Below the pieces are notes generated by a model. It made no database searches, was not told the origin of the DNA, and saw only the letters and a list, made by a program, of their open reading frames with translations. Of a DNA stretch of 14,190 nt, positions 1 to 14,190 are shown one piece after another. Every line of letters starts with the position of its first letter. Positions within the stretch are counted from its first letter, which is position 1. The stretch is from a virus. Taxonomy: Duplodnaviria; Heunggongvirae; Uroviricota; Caudoviricetes. The DNA is taken from the IMG/VR virus record IMGVR_UViG_2778261619_000008; one strand, given 5' to 3'. A program made the position numbers and the translations under genes.

Positions 1-1236
1 CTACGATAACCGCGCATTCAACATGGCTATCTGTTCGTCGTTCATGTCATCAATCCACATACCGTAAATTTCATACACCATCTGCGCAGTTTCATGCCCC
101 ATTTGGCTGGCTATAAATGCCGGGTTCGCTCCTGCCGTCAACAGCCAGCAGGCAAAAGTATGCCGCGTATGGTACGGATTACGGCGGCGAATACCAGCAC
201 GTTTTACTGCTGCATTCCACCTTGCCCCCAAACTGCTTACCGAGTAATAAGGTTTTTGTTTTCCGTTACACACCCTGGGCATGAAAACAAAATGCAGTTT
301 TTGCTTTTCGGTTCTGCCGTACTCCCGATGATAAAAGGTGATTTCGCTTTTGCGATGATGCCCGGTCAGTTTGTATTGCTCCTTCAGTGCTTCAAGAGCA
401 GGCTGCAGTAGTGTTACTGTTCGGATCCCGGCATTTGTTTTTGGGGGACCGAACATATCAAGTATCGTCAGGTTTCTTCTGACATTCACTATTCCCTTTT
501 CGAGATCCACATCCTCCCACGCCAGAGCTGCCAGTTCCCCGTGACGAAGTCCTGAGTAAACGGCAAATTTCCACAAGTTCTGGCTCTGTCCTTTTTCACT
601 TTCCATTAATGCATTGAATTCTGTTTTAGATAACGGATCAGGCTTTATTCTGTTTCGCTGTAATTTTTTTACTCCTTCAAATGGTTTAGTTGATATAAAT
701 CCCGACTGATACGCAAAACGCAACAGCGAACAGAGCAGGGCGATATAGTTATCAACTGTGCGCACGGTTCTTCCTTTTTTGTTGGATCTTGGATTATCCA
801 GGTAAAGCGTTTCTCCATGCAGCAGTTCATTCCGGTAGTTTAAGATATCGCTATAACGAATATGTGATATCGGGGTACTTTCACAAATTATTATTCTGAG
901 TGTTTTTAATTGTGATTTCGTTTTCTTCATTGTGTTTGTTGTTAACTCTGTCTCTTTAATTTTTGTCCAGATATCACAAAGCTCTCCGAACGTTTTTATG
1001 ACTCTCGTTGTCACCATTTTTGCCCCAGTGCTGGACTGGGGAAAACGTCTTAAATACTCAAATTCACCGGAGTTTATTTCATGAACTATCAGCGATCTTA
1101 AATTTCCGGCCTTTTTAATATTACTGTTTGTAATCTCCCAGCCTTTTAATGTTTCCCGACATCGTTTTCCTCGAAACATGAACCAGATGCGAATGTATCT
1201 ACCTCTAATCTCGACACCTGTTGGTAATTTAGACAT
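1..1236 (-). CDS. intR: Prophage tyrosine integrase (Rac IntR-like), 411 aa
   Basis: Full-length ORF from the track (MSKLPTGVEIRGRYIRIWF... with C-terminal ...HTRHTFACWLL... catalytic region typical of tyrosine recombinases). Matches my memory of Rac IntR. The stop codon is the first three bases of the window. Confidence 0.93.
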   Translation of the reverse strand: MSKLPTGVEIRGRYIRIWFMFRGKRCRETLKGWEITNSNIKKAGNLRSLIVHEINSGEFEYLRRFPQSSTGAKMVTTRVIKTFGELCDIWTKIKETELTTNTMKKTKSQLKTLRIIICESTPISHIRYSDILNYRNELLHGETLYLDNPRSNKKGRTVRTVDNYIALLCSLLRFAYQSGFISTKPFEGVKKLQRNRIKPDPLSKTEFNALMESEKGQSQNLWKFAVYSGLRHGELAALAWEDVDLEKGIVNVRRNLTILDMFGPPKTNAGIRTVTLLQPALEALKEQYKLTGHHRKSEITFYHREYGRTEKQKLHFVFMPRVCNGKQKPYYSVSSLGARWNAAVKRAGIRRRNPYHTRHTFACWLLTAGANPAFIASQMGHETAQMVYEIYGMWIDDMNDEQIAMLNARLS

Positions 1237-1237
1237 A

Positions 1238-1453
1238 TCATGAGTCTTTGATAAACTGATTTATCTTTGGATAGTTGTACCAGATAATCCCTCGTTTGCT
1301 GTCTGGCTTACCTAAAGGAGATACTCGTTTGAAGTGGAAGCCCTCCACCCAACAGTTCTGGCGGTATGCTTCAATTTGTCTGGCCCCCAGACCAGTGCGA
1401 AGCATCAGGCCGTATTCAACCATCCACTCTTCATTAAAGATTACTTGTGCCAT
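1238..1453 (-). CDS. xisR: Excisionase-like protein (YdaQ/XisR-like), 71 aa
   Basis: Track ORF 1238..1477 begins at a TTG. The internal ATG at 1453 is preceded by a GAGGTG Shine-Dalgarno 5 nt upstream and gives [18 protein letters not shown]..., which I recognise as Rac YdaQ. It lies immediately downstream of int in the classic int-xis arrangement. Confidence 0.82.
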
Positions 1454-1531
1454 CGCATCACCTCTGGCAGGCGCCAATGTTAGACTGAAATTGACGCCCG
1501 ATGTTGATTATTAATAATCAGCTATGAAGTT

Positions 1532-1741
1532 TTAATTTGAATACAATGCAATTCTCGAGGACTGAAGTTTCTCGCAATTAAAATTTATCAGTTTTACTTT
1601 CTGCTCTCTGGAAACGCCTGCTTCTTTTTTACCTGAGAGCATTTTTTCGCATTCTGATTTCGTTAGTTTAGATTTTGAATATCTTGTCCAGTTAGTAGGA
1701 GTGCCACCTTCCTTTTCAATAGTGGCGGTAATTTTATACAT
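1532..1741 (-). CDS. ydaC: Small prophage protein YdaC (RcbA-like), 69 aa
   Basis: Within track ORF 1532..1813. The ATG at 1741 (MYKITATIEKEGG...) is preceded by GGAGGTG 3 nt upstream. It overlaps the 3' end of ralR by 8 nt. Confidence 0.8.
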   Translation of the reverse strand: MYKITATIEKEGGTPTNWTRYSKSKLTKSECEKMLSGKKEAGVSREQKVKLINFNCEKLQSSRIALYSN

Positions 1742-1928
1742 GAACACCTCCATTATTATTTCCAGTGGTTCGTTTATTCCATCTTTCGAGTGCTTCTTTT
1801 TCACTTCCACCATAACCGGTTCGGGATTCGCATCCGTTACACTTCGCTCGGTAATATCCTGAAATGGCTTTCACCGTTACTGATGGACAACCACAAAATG
1901 GACATGGTTTAACATTGTCATATCTCAT
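1734..1928 (-). CDS. ralR: RalR (Lar) restriction-alleviation protein / type I toxin DNase, 64 aa
   Basis: Within track ORF 1734..1967. The ATG at 1928 gives MRYDNVKPCPFCGCPSVTVKAISGYYRAKCNGCESRTGYGG..., a Cys-rich zinc-ribbon-like protein matching my memory of Rac RalR. An in-frame ATG 4 codons upstream (1940) is an alternative start. Confidence 0.82.
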   Translation of the reverse strand: MRYDNVKPCPFCGCPSVTVKAISGYYRAKCNGCESRTGYGGSEKEALERWNKRTTGNNNGGVHV

Positions 1929-1984
1929 AATTTTTCTCATAAAAAATATTTCAAGTTGGCGGTGCATTACACCGCCAGGCTGAA

Positions 1985-2794
1985 TTATTCCTCTGAATTA
2001 TCGATTACACTGTATTCCCCGGTTAATACAGAGGAATCTGCAGGATCGATTGTCAGTGGTTCCTTTTCATCCATTGATACTGCACGCTGGATCTCAATTG
2101 ATACGGGCAGATATTTGAACAGGCGACGAATAGCCGTTTTCTTTGCCATTTCTTCCCAGTGAGTTACCCACGGCCCGTTATTACCAGCTTTACTCAGGCT
2201 GCGCACCAGCTCAATCTGTTTGCGCGTCATAACTTCAAACTGAGTACCTCCGTCTTTCAGTCTTGCGACAGCATAGACGTGGGTAACCGGGGCATCTTCG
2301 TTTTCTCCCGGGCGGTGTATTAACTTTTCATCAAGGCCAAATTCGAAGCTAAACTCGTCACCTTCACGGACAACACGGGCTGACAGGCTGGCGATTTGAC
2401 CAGAACGGCGAGCCAGATCAATCATGCCGCGATAGCCAATGATTAGCTGAACGTTCTTTTTACCGCTCTTTTCGTTTTTATTACCAAAAGGCAGTAAATA
2501 TGCATGACCGAGGGCGCTACCTGGCTCAAGTCCGAGCTGTGAACACTGTACGATCGCACTGACAAAACTCATAGTGTCACAGTTTCCTAACGCCGGAACT
2601 TTACGAATTTCTGTGGTGGCGATACGGATCATACGTTCAGCCGTCATATGGCGTGGAAGAGCTGCTGCCAGTTGCTCTTTCATTGATGGCTGGTTAATAA
2701 AACTAATCACGTCGCTATTTTTAACTGCTGCTGGTGCACGGTTTCCCTGAGTTTTTTGCAGATCGGCTTTTGCGATTGGTGGTTGCTTAGTCAT
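1985..2794 (-). CDS. recT: RecT single-strand annealing protein, 269 aa
   Basis: Track ORF 1985..2851. The ATG at 2794 ([16 protein letters not shown]...) has an AAGGA Shine-Dalgarno 8 nt upstream. Sequence and length match Rac RecT. The start lies inside the last 8 nt of recE. Confidence 0.93.
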
Positions 2795-5387
2795 TTGCAT
2801 ATTCCTTAGCCCAGCGGGGCAGTGATAATGTCTTAATAGCTGGCCATTCATCGGTATTCAGGCAGTCAGACAGGGTTCGCAGATTGCGGTGATATTCCTG
2901 TTGACCTGCCAGTTTTGCTTCTTCGCCCATCATGAAAATTTCAACCGGATAACGTCCGCATTCAATAGTTGTGCTGGCAACCAGAAAAACGAAAGTTGGC
3001 TGCACTCCAAACTGTGCTTCATAACCGTCACTGTAGAATGCATCCTGAACGTGATAGCGGTAGTCGTAATAAGCGGTTTTGAATCGTTGAATATCCGCCG
3101 TAGTTTTCACGTCCATGATCCAGTGAAATTCAGGGATAATTTTGTCCGGACGGCACCGACACAAAATTCCTGTTTCAGGATCTTCCCAGTAAATTGATGA
3201 TTCAGCGTGTCCGGCGCTTTCAACAAGCCATTGCCCCAGCGGCAAAGCCATAACGCTTTGATACATGAGTTCAATTTTCCGGCCTTCTTCCGCAGTGATA
3301 ACCGTTTTTCCTGTGCTTGCGCATTCCATCAGAAACGCTTTCTCTTCTTCTTTTCCGGCGTTTGTACGGCGGTTAAATTCAGGTGCTACGATAAAGCGGT
3401 TACTGAATTCTTCCGGTTCAAGTACCCGGCAGTGGAAAGCAGTTCCTAAATCGAGCGTTTTTGTCTTTGTGGTGTCCACGGGGGCATTTTTACGCCACAA
3501 ATATAGTGCCGGAGTATCAGCAATGTCATCGAGCTGAGACTTACTGATACCGGGACCCGCGTGGTAATTCTCATTCGAAATTCCGTAATAAATACCTGGC
3601 TCTATGTCTTCTACGATTACGGGATCTGCGACTTCGCCAGTTTCATCACTGCAATCGCGATGGGGATCGCTGCCAGCATTCTCATTGTGCGGATGTTCAG
3701 CGCCTTCCATTTCCTCCGGATCATTTTCCTTAGCTTCAACCTGACTCTCTTCATCGAATGTTTCCTGGTATGTTGCGTCGCCCATCACCGCACCACAGTC
3801 AGGGCAGTTATCCCCGCCAGTCTGGCCGCAGGCATTGCAGGCTATTTCCGGTTCCTGTTGCACTACTGGCTCAGGTTGATTCATATCTGGGCTGGTTTTT
3901 TCCGTTTCTGGCTGGTTCTGGTACACACAATCGCGAGTCTGGATCCCCTTTACCCATTTCGGATCGTTCGGGTCGCTAATTCCGTCAACAAATTCACCAC
4001 GTGATGCAGCAAGCAATTTATCGGCATCGACAGGATTTTTTGATGGAATGTTTTTCCGGGCTTCATGGAGTTCTGCCCGCAGTTCCTGATATTTCGCATC
4101 AACAGAATTTACCTGTGACTGAGCATCCAGCGGCTGCGTGTCCTGATGATGTTCAGTTGCGTCCGGTTCCATTGTTTCAGCCTCTCCCTGTTCAACTGCC
4201 GTTGTTCCAGATGGTTGCGGTTTTTCTTCATCATCCTGTTTTCCTTCTTCTGTTACTCGCTGCGGCATCGGGGCAGAGGAGCGACCGCAGGCAATATCCA
4301 CGATTTCCGGATCAGGGTTGGCATGATCGGTTTCAGTCAGTACTTTGTTCAGATATTCAGTGACGTGCGCGGGGATGACCTCGATCCCAATTGGTGCTTC
4401 TTTTACGGACGCAACCACGATGGCGCGGGAATAATCCAGCCCGCCAGGCATGGTGATGAATTTGTCGCGGAAAACAGAAAAGGGCGGTTTATTTTCAGCG
4501 ATAATTTCCTCAATGCGTTTAGCGTGTGCCGGATGAAGGTTATAGATGTCCAGATCCATTGAACGGGCCAGTACGCCAGTGGCTACGTCGCGCGCCAGTG
4601 ACGTCAGATCGTGTACGAAACCTTCGCCGCGATCGGTGAGGTTTCCGCCGCCAGCATTAGCACCGGAAGCCGTGCGAGTGATGTGTGAAACACGATTACC
4701 CTTCATCCACTCTTTTGTCAGCAGTCCTCGATCGGTGTAGTCAGCGTTCAGGTATGCTTCGAAAAAAGCAGTTATCAGTCCCAGGTTTGAATTACCAGGA
4801 TTAGGGAAAACTTTGTCAGTGTCACGAACCAGTTTGTGGAGTTCGCGAATTTCCAGCGGGTCGAGCAGGCTGGTTTTGTGGGAAACAGCCAGGGCAGTAA
4901 CAGCCGGTAGTTCTTCAGCCCGAGCAATGTGTAATGCCTGGAGTCCGTCGCGTGAAACGTGCGTTACCGGTTTTTCGCTGCCGTGTTGAGCAAGCCAACG
5001 AATGGGCAGTTCCTGGCCAGAAATTGGGAGTAGCATATTCTCCTCAATCTCAGTCATGTCTTCGCCGTTGACGTTGGTATTGCCTTGATAGTGAGCGTTG
5101 TCTGGTGCTGCTCCCGGTTTTAGTTCCCATGTCATGGAGTCTTTGCTGAGTTGATAGCGTTCACTCCAGGTAAAATCGATCTCACCTTCAGCGGGCAGGT
5201 CATTAACGACAGGAAAATTCGTGGCAACAGCTTTAAAATAGCTGCTCAGTTTTTTACCTGACTTAACGATCAGGTAGTCCAGAGTGGCACAGGTCGATTC
5301 AAAATCGTTGCTTGCCCACAGGACGACGTCAGGTTCACCGGATGATTTTTTCGCTTTCCGTAACAGGAAGAGTGGTTTTGTGCTCAT
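2787..5387 (-). CDS. recE: RecE exonuclease VIII (5'-3' dsDNA exonuclease), 866 aa
   Basis: 866-aa track ORF ([24 protein letters not shown]...) with an acidic low-complexity middle and a C-terminal nuclease domain. Matches Rac RecE in sequence and length. A GAGG Shine-Dalgarno lies 9 nt upstream. Confidence 0.94.
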
Positions 5388-5488
5388 TGTTTTTTAACCT
5401 CAACTCAGATTAAAATTCGTTTTGTTCAGTGAATGATCTTGCCGGATACACACTGTTCATAGCCTGCGCCATACGCAGGCTATTTCTT

Positions 5489-5764
5489 TCAGATTTCACC
5501 TTTTAATTTCATTGCAATTAGAGTTGCCAGAAATTCGGCTTTTTTTTCTGCGGGCAGATTCTTTCCGATATGCACCAGGCACATTTTTTTGACACCTTCA
5601 TCAAGTGTTTTTACGTTGCCTGATGGACCATCGATATCAACCACAGTGAATGGGGTTTCTTTATTTTCTGTTTTAATTACGTAGCCAATGCGCTTTCCTT
5701 CCAGATTCACCTCGTGAACAATGTCATCGGTAGTTACAACAGTGGCTTCATAATTGGTAATCAT
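5489..5764 (-). CDS. racC: RacC prophage protein, 91 aa
   Basis: Within track ORF 5489..5812. The ATG at 5764 (MITNYEATVVTTDDIVHEVN...) is preceded by an AGGAG Shine-Dalgarno. Matches my memory of RacC. Confidence 0.83.
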   Translation of the reverse strand: MITNYEATVVTTDDIVHEVNLEGKRIGYVIKTENKETPFTVVDIDGPSGNVKTLDEGVKKMCLVHIGKNLPAEKKAEFLATLIAMKLKGEI

Positions 5765-5838
5765 GTTTTTCTCCTTAATTAAGGTTGAGCGAATACCTGC
5801 CATTTCTGGCATAAATTCAGTTTCGAATAGTCAATTAA

Positions 5839-6009
5839 TTAAAGTTCATGTGCCATCTGGTCTTTTTCGGCACAAGCTTCACTGCAATATTTTCTCGGTT
5901 CGTCTTTTGATAAAATCCCGTGCATGAAGTGAAGCATTCTTTCAATAGCTTTGCTTTCTTCAACGTCTTTTTTGCAAAGGTGGTAAGCACATTTTATTTT
6001 CTTAGTCAT
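5839..6009 (-). CDS. ydaE: YdaE-like small zinc-binding protein, 56 aa
   Basis: Not in the ORF track (below 60 aa); translated by hand from the minus strand: [56 protein letters not shown]. It has a CxxHxC ... CxxxC arrangement. Its ATG shares one base with the kilR stop codon (TGATG). Confidence 0.75.
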   Translation of the reverse strand: MTKKIKCAYHLCKKDVEESKAIERMLHFMHGILSKDEPRKYCSEACAEKDQMAHEL

Positions 6010-6230
6010 CACCATGACTCCGCCTTTACAGGTAAACCATCACGACCGAGGAAGACTTTAATCATGCGGTCAGTAATGCATGTTTTTGTGGTCAGGTTAC
6101 GAATATATAGTTTTCGCTTTTTAATATTGTTTGCCGAGGCAATATATGTCCGGCCTTCATGAAGAACATAATCGCCAGGAGTCACACACTGACGTGGTAT
6201 TTCATCAGTTCCGAAGTGATGTGCAATCAT
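6009..6230 (-). CDS. kilR: KilR cell-division inhibitor, 73 aa
   Basis: Within track ORF 6009..6242. The ATG at 6230 ([26 protein letters not shown]...) has a GGAG Shine-Dalgarno 5 nt upstream. Matches Rac KilR. Confidence 0.83.
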
Positions 6231-6671
6231 AATTATCTCCATTTTTACAAATGAACTTTGTTGATGCGGTGCCTGGTGCCTCCAGGTGACTGCAACCAGT
6301 TAACAATTACAGTCGGCTTTCCCACCCAAACCAATAAGGACTAACATGACTTTTAACTGTGCCACGTGCGCTTAGCCGCATTCACCGCATCACAAAATTC
6401 ACTTTAAAAAGGGCGGACATCAGCCGAACTTCAAGAAAAAAACTGATGCCGCCAGGACTACACACAGCAATGTCGTTATTTACAACCGGAGGCGCACTCC
6501 CACCATTTAAATTTAACAGACAAGACCGACTCTTTATGGATATCGGAAATGCGCCTTCGTGTTGTGCCCGGTTTTATTTCACCACCTCCGGGCTTCGGTG
6601 GTCTCGGCTATACCCCTACAGCGAGAGCTTGTGTTAACATTTCAATACCCTTACAGTTGAGAGTTATTGAT

Positions 6672-7160
6672 ATGTTGGATGTATTTACTCCATTGTTGAA
6701 ACTTTTTGCTAACGAGCCACTCGAAAGACTTATGTATACGATTATCATTTTTGGTCTCACTCTCTGGCTGATACCGAAAGAGTTTACTGTCGCATTCAAT
6801 GCTTATACTGAAATACCTTGGCTCTTTCAGATTATCGTTTTTGCCTTTTCTTTCGTGGTCGCCATTTCCTTCTCAAGATTGCGAGCACATATTCAAAAGC
6901 ATTATTCATTACTACCAGAGCAACGAGTATTGCTTCGTTTATCTGAGAAAGAAATCGCTGTATTTAAAGATTTCCTTAAAACAGGAAATCTTATTATCAC
7001 TTCTCCTTGCCGTAACCCGGTTATGAAAAAATTAGAACGGAAGGGCATCATTCAACATCAGAGTGATAGCGCAAACTGTTCTTATTATCTCGTCACCGAA
7101 AAATACTCCCATTTTATGAAGTTATTCTGGAACAGCAGGAGTAGACGTTTTAATCGTTAG
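6672..7160 (+). CDS. sieB: SieB superinfection-exclusion protein B (membrane protein), 162 aa
   Basis: Track ORF 6549..7160. The ATG at 6672 (MLDVFTPLLKLFANEPLERLMYTIIIFGLTLWLIPKEF...) has a purine-rich (GAGAG) stretch upstream and gives hydrophobic N-terminal helices consistent with SieB. The upstream extension in the track is probably non-coding. Confidence 0.78.
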   Translation: MLDVFTPLLKLFANEPLERLMYTIIIFGLTLWLIPKEFTVAFNAYTEIPWLFQIIVFAFSFVVAISFSRLRAHIQKHYSLLPEQRVLLRLSEKEIAVFKDFLKTGNLIITSPCRNPVMKKLERKGIIQHQSDSANCSYYLVTEKYSHFMKLFWNSRSRRFNR

Positions 7161-7312
7161 CTTACTGTGTGCTTCTCCAACCATCGGCGCGCACCAGTTT
7201 CGGTTTTAAATGTTTTGCTTTTGGTATACGTCATGGCAGTGAACGTTCCATCCTGGTTGGGGAACACGCCGCACACCAGGGATTCGTTGTTGCCGAGGTC
7301 GATTTTTTGCAT
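7157..7312 (-). CDS. ydaF: YdaF-like small prophage protein, 51 aa
   Basis: Below the track cut-off; hand-translated: MQKIDLGNNESLVCGVFPNQDGTFTAMTYTKSKTFKTETGARRWLEKHTVS. Its stop codon overlaps the sieB stop on the opposite strand (convergent). Confidence 0.7.
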   Translation of the reverse strand: MQKIDLGNNESLVCGVFPNQDGTFTAMTYTKSKTFKTETGARRWLEKHTVS

Positions 7313-7322
7313 TTTGCGAATC

Positions 7323-7457
7323 TCACATCTTGTTGCTACGTATAGCGACTTCTGCCTGCCAGAGATCCCAGTCGTTGCTGCGTAAAGCCTGCACAGCCTG
7401 GTTGTAAGTGATACCGCAACAATCCATCAAATACTGAACTACTTCGTAATGCACCAT
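7323..7457 (-). CDS. ydaG: YdaG-like small prophage protein, 44 aa
   Basis: Below the track cut-off; hand-translated: MVHYEVVQYLMDCCGITYNQAVQALRSNDWDLWQAEVAIRSNKM. An AAGGGGA Shine-Dalgarno-like stretch lies upstream. It is 10 nt upstream of ydaF, suggesting a two-gene transcription unit. Confidence 0.7.
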   Translation of the reverse strand: MVHYEVVQYLMDCCGITYNQAVQALRSNDWDLWQAEVAIRSNKM

Positions 7458-7624
7458 CTTATCTATCCCCTTAACGCCGGGTGGCGGAACTAACTGCTGC
7501 ACTGCAAAATTTGAATCCCGCCGTCATGTTCATACGCCTCGGGCTGGCTACTTAACCCCTGACCACTGCCTGGTAACTCGAAGTATTGCCCGGCGTTCTG
7601 TGGGGCGGGGTGGGTTGGTAGGTA

Positions 7625-7672
7625 TATAATGTACTTTGTGTTCATCATTGTAAAGTACTTTAAGTACATTTT
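7625..7672. promoter_or_regulatory. Operator-like dyads downstream of racR / upstream of ydaG (lambda OL analogue)
   Basis: AATGTACTT (7628-7636) and its reverse complement AAGTACATT (7662-7670) flank the palindrome AAAGTACTTT (7652-7661). These share the TGTACT half-site with the racR-ydaS intergenic region. A perfect TATAAT lies at 7625-7630 on the plus strand, and a candidate TTTACA -35 lies on the minus strand. Confidence 0.45.
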
Positions 7673-7744
7673 GTGTATAAAAAAATGAGACGGGATAAAG
7701 TGAAGCACAAACCCGGAGGGGGACGCTACCGGATTTATGCTGGT

Positions 7745-8164
7745 TTAAGAGGCTTTTTGTTTTTTCTTTCGTGCTAACTCTTCGTAAATTGCATTGTACT
7801 TCTGTTTTTTCTCCTCAAGAGTTTTTAAAAGTTCATCTGTCTCACTGTCAGGGAGCTCGTCCAGAAGGTCAATGATGATTTTTTGTCTTGGATTTAACTC
7901 CTGATAGAAACGTATCTGTCCACTTTCTTCTGTATCCTCTCCCAAAAGATAGGTTGGTGTTGTTCCAATGAGTGTTGCTAATTCCCTTAATTTCTCTCGG
8001 CGAGGAATTGTTTCACCATTAAACCATTTGCTAACCGCTTTTGGTGTTAATTTCATTCGACGGGCAATTTCTGCCTGCCTTCCATGTTGTTCATAACCAG
8101 CGTTTTCACAGGCTAGCGCAAGCCTACTGGCGAACTCTTTACGCGCTTTATCTTCATGAACCAT
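7745..8164 (-). CDS. racR: RacR prophage repressor (CI-like, XRE-type HTH), 139 aa
   Basis: Track ORF MVHEDKARKEFASRLALACENAGYEQHGRQAEIARRMKLTPKAVSKWFNGETIP... has an N-terminal helix-turn-helix. It is divergent from the Cro-like gene. No Shine-Dalgarno precedes the ATG, and an in-frame stop lies 18 codons upstream, so the start cannot be much further 5'. Confidence 0.78.
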   Translation of the reverse strand: MVHEDKARKEFASRLALACENAGYEQHGRQAEIARRMKLTPKAVSKWFNGETIPRREKLRELATLIGTTPTYLLGEDTEESGQIRFYQELNPRQKIIIDLLDELPDSETDELLKTLEEKKQKYNAIYEELARKKKQKAS

Positions 8165-8243
8165 AAGTTCAATGATATTCGCTCTTGAATGTACTGTCAG
8201 TTCTGTTATAGCATGTACTCAAAGTTCACATTGTGAGGATGAT
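8165..8243. promoter_or_regulatory. Divergent racR / ydaS promoter-operator region (lambda OR analogue)
   Basis: 79-bp gap between divergent repressor and Cro-like genes. Two copies of ATGTACT (8189-8195, 8213-8219). A minus-strand -35 CTGACA (8195-8200), 17-bp spacer and -10 TATCAT (8172-8177) would place the transcription start at about the racR ATG (leaderless, like lambda cI from PRM). A possible plus-strand TTGAAT/TATAGC pair would serve ydaS. Confidence 0.55.
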
Positions 8244-8498
8244 ATGAACCAGAAAACACTTGAAGATGTAATCAAAACTGTTCGCGTTTCTGTTGTGGCC
8301 GACGTTTGTGGTGTCAGCCAAAGAGCAATCTACAAATGGATGGATAACGGAAAATTGCCTCGCACAGAATATACCGGCGAAACAAATTACGCTGAAAAAA
8401 TCGCTCATGCATCAAACGGATTATTTTCTGCCGATGCAATTTTAACTATTGGCAGAAATAAAACTACTACGAAAAAGCTGATGGGAGTTGATTCATGA
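8244..8498 (+). CDS. ydaS: YdaS-like Cro-type HTH regulator, 84 aa
   Basis: Track ORF 8172..8498. I chose the ATG at 8244 (GAGGA Shine-Dalgarno upstream) because the longer form would overlap the racR start. The ...GVSQRAIYKWMDNGKLPR... motif is typical of the YdaS/Cro-like family. Its stop overlaps the ydaT start (ATGA). Confidence 0.7.
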   Translation: MNQKTLEDVIKTVRVSVVADVCGVSQRAIYKWMDNGKLPRTEYTGETNYAEKIAHASNGLFSADAILTIGRNKTTTKKLMGVDS

Positions 8499-8917
8499 AA
8501 ATCAAGCATGAGCACATCGAATCAGTGTTGTTAGCCCTGGCAGCCGAAAAAGGGCAGGCGTGGGTCGCTAACGCAATTACTGAAGAATATCTGCACCAGG
8601 GGGGCGGCGAATTGCCCCTGGTACCAGGCAAGGACTGGAACAATCAGCAGAATATCTATCATCGTTGGTTGAAAGGTGAAACGAATGCGCAAAGGGAAAA
8701 AATTCAGAAACTGATCCCTGCGGTTCTGGCAATTCTTCCTCGCGAGCTGCGTCACCGACTCTGCATCTTCGATACCTTGGAACGCCGTGCATTACTGGCG
8801 GCACAGGATGCACTGAGTACGGCAATTGATGCGCATGATGATGCAGTCCAGGCCGTTTACCGTAAAGCACATTTCAGCGGCGGCGGTTCTCCTAGCGATT
8901 CTGTCGTAGTGCATTGA
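8495..8917 (+). CDS. ydaT: YdaT-like protein (CII-like regulator, reported toxic on overexpression), 140 aa
   Basis: 140-aa track ORF (MKIKHEHIESVLLALAAEKGQAWV...), translationally coupled to ydaS. Length and position match Rac ydaT. Confidence 0.78.
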   Translation: MKIKHEHIESVLLALAAEKGQAWVANAITEEYLHQGGGELPLVPGKDWNNQQNIYHRWLKGETNAQREKIQKLIPAVLAILPRELRHRLCIFDTLERRALLAAQDALSTAIDAHDDAVQAVYRKAHFSGGGSPSDSVVVH

Positions 8918-8962
8918 TTGAAATTAATCGTACCGAACTGTTTTGTTCGGTATCAGTTAAAT

Positions 8963-8981
8963 GTAACGCTGCGAGCGTTAC
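8963..8981. repeat. 19-bp dyad GTAACGCT-N3-AGCGTTAC, copy 1 (just upstream of the ydaU-like start)
   Basis: Perfect 8-bp inverted repeat with a 3-nt spacer, read directly from the sequence. Confidence 0.6.
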
Positions 8982-8994
8982 AAGGTGAAAACAA

Positions 8995-9783
8995 ATGGCT
9001 TCAAACTGGATAAAGCTCGAAGTTATTACGCCGGATAAGCCGGAAATATTCAGGCTTGCTGAGATTCTGAATATTGATCCAGATGCCGCATTAGGGAAAG
9101 TCATTCGCTTCTGGGCATGGGCGGATCAACAAATGATAGACGGTAACGCAGAGTGTAACGCTCGAGGCGTTACAAAAAGTGCAATAGACCGTATCACTTT
9201 TATGGCTGGTTTTGCTGATGCGTTAATTCAGGTTGGATGGCTGGTCGAAAGTGATGGAGTGCTTTCACTACCAAACTTTGAGCGTCATAACGGAAAAAGC
9301 TCGAAAAAACGGGCGGTTACAAACGAGAGAGTTACAAAAATACGCGAACTGAAGCGAAAAGGTAACGCTGCCAGCGTTACACAAACGGATCAAAAAGCGT
9401 TACCAGAGGAAGAGGAAGAGGAAGATATAAATACTGATCTCCCCCTAAATCCCCCTCGGCAAAAACGAGCGTCTAAACAATTCGAGCCGGAGGCCATTGC
9501 TCTGCCCGACTGGTTGCCAGAAACACTCTGGAATGAGTGGGTCCAGTTCAGGCAGGCATTGCGAAAACCGATTCGAACGGAGCAGGGCGCTAACGGGGCG
9601 ATACGGGAACTGGAAAAATTCCGCCAGCAGGGTTTTACCCCTGAGCAGGTGATTCGACACAGCATCGCCAATGAATACCAGGGCTTGTTCGCGCCGAAAA
9701 GTGTTCGGCCTGAGACGTTGCTCCGACAGGTTAACACTGTCTCGTTTCCGGACAGTGCGATCCCGCCAGGCTTCAGGGGGTAA
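8995..9783 (+). CDS. ydaU: Replication initiator, lambda O-like (YdaU-like), 262 aa
   Basis: Track ORF with an AAGGTG Shine-Dalgarno upstream. It sits directly upstream of a DnaC-like gene and contains a 19-bp dyad repeat array in its 5' half, as in lambda O where ori lies inside the gene. The C-terminal region is acidic/Pro-rich. Confidence 0.78.
   Translation: MASNWIKLEVITPDKPEIFRLAEILNIDPDAALGKVIRFWAWADQQMIDGNAECNARGVTKSAIDRITFMAGFADALIQVGWLVESDGVLSLPNFERHNGKSSKKRAVTNERVTKIRELKRKGNAASVTQTDQKALPEEEEEEDINTDLPLNPPRQKRASKQFEPEAIALPDWLPETLWNEWVQFRQALRKPIRTEQGANGAIRELEKFRQQGFTPEQVIRHSIANEYQGLFAPKSVRPETLLRQVNTVSFPDSAIPPGFRG
9155..9173. repeat. 19-bp dyad GTAACGC-N5-GCGTTAC, copy 2 (inside ydaU-like)
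   Basis: Inverted repeat read directly from the sequence. An extra GTAACGC half-site lies at 9143-9149. Confidence 0.6.
9362..9380. repeat. 19-bp dyad GTAACGCT-N3-AGCGTTAC, copy 3 (inside ydaU-like)
   Basis: Perfect 8-bp inverted repeat with a 3-nt spacer. Further half-sites lie at 9313-9320, 9330-9335 and 9397-9403. Confidence 0.6.
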
Positions 9784-9789
9784 CTGACC

Positions 9790-10536
9790 ATGAAAAATAT
9801 TGCGACAGGCGGCGTTCTGGAACGTATCCGCAGACTGGCCCCGCCACATGTAACCGCGCCATTCAGGACGGTGGCGGAGTGGCGCGAGTGGCAACTTGCA
9901 GAAGGCCAGAAACGTTGCGAGGAGATCAATCGCCAGAATCGTCAGTTGCGGGTGGAAAAAATTCTGAATCGCTCCGGCATCCAGCCGTTGCACCGCAAAT
10001 GCTCGTTTTCGAATTACCAGGTGCAGAACGACGGCCAGCGATACGCGTTGAGCCAGGCGAAATCCATCGCCGATGAACTGATGGTCGGGTGTACAAATTT
10101 TGCGTTTAGCGGAAAACCTGGTACCGGAAAAAACCATCTGGCGGCGGCTATCGGGAATCGCCTGCTGAAAAACGGTCAGACAGTGATTGTGGTTACCGTG
10201 GCTGATGTTATGAGTGCTCTACACGCCAGCTATGACGACGGGCAATCAGGCGAAAAATTTTTGCGGGAACTGTGCGAAGTGGATCTGCTGGTTCTTGATG
10301 AAATTGGCATTCAGCGCGAGACAAAAAACGAGCAGGTGGTACTGCACCAGATTGTTGATCGCCGGACAGCGTCGATCCGCAGCGTGGGGATGCTGACAAA
10401 CCTGAACTATGAGGCCATGAAAACATTGCTCGGCGAGAGGATTATGGATCGGATGACCATGAACGGCGGGCGATGGGTGAATTTTAACTGGGAGAGCTGG
10501 CGCCCGAATGTTGGTCAGCCAGGAATTGAGAAGTAA
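9790..10536 (+). CDS. ydaV: DnaC/IstB-like AAA+ helicase loader (YdaV-like), 248 aa
   Basis: Walker A motif FSGKPGTGKNHLAAAIG and Walker B motif DLLVLDEIG in the translation. Length and context match Rac ydaV. Confidence 0.88.
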   Translation: MKNIATGGVLERIRRLAPPHVTAPFRTVAEWREWQLAEGQKRCEEINRQNRQLRVEKILNRSGIQPLHRKCSFSNYQVQNDGQRYALSQAKSIADELMVGCTNFAFSGKPGTGKNHLAAAIGNRLLKNGQTVIVVTVADVMSALHASYDDGQSGEKFLRELCEVDLLVLDEIGIQRETKNEQVVLHQIVDRRTASIRSVGMLTNLNYEAMKTLLGERIMDRMTMNGGRWVNFNWESWRPNVGQPGIEK

Positions 10537-10558
10537 TTTTTACCGGGAGGAAATTTTA

Positions 10559-11284
10559 ATGGAGACCGTTTTTGACGCACTGAAAGCAATGGGAAAAGCC
10601 TCTTCCCAGGAAGTGGCAGCACGTCTGGGAATGACCCGGGATGAGGCGATTAACGAGCTGTGGAAACTGAAGCGTCGTGGGGAAGCTGATAACAAGGGCC
10701 CGATGTGGTGGTTGACTCAAACCGACGAAAACGCATCTGTAGCACAGGCTTCTAAAGTGACAGCGCAAATGCTGATCGAGGCGATTGAACAGCATGGCCC
10801 TAAAGCGGCTGATGAACTTGCACTGATATTCAGAATTACTTCCCGCAGGGTGAACTCATCGCTGGCTATGGCCATCAGCAAAGGTCGTCTGATTCGCGTA
10901 AATCAGAACGGTAAATTTCGTTACTGCCTGCCGGACGGTAATTTACCAGCAGAGCCGAAAGTTGTATCGGTAGTGAAAACACCTGGTAAAGGCTTTCCTC
11001 AGCCAGCCGGTGTTGCGTTACCAGTACAGGAAGCGGCAACACAGGAAGAAATTAAAACAGATACTGTGGGGGACATTGTGCAGTCACTACCATCGTTCAC
11101 TGAAACGCGAGCCAATGACCTGATTATACCATCGCTGCAAATGGCAAACCGCGAACTGCGCCGGGCGAAAAGTTATGTCCAGAAGTGGGAGCGAGTCTGC
11201 GCCGCGCTGCGTGAGCTGAACAAGCACCAGGATATTGTCCGTCAGATTGTCGATTCCTCCAGTCGTATTGTGTCGGAAAAGTGA
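10559..11284 (+). CDS. Uncharacterised prophage protein with N-terminal winged-helix-like region, 241 aa (possibly YdaW/DUF1627-like)
   Basis: Track ORF 10508..11284. The ATG at 10559 has a GGGAGG Shine-Dalgarno 8 nt upstream (METVFDALKAMGKASSQEVAARLGMTRDEAINELWKLKRRGE...). The C-terminus is predicted helical/charged. Family assignment is from memory and unverified. Confidence 0.65.
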   Translation: METVFDALKAMGKASSQEVAARLGMTRDEAINELWKLKRRGEADNKGPMWWLTQTDENASVAQASKVTAQMLIEAIEQHGPKAADELALIFRITSRRVNSSLAMAISKGRLIRVNQNGKFRYCLPDGNLPAEPKVVSVVKTPGKGFPQPAGVALPVQEAATQEEIKTDTVGDIVQSLPSFTETRANDLIIPSLQMANRELRRAKSYVQKWERVCAALRELNKHQDIVRQIVDSSSRIVSEK

Positions 11285-11300
11285 TTCTAGGGGAGGGCTT

Positions 11301-11723
11301 ATGGCAAAAGTATTAACACAGGAAGAGCGAGAAAAAATTAAAGGGCAGATTGTTGATCTCGTACGCCAGAGTGGGCGCGAGACGTTAAGGCAACTGGAGG
11401 CCAAGACAGGGGCGACAAGATATCTGATGAGCATTCTTGCCAGAGAGTTGGTTGCCAGTGGCGATGTATACAACTCTGGCTATGGGTTATTTACCTCTGA
11501 ACAGGCTCGTAAGGACTGGAATAACGCCCGCAAAAAACTATCCAGGGCAAAGGTGAAAAAAACGGTTGTGGTTGATCCTGACCTTATCTGGTCATTACCA
11601 GACGGAGAAATACGCCGATATGACGGGCGTCTGAATATAATCTGTAGCGAGTGCCGTAAGAGCGAAGTTATGAAGCGTGTACTGATGTTTTATCGAGGAA
11701 GTATCCAGGAATTTATTCGGTAA
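11301..11723 (+). CDS. Uncharacterised protein, 140 aa, HTH-like N-terminus and C-terminal CxxC
   Basis: Track ORF 11235..11723. The ATG at 11301 has a GGGGAGGG Shine-Dalgarno upstream (MAKVLTQEEREKIKGQIVDLVRQSGRETLRQLEAKTGATRYLMSILARELVASGDV...). Its N-terminal pattern resembles that of the preceding gene. Confidence 0.6.
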   Translation: MAKVLTQEEREKIKGQIVDLVRQSGRETLRQLEAKTGATRYLMSILARELVASGDVYNSGYGLFTSEQARKDWNNARKKLSRAKVKKTVVVDPDLIWSLPDGEIRRYDGRLNIICSECRKSEVMKRVLMFYRGSIQEFIR

Positions 11724-11859
11724 GCAAAATCAAAATGTAATCGCTCAAGTTTAAGTTGGTGTATCTACGGCGCAGAGCCATCGCCTCATCTGGCACTGCG
11801 CTAAAATCAAATTTAGTTCCACTCTTTATTTTGTATCTGCTAAAACGCTACATAAGATT

Positions 11860-12132
11860 TTACTTTTTTAAAGAATAAGGGAATATGTGCACCATATTGG
11901 AGGCTAGTGGATATATTCCTATGCTACGAGTTGTCTTTTTTAGTTGATCTATGCTTGCTTCTTTATCGGGAGCCCGGCCTCCCCACACTGTAACTCCCTC
12001 AGGTATATCGATTGGGCGACTTTTGTTTTCATCTGTGATTTCAATCGTTTCCCCATTATTAAGCGTAATAATCAACGATGACACGTCCAGGTGTTGTGTA
12101 TTCCCATTTTTATTTTTAATATCTATTTTCAT
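11860..12132 (-). CDS. Orphan hypothetical protein, 90 aa, in an AT-rich segment
   Basis: Track ORF MKIDIKNKNGNTQHLDVSSLIITLNNGETIEITDENKSRPIDIPEGVTVWGG... is hydrophilic with no signal peptide. There is no Shine-Dalgarno, but a perfect TATAAT on the minus strand (plus coordinates 12142-12147) sits where a leaderless mRNA would start. Coding status is uncertain. Confidence 0.35.
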   Translation of the reverse strand: MKIDIKNKNGNTQHLDVSSLIITLNNGETIEITDENKSRPIDIPEGVTVWGGRAPDKEASIDQLKKTTRSIGIYPLASNMVHIFPYSLKK

Positions 12133-12402
12133 GGCTATTTCATTATATGTTATCTGTGCTGGAGTAATAAGTTTACGGTATTAAGAAGCATTTTGACGAA
12201 ACAATCAACTGACTTATCAGCTAAGGTGGCATTGTAATGCGATCTGATTGGTATCATCAGGACGCTGTTCAAAAAAGGGGGATTAGTTGATCTTGAAATC
12301 TTGCTCAAAATGTGTAGCCTCTCGTTTAACTGCCAACTTTTTGGGGCAGTACACTCTGATGCTACACAACTTGCAAGTTTCATTACCCCGACGTAAACAT
12401 TT

Positions 12403-13071
12403 ATGACAGTTGCTGATTTCAAACGTCCTAAGTTGGAGCTCCCAAACGGGGCAAACAAACTACTATTACACTCTTGTTGTGCACCATGTTCCGGTGAAGT
12501 GATGGAGGCTCTTCAGGCCTCAGGAATCGACTACACCATCTTCTTCTATAATCCGAACATTCATCCTCAGAAAGAGTATTTGATTCGTAAGAATGAGAAT
12601 ATTCGATATGCTGAACAACATGGTGTACCGTTTATCGATGCTGATTACGACACTGACAACTGGTTTGAGCGAGCCAAAGGAATGGAATGGGAGCCCGAAC
12701 GTGGGAGGCGTTGTACTATGTGTTTTGACATGCGTTTTGAACGGACGGCGCTGTACGCCGCTGAAAATGGTTTCAGTGTGATCAGCAGTTCACTGGGCAT
12801 TTCTCGCTGGAAAAATATGCAGCAGGTTAACGACAGCGGACGGCGAGCTGTCGCACATTATCCGGGCATGGTGTACTGGGATTATAACTGGCGCAAGCAG
12901 GGAGGCTCGTCCCGCATGATTGAAATCAGCAAACGCGAACAATTCTATCAGCAGGAATATTGTGGTTGCGTGTATTCACTTCGCGATACCAATTTACACC
13001 GCAAATCCCAGGGACGCCCTCTTATCAAAATTGGTCAACTCCACTACGGTAAAGAAGAAGGGCAGGAATGA
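12403..13071 (+). CDS. queH: Epoxyqueuosine reductase QueH-like (DUF208), 222 aa
   Basis: The translation contains the [11 protein letters not shown] motif near the N-terminus and a later CxxC ([16 protein letters not shown]), which I recognise as the DUF208/QueH signature. The RBS is weak. Not verified by search. Confidence 0.75.
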
Positions 13072-13380
13072 TTTTTACATTACGTCAACAGAGTGTCACA
13101 ACGTTTCTATATATGGTATGCCGACCGTAATTTTCGAATCATCATGACTAATAGGCAGGTCACCTATGCCAGCAATGACCTGCTCATCTTGAAATTAGCA
13201 GAAATCTTGTAGCTATGATGTAGCTCAAAATAGTTTTTCATTCTTTTACCTGATGTCTGTTCCTGGCTGAAAACAGACTGTATTATTTAATTACGCACCA
13301 CTGACACTTGTTTATTGAAGTAGTGAGTACAAAGCCACATATTTATCAGTGTATGTATACGTCAAAAACAGGAGATTGTT

Positions 13381-13470
13381 GTGCTGGTTCTGAAGTGTGC
13401 GTTAGCAATAGTGGCTGTGGTGGCAATTTATTGCCTTGTTGTTGTTCTTATGGAGCGACTTTCTGATTGA
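13381..13470 (+). CDS. Candidate small hydrophobic peptide, 29 aa (GTG start)
   Basis: Hand-translated: AGGAG at 13370-13374, then GTG at 13381, giving MLVLKCALAIVAVVAIYCLVVVLMERLSD, a single predicted transmembrane helix with a charged C-terminus. It is below the ORF-track cut-off. Confidence 0.3.
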   Translation: MLVLKCALAIVAVVAIYCLVVVLMERLSD

Positions 13471-13615
13471 TTACATACTGGCTAAAAAAAGCGTTTGCCT
13501 GGTTTATCTTTGTCCGGCAAGGTGCGCTCATTAATCTGAAGTAAATTTATTTCTTAAGTATTCAGATTACTTCTTATGGTCGAAGTCTCCTGGCAATGTA
13601 GAACCAAAATATTTA

Positions 13616-13653
13616 CAAAAAGGAGACCCGTCGGGGATAGCCCTGCCGGGTCT
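13616..13653 (-). terminator. Candidate Rho-independent terminator after the yeaR-like gene
   Basis: On the minus strand, a GC-rich hairpin (GACCCGGCAGGG / CCCCGACGGGTC, about 12 bp with 2 mismatches, loop CTAT) is followed by CC and a TTTTT run. It lies about 30 nt downstream of the stop codon. Confidence 0.55.
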
Positions 13654-13682
13654 GACTGTTAAAGCATTTTTAATATGATCAT

Positions 13683-14021
13683 CTATTTTTTGGTGCTATA
13701 GACTTTTTCGCCTGAGAAGTCTGGAGCGACCCAAAAGTTAATATTAAACTGAGCATCATCGCTTAGTTCAACACGGTGCCAGTATTGTGGTGGGCTTGTT
13801 GCAAAAGAGCCAGCATTAATAACTACTTTTATCTCTGGTTCAGTAGTATTCTCATCAGCAAAACCATAATATGTTACAGTGCCTTCCATTACGCACAACT
13901 GCCCAAAAACACCTGCTGCTGTATTATGATGTGTTAATAATGCTGAAGGTACGTTCTCTTTTGTGAAGAACGGAGTTGAGCGTTTGATTACCCAATCTTT
14001 AGGAATTCTCTTGTGTGTCAT
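13683..14021 (-). CDS. YeaR-like DUF1971 protein (tellurite-resistance TehB-associated domain family), 112 aa
   Basis: Track ORF 13683..14027 starts at a GTG. The ATG at 14021 has AGGAGG 5 nt upstream. The translation (...RSTPFF...HHNTAAGVFGQLCVMEGTVTYYGFADE...AGSFATSPPQYWHRVEL...FNINFWVAP) follows the YeaR/DUF1971 pattern as I remember it. Confidence 0.75.
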   Translation of the reverse strand: MTHKRIPKDWVIKRSTPFFTKENVPSALLTHHNTAAGVFGQLCVMEGTVTYYGFADENTTEPEIKVVINAGSFATSPPQYWHRVELSDDAQFNINFWVAPDFSGEKVYSTKK

Positions 14022-14036
14022 AACCACCTCCTATAA

Positions 14037-14059
14037 AACATGCATTATGAATGCTCCTT
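14037..14059. promoter_or_regulatory. NsrR-like dyad overlapping the putative -10 of the yeaR-like gene
   Basis: AACATGCATTATGAATGCTCCTT resembles the 11-1-11 NsrR consensus (AAGATGCATTT-N-AAATACATCTT), about 17 of 23 positions by my alignment. The minus-strand hexamers TTGACA (14071-14076) and CATAAT (14044-14049) are 21 bp apart, which is not canonical spacing. Confidence 0.3.
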
Positions 14060-14190
14060 TTGAGGAGTTATGTCAAGCTGTTATGAAACACATAATTGAT
14101 ATGTTGATTAGAGGATAGACTGGCCCCCTGAATCTCCAGACAACCAATATCACTTAAATAAGTGATAGTCTTAATACTAGTTTTTAGACT

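Follow-up and report, generated by a model that had tools for sequence, protein, structure and literature searches.

A probable HK022-type immunity cassette with a lambda-like operator layout in a Rac prophage

Judged from their sequence and arrangement, the TGTACT/AGTACA motifs repeated around the repressor gene of this prophage are the repressor sites of a lambda-style switch. They lie in a cassette at positions 7621–8488 of the window, that is, of the whole 14,190-nucleotide stretch analyzed, which comprises OL, repressor, OR, and cro in this order and very probably forms a self-contained lambdoid immunity region of the HK022 type within Rac. The regulatory design is already known from lambda, HK022, 933W, K-12 Rac, and CP-933P, and the cassette is an ordinary but neatly preserved instance of it, with the missing LexA-like cleavage domain of the repressor as its sole unusual feature. 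A literature search yielded no earlier description of an HK022-type cassette in Rac.

Location of the cassette and comparison with K-12 Rac

The prophage lies beside ttcA, where it is integrated, and the cassette takes the slot of K-12 racR-ydaS between ydaG and ydaT. The two flanks of the cassette share 99.87% and 92% identity with K-12 Rac, with nucleotide homology ending at 7620 and returning at 8489. At the left edge, transcription from the leftward early promoter PL is predicted to begin (near 7619), and the right edge is marked by a YdaT-box (8488–8505, plus strand; TTGATTCATGAAAATCAA), an exact TTGATT-N6-AATCAA over the ydaT start codon (8495); this motif has been footprinted for the YdaT proteins of K-12 and CP-933P (PMC11879457). 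Of 5426 complete E. coli genomes, 1047 (~19%) carry the cassette.

Location at ttcA, near-identical flanks, a YdaT that is 94% identical, and the same layout and neighbors as racR-ydaS-ydaT could be read as a K-12-type RacR/YdaS switch, to which published findings on the RacR operators, on essentiality, and on the leaderless promoter PracR3 would apply directly. Like the cassette here, the K-12 locus has 6-N3-6 palindromes, one of them over the repressor ATG (PMC9638921, PMC11879457), and a YdaT-box at the ydaT start; its promoter giving leaderless repressor mRNA has been mapped (PMC9638921), and two RacR-type palindromes are found past the racR 3′ end, so that racR carries its own motif on both sides. 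The proteins, however, are unrelated. The repressor matches K-12 RacR in just 12 of 33 residues and the cro-like protein matches YdaS in just 6 of 18, both within the HTH, and the names racR and ydaS-like assigned in the original prediction thus have to be abandoned. The K-12 operator, WTAGGC-N3-GCCTAW, is likewise unrelated to the TGWACY palindromes of the cassette; a search tolerating up to 2 mismatches retrieved it nowhere in the window, compared with 5 occurrences in the K-12 locus. Proteins, operator motif, and the break in nucleotide homology refute RacR/YdaS identity at the sequence level, and a K-12-type switch is scarcely credible. Operator spacing, for which K-12 Rac had been proposed as the reference, is 25–26 bp there vs 24 and 33 bp here.

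As the cassette is of the HK022 CI/Cro rather than the RacR/YdaS type, K-12 results on RacR essentiality, operator, and cross-talk are not transferable to the ~19% of strains harboring it. RacR essentiality, originally invoked because RacR silences toxic neighbors, does not carry over directly with different proteins in place, but the toxic neighbors themselves, ydaT and kilR, are shared with K-12.

Operator sites and their conservation

TGTACT is present, as such or as its complement, at 7630, 7663 (minus strand), 8190, and 8214, and again at 7795 within the repressor gene. Counting either orientation, the window contains 11 copies of the hexamer vs 4.75 expected, and 11 or more were obtained in 2 of 200 shuffles. 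The original prediction of one half-site appearing in two places is confirmed by a pattern more regular than had been claimed, the actual unit being a 6-N3-6 palindrome rather than an isolated half-site. The hexamers are halves of five 15-bp palindromes, TGWACY-N3-RGTWCA, two of which lie past the 3′ end of the repressor gene and three between the divergent genes. All five were recovered with a PWM trained on the five operators annotated in HK022 (GenBank X16093) and nothing else, an annotation that labels them “potential” binding sites. The top five PWM matches in the window are exactly these palindromes (13.2–20.0 bits), and the next best in 14 kb reaches 9.8 bits. At ≥13 bits, 5 sites were observed vs 0.3 expected, with a maximum of 3 in any of 300 shuffles.

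Putative operator OL1 (7630–7644; TGTACTTTGTGTTCA; 13.2 bits) overlaps the PL spacer and −10, and OL2 (7654–7668; AGTACTTTAAGTACA; 17.2 bits), with its center 24 bp from that of OL1, abuts the PL −35. Between the divergent genes, OR3 (8157–8171; TGAACCATAAGTTCA; 20.0 bits) is centered on the repressor ATG (8162–8164), OR2 (8190–8204; TGTACTGTCAGTTCT; 14.6 bits) is located in the spacer of the rightward early promoter PR, covering the −35 of the PRM-like repressor promoter, and OR1 (8214–8228; TGTACTCAAAGTTCA; 17.1 bits) lies over the predicted PR start. Relative to the repressor ATG, the OR centers are at 0 (OR3), −33 (OR2), and −57 (OR1). Both operator regions proposed originally are therefore present, although OR3 over the ATG had been overlooked, and the placement of the OL sites at about 100–120 bp beyond the repressor gene was roughly correct, the measured distance being 77–115 bp from the stop (7745).

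The layout proposed by analogy to lambda OL/OR holds in that the two clusters appear homologous to HK022 OR and OL in both sequence and spacing, and the sites are nearly invariant. HK022 shares the 15-bp operator pattern; its OR centers are likewise at 0, −33, and −57 relative to the start codon of cI, and its OL pair, spaced by 24 bp, flanks a TTTACA −35. Its PR, PL, and PRM elements are homologous to those in the window. OR3 is identical to HK022 OR3 and OR1, whereas OR2, OR1, and the OL sites differ from their HK022 counterparts at a few bases. HK022 further contains OL3 (53 bp from OL2) and OFR downstream of cro (1209–1223 and 163–177 of L006, respectively), both of which the window lacks: no PWM match of ≥6 bits occurs between 7669 and 8156, and only 6.5–6.7 bits are reached near 8442–8468. 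The Klebsiella and Raoultella relatives do have an OL3. The flanks, unlike those of HK022, are Rac, with YdaT in place of a lambda-type CII and no nun.

In an alignment of relatives, 5 of 75 operator positions vary compared with 60 of 141 other intergenic positions (Fisher p = 8e-9). None of the 45 positions in OR1–3 varies (0/15 in each site) despite dS values of 0.6–1.0 in the adjacent gene. OL1 varies only at the site center, in the spacer, and at base 1 of the right half-site, and the OL1 position is occupied in every relative compared. The arrangement of OR centers at 0/−33/−57 plus an OL pair spaced by 24 bp recurs in HK022, Klebsiella phage 2b, prophages of Raoultella and Salmonella, and E. 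coli variants; the OL1–OL2 spacing of 24 bp is kept in the HK022, Klebsiella, Salmonella, and Raoultella relatives, and the geometry persists even where 0.9–2.4 kb of other genes separate repressor and OL. Short AT-rich hexamers do recur often, and the copy at 7795, being in coding sequence, is probably a chance match. As an explanation of all the repeated hexamers in AT-rich intergenic DNA, chance has next to no probability, given that the five sites, against 0.3 expected, all emerge from a matrix built on a different phage and that six other genomes show exactly this operator spacing, down to the single base pair; it is statistically refuted on these two grounds.

Predicted promoters and the repressor transcript

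A promoter scan identified PL on the minus strand at 7626–7654 (−35 TTTACA 7654–7649, −10 CATTAT 7631–7626, 17-nt spacer). It aligns with the pL annotated in HK022 (−35 TTTACA, −10 CATCAT), and the −35 is invariant in 6 relatives. PR was read from the sequence on the plus strand at 8185–8212 (−35 TTGAAT 8185–8190, −10 TATAGC 8207–8212, 16-nt spacer), as it falls below the criteria of the promoter scan because the final T of the −10 is missing. The predicted −10 is weak and not kept in one variant; a TGT just upstream (8204–8206) gives it extended −10 character, transcription is predicted to start within OR1, near 8219, and the element aligns with HK022-annotated pR (−35 TTGACT, −10 CATAAT). 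PR would drive an 84-aa Cro-type regulator (8244–8498, plus strand) that is 62% identical to HK022 Cro (E = 1e-34) and 47% identical to phi24B Cro, preceded by a Shine-Dalgarno GAGGA at 8235–8239.

The minus-strand promoter proposed near the repressor ATG is indeed found. The PRM-like element (8172–8200, minus strand) consists of CTGACA (8200–8195), located inside OR2, 17 nt, and TATCAT (8177–8172), the latter with its end 7 nt upstream of the first base of the start codon (8164), and matches 10 of 12 consensus positions in the promoter scan. Also as proposed, no GGAG-like Shine-Dalgarno precedes the ATG (upstream sequence gaatatcattgaactt-ATG), and PGAP, the automated annotation of NCBI, picks the same start. 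The HK022 homolog reads CTGATA-17-TATAGT-7-ATG. Among relatives, the −10 appears as TATCAT, TATAAT, TATACT, TATGAT, or TATAGT, with 7 nt to the ATG every time, and the T, the A, and the final T are invariant in 8 sequences (the window and seven diverged relatives). From promoter and conservation, a leaderless repressor mRNA is a plausible prediction, and as such the original proposal stands.

The −10 at the ATG could instead be incidental, with the repressor made mainly from a leadered mRNA that starts within the cro-like gene or past it, e.g., at a YdaT-activated, PRE-like promoter, and whose translation would need no Shine-Dalgarno. The perfect YdaT-box speaks for this, as do the activation by K-12 YdaT of a reverse promoter within ydaS, which raises racR expression (PMC11879457), and the three promoters of K-12 racR, only one of which is leaderless (PMC9638921); moreover, OR2 over the predicted PRM −35 would weaken PRM in a lysogen. 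We nevertheless consider a mainly leadered mRNA unlikely: relatives that differ at neighboring bases all retain the TAnnnT at exactly 7 nt from the ATG, the promoter scan detected no consensus-like minus-strand promoter in 8244–8600, and the phi24B record (933W-type cI; GenBank HM208303) annotates the pRM start one base before the ATG. Leaderless and leadered routes can coexist, as they do in lambda.

Just past the repressor stop, an RNA hairpin (7704–7741, minus strand; −19.4 kcal/mol, z = −5.0, none of 200 shuffles as stable) folds on the repressor-sense strand only, with a conserved stem and a variable loop among relatives. It probably acts as a terminator or 3′ stabilizer of the repressor transcript, insulating it from the PL operon. 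Folding of the PL leader (7455–7620) is unremarkable (z = −1.5). An Rfam scan of the whole window (E up to 1) detected no nut-/put-like or other RNA family in 7458–8243; matches elsewhere in the window are limited to RalA, DicF-like, and STnc100-like RNAs.

Whereas sequences, homology, spacing, conservation, and purifying selection on the repressor are directly established, we infer binding, the order of site occupancy, transcription starts, autoregulation, and the mode of prophage induction. In the mechanism we favor, dimers of the 139-aa repressor would bind the TGWACY-N3-RGTWCA palindromes. Occupancy of OR1 and OR2, 24 bp apart, would switch off PR and with it the cro-like gene, ydaT, and the replication genes; occupancy of OL1 and OL2, at the same distance, would switch off PL and thereby ydaG, ydaF, and the genes onward towards kilR and recET. 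The PRM-like promoter would supply leaderless repressor mRNA, and the Cro homolog is expected on the same sites. The YdaT-box suggests an extra, CII-like route to a leadered repressor transcript.

Lambda likewise has divergent PR and PRM under three operators and a second set at PL beyond the repressor gene, and its cI mRNA starts at the AUG from PRM, as predicted here. Its sites are 17 bp long, with three in OL, compared with 15-bp sites and two in OL in the window. Lambda CI activates PRM from a site at −42, where lambda OR2 is centered. OR2 of the cassette is centered at −33 instead and covers the PRM −35, which makes activation via sigma contact unlikely, and with OR3 sitting on the PRM start point and ATG, the repressor would hold back its own production instead of stimulating it in the manner of lambda CI.

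The repressor protein and related switches

The 139-aa immunity repressor (7745–8164, minus strand) is composed of an HK022-CI-like HTH domain (residues ~1–75; Pfam HTH_3), a linker, and a helical C-terminal tail (92–138). It is 46% identical to HK022 CI over residues 4–102 and 50% identical to 933W-type CI over residues 1–73, and its recognition helix (helix 3) reads TPKAVSKWFNG vs TPKAISKWFNG in HK022 CI. HK022 CI (235 aa by CDS coordinates; labeled 208 in the record) contains the S24 autocleavage domain, and both 933W/phi24B CI and lambda repressor, whose domain is RecA-cleavable, are equipped similarly. The 139-aa protein, in contrast, has neither a Peptidase_S24 domain (Pfam) nor an Ala-Gly cleavage site; in the alignment, the S24 domain and its SAGPG motif are replaced by the 50-residue helical tail.

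The tail is under strong purifying selection, with dN/dS of 0.015–0.03 compared with 0.05–0.07 for the overall repressor. It is covered by a PHROG family of its own (5736) and kept in Salmonella proteins that are 62–65% identical to the repressor. The AlphaFold model (pLDDT 83) matched essentially the HTH domain alone in a Foldseek search of the PDB, and a PDB sequence search returned distant HTH domains only, with P22 C2 as the best (E = 0.006). Full-length likeness to small phage repressors targeted by antirepressors (5d4z, 9iaq, 9sf2, SinR) was rejected as weak (TM ~0.4). PHROG and Pfam scans of the other window ORFs detected no antirepressor family, and an exact LexA box (CTGT-N8-ACAG) is absent from the window.

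Rac is commonly referred to as cryptic, and the closest long relatives of the repressor do have the S24 domain that it lacks. The protein might hence be a deletion-truncated CI and the palindromes fossils without a present regulatory role. Such decay is very improbable in view of the selection on repressor and tail, the retention of the tail in the Salmonella proteins and in its own family, the presence of the cassette in 1047 genomes, and operators that are invariant amid saturated synonymous change nearby.

Whether a repressor of HK022 specificity had its LexA-like cleavage domain replaced by this short, strongly conserved helical tail is a different matter, and we advance this as a tentative possibility. 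If true, roughly a fifth of E. coli strains would harbor a repressor refractory to cleavage by RecA, cross-immunity to phages of HK022 immunity would be possible, and repressor shut-off, if any, would need an antirepressor or another route. The tailed repressor would still bind OL and OR in HK022 geometry, perhaps looping over only ~530 bp. In HK022, CI binding is cooperative between adjacent sites in OR and in OL, and CI forms a loop between the two regions (PMC8053113); pairwise cooperativity and looping by the 139-aa protein are assumptions, because it lacks the C-terminal domain that confers cooperativity on classical CI. The cassette would then represent a natural domain swap, in which the same DNA-reading head and operator geometry are joined in some cases to an SOS-cleavable domain and in others to a small helical tail, with a bearing on how prophages become uninducible (“grounded”) yet still silence toxic kilR and ydaT. 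For the five operators and three promoters, the analysis provides predictions at base-pair level. An identical repressor is found in phage vB_EcoS-673R7, the source being a genome-mining preprint and thus no proof of an inducible phage.

Two further switches share parts of this design. 933W/phi24B has 15-bp operators with GTAC/GTTC half-sites and an OR3 over the cI ATG, in addition to the CI N-terminal domain similar to that of the window repressor; its sites score lower on the HK022-derived matrix (12 bits) and are spaced at 25 and 31 bp. CP-933P paaR2-ydaS-ydaT of E. coli O157:H7 (PMC8630535) has a small repressor without S24, OR and OL operator sets, a PL promoter, and YdaT as the CII equivalent, all as seen or predicted in the window. 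The leaderless mRNA of PaaR2 was mapped by 5′-RACE and N-terminal sequencing (PMC8630535), whereas that of the window is a prediction, and the CP-933P operators differ, being 18-bp repeats with GTTTAGTAA. CP-933P also carries the toxin-antitoxin pair paaA2-parE2, of which the window has no equivalent; in the Salmonella relatives of the repressor, a HigB/HigA toxin-antitoxin pair is located between repressor and OL, paralleling paaA2-parE2.

Boundaries and identity of the immunity cassette

The window represents a Rac-type prophage integrated beside ttcA, and many E. coli chromosomes match it at 99.9% identity over the 1.85 kb tested. Around the immunity region, sieB (6672-7160, + strand) is followed by ydaF (7157-7312, -), ydaG (7323-7457, -), genes for a 139-aa helix-turn-helix protein (7745-8164, -; hereafter repressor) and an 84-aa helix-turn-helix protein (8244-8498, +; cro-like), ydaT (8495-8917, +) and, to the right of ydaT, replication genes. 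Nucleotide identity with the K-12 Rac prophage is 99.87% across 1-7620, absent from 7621 to 8488 and 92% from 8489 onwards. As K-12 homology stops and returns at these positions, an 868-bp cassette has been exchanged, bounded on the left by the predicted start of the leftward promoter PL and on the right by the YdaT-box; therefore promoters, operators, repressor and cro move as one exchangeable unit.

The genes had originally been predicted to be racR and ydaS-like. Neither name holds: the repressor matches K-12 RacR at 12 of 33 residues, confined to the helix-turn-helix, and the 84-aa protein matches YdaS at only 6 of 18 residues. By sequence comparison, the replacement cassette is of HK022 type. 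The N-terminal 100 residues of the repressor show 46% identity with HK022 CI and 50% with 933W-type CI, with an almost unchanged recognition helix (TPKAVSKWFNG compared with TPKAISKWFNG in HK022), while the 84-aa protein shares 62% identity with HK022 Cro. HK022 nucleotide homology spans 8004-8414 and 7625-7683. The cassette is carried by 1047 of 5426 complete E. coli genomes, and a literature search found no paper on an HK022-type cassette in Rac.

Operator layout and proposed switch

The half-site TGTACT or its complement, originally reported as repeated on both sides of the repressor gene, occurs at 7630, 7663, 8190 and 8214, which confirms this observation. A fifth copy is located at 7795 within the repressor gene, and the whole window holds 11 copies versus 4.75 expected. 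Viewed in context, the hexamers make up the halves of palindromes that span 15 bp in a 6-N3-6 arrangement. As a pattern drawn from the window's own sites would be circular, a weight matrix was derived solely from the five HK022 operators given in that phage's GenBank annotation, and then run across the window. Five predicted operators scored 13.2-20.0 bits, with all other positions at or below 9.8: OL1 (7630-7644, TGTACTTTGTGTTCA), OL2 (7654-7668, AGTACTTTAAGTACA), OR3 (8157-8171, TGAACCATAAGTTCA), OR2 (8190-8204, TGTACTGTCAGTTCT) and OR1 (8214-8228, TGTACTCAAAGTTCA). Shuffled sequences yielded a mean of 0.3 and a maximum of 3 matches at a 13-bit threshold. OR3, overlooked in the original prediction, covers the repressor start codon. 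In an alignment of six E. coli-type cassette variants, with repressor-gene dS relative to the window of up to 0.6-1.0, 5 of 75 operator positions are variable compared with 60 of 141 other intergenic positions (Fisher p = 8e-9). Operator variation falls mostly inside or next to the central spacer, and OR1, OR2 and OR3 are invariant, the pattern that would be expected for functional protein-binding sites.

In the HK022 record, the three OR sites are positioned at 0, 33 and 57 bp relative to the cI ATG, and a pair of OL sites with 24-bp spacing is found past the cI 3' end; the window has exactly these distances, and its OR3 is identical to that of HK022. The same distances recur in a database "phage" record with the identical cassette, a metagenomic variant with an 89% identical repressor, two Salmonella prophages with short repressors of 62-65% identity, Klebsiella phage 2b, and a Raoultella prophage encoding a long, S24-bearing repressor. 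Despite intervening genes, which in the Klebsiella and Raoultella loci amount to 1.7-2.4 kb between repressor and OL, the 24-bp OL spacing is kept in the Salmonella, Klebsiella and Raoultella loci. Two further HK022 sites, a weaker OL3 at 53 bp from OL2 and one located past the 3' end of cro, were not recovered in the window by the HK022 matrix scan. Most HK022-type features are present, apart from the S24 domain and these accessory operators. Collectively, HK022-matching sites, their spacing and operator conservation support the lambda-like OL/OR layout originally proposed.

Alignment with HK022 pR (TTGACT/CATAAT) places the -35 element of the predicted rightward promoter PR at TTGAAT (8185-8190) and its -10 at TATAGC (8207-8212), preceded by TGT; alignment with pL (TTTACA/CATCAT) places the PL elements at TTTACA (7654-7649) and CATTAT (7631-7626). 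Repressor dimers on OR1 and OR2 would switch off PR and with it the cro-like gene, ydaT and replication, and dimers on OL1 and OL2 would silence PL, which reads through ydaG and ydaF on towards kilR and recET. Here and below, we infer repressor binding, occupancy order and promoter activity. OR2, centered at -33, includes the -35 element of the repressor promoter (PRM) and OR3 lies on its start, so negative autoregulation would be expected, unlike lambda, where the repressor activates from -42. HK022 CI loops OL to OR (PMC8053113). Directly after the repressor stop, a hairpin (7704-7741, -; -19.4 kcal/mol, z = -5) is found on the repressor-sense strand only, with a stem conserved and a loop variable among variants; it probably terminates or 3'-stabilises the repressor transcript ahead of OL.

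Lambda, HK022, 933W, K-12 Rac and CP-933P share divergent PR/PRM promoters, three operators and a PL operator set; further common features are an operator covering the repressor ATG and a repressor mRNA without a leader. The design is already documented, and the locus is a well-preserved case of a textbook switch. Comparison of operators with K-12 Rac, as originally suggested, revealed the same layout with a motif of its own and an OL-like spacing of 25 rather than 24 bp. In the K-12 MG1655 locus, two RacR-type palindromes (8630-8644, ATAGGTAATGCCTAA; 8655-8669, ATAGGCTATGCCTAA; locus coordinates) lie 97-136 bp past the racR stop, upstream of ydaG, forming an OL-like pair; the 2022 RacR operator paper (PMC9638921) does not mention ydaG. 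In the two Salmonella loci, a HigB toxin/HigA HTH-antitoxin pair (L007 3553-4220; L008 3588-4255) separates the short repressor from the two OL sites, resembling the placement of paaA2-parE2 behind paaR2 in CP-933P.

Repressor transcript

Lambda cI is the classic leaderless repressor mRNA. The minus-strand promoter postulated at the repressor ATG is present, matching consensus at 10 of 12 positions (CTGACA, 8200-8195; 17 nt; TATCAT, 8177-8172; 7 nt; ATG, 8164), and no Shine-Dalgarno sequence precedes the ATG. This ATG is the earliest start codon of the open frame and identical to the start called by PGAP (NCBI automated annotation); the encoded HTH domain starts in the first ten residues, and a Met-Val start is common to all repressor relatives. 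Across eight aligned sequences, the PRM -10 reads TATCAT, TATAAT, TATACT, TATGAT or TATAGT, with T, A and the final T invariant, and its distance to the ATG is 7 nt in all seven HK022-type sequences. The phi24B record places the pRM start one base before the cI ATG, and leaderless transcripts were mapped experimentally for racR in K-12 (PMC9638921) and PaaR2 in CP-933P (PMC8630535). Given promoter, missing Shine-Dalgarno, start support, -10 conservation and these precedents, a leaderless repressor mRNA is the best prediction, in line with the original one. Annotated starts of the Salmonella 151-aa (L008, 3001) and Raoultella 240-aa (L012, 3001) repressors precede the ATG at the centre of OR3 by 45 and 12 nt, respectively; the conserved Met-Val start and operator geometry suggest that both calls are too long.

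A perfect YdaT-box (TTGATTCATGAAAATCAA, 8488-8505) overlaps the ydaT ATG and exactly matches the CP-933P consensus; in K-12, the left half of the box is ATGATT (PMC11879457). YdaT itself is 94% identical to its K-12 counterpart, which on its box activates a reverse promoter within ydaS and thereby raises racR expression (PMC11879457). The perfect box and this K-12 effect make a second, leadered repressor transcript likely under some conditions, comparable to lambda PRE, and the box suggests a CII-like, YdaT-dependent path to repressor expression. No reverse promoter was identified within the cro-like gene.

Repressor tail and neighboring features

The repressor lacks both an S24 peptidase domain and an Ala-Gly site. 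Instead, some 50 residues past the linker are predicted to form a short (92-103) and a long helix (106-138; model pLDDT 83). A decayed remnant is made very unlikely by a dN/dS of 0.015-0.03 for this tail, which lies in the C-terminal third of the repressor (7745-7910), by its retention in the Salmonella proteins, and by its defining a protein family, PHROG 5736. The tail rather represents a domain swap, since S24 is found in close relatives that have the same head. Neither a LexA box nor an antirepressor family was found in the window. A putatively non-cleavable repressor of HK022 specificity is the one feature worth follow-up.

The start of the first PL-operon gene is uncertain, as PGAP calls a 59-aa protein from GTG at 7502 in some genomes (7323-7502, -) and K-12 annotation a 44-aa YdaG from ATG at 7457. 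At 1557-1735 (+), there is a full match (225 bits) to RalA, the antitoxin sRNA of the type I toxin-antitoxin system RalR/RalA. Between kilR and sieB, STnc100-like (6223-6409, -; 35.5 bits, gathering score 47) and DicF-like (6411-6466, -; 39 bits, gathering score 48) matches score below threshold, the latter at the position of the annotated K-12 small RNA KilS (L002 7406-7503, corresponding to window 6406-6503).

Follow-up and report, generated by a model that had tools for sequence, protein, structure and literature searches.

The window, a stretch of 14,190 nt, is a Rac prophage of E. coli. It has in common with K-12 Rac the integration site ttcA..trkG and the gene order ydaT, initiator, ydaV. 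A search of 5,426 complete E. coli genomes gave full-length matches to the replication module in at least 677. An active origin, oriJ, has been reported for Rac (PMC3945230), and K-12 Rac has been called replication-defective by some authors (PMC11014345). The features of the replication region are listed in Table 1. A Pfam search with YdaV revealed matches to IstB_IS21 (E = 1.4e-19) and Bac_DnaA (E = 1.7e-8), and the equivalent stretch in a near-identical phage record is entered as a misc_feature similar to a DnaC-like protein.

Table 1. Features of the replication region, in window coordinates.
Feature	Position	Strand	Description
Hairpin	8931..8952	+	TACCGAAC-TGTTTT-GTTCGGTA; RNA fold -13.9 kcal/mol, z = -4.6 vs shuffles
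Dyad 1	8963..8981		GTAACGC-TGCGA-GCGTTAC, exact match; non-coding, after the ydaT stop (8917) and before the initiator ATG (8995)
Initiator gene	8995..9783	+	262 aa; mosaic of N-terminal and C-terminal halves
Lone half-site	9143..9149	+	GTAACGC, direct orientation; codes G-N-A (aa 50-52)
Dyad 2	9155..9173		GTAACGC-TCGAG-GCGTTAC, exact match; codes C-N-A-R-G-V-T (aa 54-60)
Degenerate half-site-like words (candidate)	9314..9335		CGGTTAC (9314-9320) and GAGTTAC (9329-9335), within the sequence coding the basic region
Dyad 3	9362..9380		GTAACGC-TGCCA-GCGTTAC, exact match; codes G-N-A-A-S-V-T (aa 123-129)
Lone half-site	9397..9403	-	GCGTTAC; frame differs from the dyads: GCG TTA CCA = A135-L136-P137
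Candidate unwinding element	9405..9439		21-nt all-purine run AGAGGAAGAGGAAGAGGAAGA (poly-Glu coding), then TATAAATACTGATC
ydaV	9790..10536	+	DnaC/IstB-like AAA+ helicase-loader gene directly 3' of the initiator gene; Pfam match

The initiator protein comprises a predicted winged-helix-like N-domain (aa ~16-91), a basic region (aa 95-121), a disordered acidic linker (aa 120-160) and a three-helix domain plus tail resembling the DnaT C-terminal domain (aa 170-262); the AF2 model places the C-domain helices at 176-188, 196-211 and 216-225. In Pfam, the 262-aa protein matched no family at E <= 0.01, neither lambda O (Phage_rep_O N-terminal domain) nor DUF1376 (PF07120), the domain that is matched by K-12 YdaU with E = 2.7e-26. 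Residues 1-262 aligned with profile positions 1-277 of 277 of PHROG 2509 (E = 3e-89), whose name, 'replication initiation protein', is an annotation and not a tested function. The window protein belongs to PHROGs 2509/9474 and K-12 YdaU to 6451/3992; the sole O-related match was to the 'O-like' PHROG 678, over aa 85-237, and K-12 YdaU matches it too. The earlier note had described the gene as YdaU-like. This is true of the C-terminal half, as BLASTP against K-12 YdaU aligned the C-terminal 124 aa only, with 78% identity, but the N-terminal half is unrelated and has no DUF1376 match. A phmmer search against the PDB revealed similarity with DnaT (2ru8_A, E = 5.2e-5; 9zbt_D residues 92-179, E = 2.1e-4). 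DnaT residues 92-179 are matched by the last 93 aa of the window protein, the tail ...VNTVSxPDSxIPPGFRG included, and judging from these alignments the C-terminal half is homologous to the DnaT C-terminal domain. In E. coli DnaT, this domain forms filaments on single-stranded DNA at the helicase-loading site (PMC13377028). Public annotation of the initiator family is mostly 'hypothetical' or 'primosomal protein I', and just two matches to the initiator N-domain were found in the plasmid collection.

Three full 19-bp dyads of the pattern GTAACGC-N5-GCGTTAC had been claimed for this region, and all three proved exact. In 200 dinucleotide-preserving shuffles with up to two mismatches allowed, the mean number of dyad matches was 0.04 and none of the shuffles reached three, compared with three perfect dyads in the window. 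The perfect heptamer GTAACGC, taken as the word of both strands, occurs 10 times in the window against 1.2 expected, and 8 of these 10 copies lie within 8963-9403; one-mismatch heptamers are near background outside this cluster, and two more are found inside it, at 9220 and 9329. A 20.5-kb prophage locus (L001), from a genome whose stretch matching window 8100-10600 is 100% identical, has the same three dyads and no others. Dyad 1 ends 13 nt upstream of the initiator ATG and abuts an AAGGTG ribosome-binding site (8983-8988). The half-sites were borne out for two perfect lone copies, the first 12 nt (start to start) upstream of the dyad 2 left arm and the second 23 nt beyond the dyad 3 right arm, but the GTTACAAA-type ones were weaker (CGGTTAC, GAGTTAC), with only moderate codon bias (L108 CTT 0.63, V113 GTT 0.62). 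The recurring Val-Thr (GNA..VT) imprint on the peptide was seen in dyads 2 and 3. Dyad 2 codes a low-confidence loop between two N-domain helices (pLDDT <50, residues 54-57) and dyad 3 part of the disordered linker; according to the model, both dyads occupy structurally tolerant parts of the protein.

We then compared 59 non-redundant relatives of the initiator gene. At least one in-gene dyad is kept in 54 of the 59 and two are kept in 45, at the same gene positions down to ~45% amino-acid identity, and the flanking DNA contains 4 dyads in 416,837 positions. Relatives with dyads include Enterobacterales, Xanthomonas and Ralstonia phages, a Planctomycetota (Novipirellula) isolate and several MAGs. 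The equivalent of dyad 2 lies at gene nt 149-161 in 54/59 relatives, most relatives from Enterobacterales have the first lone half-site, at gene nt 149, and distant relatives have the second, 11-23 nt beyond dyad 3. The spacing of ~200 bp pointed out in the earlier note holds in the window, where successive dyads are 192 and 207 bp apart; it is no oddity of one copy but a family trait, with a median of 209 bp (184-264) between the first and second in-gene dyads. In a Rayleigh analysis of helical phasing of the dyad 2-3 distance, the statistic was broad over periods of 9-12 bp and disappeared (R = 0.21) when only unique distances were used. About a dozen Enterobacterales loci retain a dyad 12-25 nt upstream of the ATG, in upstream DNA that shows no other relationship; most relatives have no upstream site, which is missing where the initiator gene overlaps the preceding gene. 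Phage TL-2011b has only two dyads in 44.8 kb, both in the initiator gene. In Xanthomonas phage CP2, perfect dyads occur additionally at two sites away from the gene, suggesting that the initiator may have other targets or the phage other origins. Dyads are kept as well in phages without ydaT and with unrelated neighbours, the initiator gene being their sole constant neighbour.

The comparison of repeat conservation with synonymous variation, which had been set beforehand as the check on the proposal, found the repeats strongly conserved at the DNA level among homologous genes. Arm columns had a median pairwise codon identity of 1.0, compared with 0.45 for 60 conserved columns elsewhere (Mann-Whitney p = 5e-6). 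The Gly before N-A is GGT in 36/37 cases and in 103/446 elsewhere, and the Ser before V-T is AGC in 30/32 and in 81/408 elsewhere; the position preceding N-A may hold G, S, C or R, every one of which is coded by xGT. In dyad 2, N55 is AAC in 24/24 sequences and V59 is GTT in 22/24; in dyad 3, N124 is AAC in 21/22 and V128 is GTT in 20/21. The lone half-sites follow the same rule, with G50 as GGT in 21/24 and L136 as TTA in 20/21, whereas other conserved Leu columns have TTA in 2-8 of ~24. The same word is kept in two reading frames, the second reading A-L-P, and in non-coding DNA upstream, in unrelated contexts. These codon patterns indicate that the sites are under DNA-level selection. The sites also travel with the initiator gene across hosts.

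In diverged branches without GTAACGC, palindromes of CTAACGC, GTCAC(G/A)N, GTGACGC or GTCCGC are found at the same two gene positions, and the sites switch along with the lineage of the protein. Two different words are seen in phages of a single host genus (Salmonella epsilon15 vs Rac-like) and one word occurs across phyla, indicating that the reader of the sites is element-encoded. Residues 109/113 correlate with the third half-site base, T..RV with GTAAC and D..RK with GTCAC. As recognition residues they were downgraded, because the stretch is itself coded by half-site-like DNA (GTTACA twice), so the correlation may be a DNA imprint, and the variants may all belong to one clade. K-12 ydaU has its own repeated words, at gene nt ~146, ~231 and 353-469. 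Its repeats (TGTTCAAACA and variants) at the equivalent linker position are followed by an A/T-rich stretch, which corresponds in place to 9405-9439 of the window. A viral-contig scan with the K-12 YdaU N-domain yielded 80 loci, all at least 99% identical.

The separate hairpin upstream of dyad 1 described in the earlier note exists and folds as RNA with the energy given in Table 1. Its inclusion in the dyad and origin system did not hold up: relatives with 79-88% identity have dyad 1 but not the hairpin, which places it outside the dyad system, and we rejected it as part of the origin, as it was found in close relatives only. In one related locus (L003), three substitutions in the hairpin each leave a G.U pair, but only in RNA of the + strand. 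No intrinsic terminator was found on the + strand, where the stem is followed not by a U-tract but by UCAGUUAAAU; a lenient terminator scan was passed on the - strand only, with the tail CGATTAATTT, and such hits in the region are at shuffle expectation.

Considering the DNA-level conservation of the palindromes in relatives from several bacterial phyla, they are most likely the initiator's sites and a phage origin. We estimate a probability of roughly 0.7 that the dyads and half-sites are the initiator's own double-stranded DNA sites and form, with a melting stretch after dyad 3, the prophage replication origin, which would be a variant of Rac oriJ belonging to an initiator N-domain other than that of K-12. 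The idea that the initiator gene contains an array of initiator-binding sites, or an origin, thus gains support from the position and synonymous-site conservation of the repeats and from the palindrome switches. Among 40-mers sampled in 20-nt steps across 8800-9900, the one at 9400-9439 (62% A+T, 72% purine) was the least stable, with a dG of -46.9 compared with a mean of -53.3 (sd 4.2), a modest signal of ~1.5 sd. Besides this modest signal, the CP2 dyads outside the gene and the description of K-12 Rac as replication-defective count against the origin reading. Neither DnaA-box nor IHF patterns were present in 8800-9900. The literature searched contained no binding experiment and no mapped origin for the N-domain family.

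The most serious alternative, though an improbable one, is that the dyads are autoregulatory operators only, bound by the initiator or another phage regulator, with the origin elsewhere. Dyad 1 lies directly against the ribosome-binding site, the CP2 dyads outside the gene resemble a transcription factor regulon, and 7-N5-7 palindromes are typical of repressor operators. However, no sigma-70-like + strand promoter was detected near 8900-9000, around dyad 1, and most relatives are without the upstream site; their initiator gene overlaps the one before it, which leaves no promoter for such control. Two of the sites lie deep in coding sequence, ~200 bp apart and conserved across phyla. The protein has a DnaT-like domain for helicase recruitment, and its gene precedes a DnaC-like one. 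Autoregulation at dyad 1 and origin function could also coexist.

That the palindromes act as mRNA hairpins (7-bp stem, 5-nt loop) in translation, stability or processing is very unlikely. Each dyad folds at -10.7 to -13.4 kcal/mol, and the joint change of both arms in the variant classes fits compensatory changes too. However, the z-scores are modest (-2.3 to -3.3), and Rfam returned nothing at E <= 1 on 8700-9900. All sites of a genome have one arm sequence, an identity that a hairpin does not need, the lone half-sites are conserved in a 12-nt register, and the arm centre-to-centre distance is constant. The imperfect copies have mostly non-wobble mismatches (C.A, C.C, G.G, A.G), at inner positions.

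Slightly less probable still is a binder other than the initiator, such as a neighbouring regulator (YdaT/CII-like, a Cro-like protein or a repressor) or a host protein. YdaT is encoded directly upstream, and as a tetramer it is able to hold two sites (PMC11879457). However, YdaT recognises TTGATT-N6-AATCAA (PMC9986795), a perfect copy of which lies at 8488-8505, apart from the dyads, and we rejected it as the binder since its known box differs and sits elsewhere. The dyads are conserved in phages without ydaT, and GTAACGC is absent from the immunity region. Against a host factor, elements within a single host genus have different words, whereas one word recurs across phyla, so that this variant is unlikely. 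The remaining reading, that the repeats are a by-product of a needed GNAxSVT peptide motif or arose by chance, was tested via synonymous sites and not supported; N-A and V-T are nearly invariant in the protein alignment, but with fixed synonymous positions, flanking residues that vary only among amino acids keeping the DNA word, a word that is also kept in another frame and in non-coding DNA, motifs placed in the low-confidence loop and the disordered linker, and 0.04 dyads expected by chance, this reading is extremely improbable.

For the preferred reading, an initiator-bound prophage origin, we infer binding by the initiator, looping, the melting site and origin firing as follows. Dimers of the N-terminal part (predicted winged-helix core and basic region) would bind each GTAACGC-N5-GCGTTAC, and the additional half-sites, in a 12-bp register, would extend the complexes at dyads 2 and 3. 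The two in-gene clusters ~200 bp apart, together with dyad 1 in Enterobacterales, would be gathered into one nucleoprotein complex, and the neighbouring 9405-9439 stretch would melt open. The DnaT-like C-terminal domain would coat the single strand and mark the helicase-loading site, where the DnaC-like YdaV would hand over host DnaB. Dyad 1, beside the ribosome-binding site, may also let the initiator limit its own synthesis.

In lambda, sites of ~19 bp with internal dyad symmetry lie inside gene O, at the part coding the linker that joins the DNA-binding N-domain to the helicase-recruiting C-domain, and the next gene encodes the helicase-loader partner. The lambda ori has four tandem iterons ~24 bp apart and then a purine-rich, less stable stretch, and in lambdoid phages the N-domain and the sites swap together between relatives. 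As far as the sequence tells, the window is alike in having repeated, putatively initiator-binding sites (dyads 2 and 3 plus two half-sites) within the gene of the initiator itself, including the part for the linker, a helicase-loader partner gene next and an N-domain/site swap; the purine-rich stretch after the sites is a candidate counterpart of the less stable lambda stretch. The comparison with lambda made in the earlier note therefore applies to the logic of sites inside the initiator's own gene but not to anatomy or homology. The window protein has no Pfam match to lambda O, and its C-domain is DnaT-like and its partner DnaC-like, not P-like. The sites form two in-gene clusters ~200 bp apart plus an upstream site, one cluster lies within the N-domain coding region, and only the half-sites are close (12 or 23 nt). 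Sites ~200 bp apart are unlike textbook tandem iterons, which we counted against the origin reading. In P4 (ori, crr) and SPP1 (oriL, oriR), initiator sites are split into clusters kilobases apart. The window shares with them separated clusters rather than one tandem array, but this likeness is a lead only, as their clusters are kilobases apart and their proteins unrelated to the window initiator.

DnaT lacks a domain for sequence-specific DNA binding and relies on PriA/PriB to reach forks, whereas the window protein appears to have a sequence-specific N-domain in place of the DnaT N-domain. The two are alike in their C-terminal homology and in the DnaC-like gene that follows, as dnaC follows dnaT in the E. 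coli operon (PMC13377028). With the oriJ/YdaU-YdaV system of K-12 Rac, the window shares the prophage, the integration site, the gene order and the C-terminal 124 aa (78%), and K-12 ydaU likewise has its own repeated words within the gene. However, K-12 YdaU combines a DUF1376 N-domain with TGTTCAAACA-type repeats, and the window an unrelated N-domain with GTAACGC dyads. Most likely, the system varies a known design and does not represent a new kind.

More tentatively, and on balance doubtfully, this may be a widespread initiator family, from Enterobacterales to Planctomycetota, that joins a sequence-specific domain to a DnaT-like ssDNA-coating domain; its origin would consist of two palindrome clusters ~200 bp apart in its own gene, in more than one reading frame, protein and word would switch together, and host dnaT-dnaC would perhaps be a domesticated, origin-less descendant. 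If true, the origin reading gives a nucleotide-level origin for the Rac-type replication module and for its phage initiator family, and makes the 8.9-10.6 kb segment a candidate compact replicon. It would also offer a clean natural example of a putative DNA-binding word overprinted on coding sequence in two reading frames, where the amino acids beside the motif are free to change only where their codons keep the word, and the specificity classes would be ready-made swaps for studying origin recognition by the initiator. Having a site-specific domain fused with a DnaT-like one, beside a DnaC-like gene, suggests a phage shortcut of the host restart pathway to load DnaB, and such a fusion could bear on the origin of dnaT-dnaC.

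Three perfect GTAACGC-N5-GCGTTAC palindromes (dyads 1 to 3) were found in the window exactly where the earlier note had placed them, compared with a mean of 0.04 in shuffled sequences, none of which contained three. Eight of the 10 perfect GTAACGC heptamers of the window fall within 8963-9403, including two lone half-sites, and one-mismatch copies occur outside this cluster at background level. As for the half-sites that the note had also mentioned, the weaker GTTAC words at 9314-9335 exist but are degenerate. Window positions 8100-10600 match the Rac prophage of E. coli AMSCJX02 at 100% identity. This prophage sits between ttcA and trkG, and a 20.5-kb locus of it that includes the segment has no dyads beyond these three. 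At least 80% of the stretch 8100-10600 is present in at least 677 of 5,426 complete E. coli genomes.

Coordinates of the genes and sequence elements of the putative replication region in the window.
Feature	Position	Strand	Remark
Repressor-like HTH gene	7745-8164	-
Cro-like HTH gene	8244-8498	+
Perfect YdaT box	8488-8505		over the ydaT start codon
ydaT	8495-8917	+	CII-like
YdaT-box-like sequence	8914-8931		two mismatches; overlapping the stop codon of ydaT, next to the hairpin
Hairpin	8931-8952		between ydaT and the initiator gene
Dyad 1	8963-8981		non-coding
Initiator gene	8995-9783	+
Lone half-site	9143-9149		perfect heptamer
Dyad 2	9155-9173		encodes a low-confidence loop (AlphaFold model)
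Dyad 3	9362-9380		encodes a disordered linker (AlphaFold model)
Lone half-site	9397-9403		perfect heptamer
Candidate unwinding element	9405-9439
DnaT C-domain homologue	9502-9783		aa 170-262; followed by ydaV
ydaV	9790-10536	+	DnaC/IstB-like

Relatives were gathered from 27 genome loci, several annotated phage loci and 160 viral-contig loci, and removal of sequences more than 85% identical left 59. The repeats are conserved at the DNA level in these homologous genes, the point on which the earlier note had staked its proposal: at least one in-gene N5 dyad occurs in 54 of the 59 and two in 45, at a median distance of 209 bp (184-264). In the flanking sequence of these loci, 4 dyads were counted in 416,837 positions. 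The offsets within the gene are constant (nt ~149-161 and nt ~338-413) in relatives down to ~45% amino-acid identity, which include Enterobacterales, Xanthomonas phage CP2, Ralstonia phage YL1, the isolate Novipirellula rosea (on a 669-kb contig) and MAG contigs binned to Pirellulaceae, Saccharibacteria and Ignavibacteria. Loci L020-L028, on contigs assigned to Planctomycetota, Saccharibacteria, Ignavibacteria and Gallionella, carry the initiator family and the word far beyond Proteobacteria, the MAG taxonomy being uncertain. About a dozen Enterobacterales loci, otherwise unrelated in their upstream sequence, have a counterpart of dyad 1 at 12-25 nt 5' of the ATG. E. coli phage TL-2011b has just two dyads in 44.8 kb, both inside the initiator gene and 209 bp apart. 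Phage CP2 (L280) has perfect dyads at two places outside its initiator gene, 5976-5994 and 34142-34172, one where the spanin gene ends and the other within ORF30, accompanied by an additional half-site. They may serve as further origins, as distant partner sites or as targets of regulation.

Comparison of repeat conservation with synonymous-site variation, which had been proposed as a check, separated the arms clearly from the rest of the gene. In conserved amino-acid columns outside the arms, the median pairwise codon identity was 0.45, indicating that synonymous sites there are essentially randomised, whereas it was 1.0 in the eight columns with a synonymous site in an arm (Mann-Whitney p = 5e-6). 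The Asn of the N-A motifs is AAC in 69 of 80 cases (157/308 elsewhere), the Val of the V-T motifs GTT in 62 of 70 (103/332), the Gly preceding N-A GGT in 36 of 37 (103/446) and the Ser preceding V-T AGC in 30 of 32 (81/408). The residue preceding N-A may be G, S, C or R, always with an xGT codon, so that the word is preserved. A different frame is used at 9397-9403, where the half-site is translated as GCG TTA CCA (Ala-Leu-Pro); TTA encodes this Leu in 20 of 21 sequences, compared with 2-8 of ~24 in other conserved Leu columns. The frame also differs among relatives, since the spacing between dyads is not always divisible by three. This codon usage, together with the recurrence of the non-coding dyad 1, indicates that selection is on the DNA and not on the peptide, and the sites are almost certainly cis elements selected at the DNA level. 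From the structural model, the words seem to be accommodated where the protein structure permits. Some relatives have insertions that bring further N-A/V-T units, as expected if site arrays expand. In variants from Klebsiella, Enterobacter, Pantoea and Erwinia (L018, L019, P0089, P0100, P0109), the aa 50-60 loop contains an 11-aa insertion that supplies one more N-A-x-S-V-T unit, and other relatives have 2-3 extra N-A units 5' of dyad 3. Site arrays grow and shrink within the coding sequence.

The dyads could also fold as mRNA hairpins, each at -10.7 to -13.4 kcal/mol. However, the arms are identical at every site of a genome, the arm-to-arm distance is fixed, lone half-sites are kept in a 12-nt register, imperfect copies carry mostly non-wobble mismatches at inner positions, and an Rfam search gave no match. 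We favour a putative protein dimer on duplex DNA over an RNA hairpin. The separate hairpin that the earlier note had described between ydaT and the initiator gene does exist, folding at -13.9 kcal/mol (z = -4.6). Three left-arm substitutions in 93% identical Shigella/E. coli loci all give G.U pairs in the + strand RNA and would give C.A mismatches on the other strand. No U-run follows it on the + strand, which rules out a canonical terminator, and it is missing from 79-88% identical relatives that retain dyad 1. The most fitting view of it is that of an mRNA hairpin confined to this lineage.

The initiator product is annotated as hypothetical in RefSeq, and a Pfam search of the protein gave no family match. 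PHROG 2509, "replication initiation protein", matches it over its full length (E = 3e-89), which makes it a full member of that family. Alignment with K-12 YdaU is confined to the C-terminal 124 residues (78% identity), and the N-terminal half is DUF1376 in YdaU but not in the window protein. The gene is therefore a mosaic, and the label "ydaU-like" in the earlier note holds for these 124 residues and fails for the N-terminal half. The AlphaFold model shows helices at 16-25, 29-48, 61-68 and 73-80, a beta hairpin at 84-91, a disordered region at 99-160 with a basic helix inside, and a three-helix domain at 176-225. The C-terminal 93 residues are homologous to the C-terminal domain of E. coli DnaT, aligning to residues 92-179 with the tail VNTVSxPDSxIPPGFRG included (E = 5e-5, 2e-4); this is probably why phage relatives carry the label "primosomal protein I", and one of their records cites an HHpred match to DnaT.

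The sites are very probably read by the encoded initiator. Where members of the family lack GTAACGC, these two positions in the gene are occupied by another palindrome: CTAACG(G/C)-N5-GCGTTAG (two Planctomycetota contigs), TGTCACA-N7-TGTGACA (a Vibrio phage, a Paraglaciecola MAG), GTCACGC-N5-GCGTGAC or GTCACAT-N5-GTGTGAC (three viral contigs), GTGACGC (two viral contigs) or GTCCGC-N7-GCGGAC (Salmonella phage epsilon15). The word therefore follows the protein lineage, changing between lineages and remaining constant within each. It differs between epsilon15 and Rac-like prophages, both of Salmonella, yet is identical across phyla, which argues against a host factor. Upstream neighbours (ydaT, cytosine methylases, hypothetical genes) and downstream neighbours (DnaC-like, RuvC-like, TrmB-like, hypothetical genes) vary by locus, and the sole constant partner of the dyads is the initiator gene. 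A Citrobacter freundii locus (L037, 1501-3314) has an 81% identical initiator and all dyads, followed by TrmB-like HTH genes with no DnaC-like loader, so the loader gene is not an obligatory partner. YdaT was excluded as the reader because its own box, TTGATT-N6-AATCAA (PMC9986795, PMC11879457), differs and has a perfect copy elsewhere, the same as that footprinted in K-12 Rac; the window has 5 matches to this box at ≤2 mismatches, compared with 1.5 expected, which alone is not significant. Residues 106-113 read R-A-[LV]-T-x-x-R-V in the GTAAC class and R-A-x-D-A-[ED]-R-[KQ] in GTCAC/GTCCGC members. This would fit a specificity switch but is only suggestive, because the coding DNA of this stretch is itself GTTACA-like and the variants could represent a single clade.

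We consider that the sites together form a replication origin, with a probability of about 0.7. A putatively site-specific N-terminal part, a DnaT-like C-terminal part and an adjacent DnaC-like gene are the make-up of an initiator, which speaks for an origin. That the dyads are operators only does not fit, since in most relatives an upstream site is missing and a promoter would have no space. Downstream of dyad 3 and its half-site come a 21-nt all-purine run and then TATAAATACTGATC. Among 40-mers sampled at 20-nt intervals in 8800-9900, the one from 9400 has the lowest stability but is only ~1.5 sd from the window mean, a modest signal that marks a candidate unwinding element only. No DnaA boxes or IHF sites were found in 8800-9900. 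Helical phasing of the distance from dyad 2 to dyad 3 in the relatives gave a Rayleigh signal spread over periods of 9-12 bp, which was lost when each distance was counted once (R = 0.21). A common initiator variant of 376-378 aa in E. coli and Salmonella (P0026, P0047, P0064) has a ~114-aa linker insertion soon after the poly-Glu run, thus just 3' of this candidate element.

K-12 Rac, reported to have an active origin, oriJ (PMC3945230), is replication-defective according to some authors (PMC11014345). Its ydaU has a repeat set of its own in the equivalent part of the linker (3794-3910 of the K-12/DH1 Rac locus, L002), made up of TGTTCAAACA and variants in direct and inverted orientation. By gene position the set lies at nt ~146, ~231 and 353-469 (L002 3583-3910). 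An A/T-rich stretch that contains GATC sites comes next, and this region is likely the core of oriJ. The K-12 ydaU relatives retrieved for a comparison of these repeats were all at least 99% identical. K-12 YdaU/oriJ shares the prophage and the C-domain with the window, whereas the N-domain and the DNA word differ; N-domain and repeats have thus been exchanged as one unit. The N-domain and repeats of lambdoid O/ori modules are likewise swapped as a unit. Judged from its sequence, the window locus would work in the same way without being a member: the initiator has no Pfam homology to O, tandem iterons are absent, and its partner resembles DnaC and not P. No description of the dyads or of their two-cluster architecture was found in the literature searched, the coverage of which was incomplete. 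The C-terminal domain of DnaT assembles into filaments on single-stranded DNA where the helicase is loaded, and dnaC follows dnaT within one operon (PMC13377028), an arrangement mirrored by the initiator-ydaV pair. The DnaT-like C-domain and the DnaC-like neighbour together hint that dnaT has a phage origin.

Follow-up and report, generated by a model that had tools for sequence, protein, structure and literature searches.

The window, by which we mean the whole stretch of 14,190 nucleotides that was analysed, is the early part of an E. coli Rac prophage. The two genes that follow its helicase loader are an intact ydaW and lygF, and the product of the latter is, judged by its sequence, a Ren-family protein longer than lambda Ren itself. 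We suggest that ydaW and the Ren-like lygF encode non-essential accessory, anti-exclusion proteins of the replication module, a reading to which we assign a probability of roughly 0.55. The accessory or counter-exclusion role of the pair is one that we infer.

The locus and its setting

The features of the locus are the following.

8995..9783, + strand: ydaU, O-like replication initiator with which the replication module begins (annotated in NZ_CP031105 and K-12)
9790..10536, + strand: ydaV, DnaC/IstB-like helicase loader (Pfam IstB_IS21, 1.4e-19; Bac_DnaA, 1.7e-8)
10545..10550, + strand: Shine-Dalgarno sequence GGGAGG of ydaW (read from the sequence; it ends 8 nt upstream of the ATG)
10559..11284, + strand: intact ydaW, 241 aa, DUF1627 (Pfam PF07789, 7.6e-86; phrog_630, 2.8e-113)
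11290..11297, + strand: Shine-Dalgarno sequence GGGGAGGG of lygF (read from the sequence)
11301..11723, + strand: lygF, 140 aa, DUF977, Ren-like (Pfam PF06163, 4.7e-28; phrog_142 'Ren-like exclusion protein', 4e-43)

Nine complete E. coli genomes contain annotated Rac genes that are 100% identical to the pair, and partial matches to it are present in 3649 of 5426 genomes. YdaW is 100% identical to RefSeq WP_000450652.1, annotated "DUF1627 domain-containing protein", and LygF to WP_001151415.1, annotated "DUF977 family protein". As had been supposed, these are real genes and not chance open reading frames: each product covers its Pfam profile from end to end, YdaW scoring 286.1 bits against DUF1627 (cut-off 28.1, profile positions 1-155 of 155) and LygF 98.3 bits against DUF977 (cut-off 22.1, positions 1-134 of 134). 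A search of NCBIfam with both proteins gave nothing above cut-off. The reading frame of ydaW runs from the ATG at 10559 to the TGA at 11282-11284 and that of lygF from the ATG at 11301 to the stop at 11721-11723; the longer mechanical frames from 10508 and 11235 do not mark the real starts, because the homologues share the starts METV... and MAKV..., respectively. GenBank and RefSeq phage records already name the pair, either as ydaW/lygF or as DUF1627 and 'Ren-like exclusion protein', and the view in the initial annotation that no family could be assigned with confidence is superseded, both proteins falling cleanly into annotated families (DUF1627/YdaW and DUF977/LygF/'Ren-like exclusion protein'). 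Its description of them as uncharacterised still holds as to an experimentally defined function of either protein.

The arrangement is as first described, with two closely spaced genes directly behind the helicase loader, each preceded by a strong Shine-Dalgarno sequence. The stop codon of ydaV is at 10534-10536, ydaW begins 22 nt later, and the gap between ydaW and lygF is 16 nt. A cro-like gene, ydaT, ydaU, ydaV, ydaW and lygF all lie on the same strand, and the order ydaU-ydaV-ydaW is shared by the window, NZ_CP031105, K-12 and Stx phage 75/02. The Stx phage (a Shigella phage, in which the relevant product is gp18) has the complete order of O-like, DnaC-like, DUF1627 and DUF977 genes. YdaU gave no Pfam match at E<=0.1; its C-terminal tail (...IPPGFRG) is also present in other initiator types. 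A consensus scan for promoters and terminators from the cro-like gene to the end of lygF found no sites on the + strand, and promoter-like sites in the operon were fewer than in shuffled sequences. The GC content is about 50% across ydaW and most of lygF, falls in the 3' part of lygF and is 37-42% in the block downstream; the variable moron block begins only past 11723. Rather than in a variable nin region, where they had been placed initially, ydaW and lygF lie at the distal end of the replication operon, in the position of lambda ren. An Rfam search of 9700-12500 at E<=1 returned a single match, CRISPR-DR, whose score of 21 bits is below the cut-off of 39 and which we dismissed as chance. 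Elsewhere Rac has other genes that affect the host, such as sieB, kilR and ralR.

LygF belongs to the Ren family

Three regions can be distinguished in LygF.

11319..11492, + strand: winged-helix domain, residues 7-64 (AlphaFold2 pLDDT 84-93; aligns with lambda Ren residues 5-50)
11493..11633, + strand: segment linking winged helix and Ren motif, residues 65-111 (alignments; AlphaFold2)
11634..11699, + strand: Ren-type C-terminal motif N-I-I-C-x-E-C-R-x-S-x-x-M-K-R-V-L-x-x-Y-x-G, residues 112-133 (16-sequence alignment)

The relation of LygF to lambda Ren is seen in several comparisons. Lambda Ren matches phrog_142, the PHROG of LygF, at 1.6e-41, and when the DUF977 set is compared with the Ren-like set by hhalign, the probability is 98.2% (E 3.2e-14, LygF residues 13-132 on Ren residues 5-96). 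BLASTP of LygF against lambda Ren gives an E value of 5e-6 over the C-terminal motif. In the 16-sequence alignment, N112, C118, R119, S121, M124, R126, L128 and G133 are invariant among DUF977 proteins, lambda Ren and the Ren-like proteins of Enterobacter. DUF977 has been identified as a winged helix by HHpred and COMPASS (PMC2686095). Since LygF shares with Ren its PHROG, a profile match, the winged helix and the motif, we conclude that it fills lambda's ren slot. Clear homology to Ren, which the initial annotation had named as evidence against its own reading, is thus present in the 140-residue protein.

The two proteins share a winged-helix head, the invariant motif NxI(C/F)xECRxSxxM(K/Q)RVLxxYxG and a location at the distal end of an O-P-type replication operon. 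They differ in length, LygF having 140 residues and lambda Ren 96, the surplus, some 35-45 residues that include a basic helix, lying between head and motif. Their pairwise identity is only ~28%, BLASTP detects only the 20-residue tail, and the Pfam DUF977 profile fails to detect lambda Ren. The intervening stretch of LygF consists of the basic helix (ARKDWNNARKKLSRAKVKK), which AlphaFold2 places at residues 67-83, and a low-confidence segment, with pLDDT <50 at residues 84-109. The C-terminal half of the model is unreliable because the underlying alignment is shallow (84-90% identity), and a Foldseek search of the model against the PDB returned generic winged-helix neighbours only. Compared with other LygF/DUF977 proteins, to which it is 64-100% identical, LygF is a full-length member that differs in nothing material. 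The label 'Ren-like' would carry over to LygF a phenotype and not a mechanism. The name lygF itself comes from the Sdr I region of Salmonella Enteritidis and has no function attached to it; the literature found under 'lygF' is mostly unrelated.

Architecture of YdaW

The AlphaFold2 model of YdaW has a mean pLDDT of 82 and three confident modules.

10559..10723, + strand: winged-helix domain 1, residues 1-55 (AlphaFold2 pLDDT 94-97)
10763..10933, + strand: winged-helix domain 2, residues 69-125 (AlphaFold2 pLDDT 94-96)
10934..11134, + strand: Pro/Ala-rich variable linker, residues 126-192, predicted to be disordered (pLDDT 55-64)
11135..11275, + strand: conserved C-terminal helical hairpin, residues 193-239 (AlphaFold2 helices 193-222 and 224-239, pLDDT ~95)

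YdaW is thus predicted to consist of two tandem winged helices, a flexible linker and a conserved helical hairpin. In the model, domain 1 is built from helices 4-11, 16-23 and 27-39 and a beta hairpin at 43-52, and L34 and W50 in this domain are invariant in 36 diverse homologues. Both length and sequence of the linker differ across the homologue alignment, and mosaic joints are located here. Directly N-terminal of the hairpin is an IPSFTE...DLIIPS motif, and R201 in the hairpin is nearly invariant among the aligned homologues. The C-terminal module is also found attached to a single winged helix in relatives of 117-138 aa.

Foldseek searches of the YdaW model against the PDB and BFVD returned generic winged-helix neighbours only, among them the tandem winged-helix proteins ScpB, SelB and AlkX/YcaQ. 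The likeness to ScpB, the C-terminus of SelB, ESCRT-II subunits and AlkX/YcaQ lies in two consecutive winged helices (Foldseek E ~2e-4 to 5e-4) and is a resemblance only: identity is 12-20%, TM for the whole model is ~0.2, they are not related to YdaW as a sequence family, and none of these proteins has the linker and C-terminal hairpin of YdaW. In sequence searches of the PDB, the top matches were Z-beta/Z-alpha chains of ADAR1, with PKZ also present, all weak (E 1.7e-5 to 1.7e-7). The only invariant residues in the first winged helix of YdaW are L34 and the wing tryptophan (W50). We rejected a Z-alpha type, Z-DNA-binding function because the recognition residues are not conserved, helix 3 lacking the conserved Asn/Tyr across the 36 homologues.

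The much-studied K-12 allele (b1361, DUF1627) occupies the same locus behind ydaV and represents the same gene; it is 55% identical to YdaW of the window over residues 1-138, which span both winged helices. It differs in being a 186-aa truncation caused by an internal deletion in Rac, so that the C-terminal helical hairpin is missing; in K-12 the whole DUF977 gene downstream of ydaW has been lost as well. The window carries an intact gene of 241 codons with another, rarer allele of the winged-helix part. It is therefore not a DUF1627 pseudogene fragment, unlike the K-12 gene, and in 75 of 79 close loci it keeps its downstream partner.

The initial annotation noted that both proteins begin with a winged-helix-like segment and then diverge. 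The models agree (YdaW 1-55, pLDDT 94-97; LygF 7-64, pLDDT 84-93), and the two peptides that it quoted map to YdaW residues 12-42 and LygF residues 24-55. The further suggestion that the N-termini are similar to one another is borne out at profile level and fails at the level of pairwise sequence, where BLASTP of YdaW against LygF finds no similarity (E 1.1). Residues 2-52 of YdaW match the Ren PHROG, phrog_142, at 6.7e-5, and hhalign aligns the first and second winged helices with Ren-like proteins at probabilities of 85% (E 6e-6) and 97% (E 4e-11); the C-terminal module of YdaW gave nothing against the LygF and Ren profiles (probability 0.2%). Any paralogy between the two proteins would thus be visible only in profiles and, since winged helices readily cross-match in such comparisons, the link between the YdaW domains and Ren may reflect only a common superfamily.

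Linkage of ydaW and lygF

Among IMG/VR records, a lygF-type gene lies 7-16 nt downstream of ydaW in 75 of 79 ydaW loci. Viewed from the other gene, 54 of 80 lygF loci have a ydaW match immediately upstream (51 full-length, two C-terminal remnants and one frame-disrupted), and in the remaining 26 no ydaW-like sequence was found upstream. In this last group, lygF directly follows an O-like initiator in 24 of the 25 loci that could be inspected, an arrangement found also in phage HannyBb. In Enterobacter, Leclercia, Silvania and Pseudocitrobacter, Ren-like genes follow a DnaB-like, a DnaC-like or a putative P-like gene (the last in locus L185), and lambda ren follows P. The Ren-like gene is thus placed after the last replication gene, whatever the type of replication system; lambda differs in that Rac has the extra gene ydaW between loader and Ren-like gene.

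Six distant relatives of YdaW show a different picture. Five have no Ren-like gene downstream, and in the sixth (L194) a DUF977 gene lies upstream, at a distance of two genes. Among the settings of distant DUF1627 relatives are positions following RecE and ahead of small genes of the Rrf2 type or resembling Lar, and these other contexts weaken a strictly replication-linked role. We rejected an obligate two-gene module in view of the 26 of 80 lygF loci in which no ydaW-like sequence was found upstream and the five of six distant relatives that lack a downstream Ren-like gene. The genes are frequent neighbours, not obligate partners, and ydaW is an optional gene inserted ahead of the Ren-like gene.

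Proposed role and alternatives

The shared strand, the gaps of 22 and 16 nt, the lack of internal + strand sites in the scan and the ren-like position argue for co-expression of the pair in the early operon. Both would then close the early rightward replication operon and be switched on alongside the replication genes when the prophage is induced or the phage infects, staying off in the repressed lysogen. The winged-helix head of each protein would bind DNA or the replication complex, the conserved tail (the Ren motif in LygF, the helical hairpin in YdaW) may serve protein contacts, and the likely benefit would be that the replicating phage is shielded from abortive-infection or exclusion systems. 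For Ren, protection of this kind against lambda RexAB is known from genetics; Toothman and Herskowitz reportedly found in 1980 that lambda ren mutants are excluded by Rex. Together with O and P, ren is transcribed from pR; it has been described as 'likely involved in DNA replication', and in two-hybrid assays the Rex proteins interact with O and Ren (10.1101/2021.04.19.439022). For YdaW, overexpression of the K-12 gene blocked the toxicity of RcaT, the toxin of retron-Sen2, in a TIC/TAC screen (10.1101/2020.06.22.160242), a result that is one match in an overexpression screen and concerns the truncated allele without the C-terminal hairpin. That single result is the sole basis for extending an anti-exclusion role to ydaW. 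A stronger version of the proposal, in which YdaW and the Ren-like protein work as a two-protein unit of counter-defence encoded at the end of the replication operon, both following a single plan of a head that docks on replicating DNA or the replisome and a tail that neutralises an abortive-infection effector, seems to us quite improbable. If it were true, tails of the Ren type would be directed against RexAB-like systems and those of the YdaW type against retron-type toxins such as RcaT, and the hypervariable winged-helix alleles would be the trace of an arms race.

Three other explanations were weighed against an accessory, anti-exclusion role. That the two are common winged-helix transcription factors, similar in kind to MarR, ArsR or GntR, tuning delayed-early or late phage genes or host genes and having no part in replication or counter-defence, is consistent with their nearest neighbours in structure and sequence, namely winged-helix regulators that bind DNA and the centromere-binding protein AspA, and with the two winged helices and possibly dimerising hairpin of YdaW; YdaW has also been listed among those E. 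coli proteins that are predicted to be transcription factors and have no assigned function (PMC9308461). We nevertheless regard this as unlikely: the Pfam regulator families all score below cut-off, no regulatory role has been reported for Ren, and the conserved location is the end of several unrelated types of replication module and not beside a promoter/operator region. That same location, which is invariant, would suit direct replication factors on which efficient Rac-type replication would depend, for instance adaptors that connect the initiator or loader to host DnaB or the origin, with any anti-exclusion effect being secondary. Lambda ren, however, is dispensable for replication, the K-12 Rac prophage has lost the C-terminus of ydaW and the whole DUF977 gene, and in 26 of 80 lygF loci no ydaW-like sequence was found upstream. 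A direct role in replication is hence rather unlikely in our judgement, even though tandem winged helices often occur in proteins of replication and chromosome organisation such as ScpB and ren has been linked to replication in the Thomason preprint (10.1101/2021.04.19.439022).

The initial annotation had raised a further possibility, that the genes are a prophage-borne defence, exclusion or toxin-antitoxin module serving the lysogen. Tight spacing and a small winged-helix protein do recall antitoxin-toxin layouts, other host-affecting genes (such as sieB, kilR and ralR) occur in Rac, and the PHROG category to which phrog_142 is assigned is 'moron, auxiliary metabolic gene and host takeover'. 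The analysis gave the proposal no support, and we consider it very improbable. PADLOC yielded no significant match (the best for YdaW was SWIM_XIII, E 0.013, 12 bits; there was none for LygF), and neither protein has an enzymatic or toxin domain recognisable by Pfam or NCBIfam. The genes are co-oriented with, and lie tightly behind, the early-right replication genes, and the scan gave them no promoter-like site of their own on the + strand; from this layout and the lambda model, the pair would be silent in the repressed lysogen. Each gene can also occur without the other (no ydaW-like sequence found upstream in 26 of 80 close lygF loci, ydaW without lygF in distant relatives), unlike obligate two-gene systems, and the 'exclusion' in the name of Ren refers to resisting exclusion, not to causing it.

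Significance

Both genes belong to families that are already catalogued, occur in about two-thirds of complete E. coli genomes and are labelled in RefSeq phage records; the pair is an ordinary feature and has little value as a discovery. Because ydaW has once blocked a retron toxin, the pair is a reasonable and cheap anti-abortive-infection candidate. The analysis also makes several points explicit. DUF977/LygF is a Ren homologue in the ren slot, and the defining feature of the Ren family is a short, invariant motif at the C-terminus, joined to one or two winged helices. The intact YdaW has a third conserved module, which is helical and is missing from the K-12 allele, and ydaW is an optional insert before the Ren-like gene.

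Gene assignments and location

The window is the integrase-proximal half of the E. coli Rac prophage. In strain AMSCJX02, the Rac locus adjoins ttcA and runs intR, xisR, rcbA, ralR, recT, recE, racC, ydaE, kilR, sieB, ydaF, a hypothetical gene, the repressor, a cro-like gene, ydaT, the O-like gene, ydaV, DUF1627 and DUF977; 3' of DUF977 lie a small block (hypothetical ORF, QueH, DUF1971) and then DUF1367, DUF1364 and a DUF1133 gene, the last of which the Rac record MN652886 calls antiterminator Q. The two genes considered here are:

10559-11284, + strand: ydaW (DUF1627), 241 aa; GGGAGG ends 8 nt 5' of the ATG, and the start is 22 nt past the ydaV stop
11301-11723, + strand: lygF (DUF977), 140 aa; GGGGAGGG site just 5' of the start, which is 16 nt past ydaW

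The initial annotation had read these as two adjacent genes, and its sequence description is correct: coordinates, Shine-Dalgarno sites and spacing were all confirmed, and the METV (YdaW) and MAKV (LygF) starts are preferred to longer mechanical ORFs because homologue alignments begin there. A consensus scan of the + strand found no promoter-like or terminator-like sites from the cro-like gene to the end of lygF, and an Rfam search found no family in the two-gene region. The 1165-bp stretch is 100% identical in nine complete E. coli chromosomes, and 3649 of 5426 complete genomes match parts of it.

The interpretation was only partly supported, since both proteins can be assigned, LygF has Ren homology, and the genes occupy the ren slot of the replication operon, not the variable nin region in which they had been placed. 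Neither had been assigned to a family with confidence; YdaW matches Pfam DUF1627 (E 7.6e-86) and phrog_630 (2.8e-113), and LygF matches Pfam DUF977 (E 4.7e-28) and phrog_142, 'Ren-like exclusion protein' (4e-43). We regard these identities as practically certain. The families are already known and annotated: GenBank phage records name the pair ydaW and lygF, and in RefSeq, Shigella phage 75/02 Stx has a DnaC-like helicase loader followed first by a DUF1627 domain-containing protein and then by a Ren-like exclusion protein. Searches of NCBIfam and PADLOC added nothing to either assignment. What we add is small: an explicit link between DUF977 and Ren, the Ren tail motif, and the three-module organisation of intact YdaW.

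LygF and the Ren family

Lambda Ren (from J02459) itself matches phrog_142 (1.6e-41), and BLASTP aligns it with LygF over the last 20 residues only (E 5e-6). A one-genome-per-species scan turned up Ren-like proteins (97-114 aa) in Enterobacter, Leclercia and Silvania, as well as proteins in which two winged helices are fused to a Ren tail, the latter from Pseudocitrobacter and an Enterobacter MAG. When DUF977 and Ren-like proteins are aligned jointly, the winged-helix head gives way to a variable middle, and the tail is invariant: N-x-I-(C/F)-x-E-C-R-x-S-x-x-M-(K/Q)-R-(V/I)-L-x-x-(Y/W)-x-G; hhalign of the two sets gives a probability of 98.2% (E 3.2e-14; LygF 13-132, Ren 5-96). From the phrog_142 match of Ren, the BLASTP tail, the Ren-like relatives and the joint alignment, we conclude on sequence grounds that LygF is a Ren homologue. 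By the initial annotation's own reasoning, this clear homology of the 140-aa gene counts against its reading. LygF differs from lambda Ren mainly in some 35-45 additional residues, a basic helix among them.

The AlphaFold2 model of LygF, which rests on a shallow alignment, is confident for the winged helix (7-64) and a helix (67-83), not for the tail, and its PDB neighbours are generic winged-helix proteins; a winged helix has already been assigned to DUF977 (PMC2686095). The designation lygF goes back to the Sdr I region of Salmonella Enteritidis and carries no functional meaning.

The two-winged-helix members of the Ren family are of about 190 aa (locus L179, 3021-3599, Pseudocitrobacter vendiensis; locus L183, 1056-1814, the Enterobacter MAG). 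In these proteins, winged helix 1 and the 'GFGYF..S..EW' segment that follows it are similar to DUF977 in its N-terminal half. DUF977 may thus have arisen from a two-domain form of this kind that lost its second winged helix. Contigs with an 81-87% identical DUF977 gene, of the type usual for E. coli prophages, are binned as 'Collinsella sp.' (L168, L170) and 'Veillonella parvula' (L169) MAGs; the presence of such contigs in Gram-positive or Veillonella MAGs is almost certainly due to contaminated bins in the public genome collection.

Architecture of YdaW

The gene encodes intact YdaW, a member of a small family (162 clusters at 50% identity among 1.84 billion representatives). An alignment of 36 full-length relatives (19-66% identity to YdaW) has two conserved blocks plus a third at the C-terminus, along with two linkers that vary. 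The AlphaFold2 model (mean pLDDT 82) has four predicted parts:

Residues 1-55: winged helix 1, pLDDT 94-97
Residues 69-125: winged helix 2, pLDDT 94-96
Residues 126-190: disordered linker, pLDDT ~55-64
Residues 193-239: helical hairpin, pLDDT ~95

Foldseek matches the model to tandem winged-helix proteins such as ScpB, SelB, ESCRT-II and AlkX/YcaQ (E ~1e-4 to 1e-3), and BFVD returns only generic phage helix-turn-helix proteins. Shorter relatives carry a single winged helix and the C-terminal module; this minimal plan, a winged-helix head with a conserved tail, is the Ren plan.

The likeness that had been claimed between the two N-termini is not seen in pairwise comparison and holds at the profile level. 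Residues 2-52 of YdaW match phrog_142 (6.7e-5) and the same secondary PHROGs as Ren; by profile, winged helices 1 and 2 match Ren-like proteins at 85% (E 6e-6) and 97% (E 4e-11), and each other at 92%. These matches are consistent with a shared lineage of phage winged helices. Since winged helices cross-match easily, a specific duplication is not strongly supported. In PDB sequence searches, both family profiles (regions 10559-10933 and 11319-11492 of the window) match best to ADAR1 Z-beta/Z-alpha-type domains, PKZ Z-alpha domains and AspA, an archaeal centromere binder (E 1e-7 to 1e-3). We rejected Z-DNA binding of the Z-alpha type: conservation does not extend to the Asn and Tyr of Z-alpha recognition, and we take the resemblance to be that of a minimal winged helix only.

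K-12 YdaW (186 aa; b1361; locus L188, 3253-3813) covers just residues 1-138 of the intact protein, with 55% identity. Through its Rac deletion K-12 lost the hairpin, the DUF977 gene and all sequence as far as rzpR; the nin-like genes, the Q-type gene and most lysis genes are gone. In a TIC/TAC screen, overexpressed K-12 ydaW was one of several prophage genes found to block RcaT, the toxin of retron-Sen2 (10.1101/2020.06.22.160242); as the K-12 allele is truncated, published results on it, this one included, concern a fragment.

Linkage of the two genes

lygF lies 7-16 nt 3' of ydaW in 75 of the 79 ydaW loci with room downstream. At the 80 closest lygF loci in IMG/VR, a ydaW match lies about 18 nt 5' in 54 (51 full-length, one frame-disrupted at L076, and two C-terminal remnants, L009 at a contig end and L051 after a deletion), and no ydaW-like sequence was found upstream in 26. 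Twenty-four of these 26 have an O-like initiator, a 40-nt gap and then lygF, with no loader, an order also found in phage HannyBb; the other two are L039 and L023, the latter at a contig end. Six loci carry distant DUF1627 relatives (28-39% identical to YdaW). At L189 the relative has an unassigned 346-aa gene before it and a small Lar-like gene after it; at L190 and L195 it comes after a DnaT-domain initiator-like gene and a lambda-P-like loader, respectively, in both cases with an Rrf2-type winged-helix gene 3'. The remaining three lie 3' of RecE (L191), at a contig start (L193), and two genes past DUF977 in a recE-recT operon (L194). From these counts and layouts, the two genes are often neighbours in lambdoid phages of Escherichia and Shigella but do not make up an obligate two-gene system.

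The replication module consistently ends in a Ren-like gene, whatever the helicase or loader type. DUF977 and DUF1627 are not confined to that module, as they also occur in recombination operons: recE-recT-DUF977-NinX-DUF1627 in one of the distant relatives (L194, 1798-3283), and, in phage PhiR46_1, LygF placed after exonuclease VIII (L165, 2902-3920).

YdaW alleles are mosaic, the winged-helix part often being 60-66% identical, the C-terminal module 80-92% and LygF 86-90%. Deletion derivatives occur: the L051 remnant (3842-4408) is the C-terminal module alone, beside a DUF977 gene after sieB, and in two compared proteins (P0245, P0256) an O-like initiator N-terminus is fused in-frame to the C-terminal part of YdaW. 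Recombination joints inside or 5' of the linker indicate that the C-terminal module travels with the Ren-like gene.

Proposed function

Rex reportedly excludes lambda ren mutants, a finding attributed to Toothman and Herskowitz in 1980. The ren gene is on the pR transcript with O and P and has been termed 'likely involved in DNA replication', and Rex proteins contact O and Ren in two-hybrid assays (10.1101/2021.04.19.439022). We suggest that ydaW and lygF are distal genes of the early-right replication operon and would be produced in lytic development as dispensable accessory proteins, and that they might plausibly shield replication against abortive-infection systems. This mechanism is a tentative proposal and, taken alone, rather doubtful; for identity and mechanism as one combined statement, we would give a probability of about 0.55.

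Rivals to replication shielding are that the two winged-helix proteins are plain transcription factors or that they act as direct replication adaptors. A defence or toxin-antitoxin module serving the lysogen is the least likely reading: PADLOC has no match to either protein, neither has a toxin-like domain, the two genes are separable, and their place in the early-right replication operon points to lytic-phase expression.

Neighbouring genes

GC content is about 50% across ydaW and most of lygF, falls in the 3' part of lygF and is 37-42% in the downstream block. This moron-like block (11724-14190) lies between the Ren-like gene and the DUF1367, DUF1364 and DUF1133 (Q) genes of this Rac variant, and holds:

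11860-12132, - strand: hypothetical ORF, 90 aa
12403-13071: epoxyqueuosine reductase QueH (Pfam 1e-65)
13683-14027, - strand: DUF1971 protein

It is unusual to find QueH on a prophage in E. coli, a species that normally relies on QueG.

Upstream, the YdaU C-terminus (9740-9783) ends in a tail, ...(S/E)PD..(A/E)IPPGFRG, common to four O-like initiator types. The other three, from IMG/VR (L011, 2941-3960, 339 aa; L017, 1336-2412, 358 aa; L039, 2983-3960, 325 aa), differ in their N-termini from YdaU and among themselves. A DUF977/Ren-like gene lies 3' of all four, directly or via ydaV-ydaW, and the shared tail could serve as a motif through which all of them dock to one partner.

Follow-up and report, generated by a model that had tools for sequence, protein, structure and literature searches.

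The window, i.e. the whole stretch of 14,190 nucleotides that was analyzed, is found by megablast with 100% identity in several E. coli chromosomes and represents the left portion of a lambdoid prophage of the Rac type that adjoins ttcA, as seen in an annotated record (NZ_CP031105). The genes of this prophage run from intR, xisR, rcbA, ralR, recT, recE, racC, kilR, and sieB through a cI/cro-like pair of HTH regulators, ydaT, ydaV, and the DUF1627 and DUF977 genes to a 90-aa open reading frame (ORF) on the opposite strand, which is followed by QueH, a DUF1971 gene (again on the opposite strand), DUF1367/DUF1364/DUF1133, two tRNAs, the lysis genes, and the tail genes. The segment considered here (11724–12402) is bordered on the left by the DUF977 family gene (11301–11723, plus strand; annotation and Pfam scan), which is the last gene of the replication module, and on the right by a prophage-borne epoxyqueuosine reductase, QueH (12403–13071, plus strand; annotation and a match to PF02677 with E = 1.2e-65). 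The 90-aa gene is antisense to the early-rightward genes of the phage and separates the replication module from the nin/Q-like region some 12 kb into the prophage, with the integrase about 11 kb to the left of the segment and at least 13 kb of prophage, including the lysis and tail genes, to its right. The original prediction had placed the segment at a prophage end, which has to be corrected, as its position between ydaV/DUF1627/DUF977 and QueH/DUF1971/DUF1367 is in the middle of the prophage.

The GC content of the segment is 38.4%, compared with 45.3% for the whole window and 47–52% for the genes on the left, which agrees with the earlier description of the segment as more AT-rich than those genes. 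Only 2.7% of stretches of the same length have a GC content as low as this, and equally AT-rich stretches are present elsewhere in the window, e.g. near position 589 (GC 0.37). A hairpin of 10–11 bp, formed by two short stems split by a single-base mismatch, is seen in the centroid folds of both strands downstream of both convergent genes (11781–11812); it lacks a U-tract and hence does not qualify as a canonical intrinsic terminator, and no intrinsic terminator was called by a scan of the window. When the complete window was searched against Rfam at E ≤ 1, no match fell within 11724–12402.

The insert between DUF977 and QueH

Comparison with an empty site and with a second prophage locus (L028) places the limits of the foreign insert that separates DUF977 from QueH at 11736 and 12353. 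L028 belongs to an otherwise different lambdoid prophage with Cro/DicB-type immunity and carries the block, the IS scar described below, and the start of QueH with 95.4% identity over positions 11736–12538 of the window. The insert is absent from prophages in which an unrelated spacer of 174 nt lies between DUF977 and QueH, as in Ecol_732 and many other E. coli prophages. Within the insert, the core of the transferable unit (11844–12221) comprises the gene together with 16 nt downstream and 89 nt upstream of it, as defined by blastn against a chromosomal locus of Citrobacter (L002), with which it shares 76.6% DNA identity; in the alignment the similarity runs on, with indels, to about position 12300. 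This Citrobacter locus is without IS150.

At its right edge, the insert retains 37 nt (12317–12353, plus strand) from the right terminal inverted repeat of IS150, a remnant that is identical in 35 of 39 nt to the last 39 nt of the element (E = 3e-6). The remnant ends at the same junction of ACA with CTCTGATGC at which an intact IS150 is joined in strain 755, where the 1443-bp element resides in the DUF977–QueH spacer with a CTC target duplication on both sides; this end also coincides with the empty site of Ecol_732, and all of the DNA to the left of the remnant, back to about position 11736, is the foreign block. At the insert itself, neither a left end nor a transposase of IS150 is present, and the single 37-nt end is all that is seen of the element. 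The location of the remnant at the edge of the insert, at the junction used by an intact IS150 elsewhere, suggests from the sequence comparison that acquisition was IS-associated. In the proposed course of events, the block would have entered, or become fixed in, the DUF977–QueH slot via an IS150-associated rearrangement, following which most of the IS150 would have been deleted, leaving the outer 37 nt of its right end. A donor configuration of the IS150-associated insert was not found among the genomes compared.

The block is present in 42 of the 5426 complete E. coli genomes, in copies that are at least 99% identical. Strains AMSCJX02, 13TMH22, and EcPF15 are examples of carriers. Among phages the block and the protein family are rare, with none found in 50,697 GenBank phage records and six occurrences in 2.9 million IMG/VR contigs. 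The suspicion raised in the original prediction, that the segment provides a horizontally acquired accessory function, is supported by its carriage in this minority of E. coli genomes, by the empty slot of related prophages, and by the IS150 end at the boundary. The segment is best explained as a foreign AT-rich block of approximately 620 bp that carries one functional gene and lies well inside a lambdoid prophage of the Rac type, and a probability of about 0.5 is assigned jointly to this explanation and to the IS150-associated entry, the leadered expression, and the solitary-binder role that are proposed along with it.

The 90-aa gene and its protein family

The one gene of the block (11860–12132, minus strand) encodes 90 aa from an ATG start, exactly as had been read from the sequence initially, and its product is identical to RefSeq WP_000686865.1, which is labeled “hypothetical protein” at every occurrence. 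Full-length relatives with 61–94% identity are found in E. coli, E. albertii, Citrobacter, Enterobacter, and metagenomes, all of them starting with MK[IV], and searches of species-representative genomes add proteins from Mangrovibacter (74% identity) and from Citrobacter braakii and Dryocola (57–58%). Comparison of the frame across relatives, which had been proposed along with the original prediction, gave a clear outcome: full-length orthologues at 57–76% protein identity keep the frame in at least nine different genomic contexts, and pairwise dN/dS against five orthologues, calculated for pairs with nonsaturated dS, is 0.11–0.17. On these sequence grounds, the ORF is a genuine, conserved gene.

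A further comparison concerns the L028 allele (94% protein and 95% DNA identity), which, like that of the window, lacks a Shine–Dalgarno sequence. The two alleles are separated by six synonymous and five nonsynonymous changes and by no frame disruption; given 59.5 synonymous and 210.5 nonsynonymous sites, a binomial estimate yields p ≈ 0.02 for the synonymous excess, which suggests that production of the protein continues in this lineage. Two ORFs that overlap the segment, one of 77 aa (11951–12184, plus strand) and one of 102 aa with a TTG start (12150–12458, minus strand), are both interrupted by stops in L028 and are therefore regarded as spurious.

An exhaustive HMMER search of 1.84 billion representatives recovered 37 proteins at E ≤ 1e-3, of which 12 are at E ≤ 1e-10, and these are either single-domain proteins of 85–110 aa or two-domain proteins of 160–210 aa. 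Profile searches found, in addition, many two-domain proteins of 174 aa in Acinetobacter nosocomialis, A. baumannii, Citrobacter, and Kluyvera and proteins of about 100 aa in Burkholderia and Paraburkholderia. No Pfam domain, no informative name, and no fusion to any other domain was seen among these profile-search relatives, the domain being present in one or two copies only. The family thus consists of one- or two-domain proteins of Gamma- and Betaproteobacteria, most of which are soluble and mildly acidic and none of which is markedly hydrophobic. Its members share the motifs NG-x-T-x-E, (V/I)WGG(R/K)-x-P, and YP-x-A-x-N-x-x-H-x-FPY. Residues W50, G51, G52, N79, and P85 are invariant, and E31 is the only possible catalytic residue that is nearly invariant, so that the conserved positions look, from the alignment, structural rather than catalytic.

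Searches of the 90-aa ORF against Pfam, PHROGs, NCBIfam, and PADLOC returned nothing above threshold, in line with the first impression of a product with no recognizable motif. The best subthreshold matches were to BapA_N (12.2 bits, with a cutoff of 27), NF033677 (14.5 bits, with a cutoff of 35), and phrog_14215 (E = 0.051). When 36 family members were scanned against Pfam, the matches were likewise all below threshold, namely to SH3-like families (Myosin_N, LSM, and DUF1344), BapA_N, and DM13; the label “DM13 domain-containing”, which one relative bears at NCBI, is unsupported, the DM13 match being among those below threshold. Homology to the giant LapA/BapA adhesins, as reported by phmmer, was likewise rejected, the matches amounting to a hairpin motif of 15–30 residues summed over 10–12 repeats. 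No publication was found in the literature on the RefSeq or UniProt accessions of the protein, nor anything relevant on QueH in connection with a prophage.

An AlphaFold2 model built on the 36-sequence alignment predicts a domain of seven β-strands and one helix with a pLDDT of 92.1 and a pTM of 0.78; the five models span pLDDT values of 72 to 92, and the one with 92.1 is quoted. A structure search with this model gave no neighbor in the PDB or BFVD, so the family is possibly structurally new, as far as the prediction goes. The homology and structure search suggested originally has thus had a divided result: a family was found, which is uncurated, and no structural neighbor came with it from the PDB or BFVD. 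Judged by sequence, the 90-aa protein is a member of this uncurated family of small proteins.

The start region and the mode of expression

The 25 nt upstream of the ATG (ACAGATAACATATAATGAAATAGCC) contain no Shine–Dalgarno sequence of the type GGAG, GAGG, or AGGA, and a perfect TATAAT (12142–12147, minus strand) ends 9 nt before the A of the ATG; on both of these points the original prediction was accurate. It had gone on to propose that any transcript would be essentially leaderless, and it is this part that is contradicted by comparison with the orthologues from nine other genomic contexts, seven upstream regions being included in the alignment. All nine orthologous loci have a canonical Shine–Dalgarno sequence 4–7 nt before the ATG, which is GAGG in seven of them and GGAG in two (L025 and L026), as exemplified by AGAGAGGTTTTT-ATG, GGAGAGGATGCA-ATG, GTGAGGCTTTG-ATG, and CAGGAGTATATTG-ATG. 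At the same place, the allele of the window reads TGAAATAGCC-ATG, in which GAAA has replaced GAGG and the sequence is one base shorter than in the orthologues; the decayed Shine–Dalgarno sequence, with GAAA in place of GAGG/GGAG, is located at 12138–12141 (minus strand). The closest orthologues carry CATACAAG or CATACCAG where the window allele has CATATAAT, and the TATAAT of the window is aligned with TACAAG or TACCAG in them. Among the seven aligned upstream regions, TATAAT is found only in the window and in L028, in both cases between DUF977 and QueH in a lambdoid prophage. Since the TATAAT aligns with TACAAG/TACCAG, and the orthologues have GAGG, the alignment indicates that the state without a Shine–Dalgarno sequence and with a TATAAT is derived and confined to the DUF977–QueH copies.

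Farther upstream, about 47–51 nt before the ATG, a TAATA block is invariant in all seven aligned regions, is the sole element of this kind, and is intact in the window. The TAATA region includes a CTTAAT, which in the window and its closest relatives is preceded by a TTGATT at a distance of 17 nt. This stretch (12179–12208, minus strand; TAATA at 12179–12183, CTTAAT at 12180–12185, and TTGATT at 12203–12208) is a candidate ancestral promoter of the family, a designation weakly supported by the invariant TAATA columns, and its leader would be about 40 nt long. No consensus-grade promoter was called at the conserved position by promoter scans of the window or of three orthologous loci, and no convincing LexA, Fur, σ32, or σ54 motif was recognized by eye in the conserved 5′ region. 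The start region is predicted to be essentially unfolded, with a minimum free energy of −4.1 kcal/mol over 101 nt and a z-score of +1.55 (192 of 200 shuffled sequences fold at least as well). Unstructured A/U-rich start regions permit initiation on leadered mRNA independently of a Shine–Dalgarno sequence.

In the model that results, the normal signal of the family would consist of its own promoter approximately 50 nt upstream and a GAGG Shine–Dalgarno sequence, of which the latter would here have mutated to GAAA, with the same stretch happening to read TATAAT. Translation would then most likely occur from a leadered mRNA, in a Shine–Dalgarno-independent manner, on the unstructured A/U-rich start region. 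From the sequence evidence, a leadered mRNA is roughly estimated as having slightly better than even odds and is favored over both a leaderless mRNA and a silent gene.

In the leaderless alternative, which is considered rather unlikely, the gene is transcribed from the TATAAT as a leaderless or near-leaderless mRNA whose 5′-proximal AUG is bound by 70S ribosomes, as for λ cI transcribed from PRM. The perfect −10 hexamer so close to an ATG that has no Shine–Dalgarno sequence is what recommends it, together with the retention of the same arrangement in the L028 allele at 95% DNA identity and with the synonymous excess in this lineage, according to which the ORF is probably translated somehow. 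However, the hexamer has only TTATTA, matching in three of six positions, as a −35 candidate at a spacing of 17 nt and has no extended −10 (no TG), and it was not called by the promoter scan of the window, owing to this weak −35 candidate. Transcription starts 6–8 nt after a −10 hexamer, so that a leader of 2–4 nt is predicted rather than a 5′-terminal AUG, and such a leader lowers initiation of the leaderless type. Furthermore, approximately 1.2 TATAAT sequences are expected in the segment by chance when both strands are counted, no TATAAT is present in the aligned upstream regions outside the lineage, where the orthologous loci have their Shine–Dalgarno sequences, and the conserved TAATA block has been kept intact in the window allele.

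It is also conceivable, but unlikely, that the gene is a recently silenced passenger in this lineage, i.e. that with the loss of the Shine–Dalgarno sequence little or no translation takes place and the ORF is intact because the time elapsed has been short. The change from GAGG to GAAA and the deletion of 1 nt with respect to the closest orthologues are compatible with this, the near identity of the 42 E. coli copies carries little information on selection, and H-NS commonly silences AT-rich foreign DNA in E. coli. Against this stand the six synonymous versus five nonsynonymous changes, with an unbroken frame, between the two alleles that lack the Shine–Dalgarno sequence, and the fact that both overlapping alternative frames have gained stops over the same distance; moreover, the unstructured A/U-rich start region supports initiation in the absence of this signal. 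Expression from a leadered mRNA thus remains the preferred reading.

Possible function and comparison with known systems

The family is mostly chromosomal or plasmid-borne, with relatives on plasmids of Pantoea, Citrobacter, Klebsiella, and Burkholderia, and no conserved neighbor gene was found across 15 or more contexts, the gene being solitary in all of them. Islets in the chromosomes of Enterobacter, Citrobacter, and Scandinavium are among these contexts, as are a replicon of Paraburkholderia that carries Rep3 and ParAB, the junction of a P2-like Citrobacter prophage, and tail-end cargo loci of lambdoid prophages, in which the gene is found beside cdtABC, NleG and OspG, or a type IIG restriction-modification (RM) gene. 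The Acinetobacter relatives are transcribed divergently from a gene pair for a PAAR toxin and its immunity protein, and a DUF2247 gene lies close by; at two loci (L015 and L017), the relative is present though no PAAR gene was called.

The weakest step of the proposed mechanism concerns what the protein does. It would act without a partner gene and, given the existence of two-domain fusions of the protein, probably in dimeric form, binding or inhibiting a host or incoming target stoichiometrically, so that the gene would constitute lysogenic-conversion, immunity-like, or exclusion-like cargo and would not encode an enzyme. The lack of a conserved neighbor and of fusions to foreign domains, the invariant W/G/G/N/P residues, the solubility of most members, and the occurrence of orthologues in prophage cargo slots beside cdtABC, NleG/OspG, and an RM system point toward a solitary binder. 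The best guess, which is of low confidence, is that the prophage cargo encodes a cytoplasmic protein that binds or inhibits its target on its own, a view based on the genomic setting and on the fact that no invariant residue looks catalytic.

A broader proposal, which should be read as improbable, is that the undescribed family, with its β-rich fold matching nothing solved and its single- and double-domain members in Enterobacterales, Acinetobacter, and Burkholderia/Paraburkholderia, represents a protective one-gene factor for phage exclusion or toxin immunity that acts alone, is exchanged among chromosomes, plasmids, and the cargo slots of prophages, and has here been rewired to Shine–Dalgarno-less, possibly near-leaderless, expression. 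The narrower idea of an orphan immunity protein against a polymorphic toxin (T6SS, CDI, or colicin-type), kept on mobile DNA for the protection it affords, is regarded as distinctly improbable. The gene is small, cytoplasmic, solitary, and patchily distributed, it has tandem-domain versions, and its Acinetobacter relatives adjoin the PAAR pair with the DUF2247 gene nearby, all of which would suit such a role. Yet in 15 or more contexts it was never seen in an operon with a toxin gene or directly behind one in the same orientation, as the orphan-immunity version would demand, so that this version fails on the one point open to testing; the Acinetobacter PAAR toxin has its own downstream immunity gene, and the relative, divergent from the PAAR gene, persists at loci where none was called. 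In addition, no toxin gene lies nearby either in the window or in the majority of the other contexts, and no Pfam model was matched, and hence none of the immunity families of Pfam. Lastly, that the ORF might be a chance open frame in AT-rich noncoding DNA, for which the missing Shine–Dalgarno sequence, family match, and consensus promoter or terminator might speak, is refuted by the orthologues with their low dN/dS, the wider family found by HMMER, and the confident AlphaFold2 model.

With its clear motifs, its strong purifying selection, and a structure that is predicted with confidence and unmatched in the PDB or BFVD, this uncurated family merits consideration for a new Pfam entry and for structural or functional study, and orthologues of the gene recur in exchangeable lambdoid cargo loci, which are the usual places of defense and virulence factors. 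The window also provides a clean natural allele in which a Shine–Dalgarno sequence has been lost and a perfect −10 hexamer gained within the same few bases, with the gene still under constraint, and which can be used for testing Shine–Dalgarno-independent against near-leaderless initiation. Demonstration of an activity in defense, immunity, or modulation of the host, or of a truly new fold, would raise the significance of the locus.

In its start region, the gene resembles those with leaderless mRNAs, such as λ cI transcribed from PRM and tetR of Tn1721, in having no Shine–Dalgarno sequence and a −10-like hexamer near the start codon. It differs from them in the distance of this hexamer from the ATG, which predicts a short leader, in the weak −35, and in that the arrangement is not shared by the orthologues outside the lineage. 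With the BapA prefix-like and LapA repeat domains, the protein shares a short β-hairpin motif (hhhxLxNGxTxEI), which gives rise to the summed phmmer matches to LapA-rich proteins. Its subthreshold Pfam match to BapA_N covers only 20 residues, however, the C-terminal WGGR and YP-A-N-H-FPY of the family have no counterpart in those domains, and the protein lacks secretion signals; it is not a member of these families. As to insertions of IS150 (an IS3 family element), the window has in common with them the right-end sequence and the junction of the intact copy in strain 755, but what it retains of the element is a scar and not an IS.

The closest parallel is provided by the “morons” of lambdoid prophages in the Hendrix-type definition, λ bor and lom and cdt or nleG cargo being examples of such lysogenic-conversion genes. 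Like these, the 90-aa gene is a single extra gene between genes that are adjacent in related prophages, differs in base composition from its neighbors, is oriented against the early operon of the phage, and has orthologues in classical cargo slots, i.e. those beside cdtABC, NleG/OspG, and the RM system. In contrast to typical morons, no consensus promoter or intrinsic terminator was found for it; the conserved TAATA block travels with the gene, a hairpin without a U-tract lies downstream of it, and its product is predicted to be cytoplasmic and belongs to a family that is rare in phages. The locus as such is nevertheless a known kind of thing, namely a prophage cargo gene beside an IS scar, and an instance of ordinary prophage mosaicism.

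Cargo loci occupied by orthologues of ORF90

Orthologues of ORF90 (window 11860-12132, minus strand; WP_000686865.1) that share 68-75% identity with its 90-aa product are located near or after the tail-fibre genes of lambdoid prophages in E. coli (L009, L010, and L011) and E. albertii (L029 and L030), where their neighbors are cdtABC, two NleG effectors accompanied by the kinase OspG, or a restriction-modification gene of type IIG. These tail-fibre-proximal sites are exchangeable cargo loci of lambdoid prophages.

Relatives of 174 aa, which have two domains, occur widely in A. nosocomialis and A. baumannii. In two of the Acinetobacter loci (L016 and L018, 4249-6525), the relative is divergent from a gene for a 478-aa PAAR-motif toxin, which has a downstream gene of its own encoding 142 aa, and a DUF2247 gene lies approximately 3 kb away; the relative is also retained in L015 and L017, where no PAAR gene was called. 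The giant LapA/BapA-type adhesins matched in the phmmer search (P0022, P0032, and P0039) were rejected as homologues, as their score is built up from 10-12 copies of a short hairpin motif; such matches constitute a source of false homology for the family of the 90-aa protein.

Surroundings of the insert and a second cargo gene

Between the stop codons of the convergent DUF977 gene and ORF90 there is a hairpin (11781-11812) with 10-11 base pairs and no U-tract, and the 108 nt around it (11736-11843), which are not common to the Citrobacter locus that shares the core of the insert, are found among complete E. coli genomes only where the insert is carried. To the right, the prophage-borne gene for the epoxyqueuosine reductase QueH (12403-13071, plus strand; PF02677, E = 1.2e-65) also has no Shine-Dalgarno in the 17 nt preceding its annotated ATG; the epoxyqueuosine reductase native to E. 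coli is QueG. Matches to the QueH gene and/or the neighboring DUF977 gene are present in 3167 of 5426 complete E. coli genomes, and IS3-family elements have inserted repeatedly in this neighborhood, with an intact IS150 in the DUF977-QueH spacer of strain 755 (L014, 397-1839) and a frameshifted element within the DUF977 gene of strain SW07164 (L013, 777-1895).

A second cargo gene of the window, antisense to the phage early genes, encodes a DUF1971/TehB-like N-terminal domain protein (13683-14027, minus strand; PF09313, E = 2.7e-26; phrog_34268) and lies within another low-GC stretch (0.37-0.41).

Small RNA matches elsewhere in the window

RalA, the sRNA that serves as antitoxin in the type I toxin-antitoxin system RalR/RalA, is matched over its full length in Rfam at 1557-1735 (plus strand), with 225 bits versus a gathering score of 170. 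Between kilR and sieB (6223-6466, minus strand), adjacent Rfam matches to DicF (39.1 bits) and STnc100 (35.5 bits) fall below their gathering scores of 48 and 47, respectively, and may represent a diverged DicF-type sRNA locus of this Rac variant.

Follow-up and report, generated by a model that had tools for sequence, protein, structure and literature searches.

The enzymes QueG and QueH have the same predicted reaction, the last step in the completion of queuosine, and belong to unrelated protein families with different cofactors: QueG is reported to depend on cobalamin, unlike QueH. E. coli has no de novo synthesis of cobalamin and must import it, and without cobalamin QueG leaves the tRNA at the epoxyqueuosine stage. 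In the solved QueH enzyme the cysteine motifs are the ligands of metal centres. Genes of the queuosine and archaeosine pathways also occur on phages, in 7-deazaguanine clusters that make preQ0-derived DNA modifications and include DpdA, and no homologs of QueA, QueG or QueH were found in the viruses analysed in the survey of these clusters (Hutinet et al. 2019, PMC6884629). The locus described here is similar in that a gene of this pathway is carried by a phage, and differs in that the prophage carries a lone, tRNA-specific last-step gene, queH. We found no paper in the searchable literature that describes a prophage-borne QueH, and as a phage gene queH seems to be undescribed.

The second described system that is comparable is formed by the accessory ('moron') genes in the nin region of lambdoid phages. 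Like these, queH comes after the replication genes and before the Q antiterminator, has a neighbouring slot of variable content and is present in many mosaic backgrounds; classic morons, however, have their own promoter and terminator, and neither was detectable for queH by consensus scans in three contexts. We consider it likely that the intact queH is accessory ('moron') cargo in the nin region of a Rac-type prophage at ttcA, and that the features in its flanks are by-products of mosaic assembly.

The queH gene and its prophage

The window, i.e. the whole stretch of DNA that was analysed (14,190 nt; IMG/VR record IMGVR_UViG_2778261619_000008), is part of a Rac-type lambdoid prophage that is integrated next to ttcA. 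The prophage gene order is: intR, xisR, rcbA, ralR/RalA, recT, recE, racC, kilR, sieB, the repressor gene, ydaT, a replication gene, ydaV, DUF1627 and DUF977. The queH gene follows the (ren-like) DUF977 gene and precedes DUF1367, DUF1364 and DUF1133 (Q-like), in the orientation of the early-right operon, so that within the nin region it is preceded by the replication module and followed by the Q-antiterminator-like module. The preliminary description had recognized the Rac-type element correctly but had put queH adjacent to it, whereas the gene sits inside the prophage. The position is the same throughout the lambdoid contexts that were inspected: queH directly follows the DUF977 gene in 10 out of 10, the isolated phage HannyBb included. 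The genes on its 3' side vary with the context and encode hokD, an NgoMIV restriction-modification system, a Kiwa-like system or a DUF1971 protein, the last of which is also found in Rac-type prophages that lack queH. The features of the window that are discussed in the following are collected in Table 1.

Table 1. Features around queH, in order of position in the window
Feature	Position	Strand	Remarks
90-aa gene, separate accessory gene	11860..12132	-	Citrobacter, E. albertii and Enterobacter have homologs (61-76% identity)
Conserved 5' region of the divergent 90-aa gene	12133..12222	-	weaker collinear block at 12249-12281
Shine-Dalgarno-like AAGGTGG and 17-codon ORF	12223..12290	+	ORF 12237-12290; tail of a broken frame; not conserved
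Upstream motif cluster (ATCTTGAAAT, GAAATCTTG, GCTCAAAAT, GTGTAGC)	12290..12318	+	absent from 74/77 queH loci
Relic of an IS150-group (IS3 family) right terminal inverted repeat	12317..12353	+	ends ...CAGTACA at 12353
49-nt 5' leader	12354..12402	+	moves with queH in every context (alignment of 7 contexts)
queH CDS	12403..13071	+	222 aa, epoxyqueuosine reductase QueH
3' flank moving with queH	13072..13481	+	window-type and E. coli B/C-type only; deleted in the common O157-type
Hairpin 1 (9-bp stem, 13-nt loop)	13154..13184	+	lacks a U-tract; directly precedes the first downstream motif
Downstream motif cluster	13186..13232	+	words overlap hairpin 2 (13207-13228)
29-codon hydrophobic ORF with AGGAG Shine-Dalgarno	13381..13470	+	on the recombination-prone junction segment 13313-13482
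DUF1971 (TehB N-terminal-like) gene	13683..14027	-	Pfam PF09313, E=2.7e-26; next accessory gene
End of IS3-family element	14120..14190	+	inserted here in a few strains

The presence of queH had been considered unexpected, and this impression stems from the Rac prophage of K-12, in which everything from ydaW to the lysis genes has been lost; to our knowledge K-12 has no queH anywhere else in its genome. The surprise is only partly justified. RefSeq lists the identical protein as WP_000214879.1 under the name 'epoxyqueuosine reductase QueH', and the queH unit (12355-13075) is present in 995 of the 5,426 complete E. coli genomes (~18%), including E. coli B REL606, O157:H7 and O104:H4. The carriers fall in three identity classes: 43 genomes have the window type (≥99%), 924 share 90-95% and 28 share 80-90% identity with it. 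Among the viral contigs in IMG/VR, 188 carry queH.

The suggestion that the gene encodes a QueH/DUF208 protein, for which profile alignment had been named as the check, was borne out. We took a full-length match to PF02677 above the gathering score as the mark of QueH membership, and the product of the queH ORF gives such a match (E=1.2e-65; 221.3 bits versus a cutoff of 23.5; profile positions 1-174 of 175). It also aligns with the QueH of T. maritima (PDB 7LC5; E=3e-22), and the CC, CxxC and CxC motifs are kept: Cys25/26, Cys104/107 and Cys187/189 align with cysteines of 7LC5. The prophage protein differs from the T. maritima enzyme by an N-terminal extension of 19 residues and by having a cysteine (Cys29) at the position of Asp13. 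It is, in short, an ordinary and already annotated member of the QueH family.

Outside E. coli the nearest relatives are proteins named QueH (79-86% amino acid identity) from Erwinia, Gibbsiella, Photorhabdus, Providencia, Proteus and similar genomes, and because of this the gene was probably captured from another enterobacterial lineage. Comparison between the three types of prophage allele yielded a dN/dS of 0.046-0.065 at a dS of 0.27-0.46, values that point to strong purifying selection on the protein.

Predicted function and expression of the prophage QueH

Judged by its family membership, the prophage QueH would be a cobalamin-independent iron-sulfur epoxyqueuosine reductase, which is predicted to act on position 34 of tRNA-Asp, -Asn, -His and -Tyr and to turn the epoxyqueuosine there into queuosine. 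The predicted reaction would thus duplicate the last step of the cobalamin-dependent QueG of the host. Since a chromosomal queG was recovered in all complete E. coli genomes (5,426/5,426), every queH-positive E. coli has both reductases. And since QueG needs imported cobalamin and QueH does not, the prophage copy would uncouple the completion of queuosine from the supply of B12. We put forward, tentatively, that lambdoid phages spread a cobalamin-independent QueH in E. coli, with which lysogens could finish queuosine when B12 is scarce and QueG is idle. If true, this would represent lysogenic conversion of the tRNA modification state, and it would add to phages a tRNA-specific gene of the queuosine pathway, the class that was found absent from the viruses in the 2019 survey. 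The phage-borne QueH would then remove the cobalamin dependence in roughly one strain in five, and the common laboratory B strains would differ from K-12 in tRNA modification.

A different role should be weighed against this, in which the prophage QueH no longer acts on tRNA and has been recruited to the 7-deazaguanine modification of phage DNA or to a phage-host conflict. The gene lies in a hotspot where neighbouring prophages carry defence modules (the NgoMIV restriction-modification and Kiwa-like systems mentioned above), and PHROGs lists the family under 'unknown function', which would both fit such a role. Yet genes similar to DpdA/Tgt or for preQ0 synthesis were found neither in the window nor in the contexts inspected, a PADLOC search with the queH product returned no match, the identity to the other Enterobacterales QueH proteins is high and all cysteine motifs are retained, and the purifying selection is as strong as that on a housekeeping enzyme. 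We consequently regard recruitment to another role as quite improbable, and favour the conventional reductase activity on tRNA.

Transcription of queH would most likely occur with the early-right operon of the phage, perhaps with a weak constitutive expression in lysogens. The 49-nt leader contains no Shine-Dalgarno and no consensus promoter that could be detected by the promoter scans. Two candidate elements were discarded: the conserved TGCTACAC(T) was considered as an extended -10 and was rejected because one allele reads TGCCACACT, and a hairpin that seemed conserved upstream of queH, in the native flank of the other alleles, turned out to be broken in the O157-type. In the window type, other DNA has taken the place of the native 5' flank beyond -49, and the regulation of its queH may for this reason differ from that of the other alleles.

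Composition of the flanking DNA

On the left side, homology between queH loci begins at 12354/12355, both with respect to the O157-type and B/C-type loci and with respect to every other queH context. Immediately upstream of this breakpoint lies a sequence with the properties of an IS3-family terminal repeat, i.e. the form 5'-TG...CA-3' and similarity to known members. It aligns with the right end of IS150 over 39 nt (89.7% identity; E=8e-6 against the window), 42-46 nt of it match the ends of IS150 and ISKpn8 in E. coli genomes and plasmids, and the end of the 37-nt repeat coincides with the homology breakpoint to the base. The relic thus shares 37-39 nt at ~90% with the right end of IS150/ISKpn8 and ends on CA at the breakpoint, but in contrast to the intact elements only the repeat survives, without transposase similarity or a left end: neither tblastn nor the Pfam rve_2 model revealed a transposase remnant beside it, and no second (left) inverted repeat was found. 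A MITE with two inverted repeats was considered as well and rejected, as the best candidate for a left arm matched at 14 of 24 positions, no better than background. A search with the exact 26-nt repeat for a closer intact element gave 0 matches in species-representative genomes, and in plasmids only the IS150 and ISKpn8 ends were returned. In the past, an element of the IS150 group had its end 49 nt upstream of queH, and only this relic is left.

Further upstream and in divergent orientation lies a gene for a protein of 90 aa. The protein has no Pfam, PHROG or PADLOC match, and its homologs, which are located at prophage ends and at chromosomal sites, indicate that it represents a real family. 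The region in front of this gene is conserved too: local alignment with a Citrobacter locus (L017) gave a score of 53 for 12143-12221 (null 19 ± 2) and a score of 26 for the collinear block further down (null 18 ± 2.4; 2 of 300 shuffles as good). By this comparison the first segment is clearly the 5' flank of the 90-aa gene, and that flank probably extends to ~12281, so that it takes in most of the 17-codon ORF. The left flank of queH is a patchwork of three parts: the 5' region of the 90-aa gene, then ~35 nt in which homology to that flank is no longer detectable and which hold the upstream motif cluster, and finally the 37-nt IS150-like relic, with the junction 49 nt upstream of queH.

The right flank is a 3' segment that the window has in common only with the E. 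coli B/C-type allele. Over 12355-13481 the window is 86.5% identical to E. coli C and REL606, and a query consisting of 13072-13520 (449 nt) aligned at ~80% identity over 13073-13481 to the allele of E. coli B, E. coli C and HannyBb; 109 genomes covered at least 80% of that query. Homology with the O157-type stops at 13075, after which the gene runs straight into the equivalent of 13448 onward. Within the segment, the stem of hairpin 1 is identical in the B/C-type and its loop differs, hairpin 2 shows one compensatory pair between the two sequence types, and GAAATCTTG is the only exact word of the downstream cluster that survives in the B/C-type. The terminator scan did not call hairpin 1, nor any other terminator in the right flank, and an unusual structure across the whole 3' flank was rejected (z=+0.87).

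The upstream reading frame, the motif clusters and other small features

The flanks had been described as holding a 17-codon ORF and a set of shared motifs and repeats, and all of these occur exactly where they were placed. AAGGTGG (12223-12229) is spaced 7 nt from the ATG at 12237, which opens the ORF MRSDWYHQDAVQKRGIS with a stop codon at 12288-12290. ATCTTGAAAT is found at 12290 and 13186, GAAATCTTG at 12295 and 13201, and GCTCAAAAT at 12303 and 13223, while GTGTAGC (12312-12318) has its reverse complement GCTACAC at 12361-12367. What they signify was judged from 77 IMG/VR queH loci with full flanks, and from one locus (L025) of a different lambdoid background, in which the 90-aa gene and queH are joined in the same way (95% identity) and which is the sole moderately diverged relative informative on constraint in the left flank; its queH itself is truncated. 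The IS relic and all of the motif words, upstream as well as downstream, are lacking in 67 of the 77 loci; a further seven, of the B/C-type, carry GAAATCTTG, hairpin 1 and the small ORF, all of them downstream only, and the remaining three show the pattern of the window. The preliminary description had made its interpretation depend on the presence of the motifs in orthologous loci, and as they are missing from most of the loci that carry queH, that interpretation does not hold.

The differences between L025 and the window are concentrated on the proposed elements: there are 17 changes in 12221-12369 (11%), against one in the 88 nt of 12133-12220 and two in the 161 nt of 12370-12530 (~1%). AAGGTGG has become AAGATAG, by which the Shine-Dalgarno is lost, an insertion of 1 nt at 12266 shifts the frame of the ORF, GAAATCTTG reads GAAATTTTG, and GTGTAGC reads ATATAGC without a compensating change in GCTACAC (motif changes at 12300, 12312 and 12314). 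Because the changes concentrate there, no stretch of the locus is under less constraint than the one that holds the Shine-Dalgarno, the ORF, the motifs and the inverted repeat.

The 17-codon ORF had been proposed to be a regulatory leader for queH; in one version, its Asp-Tyr-His-Asp codons would gauge the queuosine status of tRNA and so bring about attenuation. The good Shine-Dalgarno at 7 nt from the ATG would suit this proposal, as would the four NAY codons read by Q-tRNAs (GAT, TAT, CAT and GAC) among the 16 sense codons that follow the ATG, and the moderate stability of the upstream RNA, in which GUGUAGC pairs with GCUACAC (201 nt; z=-2.5; 5 of 200 shuffles fold as well). The enrichment in Q-decoded codons was rejected, however (P=0.15), and ORFs of 10-50 codons with an ATG and a 5-mer Shine-Dalgarno are expected by chance (three per strand observed versus 4.2 ± 2.1 expected). 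A leader ORF should be conserved, together with its Shine-Dalgarno, along with the gene that it regulates, and this one is absent from 74 of the 77 queH loci and, in L025, has lost its Shine-Dalgarno and its frame while the surrounding sequences are ~99% conserved. Moreover, it ends 112 nt before queH with the IS-end relic in between, and it sits in DNA that travels with another gene, given the homology of this flank to the 5' region of the 90-aa gene. The same frame is open for 54 codons in a Citrobacter relative and has three stops further upstream in the window; the ORF is the tail of this broken frame. The Rfam covariance models yielded no match to 11700-14190 at E≤1, and hence no known riboswitch (e.g. 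preQ1) or sRNA. A leader peptide is accordingly very unlikely. The ORF was also compared with a decayed C-terminus of IS150 OrfB, which found no support in tblastn, in a search of the pseudo-translation with Pfam rve_2 or in an in-register nucleotide comparison; this reading was dropped, as homology to the flank of the 90-aa gene better explains the region.

Shuffling placed the similarity between the two motif clusters and the inverted repeat, like the ORF, within the range of chance. The clusters share 10 seven-mers, and 31 of 100 second-order Markov shuffles of the 14-kb window contain a pair of segments that share at least 10; the real window holds two other pairs that are as good (12105/13665 and 11026/11318). 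A local alignment of the flanks gave no case for a longer stretch of homology between them (z=2.3 only; 15 of 500 shuffles as good), and the downstream flank has no homology to the IS150 end. Inverted repeats of 7 nt at a spacing of 3-60 nt occur twice in 12133-12402 versus 1.14 expected (31% of shuffles have at least two). The downstream cluster is nevertheless by far the best partner of the upstream segment when the latter is held fixed, other parts of the window sharing at most ~3 seven-mers with it, and for this reason the two clusters may have an old shared origin. On the whole, the similarity between the clusters, the 7-nt inverted repeat and the Shine-Dalgarno with its 17-codon ORF are chance or decaying sequence, specific to this lineage and with no detectable constraint.

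The other proposal takes the shared motifs for the boundaries of a small mobile cassette by which queH arrived, be they terminal repeats, att-like sites or a target-site duplication. In its favour, three 9-10-nt words recur in unchanged order upstream and downstream of the gene, and an IS-end relic lies nearby. We nevertheless consider it highly improbable: the unit that moves with queH runs from 12354 (or 12355) to 13075 or 13481, and the left cluster misses it by 36 nt, whereas the right one misses it by 110 nt or falls well within it; most loci (67/77) do without such motifs; L025 has the upstream cluster, partly mutated, without the downstream one, owing to its O157-type 3' junction; the word-sharing score is reached in 31% of the window-wide shuffles; and no second inverted repeat was found. 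A comparison with relatives lacking the gene had been suggested as a way to see insertion boundaries; Rac-type prophages without queH have a different gene in the slot, and no empty site with a single repeat was found. With the leader peptide and the cassette both failing, the flanks hold no new regulatory biology, and the interest that is left lies in the phage-carried, cobalamin-independent QueH and the hypothesis of B12 independence.

Two minor features lie on the right side of the locus. Beyond the window, an IS3-family transposase follows the terminal element end in three genomes, and other near-identical genomes lack the insertion. The junction segment that contains the 29-codon ORF occurs in 1,950 genomes, and the ORF has been annotated once; compared to the B/C-type copy, the ORF shows eight synonymous and five conservative differences.

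Distribution and context of queH in other prophages

We compared the queH locus with its counterparts in other prophages and found the gene within a Qin-like prophage of the E. coli B strain REL606 (L012 3549-4214), while the nin region has been lost from the Rac prophage of K-12. The occurrence of queH in this laboratory B lineage, together with a K-12 Rac that lacks the nin region, suggests from gene content that B and K-12 strains may differ in epoxyqueuosine/queuosine status when cobalamin is not available. In L025, a diverged relative from another lambdoid background, queH (2164-2403) is truncated. It lacks an internal stretch that corresponds to window 12539-12612, and it is a recombinant with a 5' part of the window type and a 3' part of the O157 type. 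The slot immediately 3' of queH holds defence modules in other prophages (L004 6900-8910; L014 and L016 3423-5062), which are of two kinds: one combines a Dcm methyltransferase with an NgoMIV-family endonuclease, and the other is a Kiwa KwaB-like pair.

The 90-aa gene and the left flank of queH

The 90-aa ORF is a member of a genuine gene family. Homologs occur at prophage ends, where they adjoin cargo genes, for example those for cytolethal distending toxin or type I restriction-modification, and also in chromosomal sites. A Shine-Dalgarno sequence is present in the homologs and absent in the window, where a perfect TATAAT lies 9 nt upstream of the ATG; because of this spacing and the missing Shine-Dalgarno sequence, the mRNA of the window copy may be leaderless. 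The frame antisense to the 5' region of this gene, open for 54 codons in the Citrobacter locus L017, is broken by three stops in the window; in Citrobacter it may be either a small divergent gene or a frame that is open by chance. The homopolymer tract in the left flank is variable, since the A6G5 pair of the window corresponds to A7G8 in the Citrobacter relative and to AAAAAAGGAGC in L025.

Features of the window and of one compared locus
Feature	Coordinates	Strand	Remarks
RalA antitoxin sRNA	1557-1735	+	present, 225 bits
DicF-like and STnc100-like matches	6223-6466	-	upstream of kilR
90-aa ORF	11860-12132	-	homologs 61-76% in Citrobacter, E. albertii, Enterobacter
A6G5 homopolymer pair	12270-12281		CAAAAAAGGGGG
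29-codon hydrophobic ORF	13381-13470	+	VLVLKCALAIVAVVAIYCLVVVLMERLSD; start codon GTG; AGGAG 7 nt upstream of GTG
IS3-family element, partial	14120-14190		window end falls inside element
54-codon open frame	L017 3760-4003 (= window 12133-12290)		antisense to 90-aa gene 5' region

Small ORF, small RNAs and insertion element

The 29-codon ORF 3' of queH is a candidate unannotated small membrane protein. Its surrounding segment (13313-13482) was found in 1,950 of the 5,426 E. coli genomes, with hokD directly downstream in the loci inspected, and the B/C-type copy of the ORF shows 8 synonymous and 5 conservative differences with respect to the window. Among the small RNAs, the DicF-like match scored 39 bits, under the gathering score of 48, and in K-12 Rac the kilS sRNA is annotated at the same place upstream of kilR. 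The IS3-family insertion at the 14120 site was recovered in only three of the near-identical genomes; in another strain this element occurs a second time, further along the prophage.

Follow-up and report, generated by a model that had tools for sequence, protein, structure and literature searches.

The 611-bp gap between queH and a yeaR-like DUF1971 gene in an E. coli prophage raises the question of whether a 29-codon frame inside it encodes a membrane peptide that is expressed by the lysogen and, if so, whether that peptide is a type I toxin. Our preferred reading, to which we give a probability of about 70%, is that the frame probably encodes a real, expressed membrane micro-protein which is not a classical type I toxin; it is drawn from comparative sequence analysis together with published ribosome profiling of a homologue.

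A 29-codon frame between queH and DUF1971

The DNA analysed here (IMGVR_UViG_2778261619_000008; 14,190 nucleotides, hereafter the window) represents a Rac-like lambdoid E. coli prophage inserted beside ttcA, with the order intR, xisR, ralR/RalA, recET, kilR, sieB, repressor genes, ydaT/V, DUF1627, DUF977, queH, the gap and DUF1971. One bona fide type I system is already present in it, the toxin-antitoxin pair ralR/RalA known from the Rac prophage, with a full-length RalA sRNA opposite ralR (1557-1735, plus strand; Rfam RF02694, 225 bits). Up to position 14119 the window is 99.97% identical to strain AMSCJX02. At 14116-14190 it leaves this homology and enters an IS3-family element, presumably an IS2-like end, that is located ~12 kb away in AMSCJX02; the comparison places the insertion just past the start of the DUF1971 gene. 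The features of the region are as follows.

12403 to 13071, plus strand: queH (epoxyqueuosine reductase), a cargo gene upstream of the small gene
13315 to 13320, plus strand: -35-like hexamer TTGAAG of the small gene, kept as TTGAAN in 37 of 44 unique upstream variants
13338 to 13343, plus strand: -10-like hexamer CATATT of the small gene, invariant in the locus-type alignments
13349 to 13380, plus strand: predicted 5' leader of ~30 nt containing AGGAG, based on GGAG conservation
13381 to 13470, plus strand: the small gene, 29 codons from GTG to TGA, predicted product MLVLKCALAIVAVVAIYCLVVVLMERLSD, based on sequence reading, conservation and selection
13471 to 13487, plus strand: the shared module's 3' tail (TTACATACTGGCT...), the end of the homology with hok-type loci
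13484 to 13529, minus strand: strong intrinsic terminator, a stem with a 7-U run in the minus-strand fold, part of the DUF1971 module
13614 to 13653, minus strand: first intrinsic terminator of the DUF1971 gene as predicted by folding, GACCCG...CGGGUC then UCCUUUUUGU
13683 to 14027, minus strand: DUF1971 (yeaR-like) gene, convergent with the small gene and in the usual place of the hok/sok cassette

The frame reads as originally predicted, with the Shine-Dalgarno sequence AGGAG at 13370-13374 followed by 6 nt (ATTGTT), GTG at 13381 and 29 codons ending in TGA at 13468-13470. The unannotated gap of ~600 bp noted in the original prediction measures 611 bp from the queH stop (13071) to the DUF1971 stop (13683), and RefSeq annotates nothing in it in identical genomes. 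The peptide is hydrophobic (GRAVY 2.06; best 19-residue window 3.07), and AlphaFold2 run on the family alignment predicted one continuous helix over residues 2-29 (pLDDT 91.8).

The frame is conserved as a protein

We fetched 130 copies of the small gene with a search pattern in which most of the first 26 nt are fixed, so that an intact 5' end is required. Disruption of the frame in close relatives, which the original prediction had named as a sign against the peptide, was rare; ~126 of the 130 copies keep 29 codons with neither indels nor stop codons, the exceptions being one IS1 insertion (strain XH993), one 31-codon form and two contig ends. Within this close family selection was analysed over codons 10-29 only, i.e. 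those outside the fetch pattern. Variable sites at codon positions 1, 2 and 3 numbered 9, 6 and 14, pN/pS was 0.46 in the frame of the small gene compared to 0.81 and 0.57 in the other two frames, and synonymous changes were in excess of random draws preserving the transition/transversion ratio (P=0.006). All 18 distinct replacements were conservative (I/V, A/V/T, M/V/I/T, D/E/N, R/H, S/T, L/F and C/F), with P=0.0002 when evaluated by mean BLOSUM62.

A profile search of 1.84 billion representative proteins recovered three diverged subfamilies with members at E down to 4e-15, one of 34 residues in EHEC and EPEC, MSDDISLAMEGALAV(V/I)AVVGVYCLVVFLMDRLGN, one of 30 residues, MLAALKGFVAILAVVAIYCLVVVLMDRLSD, and one of 29 residues, MLIIKGVLAIVIVVAIYCLVVTLWERLSD; the window's own allele is not present in the protein collection. 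Between subfamilies, over 23 alignable C-terminal codons, dN/dS was 0.08-0.29 compared to 0.5-2.6 in control frames, and synonymous sites were almost saturated (pS 0.4-0.7). Constraint is strongest in the core A-(I/V)-Y-C-L-V-V and in the tail (D/E)-R-L-(S/G)-(D/N), and the Leu and Arg codons of this tail differ synonymously between subfamilies, indicating that the constraint is on the protein and not on the DNA or RNA. Chance alone could give a short hydrophobic ORF in AT-rich spacer DNA. Given the synonymous excess, the conservative replacements and the low dN/dS between subfamilies, the conservation seen in these alignments goes beyond chance, and the comparisons indicate that the 29-codon frame is a genuine, selection-maintained protein-coding gene of lambda-like (Rac/Qin-type) prophages.

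The same figures bear on the possibility that the ORF is non-functional, translated pervasively or not at all, and conserved through a position as recombination linker or promoter in lambdoid mosaics. It sits at an exact mosaic junction with upstream cargo and downstream modules exchanged, and it has been lost in some prophages without obvious consequence, both as this explanation would have it. A dN/dS far below that of the control frames, exclusively conservative replacements and the intact frame of nearly all copies make it highly improbable.

A putative promoter precedes the small gene

The homology common to every locus type extends from TATTGAA to ~16 nt past the stop codon of the small gene, and its left end coincides with the TTGAA -35 element. 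In the 37 motif-bearing upstream variants the spacing from TTGAAN to the -10 hexamer is always 17 nt, and CATATT is exact in 36 of them across 12 different spacer sequences (TTGAAN-17-(C/T)ATATT); the -35 is altered in 7 of the 44 unique variants, and GGAG lies 6 nt 5' of the start codon in 40 of the 44. Such a pattern, in which the hexamers and their distance stay constant and the sequence between them varies, is characteristic of promoters. TTGAAG and CATATT match the sigma-70 consensus at only 8 of 12 positions, a weak match that explains why a simple promoter scan did not list the pair. The gene of the 29-residue subfamily, whose start codon in the close family is always GTG, would be transcribed from this weak sigma-70 promoter of its own, TTGAAG-17-CATATT, with a predicted start at about 13348-13351. 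The diverged subfamilies carry a Shine-Dalgarno sequence and ATG or GTG at the same place but lack the TTGAAN-17-CATATT promoter, and there the small gene closely follows the preceding gene.

Compared with the autonomous accessory genes known as prophage morons, the small gene has a candidate for an own promoter in the hexamer pair conserved over 12 spacers, the lysogen RNA and ribosome signal described below coming only from the Sakai subfamily, which lacks this hexamer pair. An own terminator is lacking: after the small gene in the window we found no convincing plus-strand intrinsic terminator, only weak hairpins inside the gene.

The slot to the left of the small gene takes up different cargo in different prophages, including the window (12403-13071). 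The cargo seen in this slot comprises queH, an MFS transporter with gamma-glutamylcyclotransferase and a LysR regulator, DUF4145, ORF6N and various hypothetical genes. In the window a 9-bp hairpin with a weak U tract lies 83 nt past the queH stop (13154-13184, plus strand; GGCAGGUCA...UGACCUGCU) and may be a partial terminator between queH and the small gene. The majority locus type carries ~170 nt of conserved non-coding sequence before the small-gene promoter, as well as a conserved hairpin, GTCCGCTT-CTCGCTCA-AAGCGGAC, ahead of it (about 3880-3905 in locus L002, with equivalent positions in L007, L009 and L132); both are missing in the window type. A second conserved hydrophobic ORF of 27 residues, M(N/T/S/I)WPEAF...VY.ICRWG, sits just ahead of the small gene at 12 of the 140 loci fetched, where it overlaps the stop of the preceding gene (ATGA); it is located at 2770-2853 in L135, at about 3345-3428 in L141 (Sakai Sp6) and just after 2806 in L008, and is missing from the window.

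The usual downstream neighbour is hok

Downstream of the small gene, the 126 copies with enough flanking sequence carry a hok/mok/sok cassette of the hokD/hokW type in 109 cases and the DUF1971 module in 16. The window copy is not adjacent to hok and is followed by DUF1971 as in those 16 relatives; hok synteny is typical of the family and not obligatory. In hok-type loci 8-9 nt separate the stop codon of the small gene from the -35 of the downstream hok promoter (TTGGCG-17-TAGAAT), the bases that match window positions 13471 to 13487 forming this -35 (TTGGCG or TGGAGA). The stop codon is ~45 nt upstream of the conserved hok mRNA 5' end, which we take to be at GGGTGCTTGAGG... by comparison with the R1 hok mRNA. 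The first plus-strand intrinsic terminator of these loci lies after hok, and with none ahead of the hok end the transcript of the small gene probably continues into hok. The 34- and 30-residue subfamilies are also located upstream of mok/hok. Between the small-gene stop and the hok promoter, the EHEC subfamily has an insertion, a perfect inverted repeat of 10 bp (CGATATGGGAATTCCCATATCG; 2995-3030 in L135, 3568-3600 in L141), which could be an operator or a hairpin.

E. coli B has queH and the small gene as in the window, followed by hokD. As judged from these alignments the window junction is a mosaic, its left side like E. coli B and its right side the DUF1971 module, in which the hok cassette was replaced by the DUF1971 gene with two terminators and the small gene was retained alone. 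The hok/sok neighbour is the most informative context of the family and, being replaced in the window, was invisible to the original prediction. The strain of the window-type orphan copy also has a second, hok-linked copy. The 212-bp tail of the DUF1971 module (13471-13682) is ~96% identical between alleles, compared to ~88% for the small gene, in which the differences are mostly synonymous. On the minus strand this tail contains two tandem intrinsic terminators ~85 nt apart with more hairpins between them, and no promoter for the inter-terminator stretch was found within it. Other frames of the 212-bp spacer were rejected as coding since a 2-nt indel interrupts them or most of their differences are nonsynonymous, and minus-strand ORFs over the small gene are short and not conserved.

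The tight and repeated juxtaposition to the hok promoter in three diverged subfamilies could also reflect a cis-acting upstream ORF, of which the act of translation and not the peptide tunes transcription or folding of the downstream hok mRNA. The last codons are indeed kept as remnants wherever hok is kept, and some hok loci retain these codons only, e.g. strain Ecol_542 with queH-TGA-tttt-ATGGATCACCTTTCTGATTGA. We consider this explanation very unlikely: the amino acid sequence is conserved and the nucleotides are not, the tail Leu and Arg codons differing synonymously; the small gene persists without hok in the window and its 16 counterparts; it is found in only 4 of 50,697 phage records; and many hok loci function without it, e.g. 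hokW of Sp5 (PMC8621323). An O157:H7 prophage holds a degenerate remnant of the small gene, and it is absent from many other hok loci. The gene is dispensable: IS1 has cut it in XH993, and beside hok some other prophages keep remnants of it. At loci where no hok adjoins it, it remains intact and its differences are mostly synonymous, which speaks for independence from hok.

The Sakai homologue is translated in growing cells

Huecker et al. (2017, PLoS One, PMC5597208) listed XECs145 (MCYLSVGVKTFAGIHTKGGNMSDDISLAMEGALAVIAVVGVYCLVVFLMDRLGN) among 465 translated intergenic ORFs of O157:H7 Sakai, and its sequence contains the 34-residue homologue of the small gene (PMC5597208). In LB, XECs145 had an RNA RPKM of 79.1, a ribosome RPKM of 346.1, a ribosomal coverage value (RCV) of 4.35 and a coverage of 0.99; in BHI the corresponding values were 121.3, 150.1, 1.14 and 0.84, and under cold/osmotic stress 73.3, 1.1, 0.01 and 0.37 (PMC5597208, S2 Table). 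The thresholds of that study were 0.25 for RCV and 0.5 for coverage, and short annotated genes had a mean RCV of 1.55 in LB (PMC5597208). The current Sakai RefSeq annotates the core as ECs_5710 (34 residues), in prophage Sp6, 189 nt upstream of ECs_1520, which is itself annotated as mokC.

A homologue of the small gene is thus transcribed and efficiently translated in an uninduced growing lysogen, with the reservation that reads in multi-copy prophage DNA can be mis-assigned. The signal belongs to the Sakai 34-residue subfamily and not to the 29-residue subfamily of the window allele, and so the ribosome profiling suggested in the original prediction as a check has a strong outcome for the homologue only. 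This efficient translation supports a real gene and speaks against a tightly silenced toxin. Taken with conservation and selection at the protein level, it upholds the earlier proposal of a translated single-helix membrane peptide with a strong ribosome binding site.

The small gene and type I toxins

Type I membrane toxins are peptides of 19-35 residues with a single hydrophobic helix and a short charged end, and some are prophage- or island-borne. The small peptide resembles TisB/IstR-1, ZorO/OrzO, DinQ/AgrB, ShoB/OhsC, Ibs/Sib and Ldr/Rdl in size and in its hydrophobic transmembrane helix, being 29 residues long. Unlike these systems it has neither an antisense or divergent sRNA nor a long, structured leader, and its Shine-Dalgarno sequence is not sequestered; its tail is acidic and those of type I toxins are basic, and its homologue is freely translated in growing cells.

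The original prediction had seen no obvious antisense partner, and a promoter search agreed with it: over or beside the small gene no sigma-70-like antisense promoter was found in the window or in two hok-type loci by a consensus-based scan, which can miss weak promoters. Searches of Rfam at the gathering threshold and at E <=10 returned no family at the small gene, with hits at chance level and RalA elsewhere in the window. A cis-encoded antisense or adjacent sRNA antitoxin was hence not found. The minus-strand terminator at 13484 to 13529 ends 14 nt from the small-gene stop codon, and from their predicted folds the tandem DUF1971 terminators shield the small gene from antisense transcription rather than supplying any.

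A conserved structure that would keep the mRNA inert was likewise not seen. RNAalifold gives the small-gene mRNA a weak consensus (-12.5 kcal/mol) in which a closing helix is missing, the mean unpaired probability from Shine-Dalgarno to start ranges from 0.13 to 0.59 between alleles, and the window mRNA folds with z = -0.95. Several individual pairings were considered and rejected. A 5'-3' helix, GUAUGUA:UACAUAC, is part of the window minimum-energy fold and is neither in the centroid nor conserved across alleles; an anti-Shine-Dalgarno pairing, CAGGAG:CUUUCUG, is absent from the centroid and from other alleles; and a leader stem enclosing the ribosome binding site in the majority allele is broken without compensation in the window and E. 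coli B alleles. Synonymous variation of tail codons in the other subfamilies also undercuts functional pairings of the mRNA.

The type I option of the original prediction therefore loses its support with the missing antisense promoter, Rfam family and conserved Shine-Dalgarno-sequestering fold. In the form still to be weighed, the peptide would be a type I-like membrane toxin that depolarises or permeabilises the inner membrane and is restrained by RNA, e.g. by Sok acting on read-through transcripts of hok-type loci. The small hydrophobic helix, the prophage location directly beside another type I toxin and the invariably weak GTG start of the 29-residue subfamily are in keeping with this, as is the hok-type mRNA, which probably includes the Sok target since no plus-strand terminator precedes the hok end. 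Set against it are the lack of an antisense promoter and Rfam hit, the terminator next to the gene in the window, the short leader with no conserved Shine-Dalgarno-sequestering or 5'-3' closing structure, the intact small genes that have no hok/sok neighbour, and the rank of the Sakai homologue among the better-translated small ORFs of exponentially growing cells. On balance we regard a toxin of this kind as unlikely.

Relation to known small membrane proteins

Pfam, NCBIfam and PHROG models gave nothing meaningful with the small peptide, the best match being an ATP-synthase c-subunit helix (E=0.023). Literature searches with peptide strings and the accession returned no paper on the 29-residue form; neither the hokW-sokW paper nor the Pas sRNA preprint mentions the small gene, and the supplements of 'Cryptic Bacterial Microproteome' contain no match to the peptide. 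It belongs to an uncharacterised family of small prophage-encoded membrane proteins that is listed in databases as hypothetical protein and in one ribosome profiling catalogue. The window peptide shares the profile match and the core and tail motif with WP_000960667.1, WP_249534103.1 and ECs_5710/XECs145, and all of these take up the same place in lambdoid prophages, with replication or cargo genes on one side and the Q region on the other. Sakai ECs_5710 differs from the window peptide by a longer acidic N-terminus, giving 34 residues, and by the absence of a separate promoter; the window copy stands apart by its right-hand neighbour, DUF1971 instead of hok.

Hok/Gef proteins (PF01848; hokD of Qin, hokW of Sp5) are neighbours of the small peptide in most loci, probably on the same long transcript, and, like it, are small peptides of the inner membrane whose helix contains a cysteine. 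In contrast to Hok with ~50 residues, the small peptide has 29, of which five follow the helix to the C-terminus, and has no periplasmic domain, no mok-type overlapping frame and no fbi/tac. Kinship with Hok was rejected, as there was no match to PF01848 or another Pfam model at E <=10 and only generic helix similarity. The other option of the original prediction, a small membrane regulator, may still hold. In size, single helix and expression during normal growth the peptide resembles KdpF (29 aa), MgtS (31 aa), AcrZ (49 aa), MgrB (47 aa) and PmrR (29 aa), to which it is unrelated in sequence; it is phage-borne and not part of a host operon, and no gene other than hok is consistently beside it as a partner. 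Conservation on one face of the helix and a short polar tail fit partner binding as in the KdpF/MgtS type. YnfS of Qin (29 aa), also hydrophobic, of ~29 residues and found in a prophage by ribosome profiling, is unrelated in sequence.

A micro-protein of this kind would insert in the inner membrane as one transmembrane span and, at its native level, would be a small membrane effector rather than a killer. The core alanines of the helix are three to four residues apart, and the most constrained core together with the charged tail suggests specific helix-helix or tail contacts rather than generic membrane damage, so that the small peptide probably binds a membrane partner in the lysogen. The alanine-rich face and the conserved charged tail may contact Hok or another membrane protein of host or phage, and host uptake proteins used by other phages would be another candidate partner. 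The resulting lysogen phenotype might be modulated Hok-type killing, a change in lysis timing or exclusion of other phages.

A more specific proposal adds the small peptide to prophage hok/sok modules as a third, previously unrecognised protein, transcribed together with them from a point just ahead of the hok promoter. It would explain the hok-side position of three subfamilies as well as orphan copies in genomes with hok elsewhere. We hold this proposal to be doubtful, and the same goes for its further part, that the peptide interacts with Hok as a brake or immunity factor or as a helper timing killing or lysis. Proof of a functional link to hok would raise the interest of the gene.

Distribution and significance

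A 151-nt query covering the small gene detected the module in 1946 of 5426 complete E. coli genomes (about 36%), the matches being 76-100% identical; a genome can hold as many as 3 copies, 13 of the places are on plasmids, and carriers include E. coli B/BL21 and EHEC. Annotation in E. coli is almost always absent and occasionally consists of a 29-residue 'hypothetical protein', WP_000960667.1, and GenBank holds scattered 'putative membrane protein' entries for the family, including E. albertii. All relatives found were in Escherichia and Shigella or on a small number of unplaced metagenomic contigs, and an exact-pattern 25-mer scan of species-representative genomes matched Shigella flexneri only. 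K-12 has no small gene, and in its Qin prophage relBE lies directly upstream of hokD.

The small gene is among the commonest un- or barely annotated coding sequences of E. coli prophages, and it lies at the border of a hot-spot for cargo, adjoining a toxin cassette that has been studied well. Deletions or clones described as 'hok/sok' may contain or omit a second membrane peptide. Lysogens and isolated phages with and without the gene exist, which makes it a tractable small-protein target. Among isolated temperate phages a DNA search found the gene in HannyBb, Tritos, Evi and mEp460, which tblastn with the 29-residue peptide did not match since short hydrophobic queries are filtered out. Recognition of the gene improves annotation, e.g. 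in HannyBb, where two ORFs are called across it on the opposite strand. Isolated phages also have an annotated 38-residue ORF between hok and rem (4044-4160 in L132; 4045-4161 in L131).
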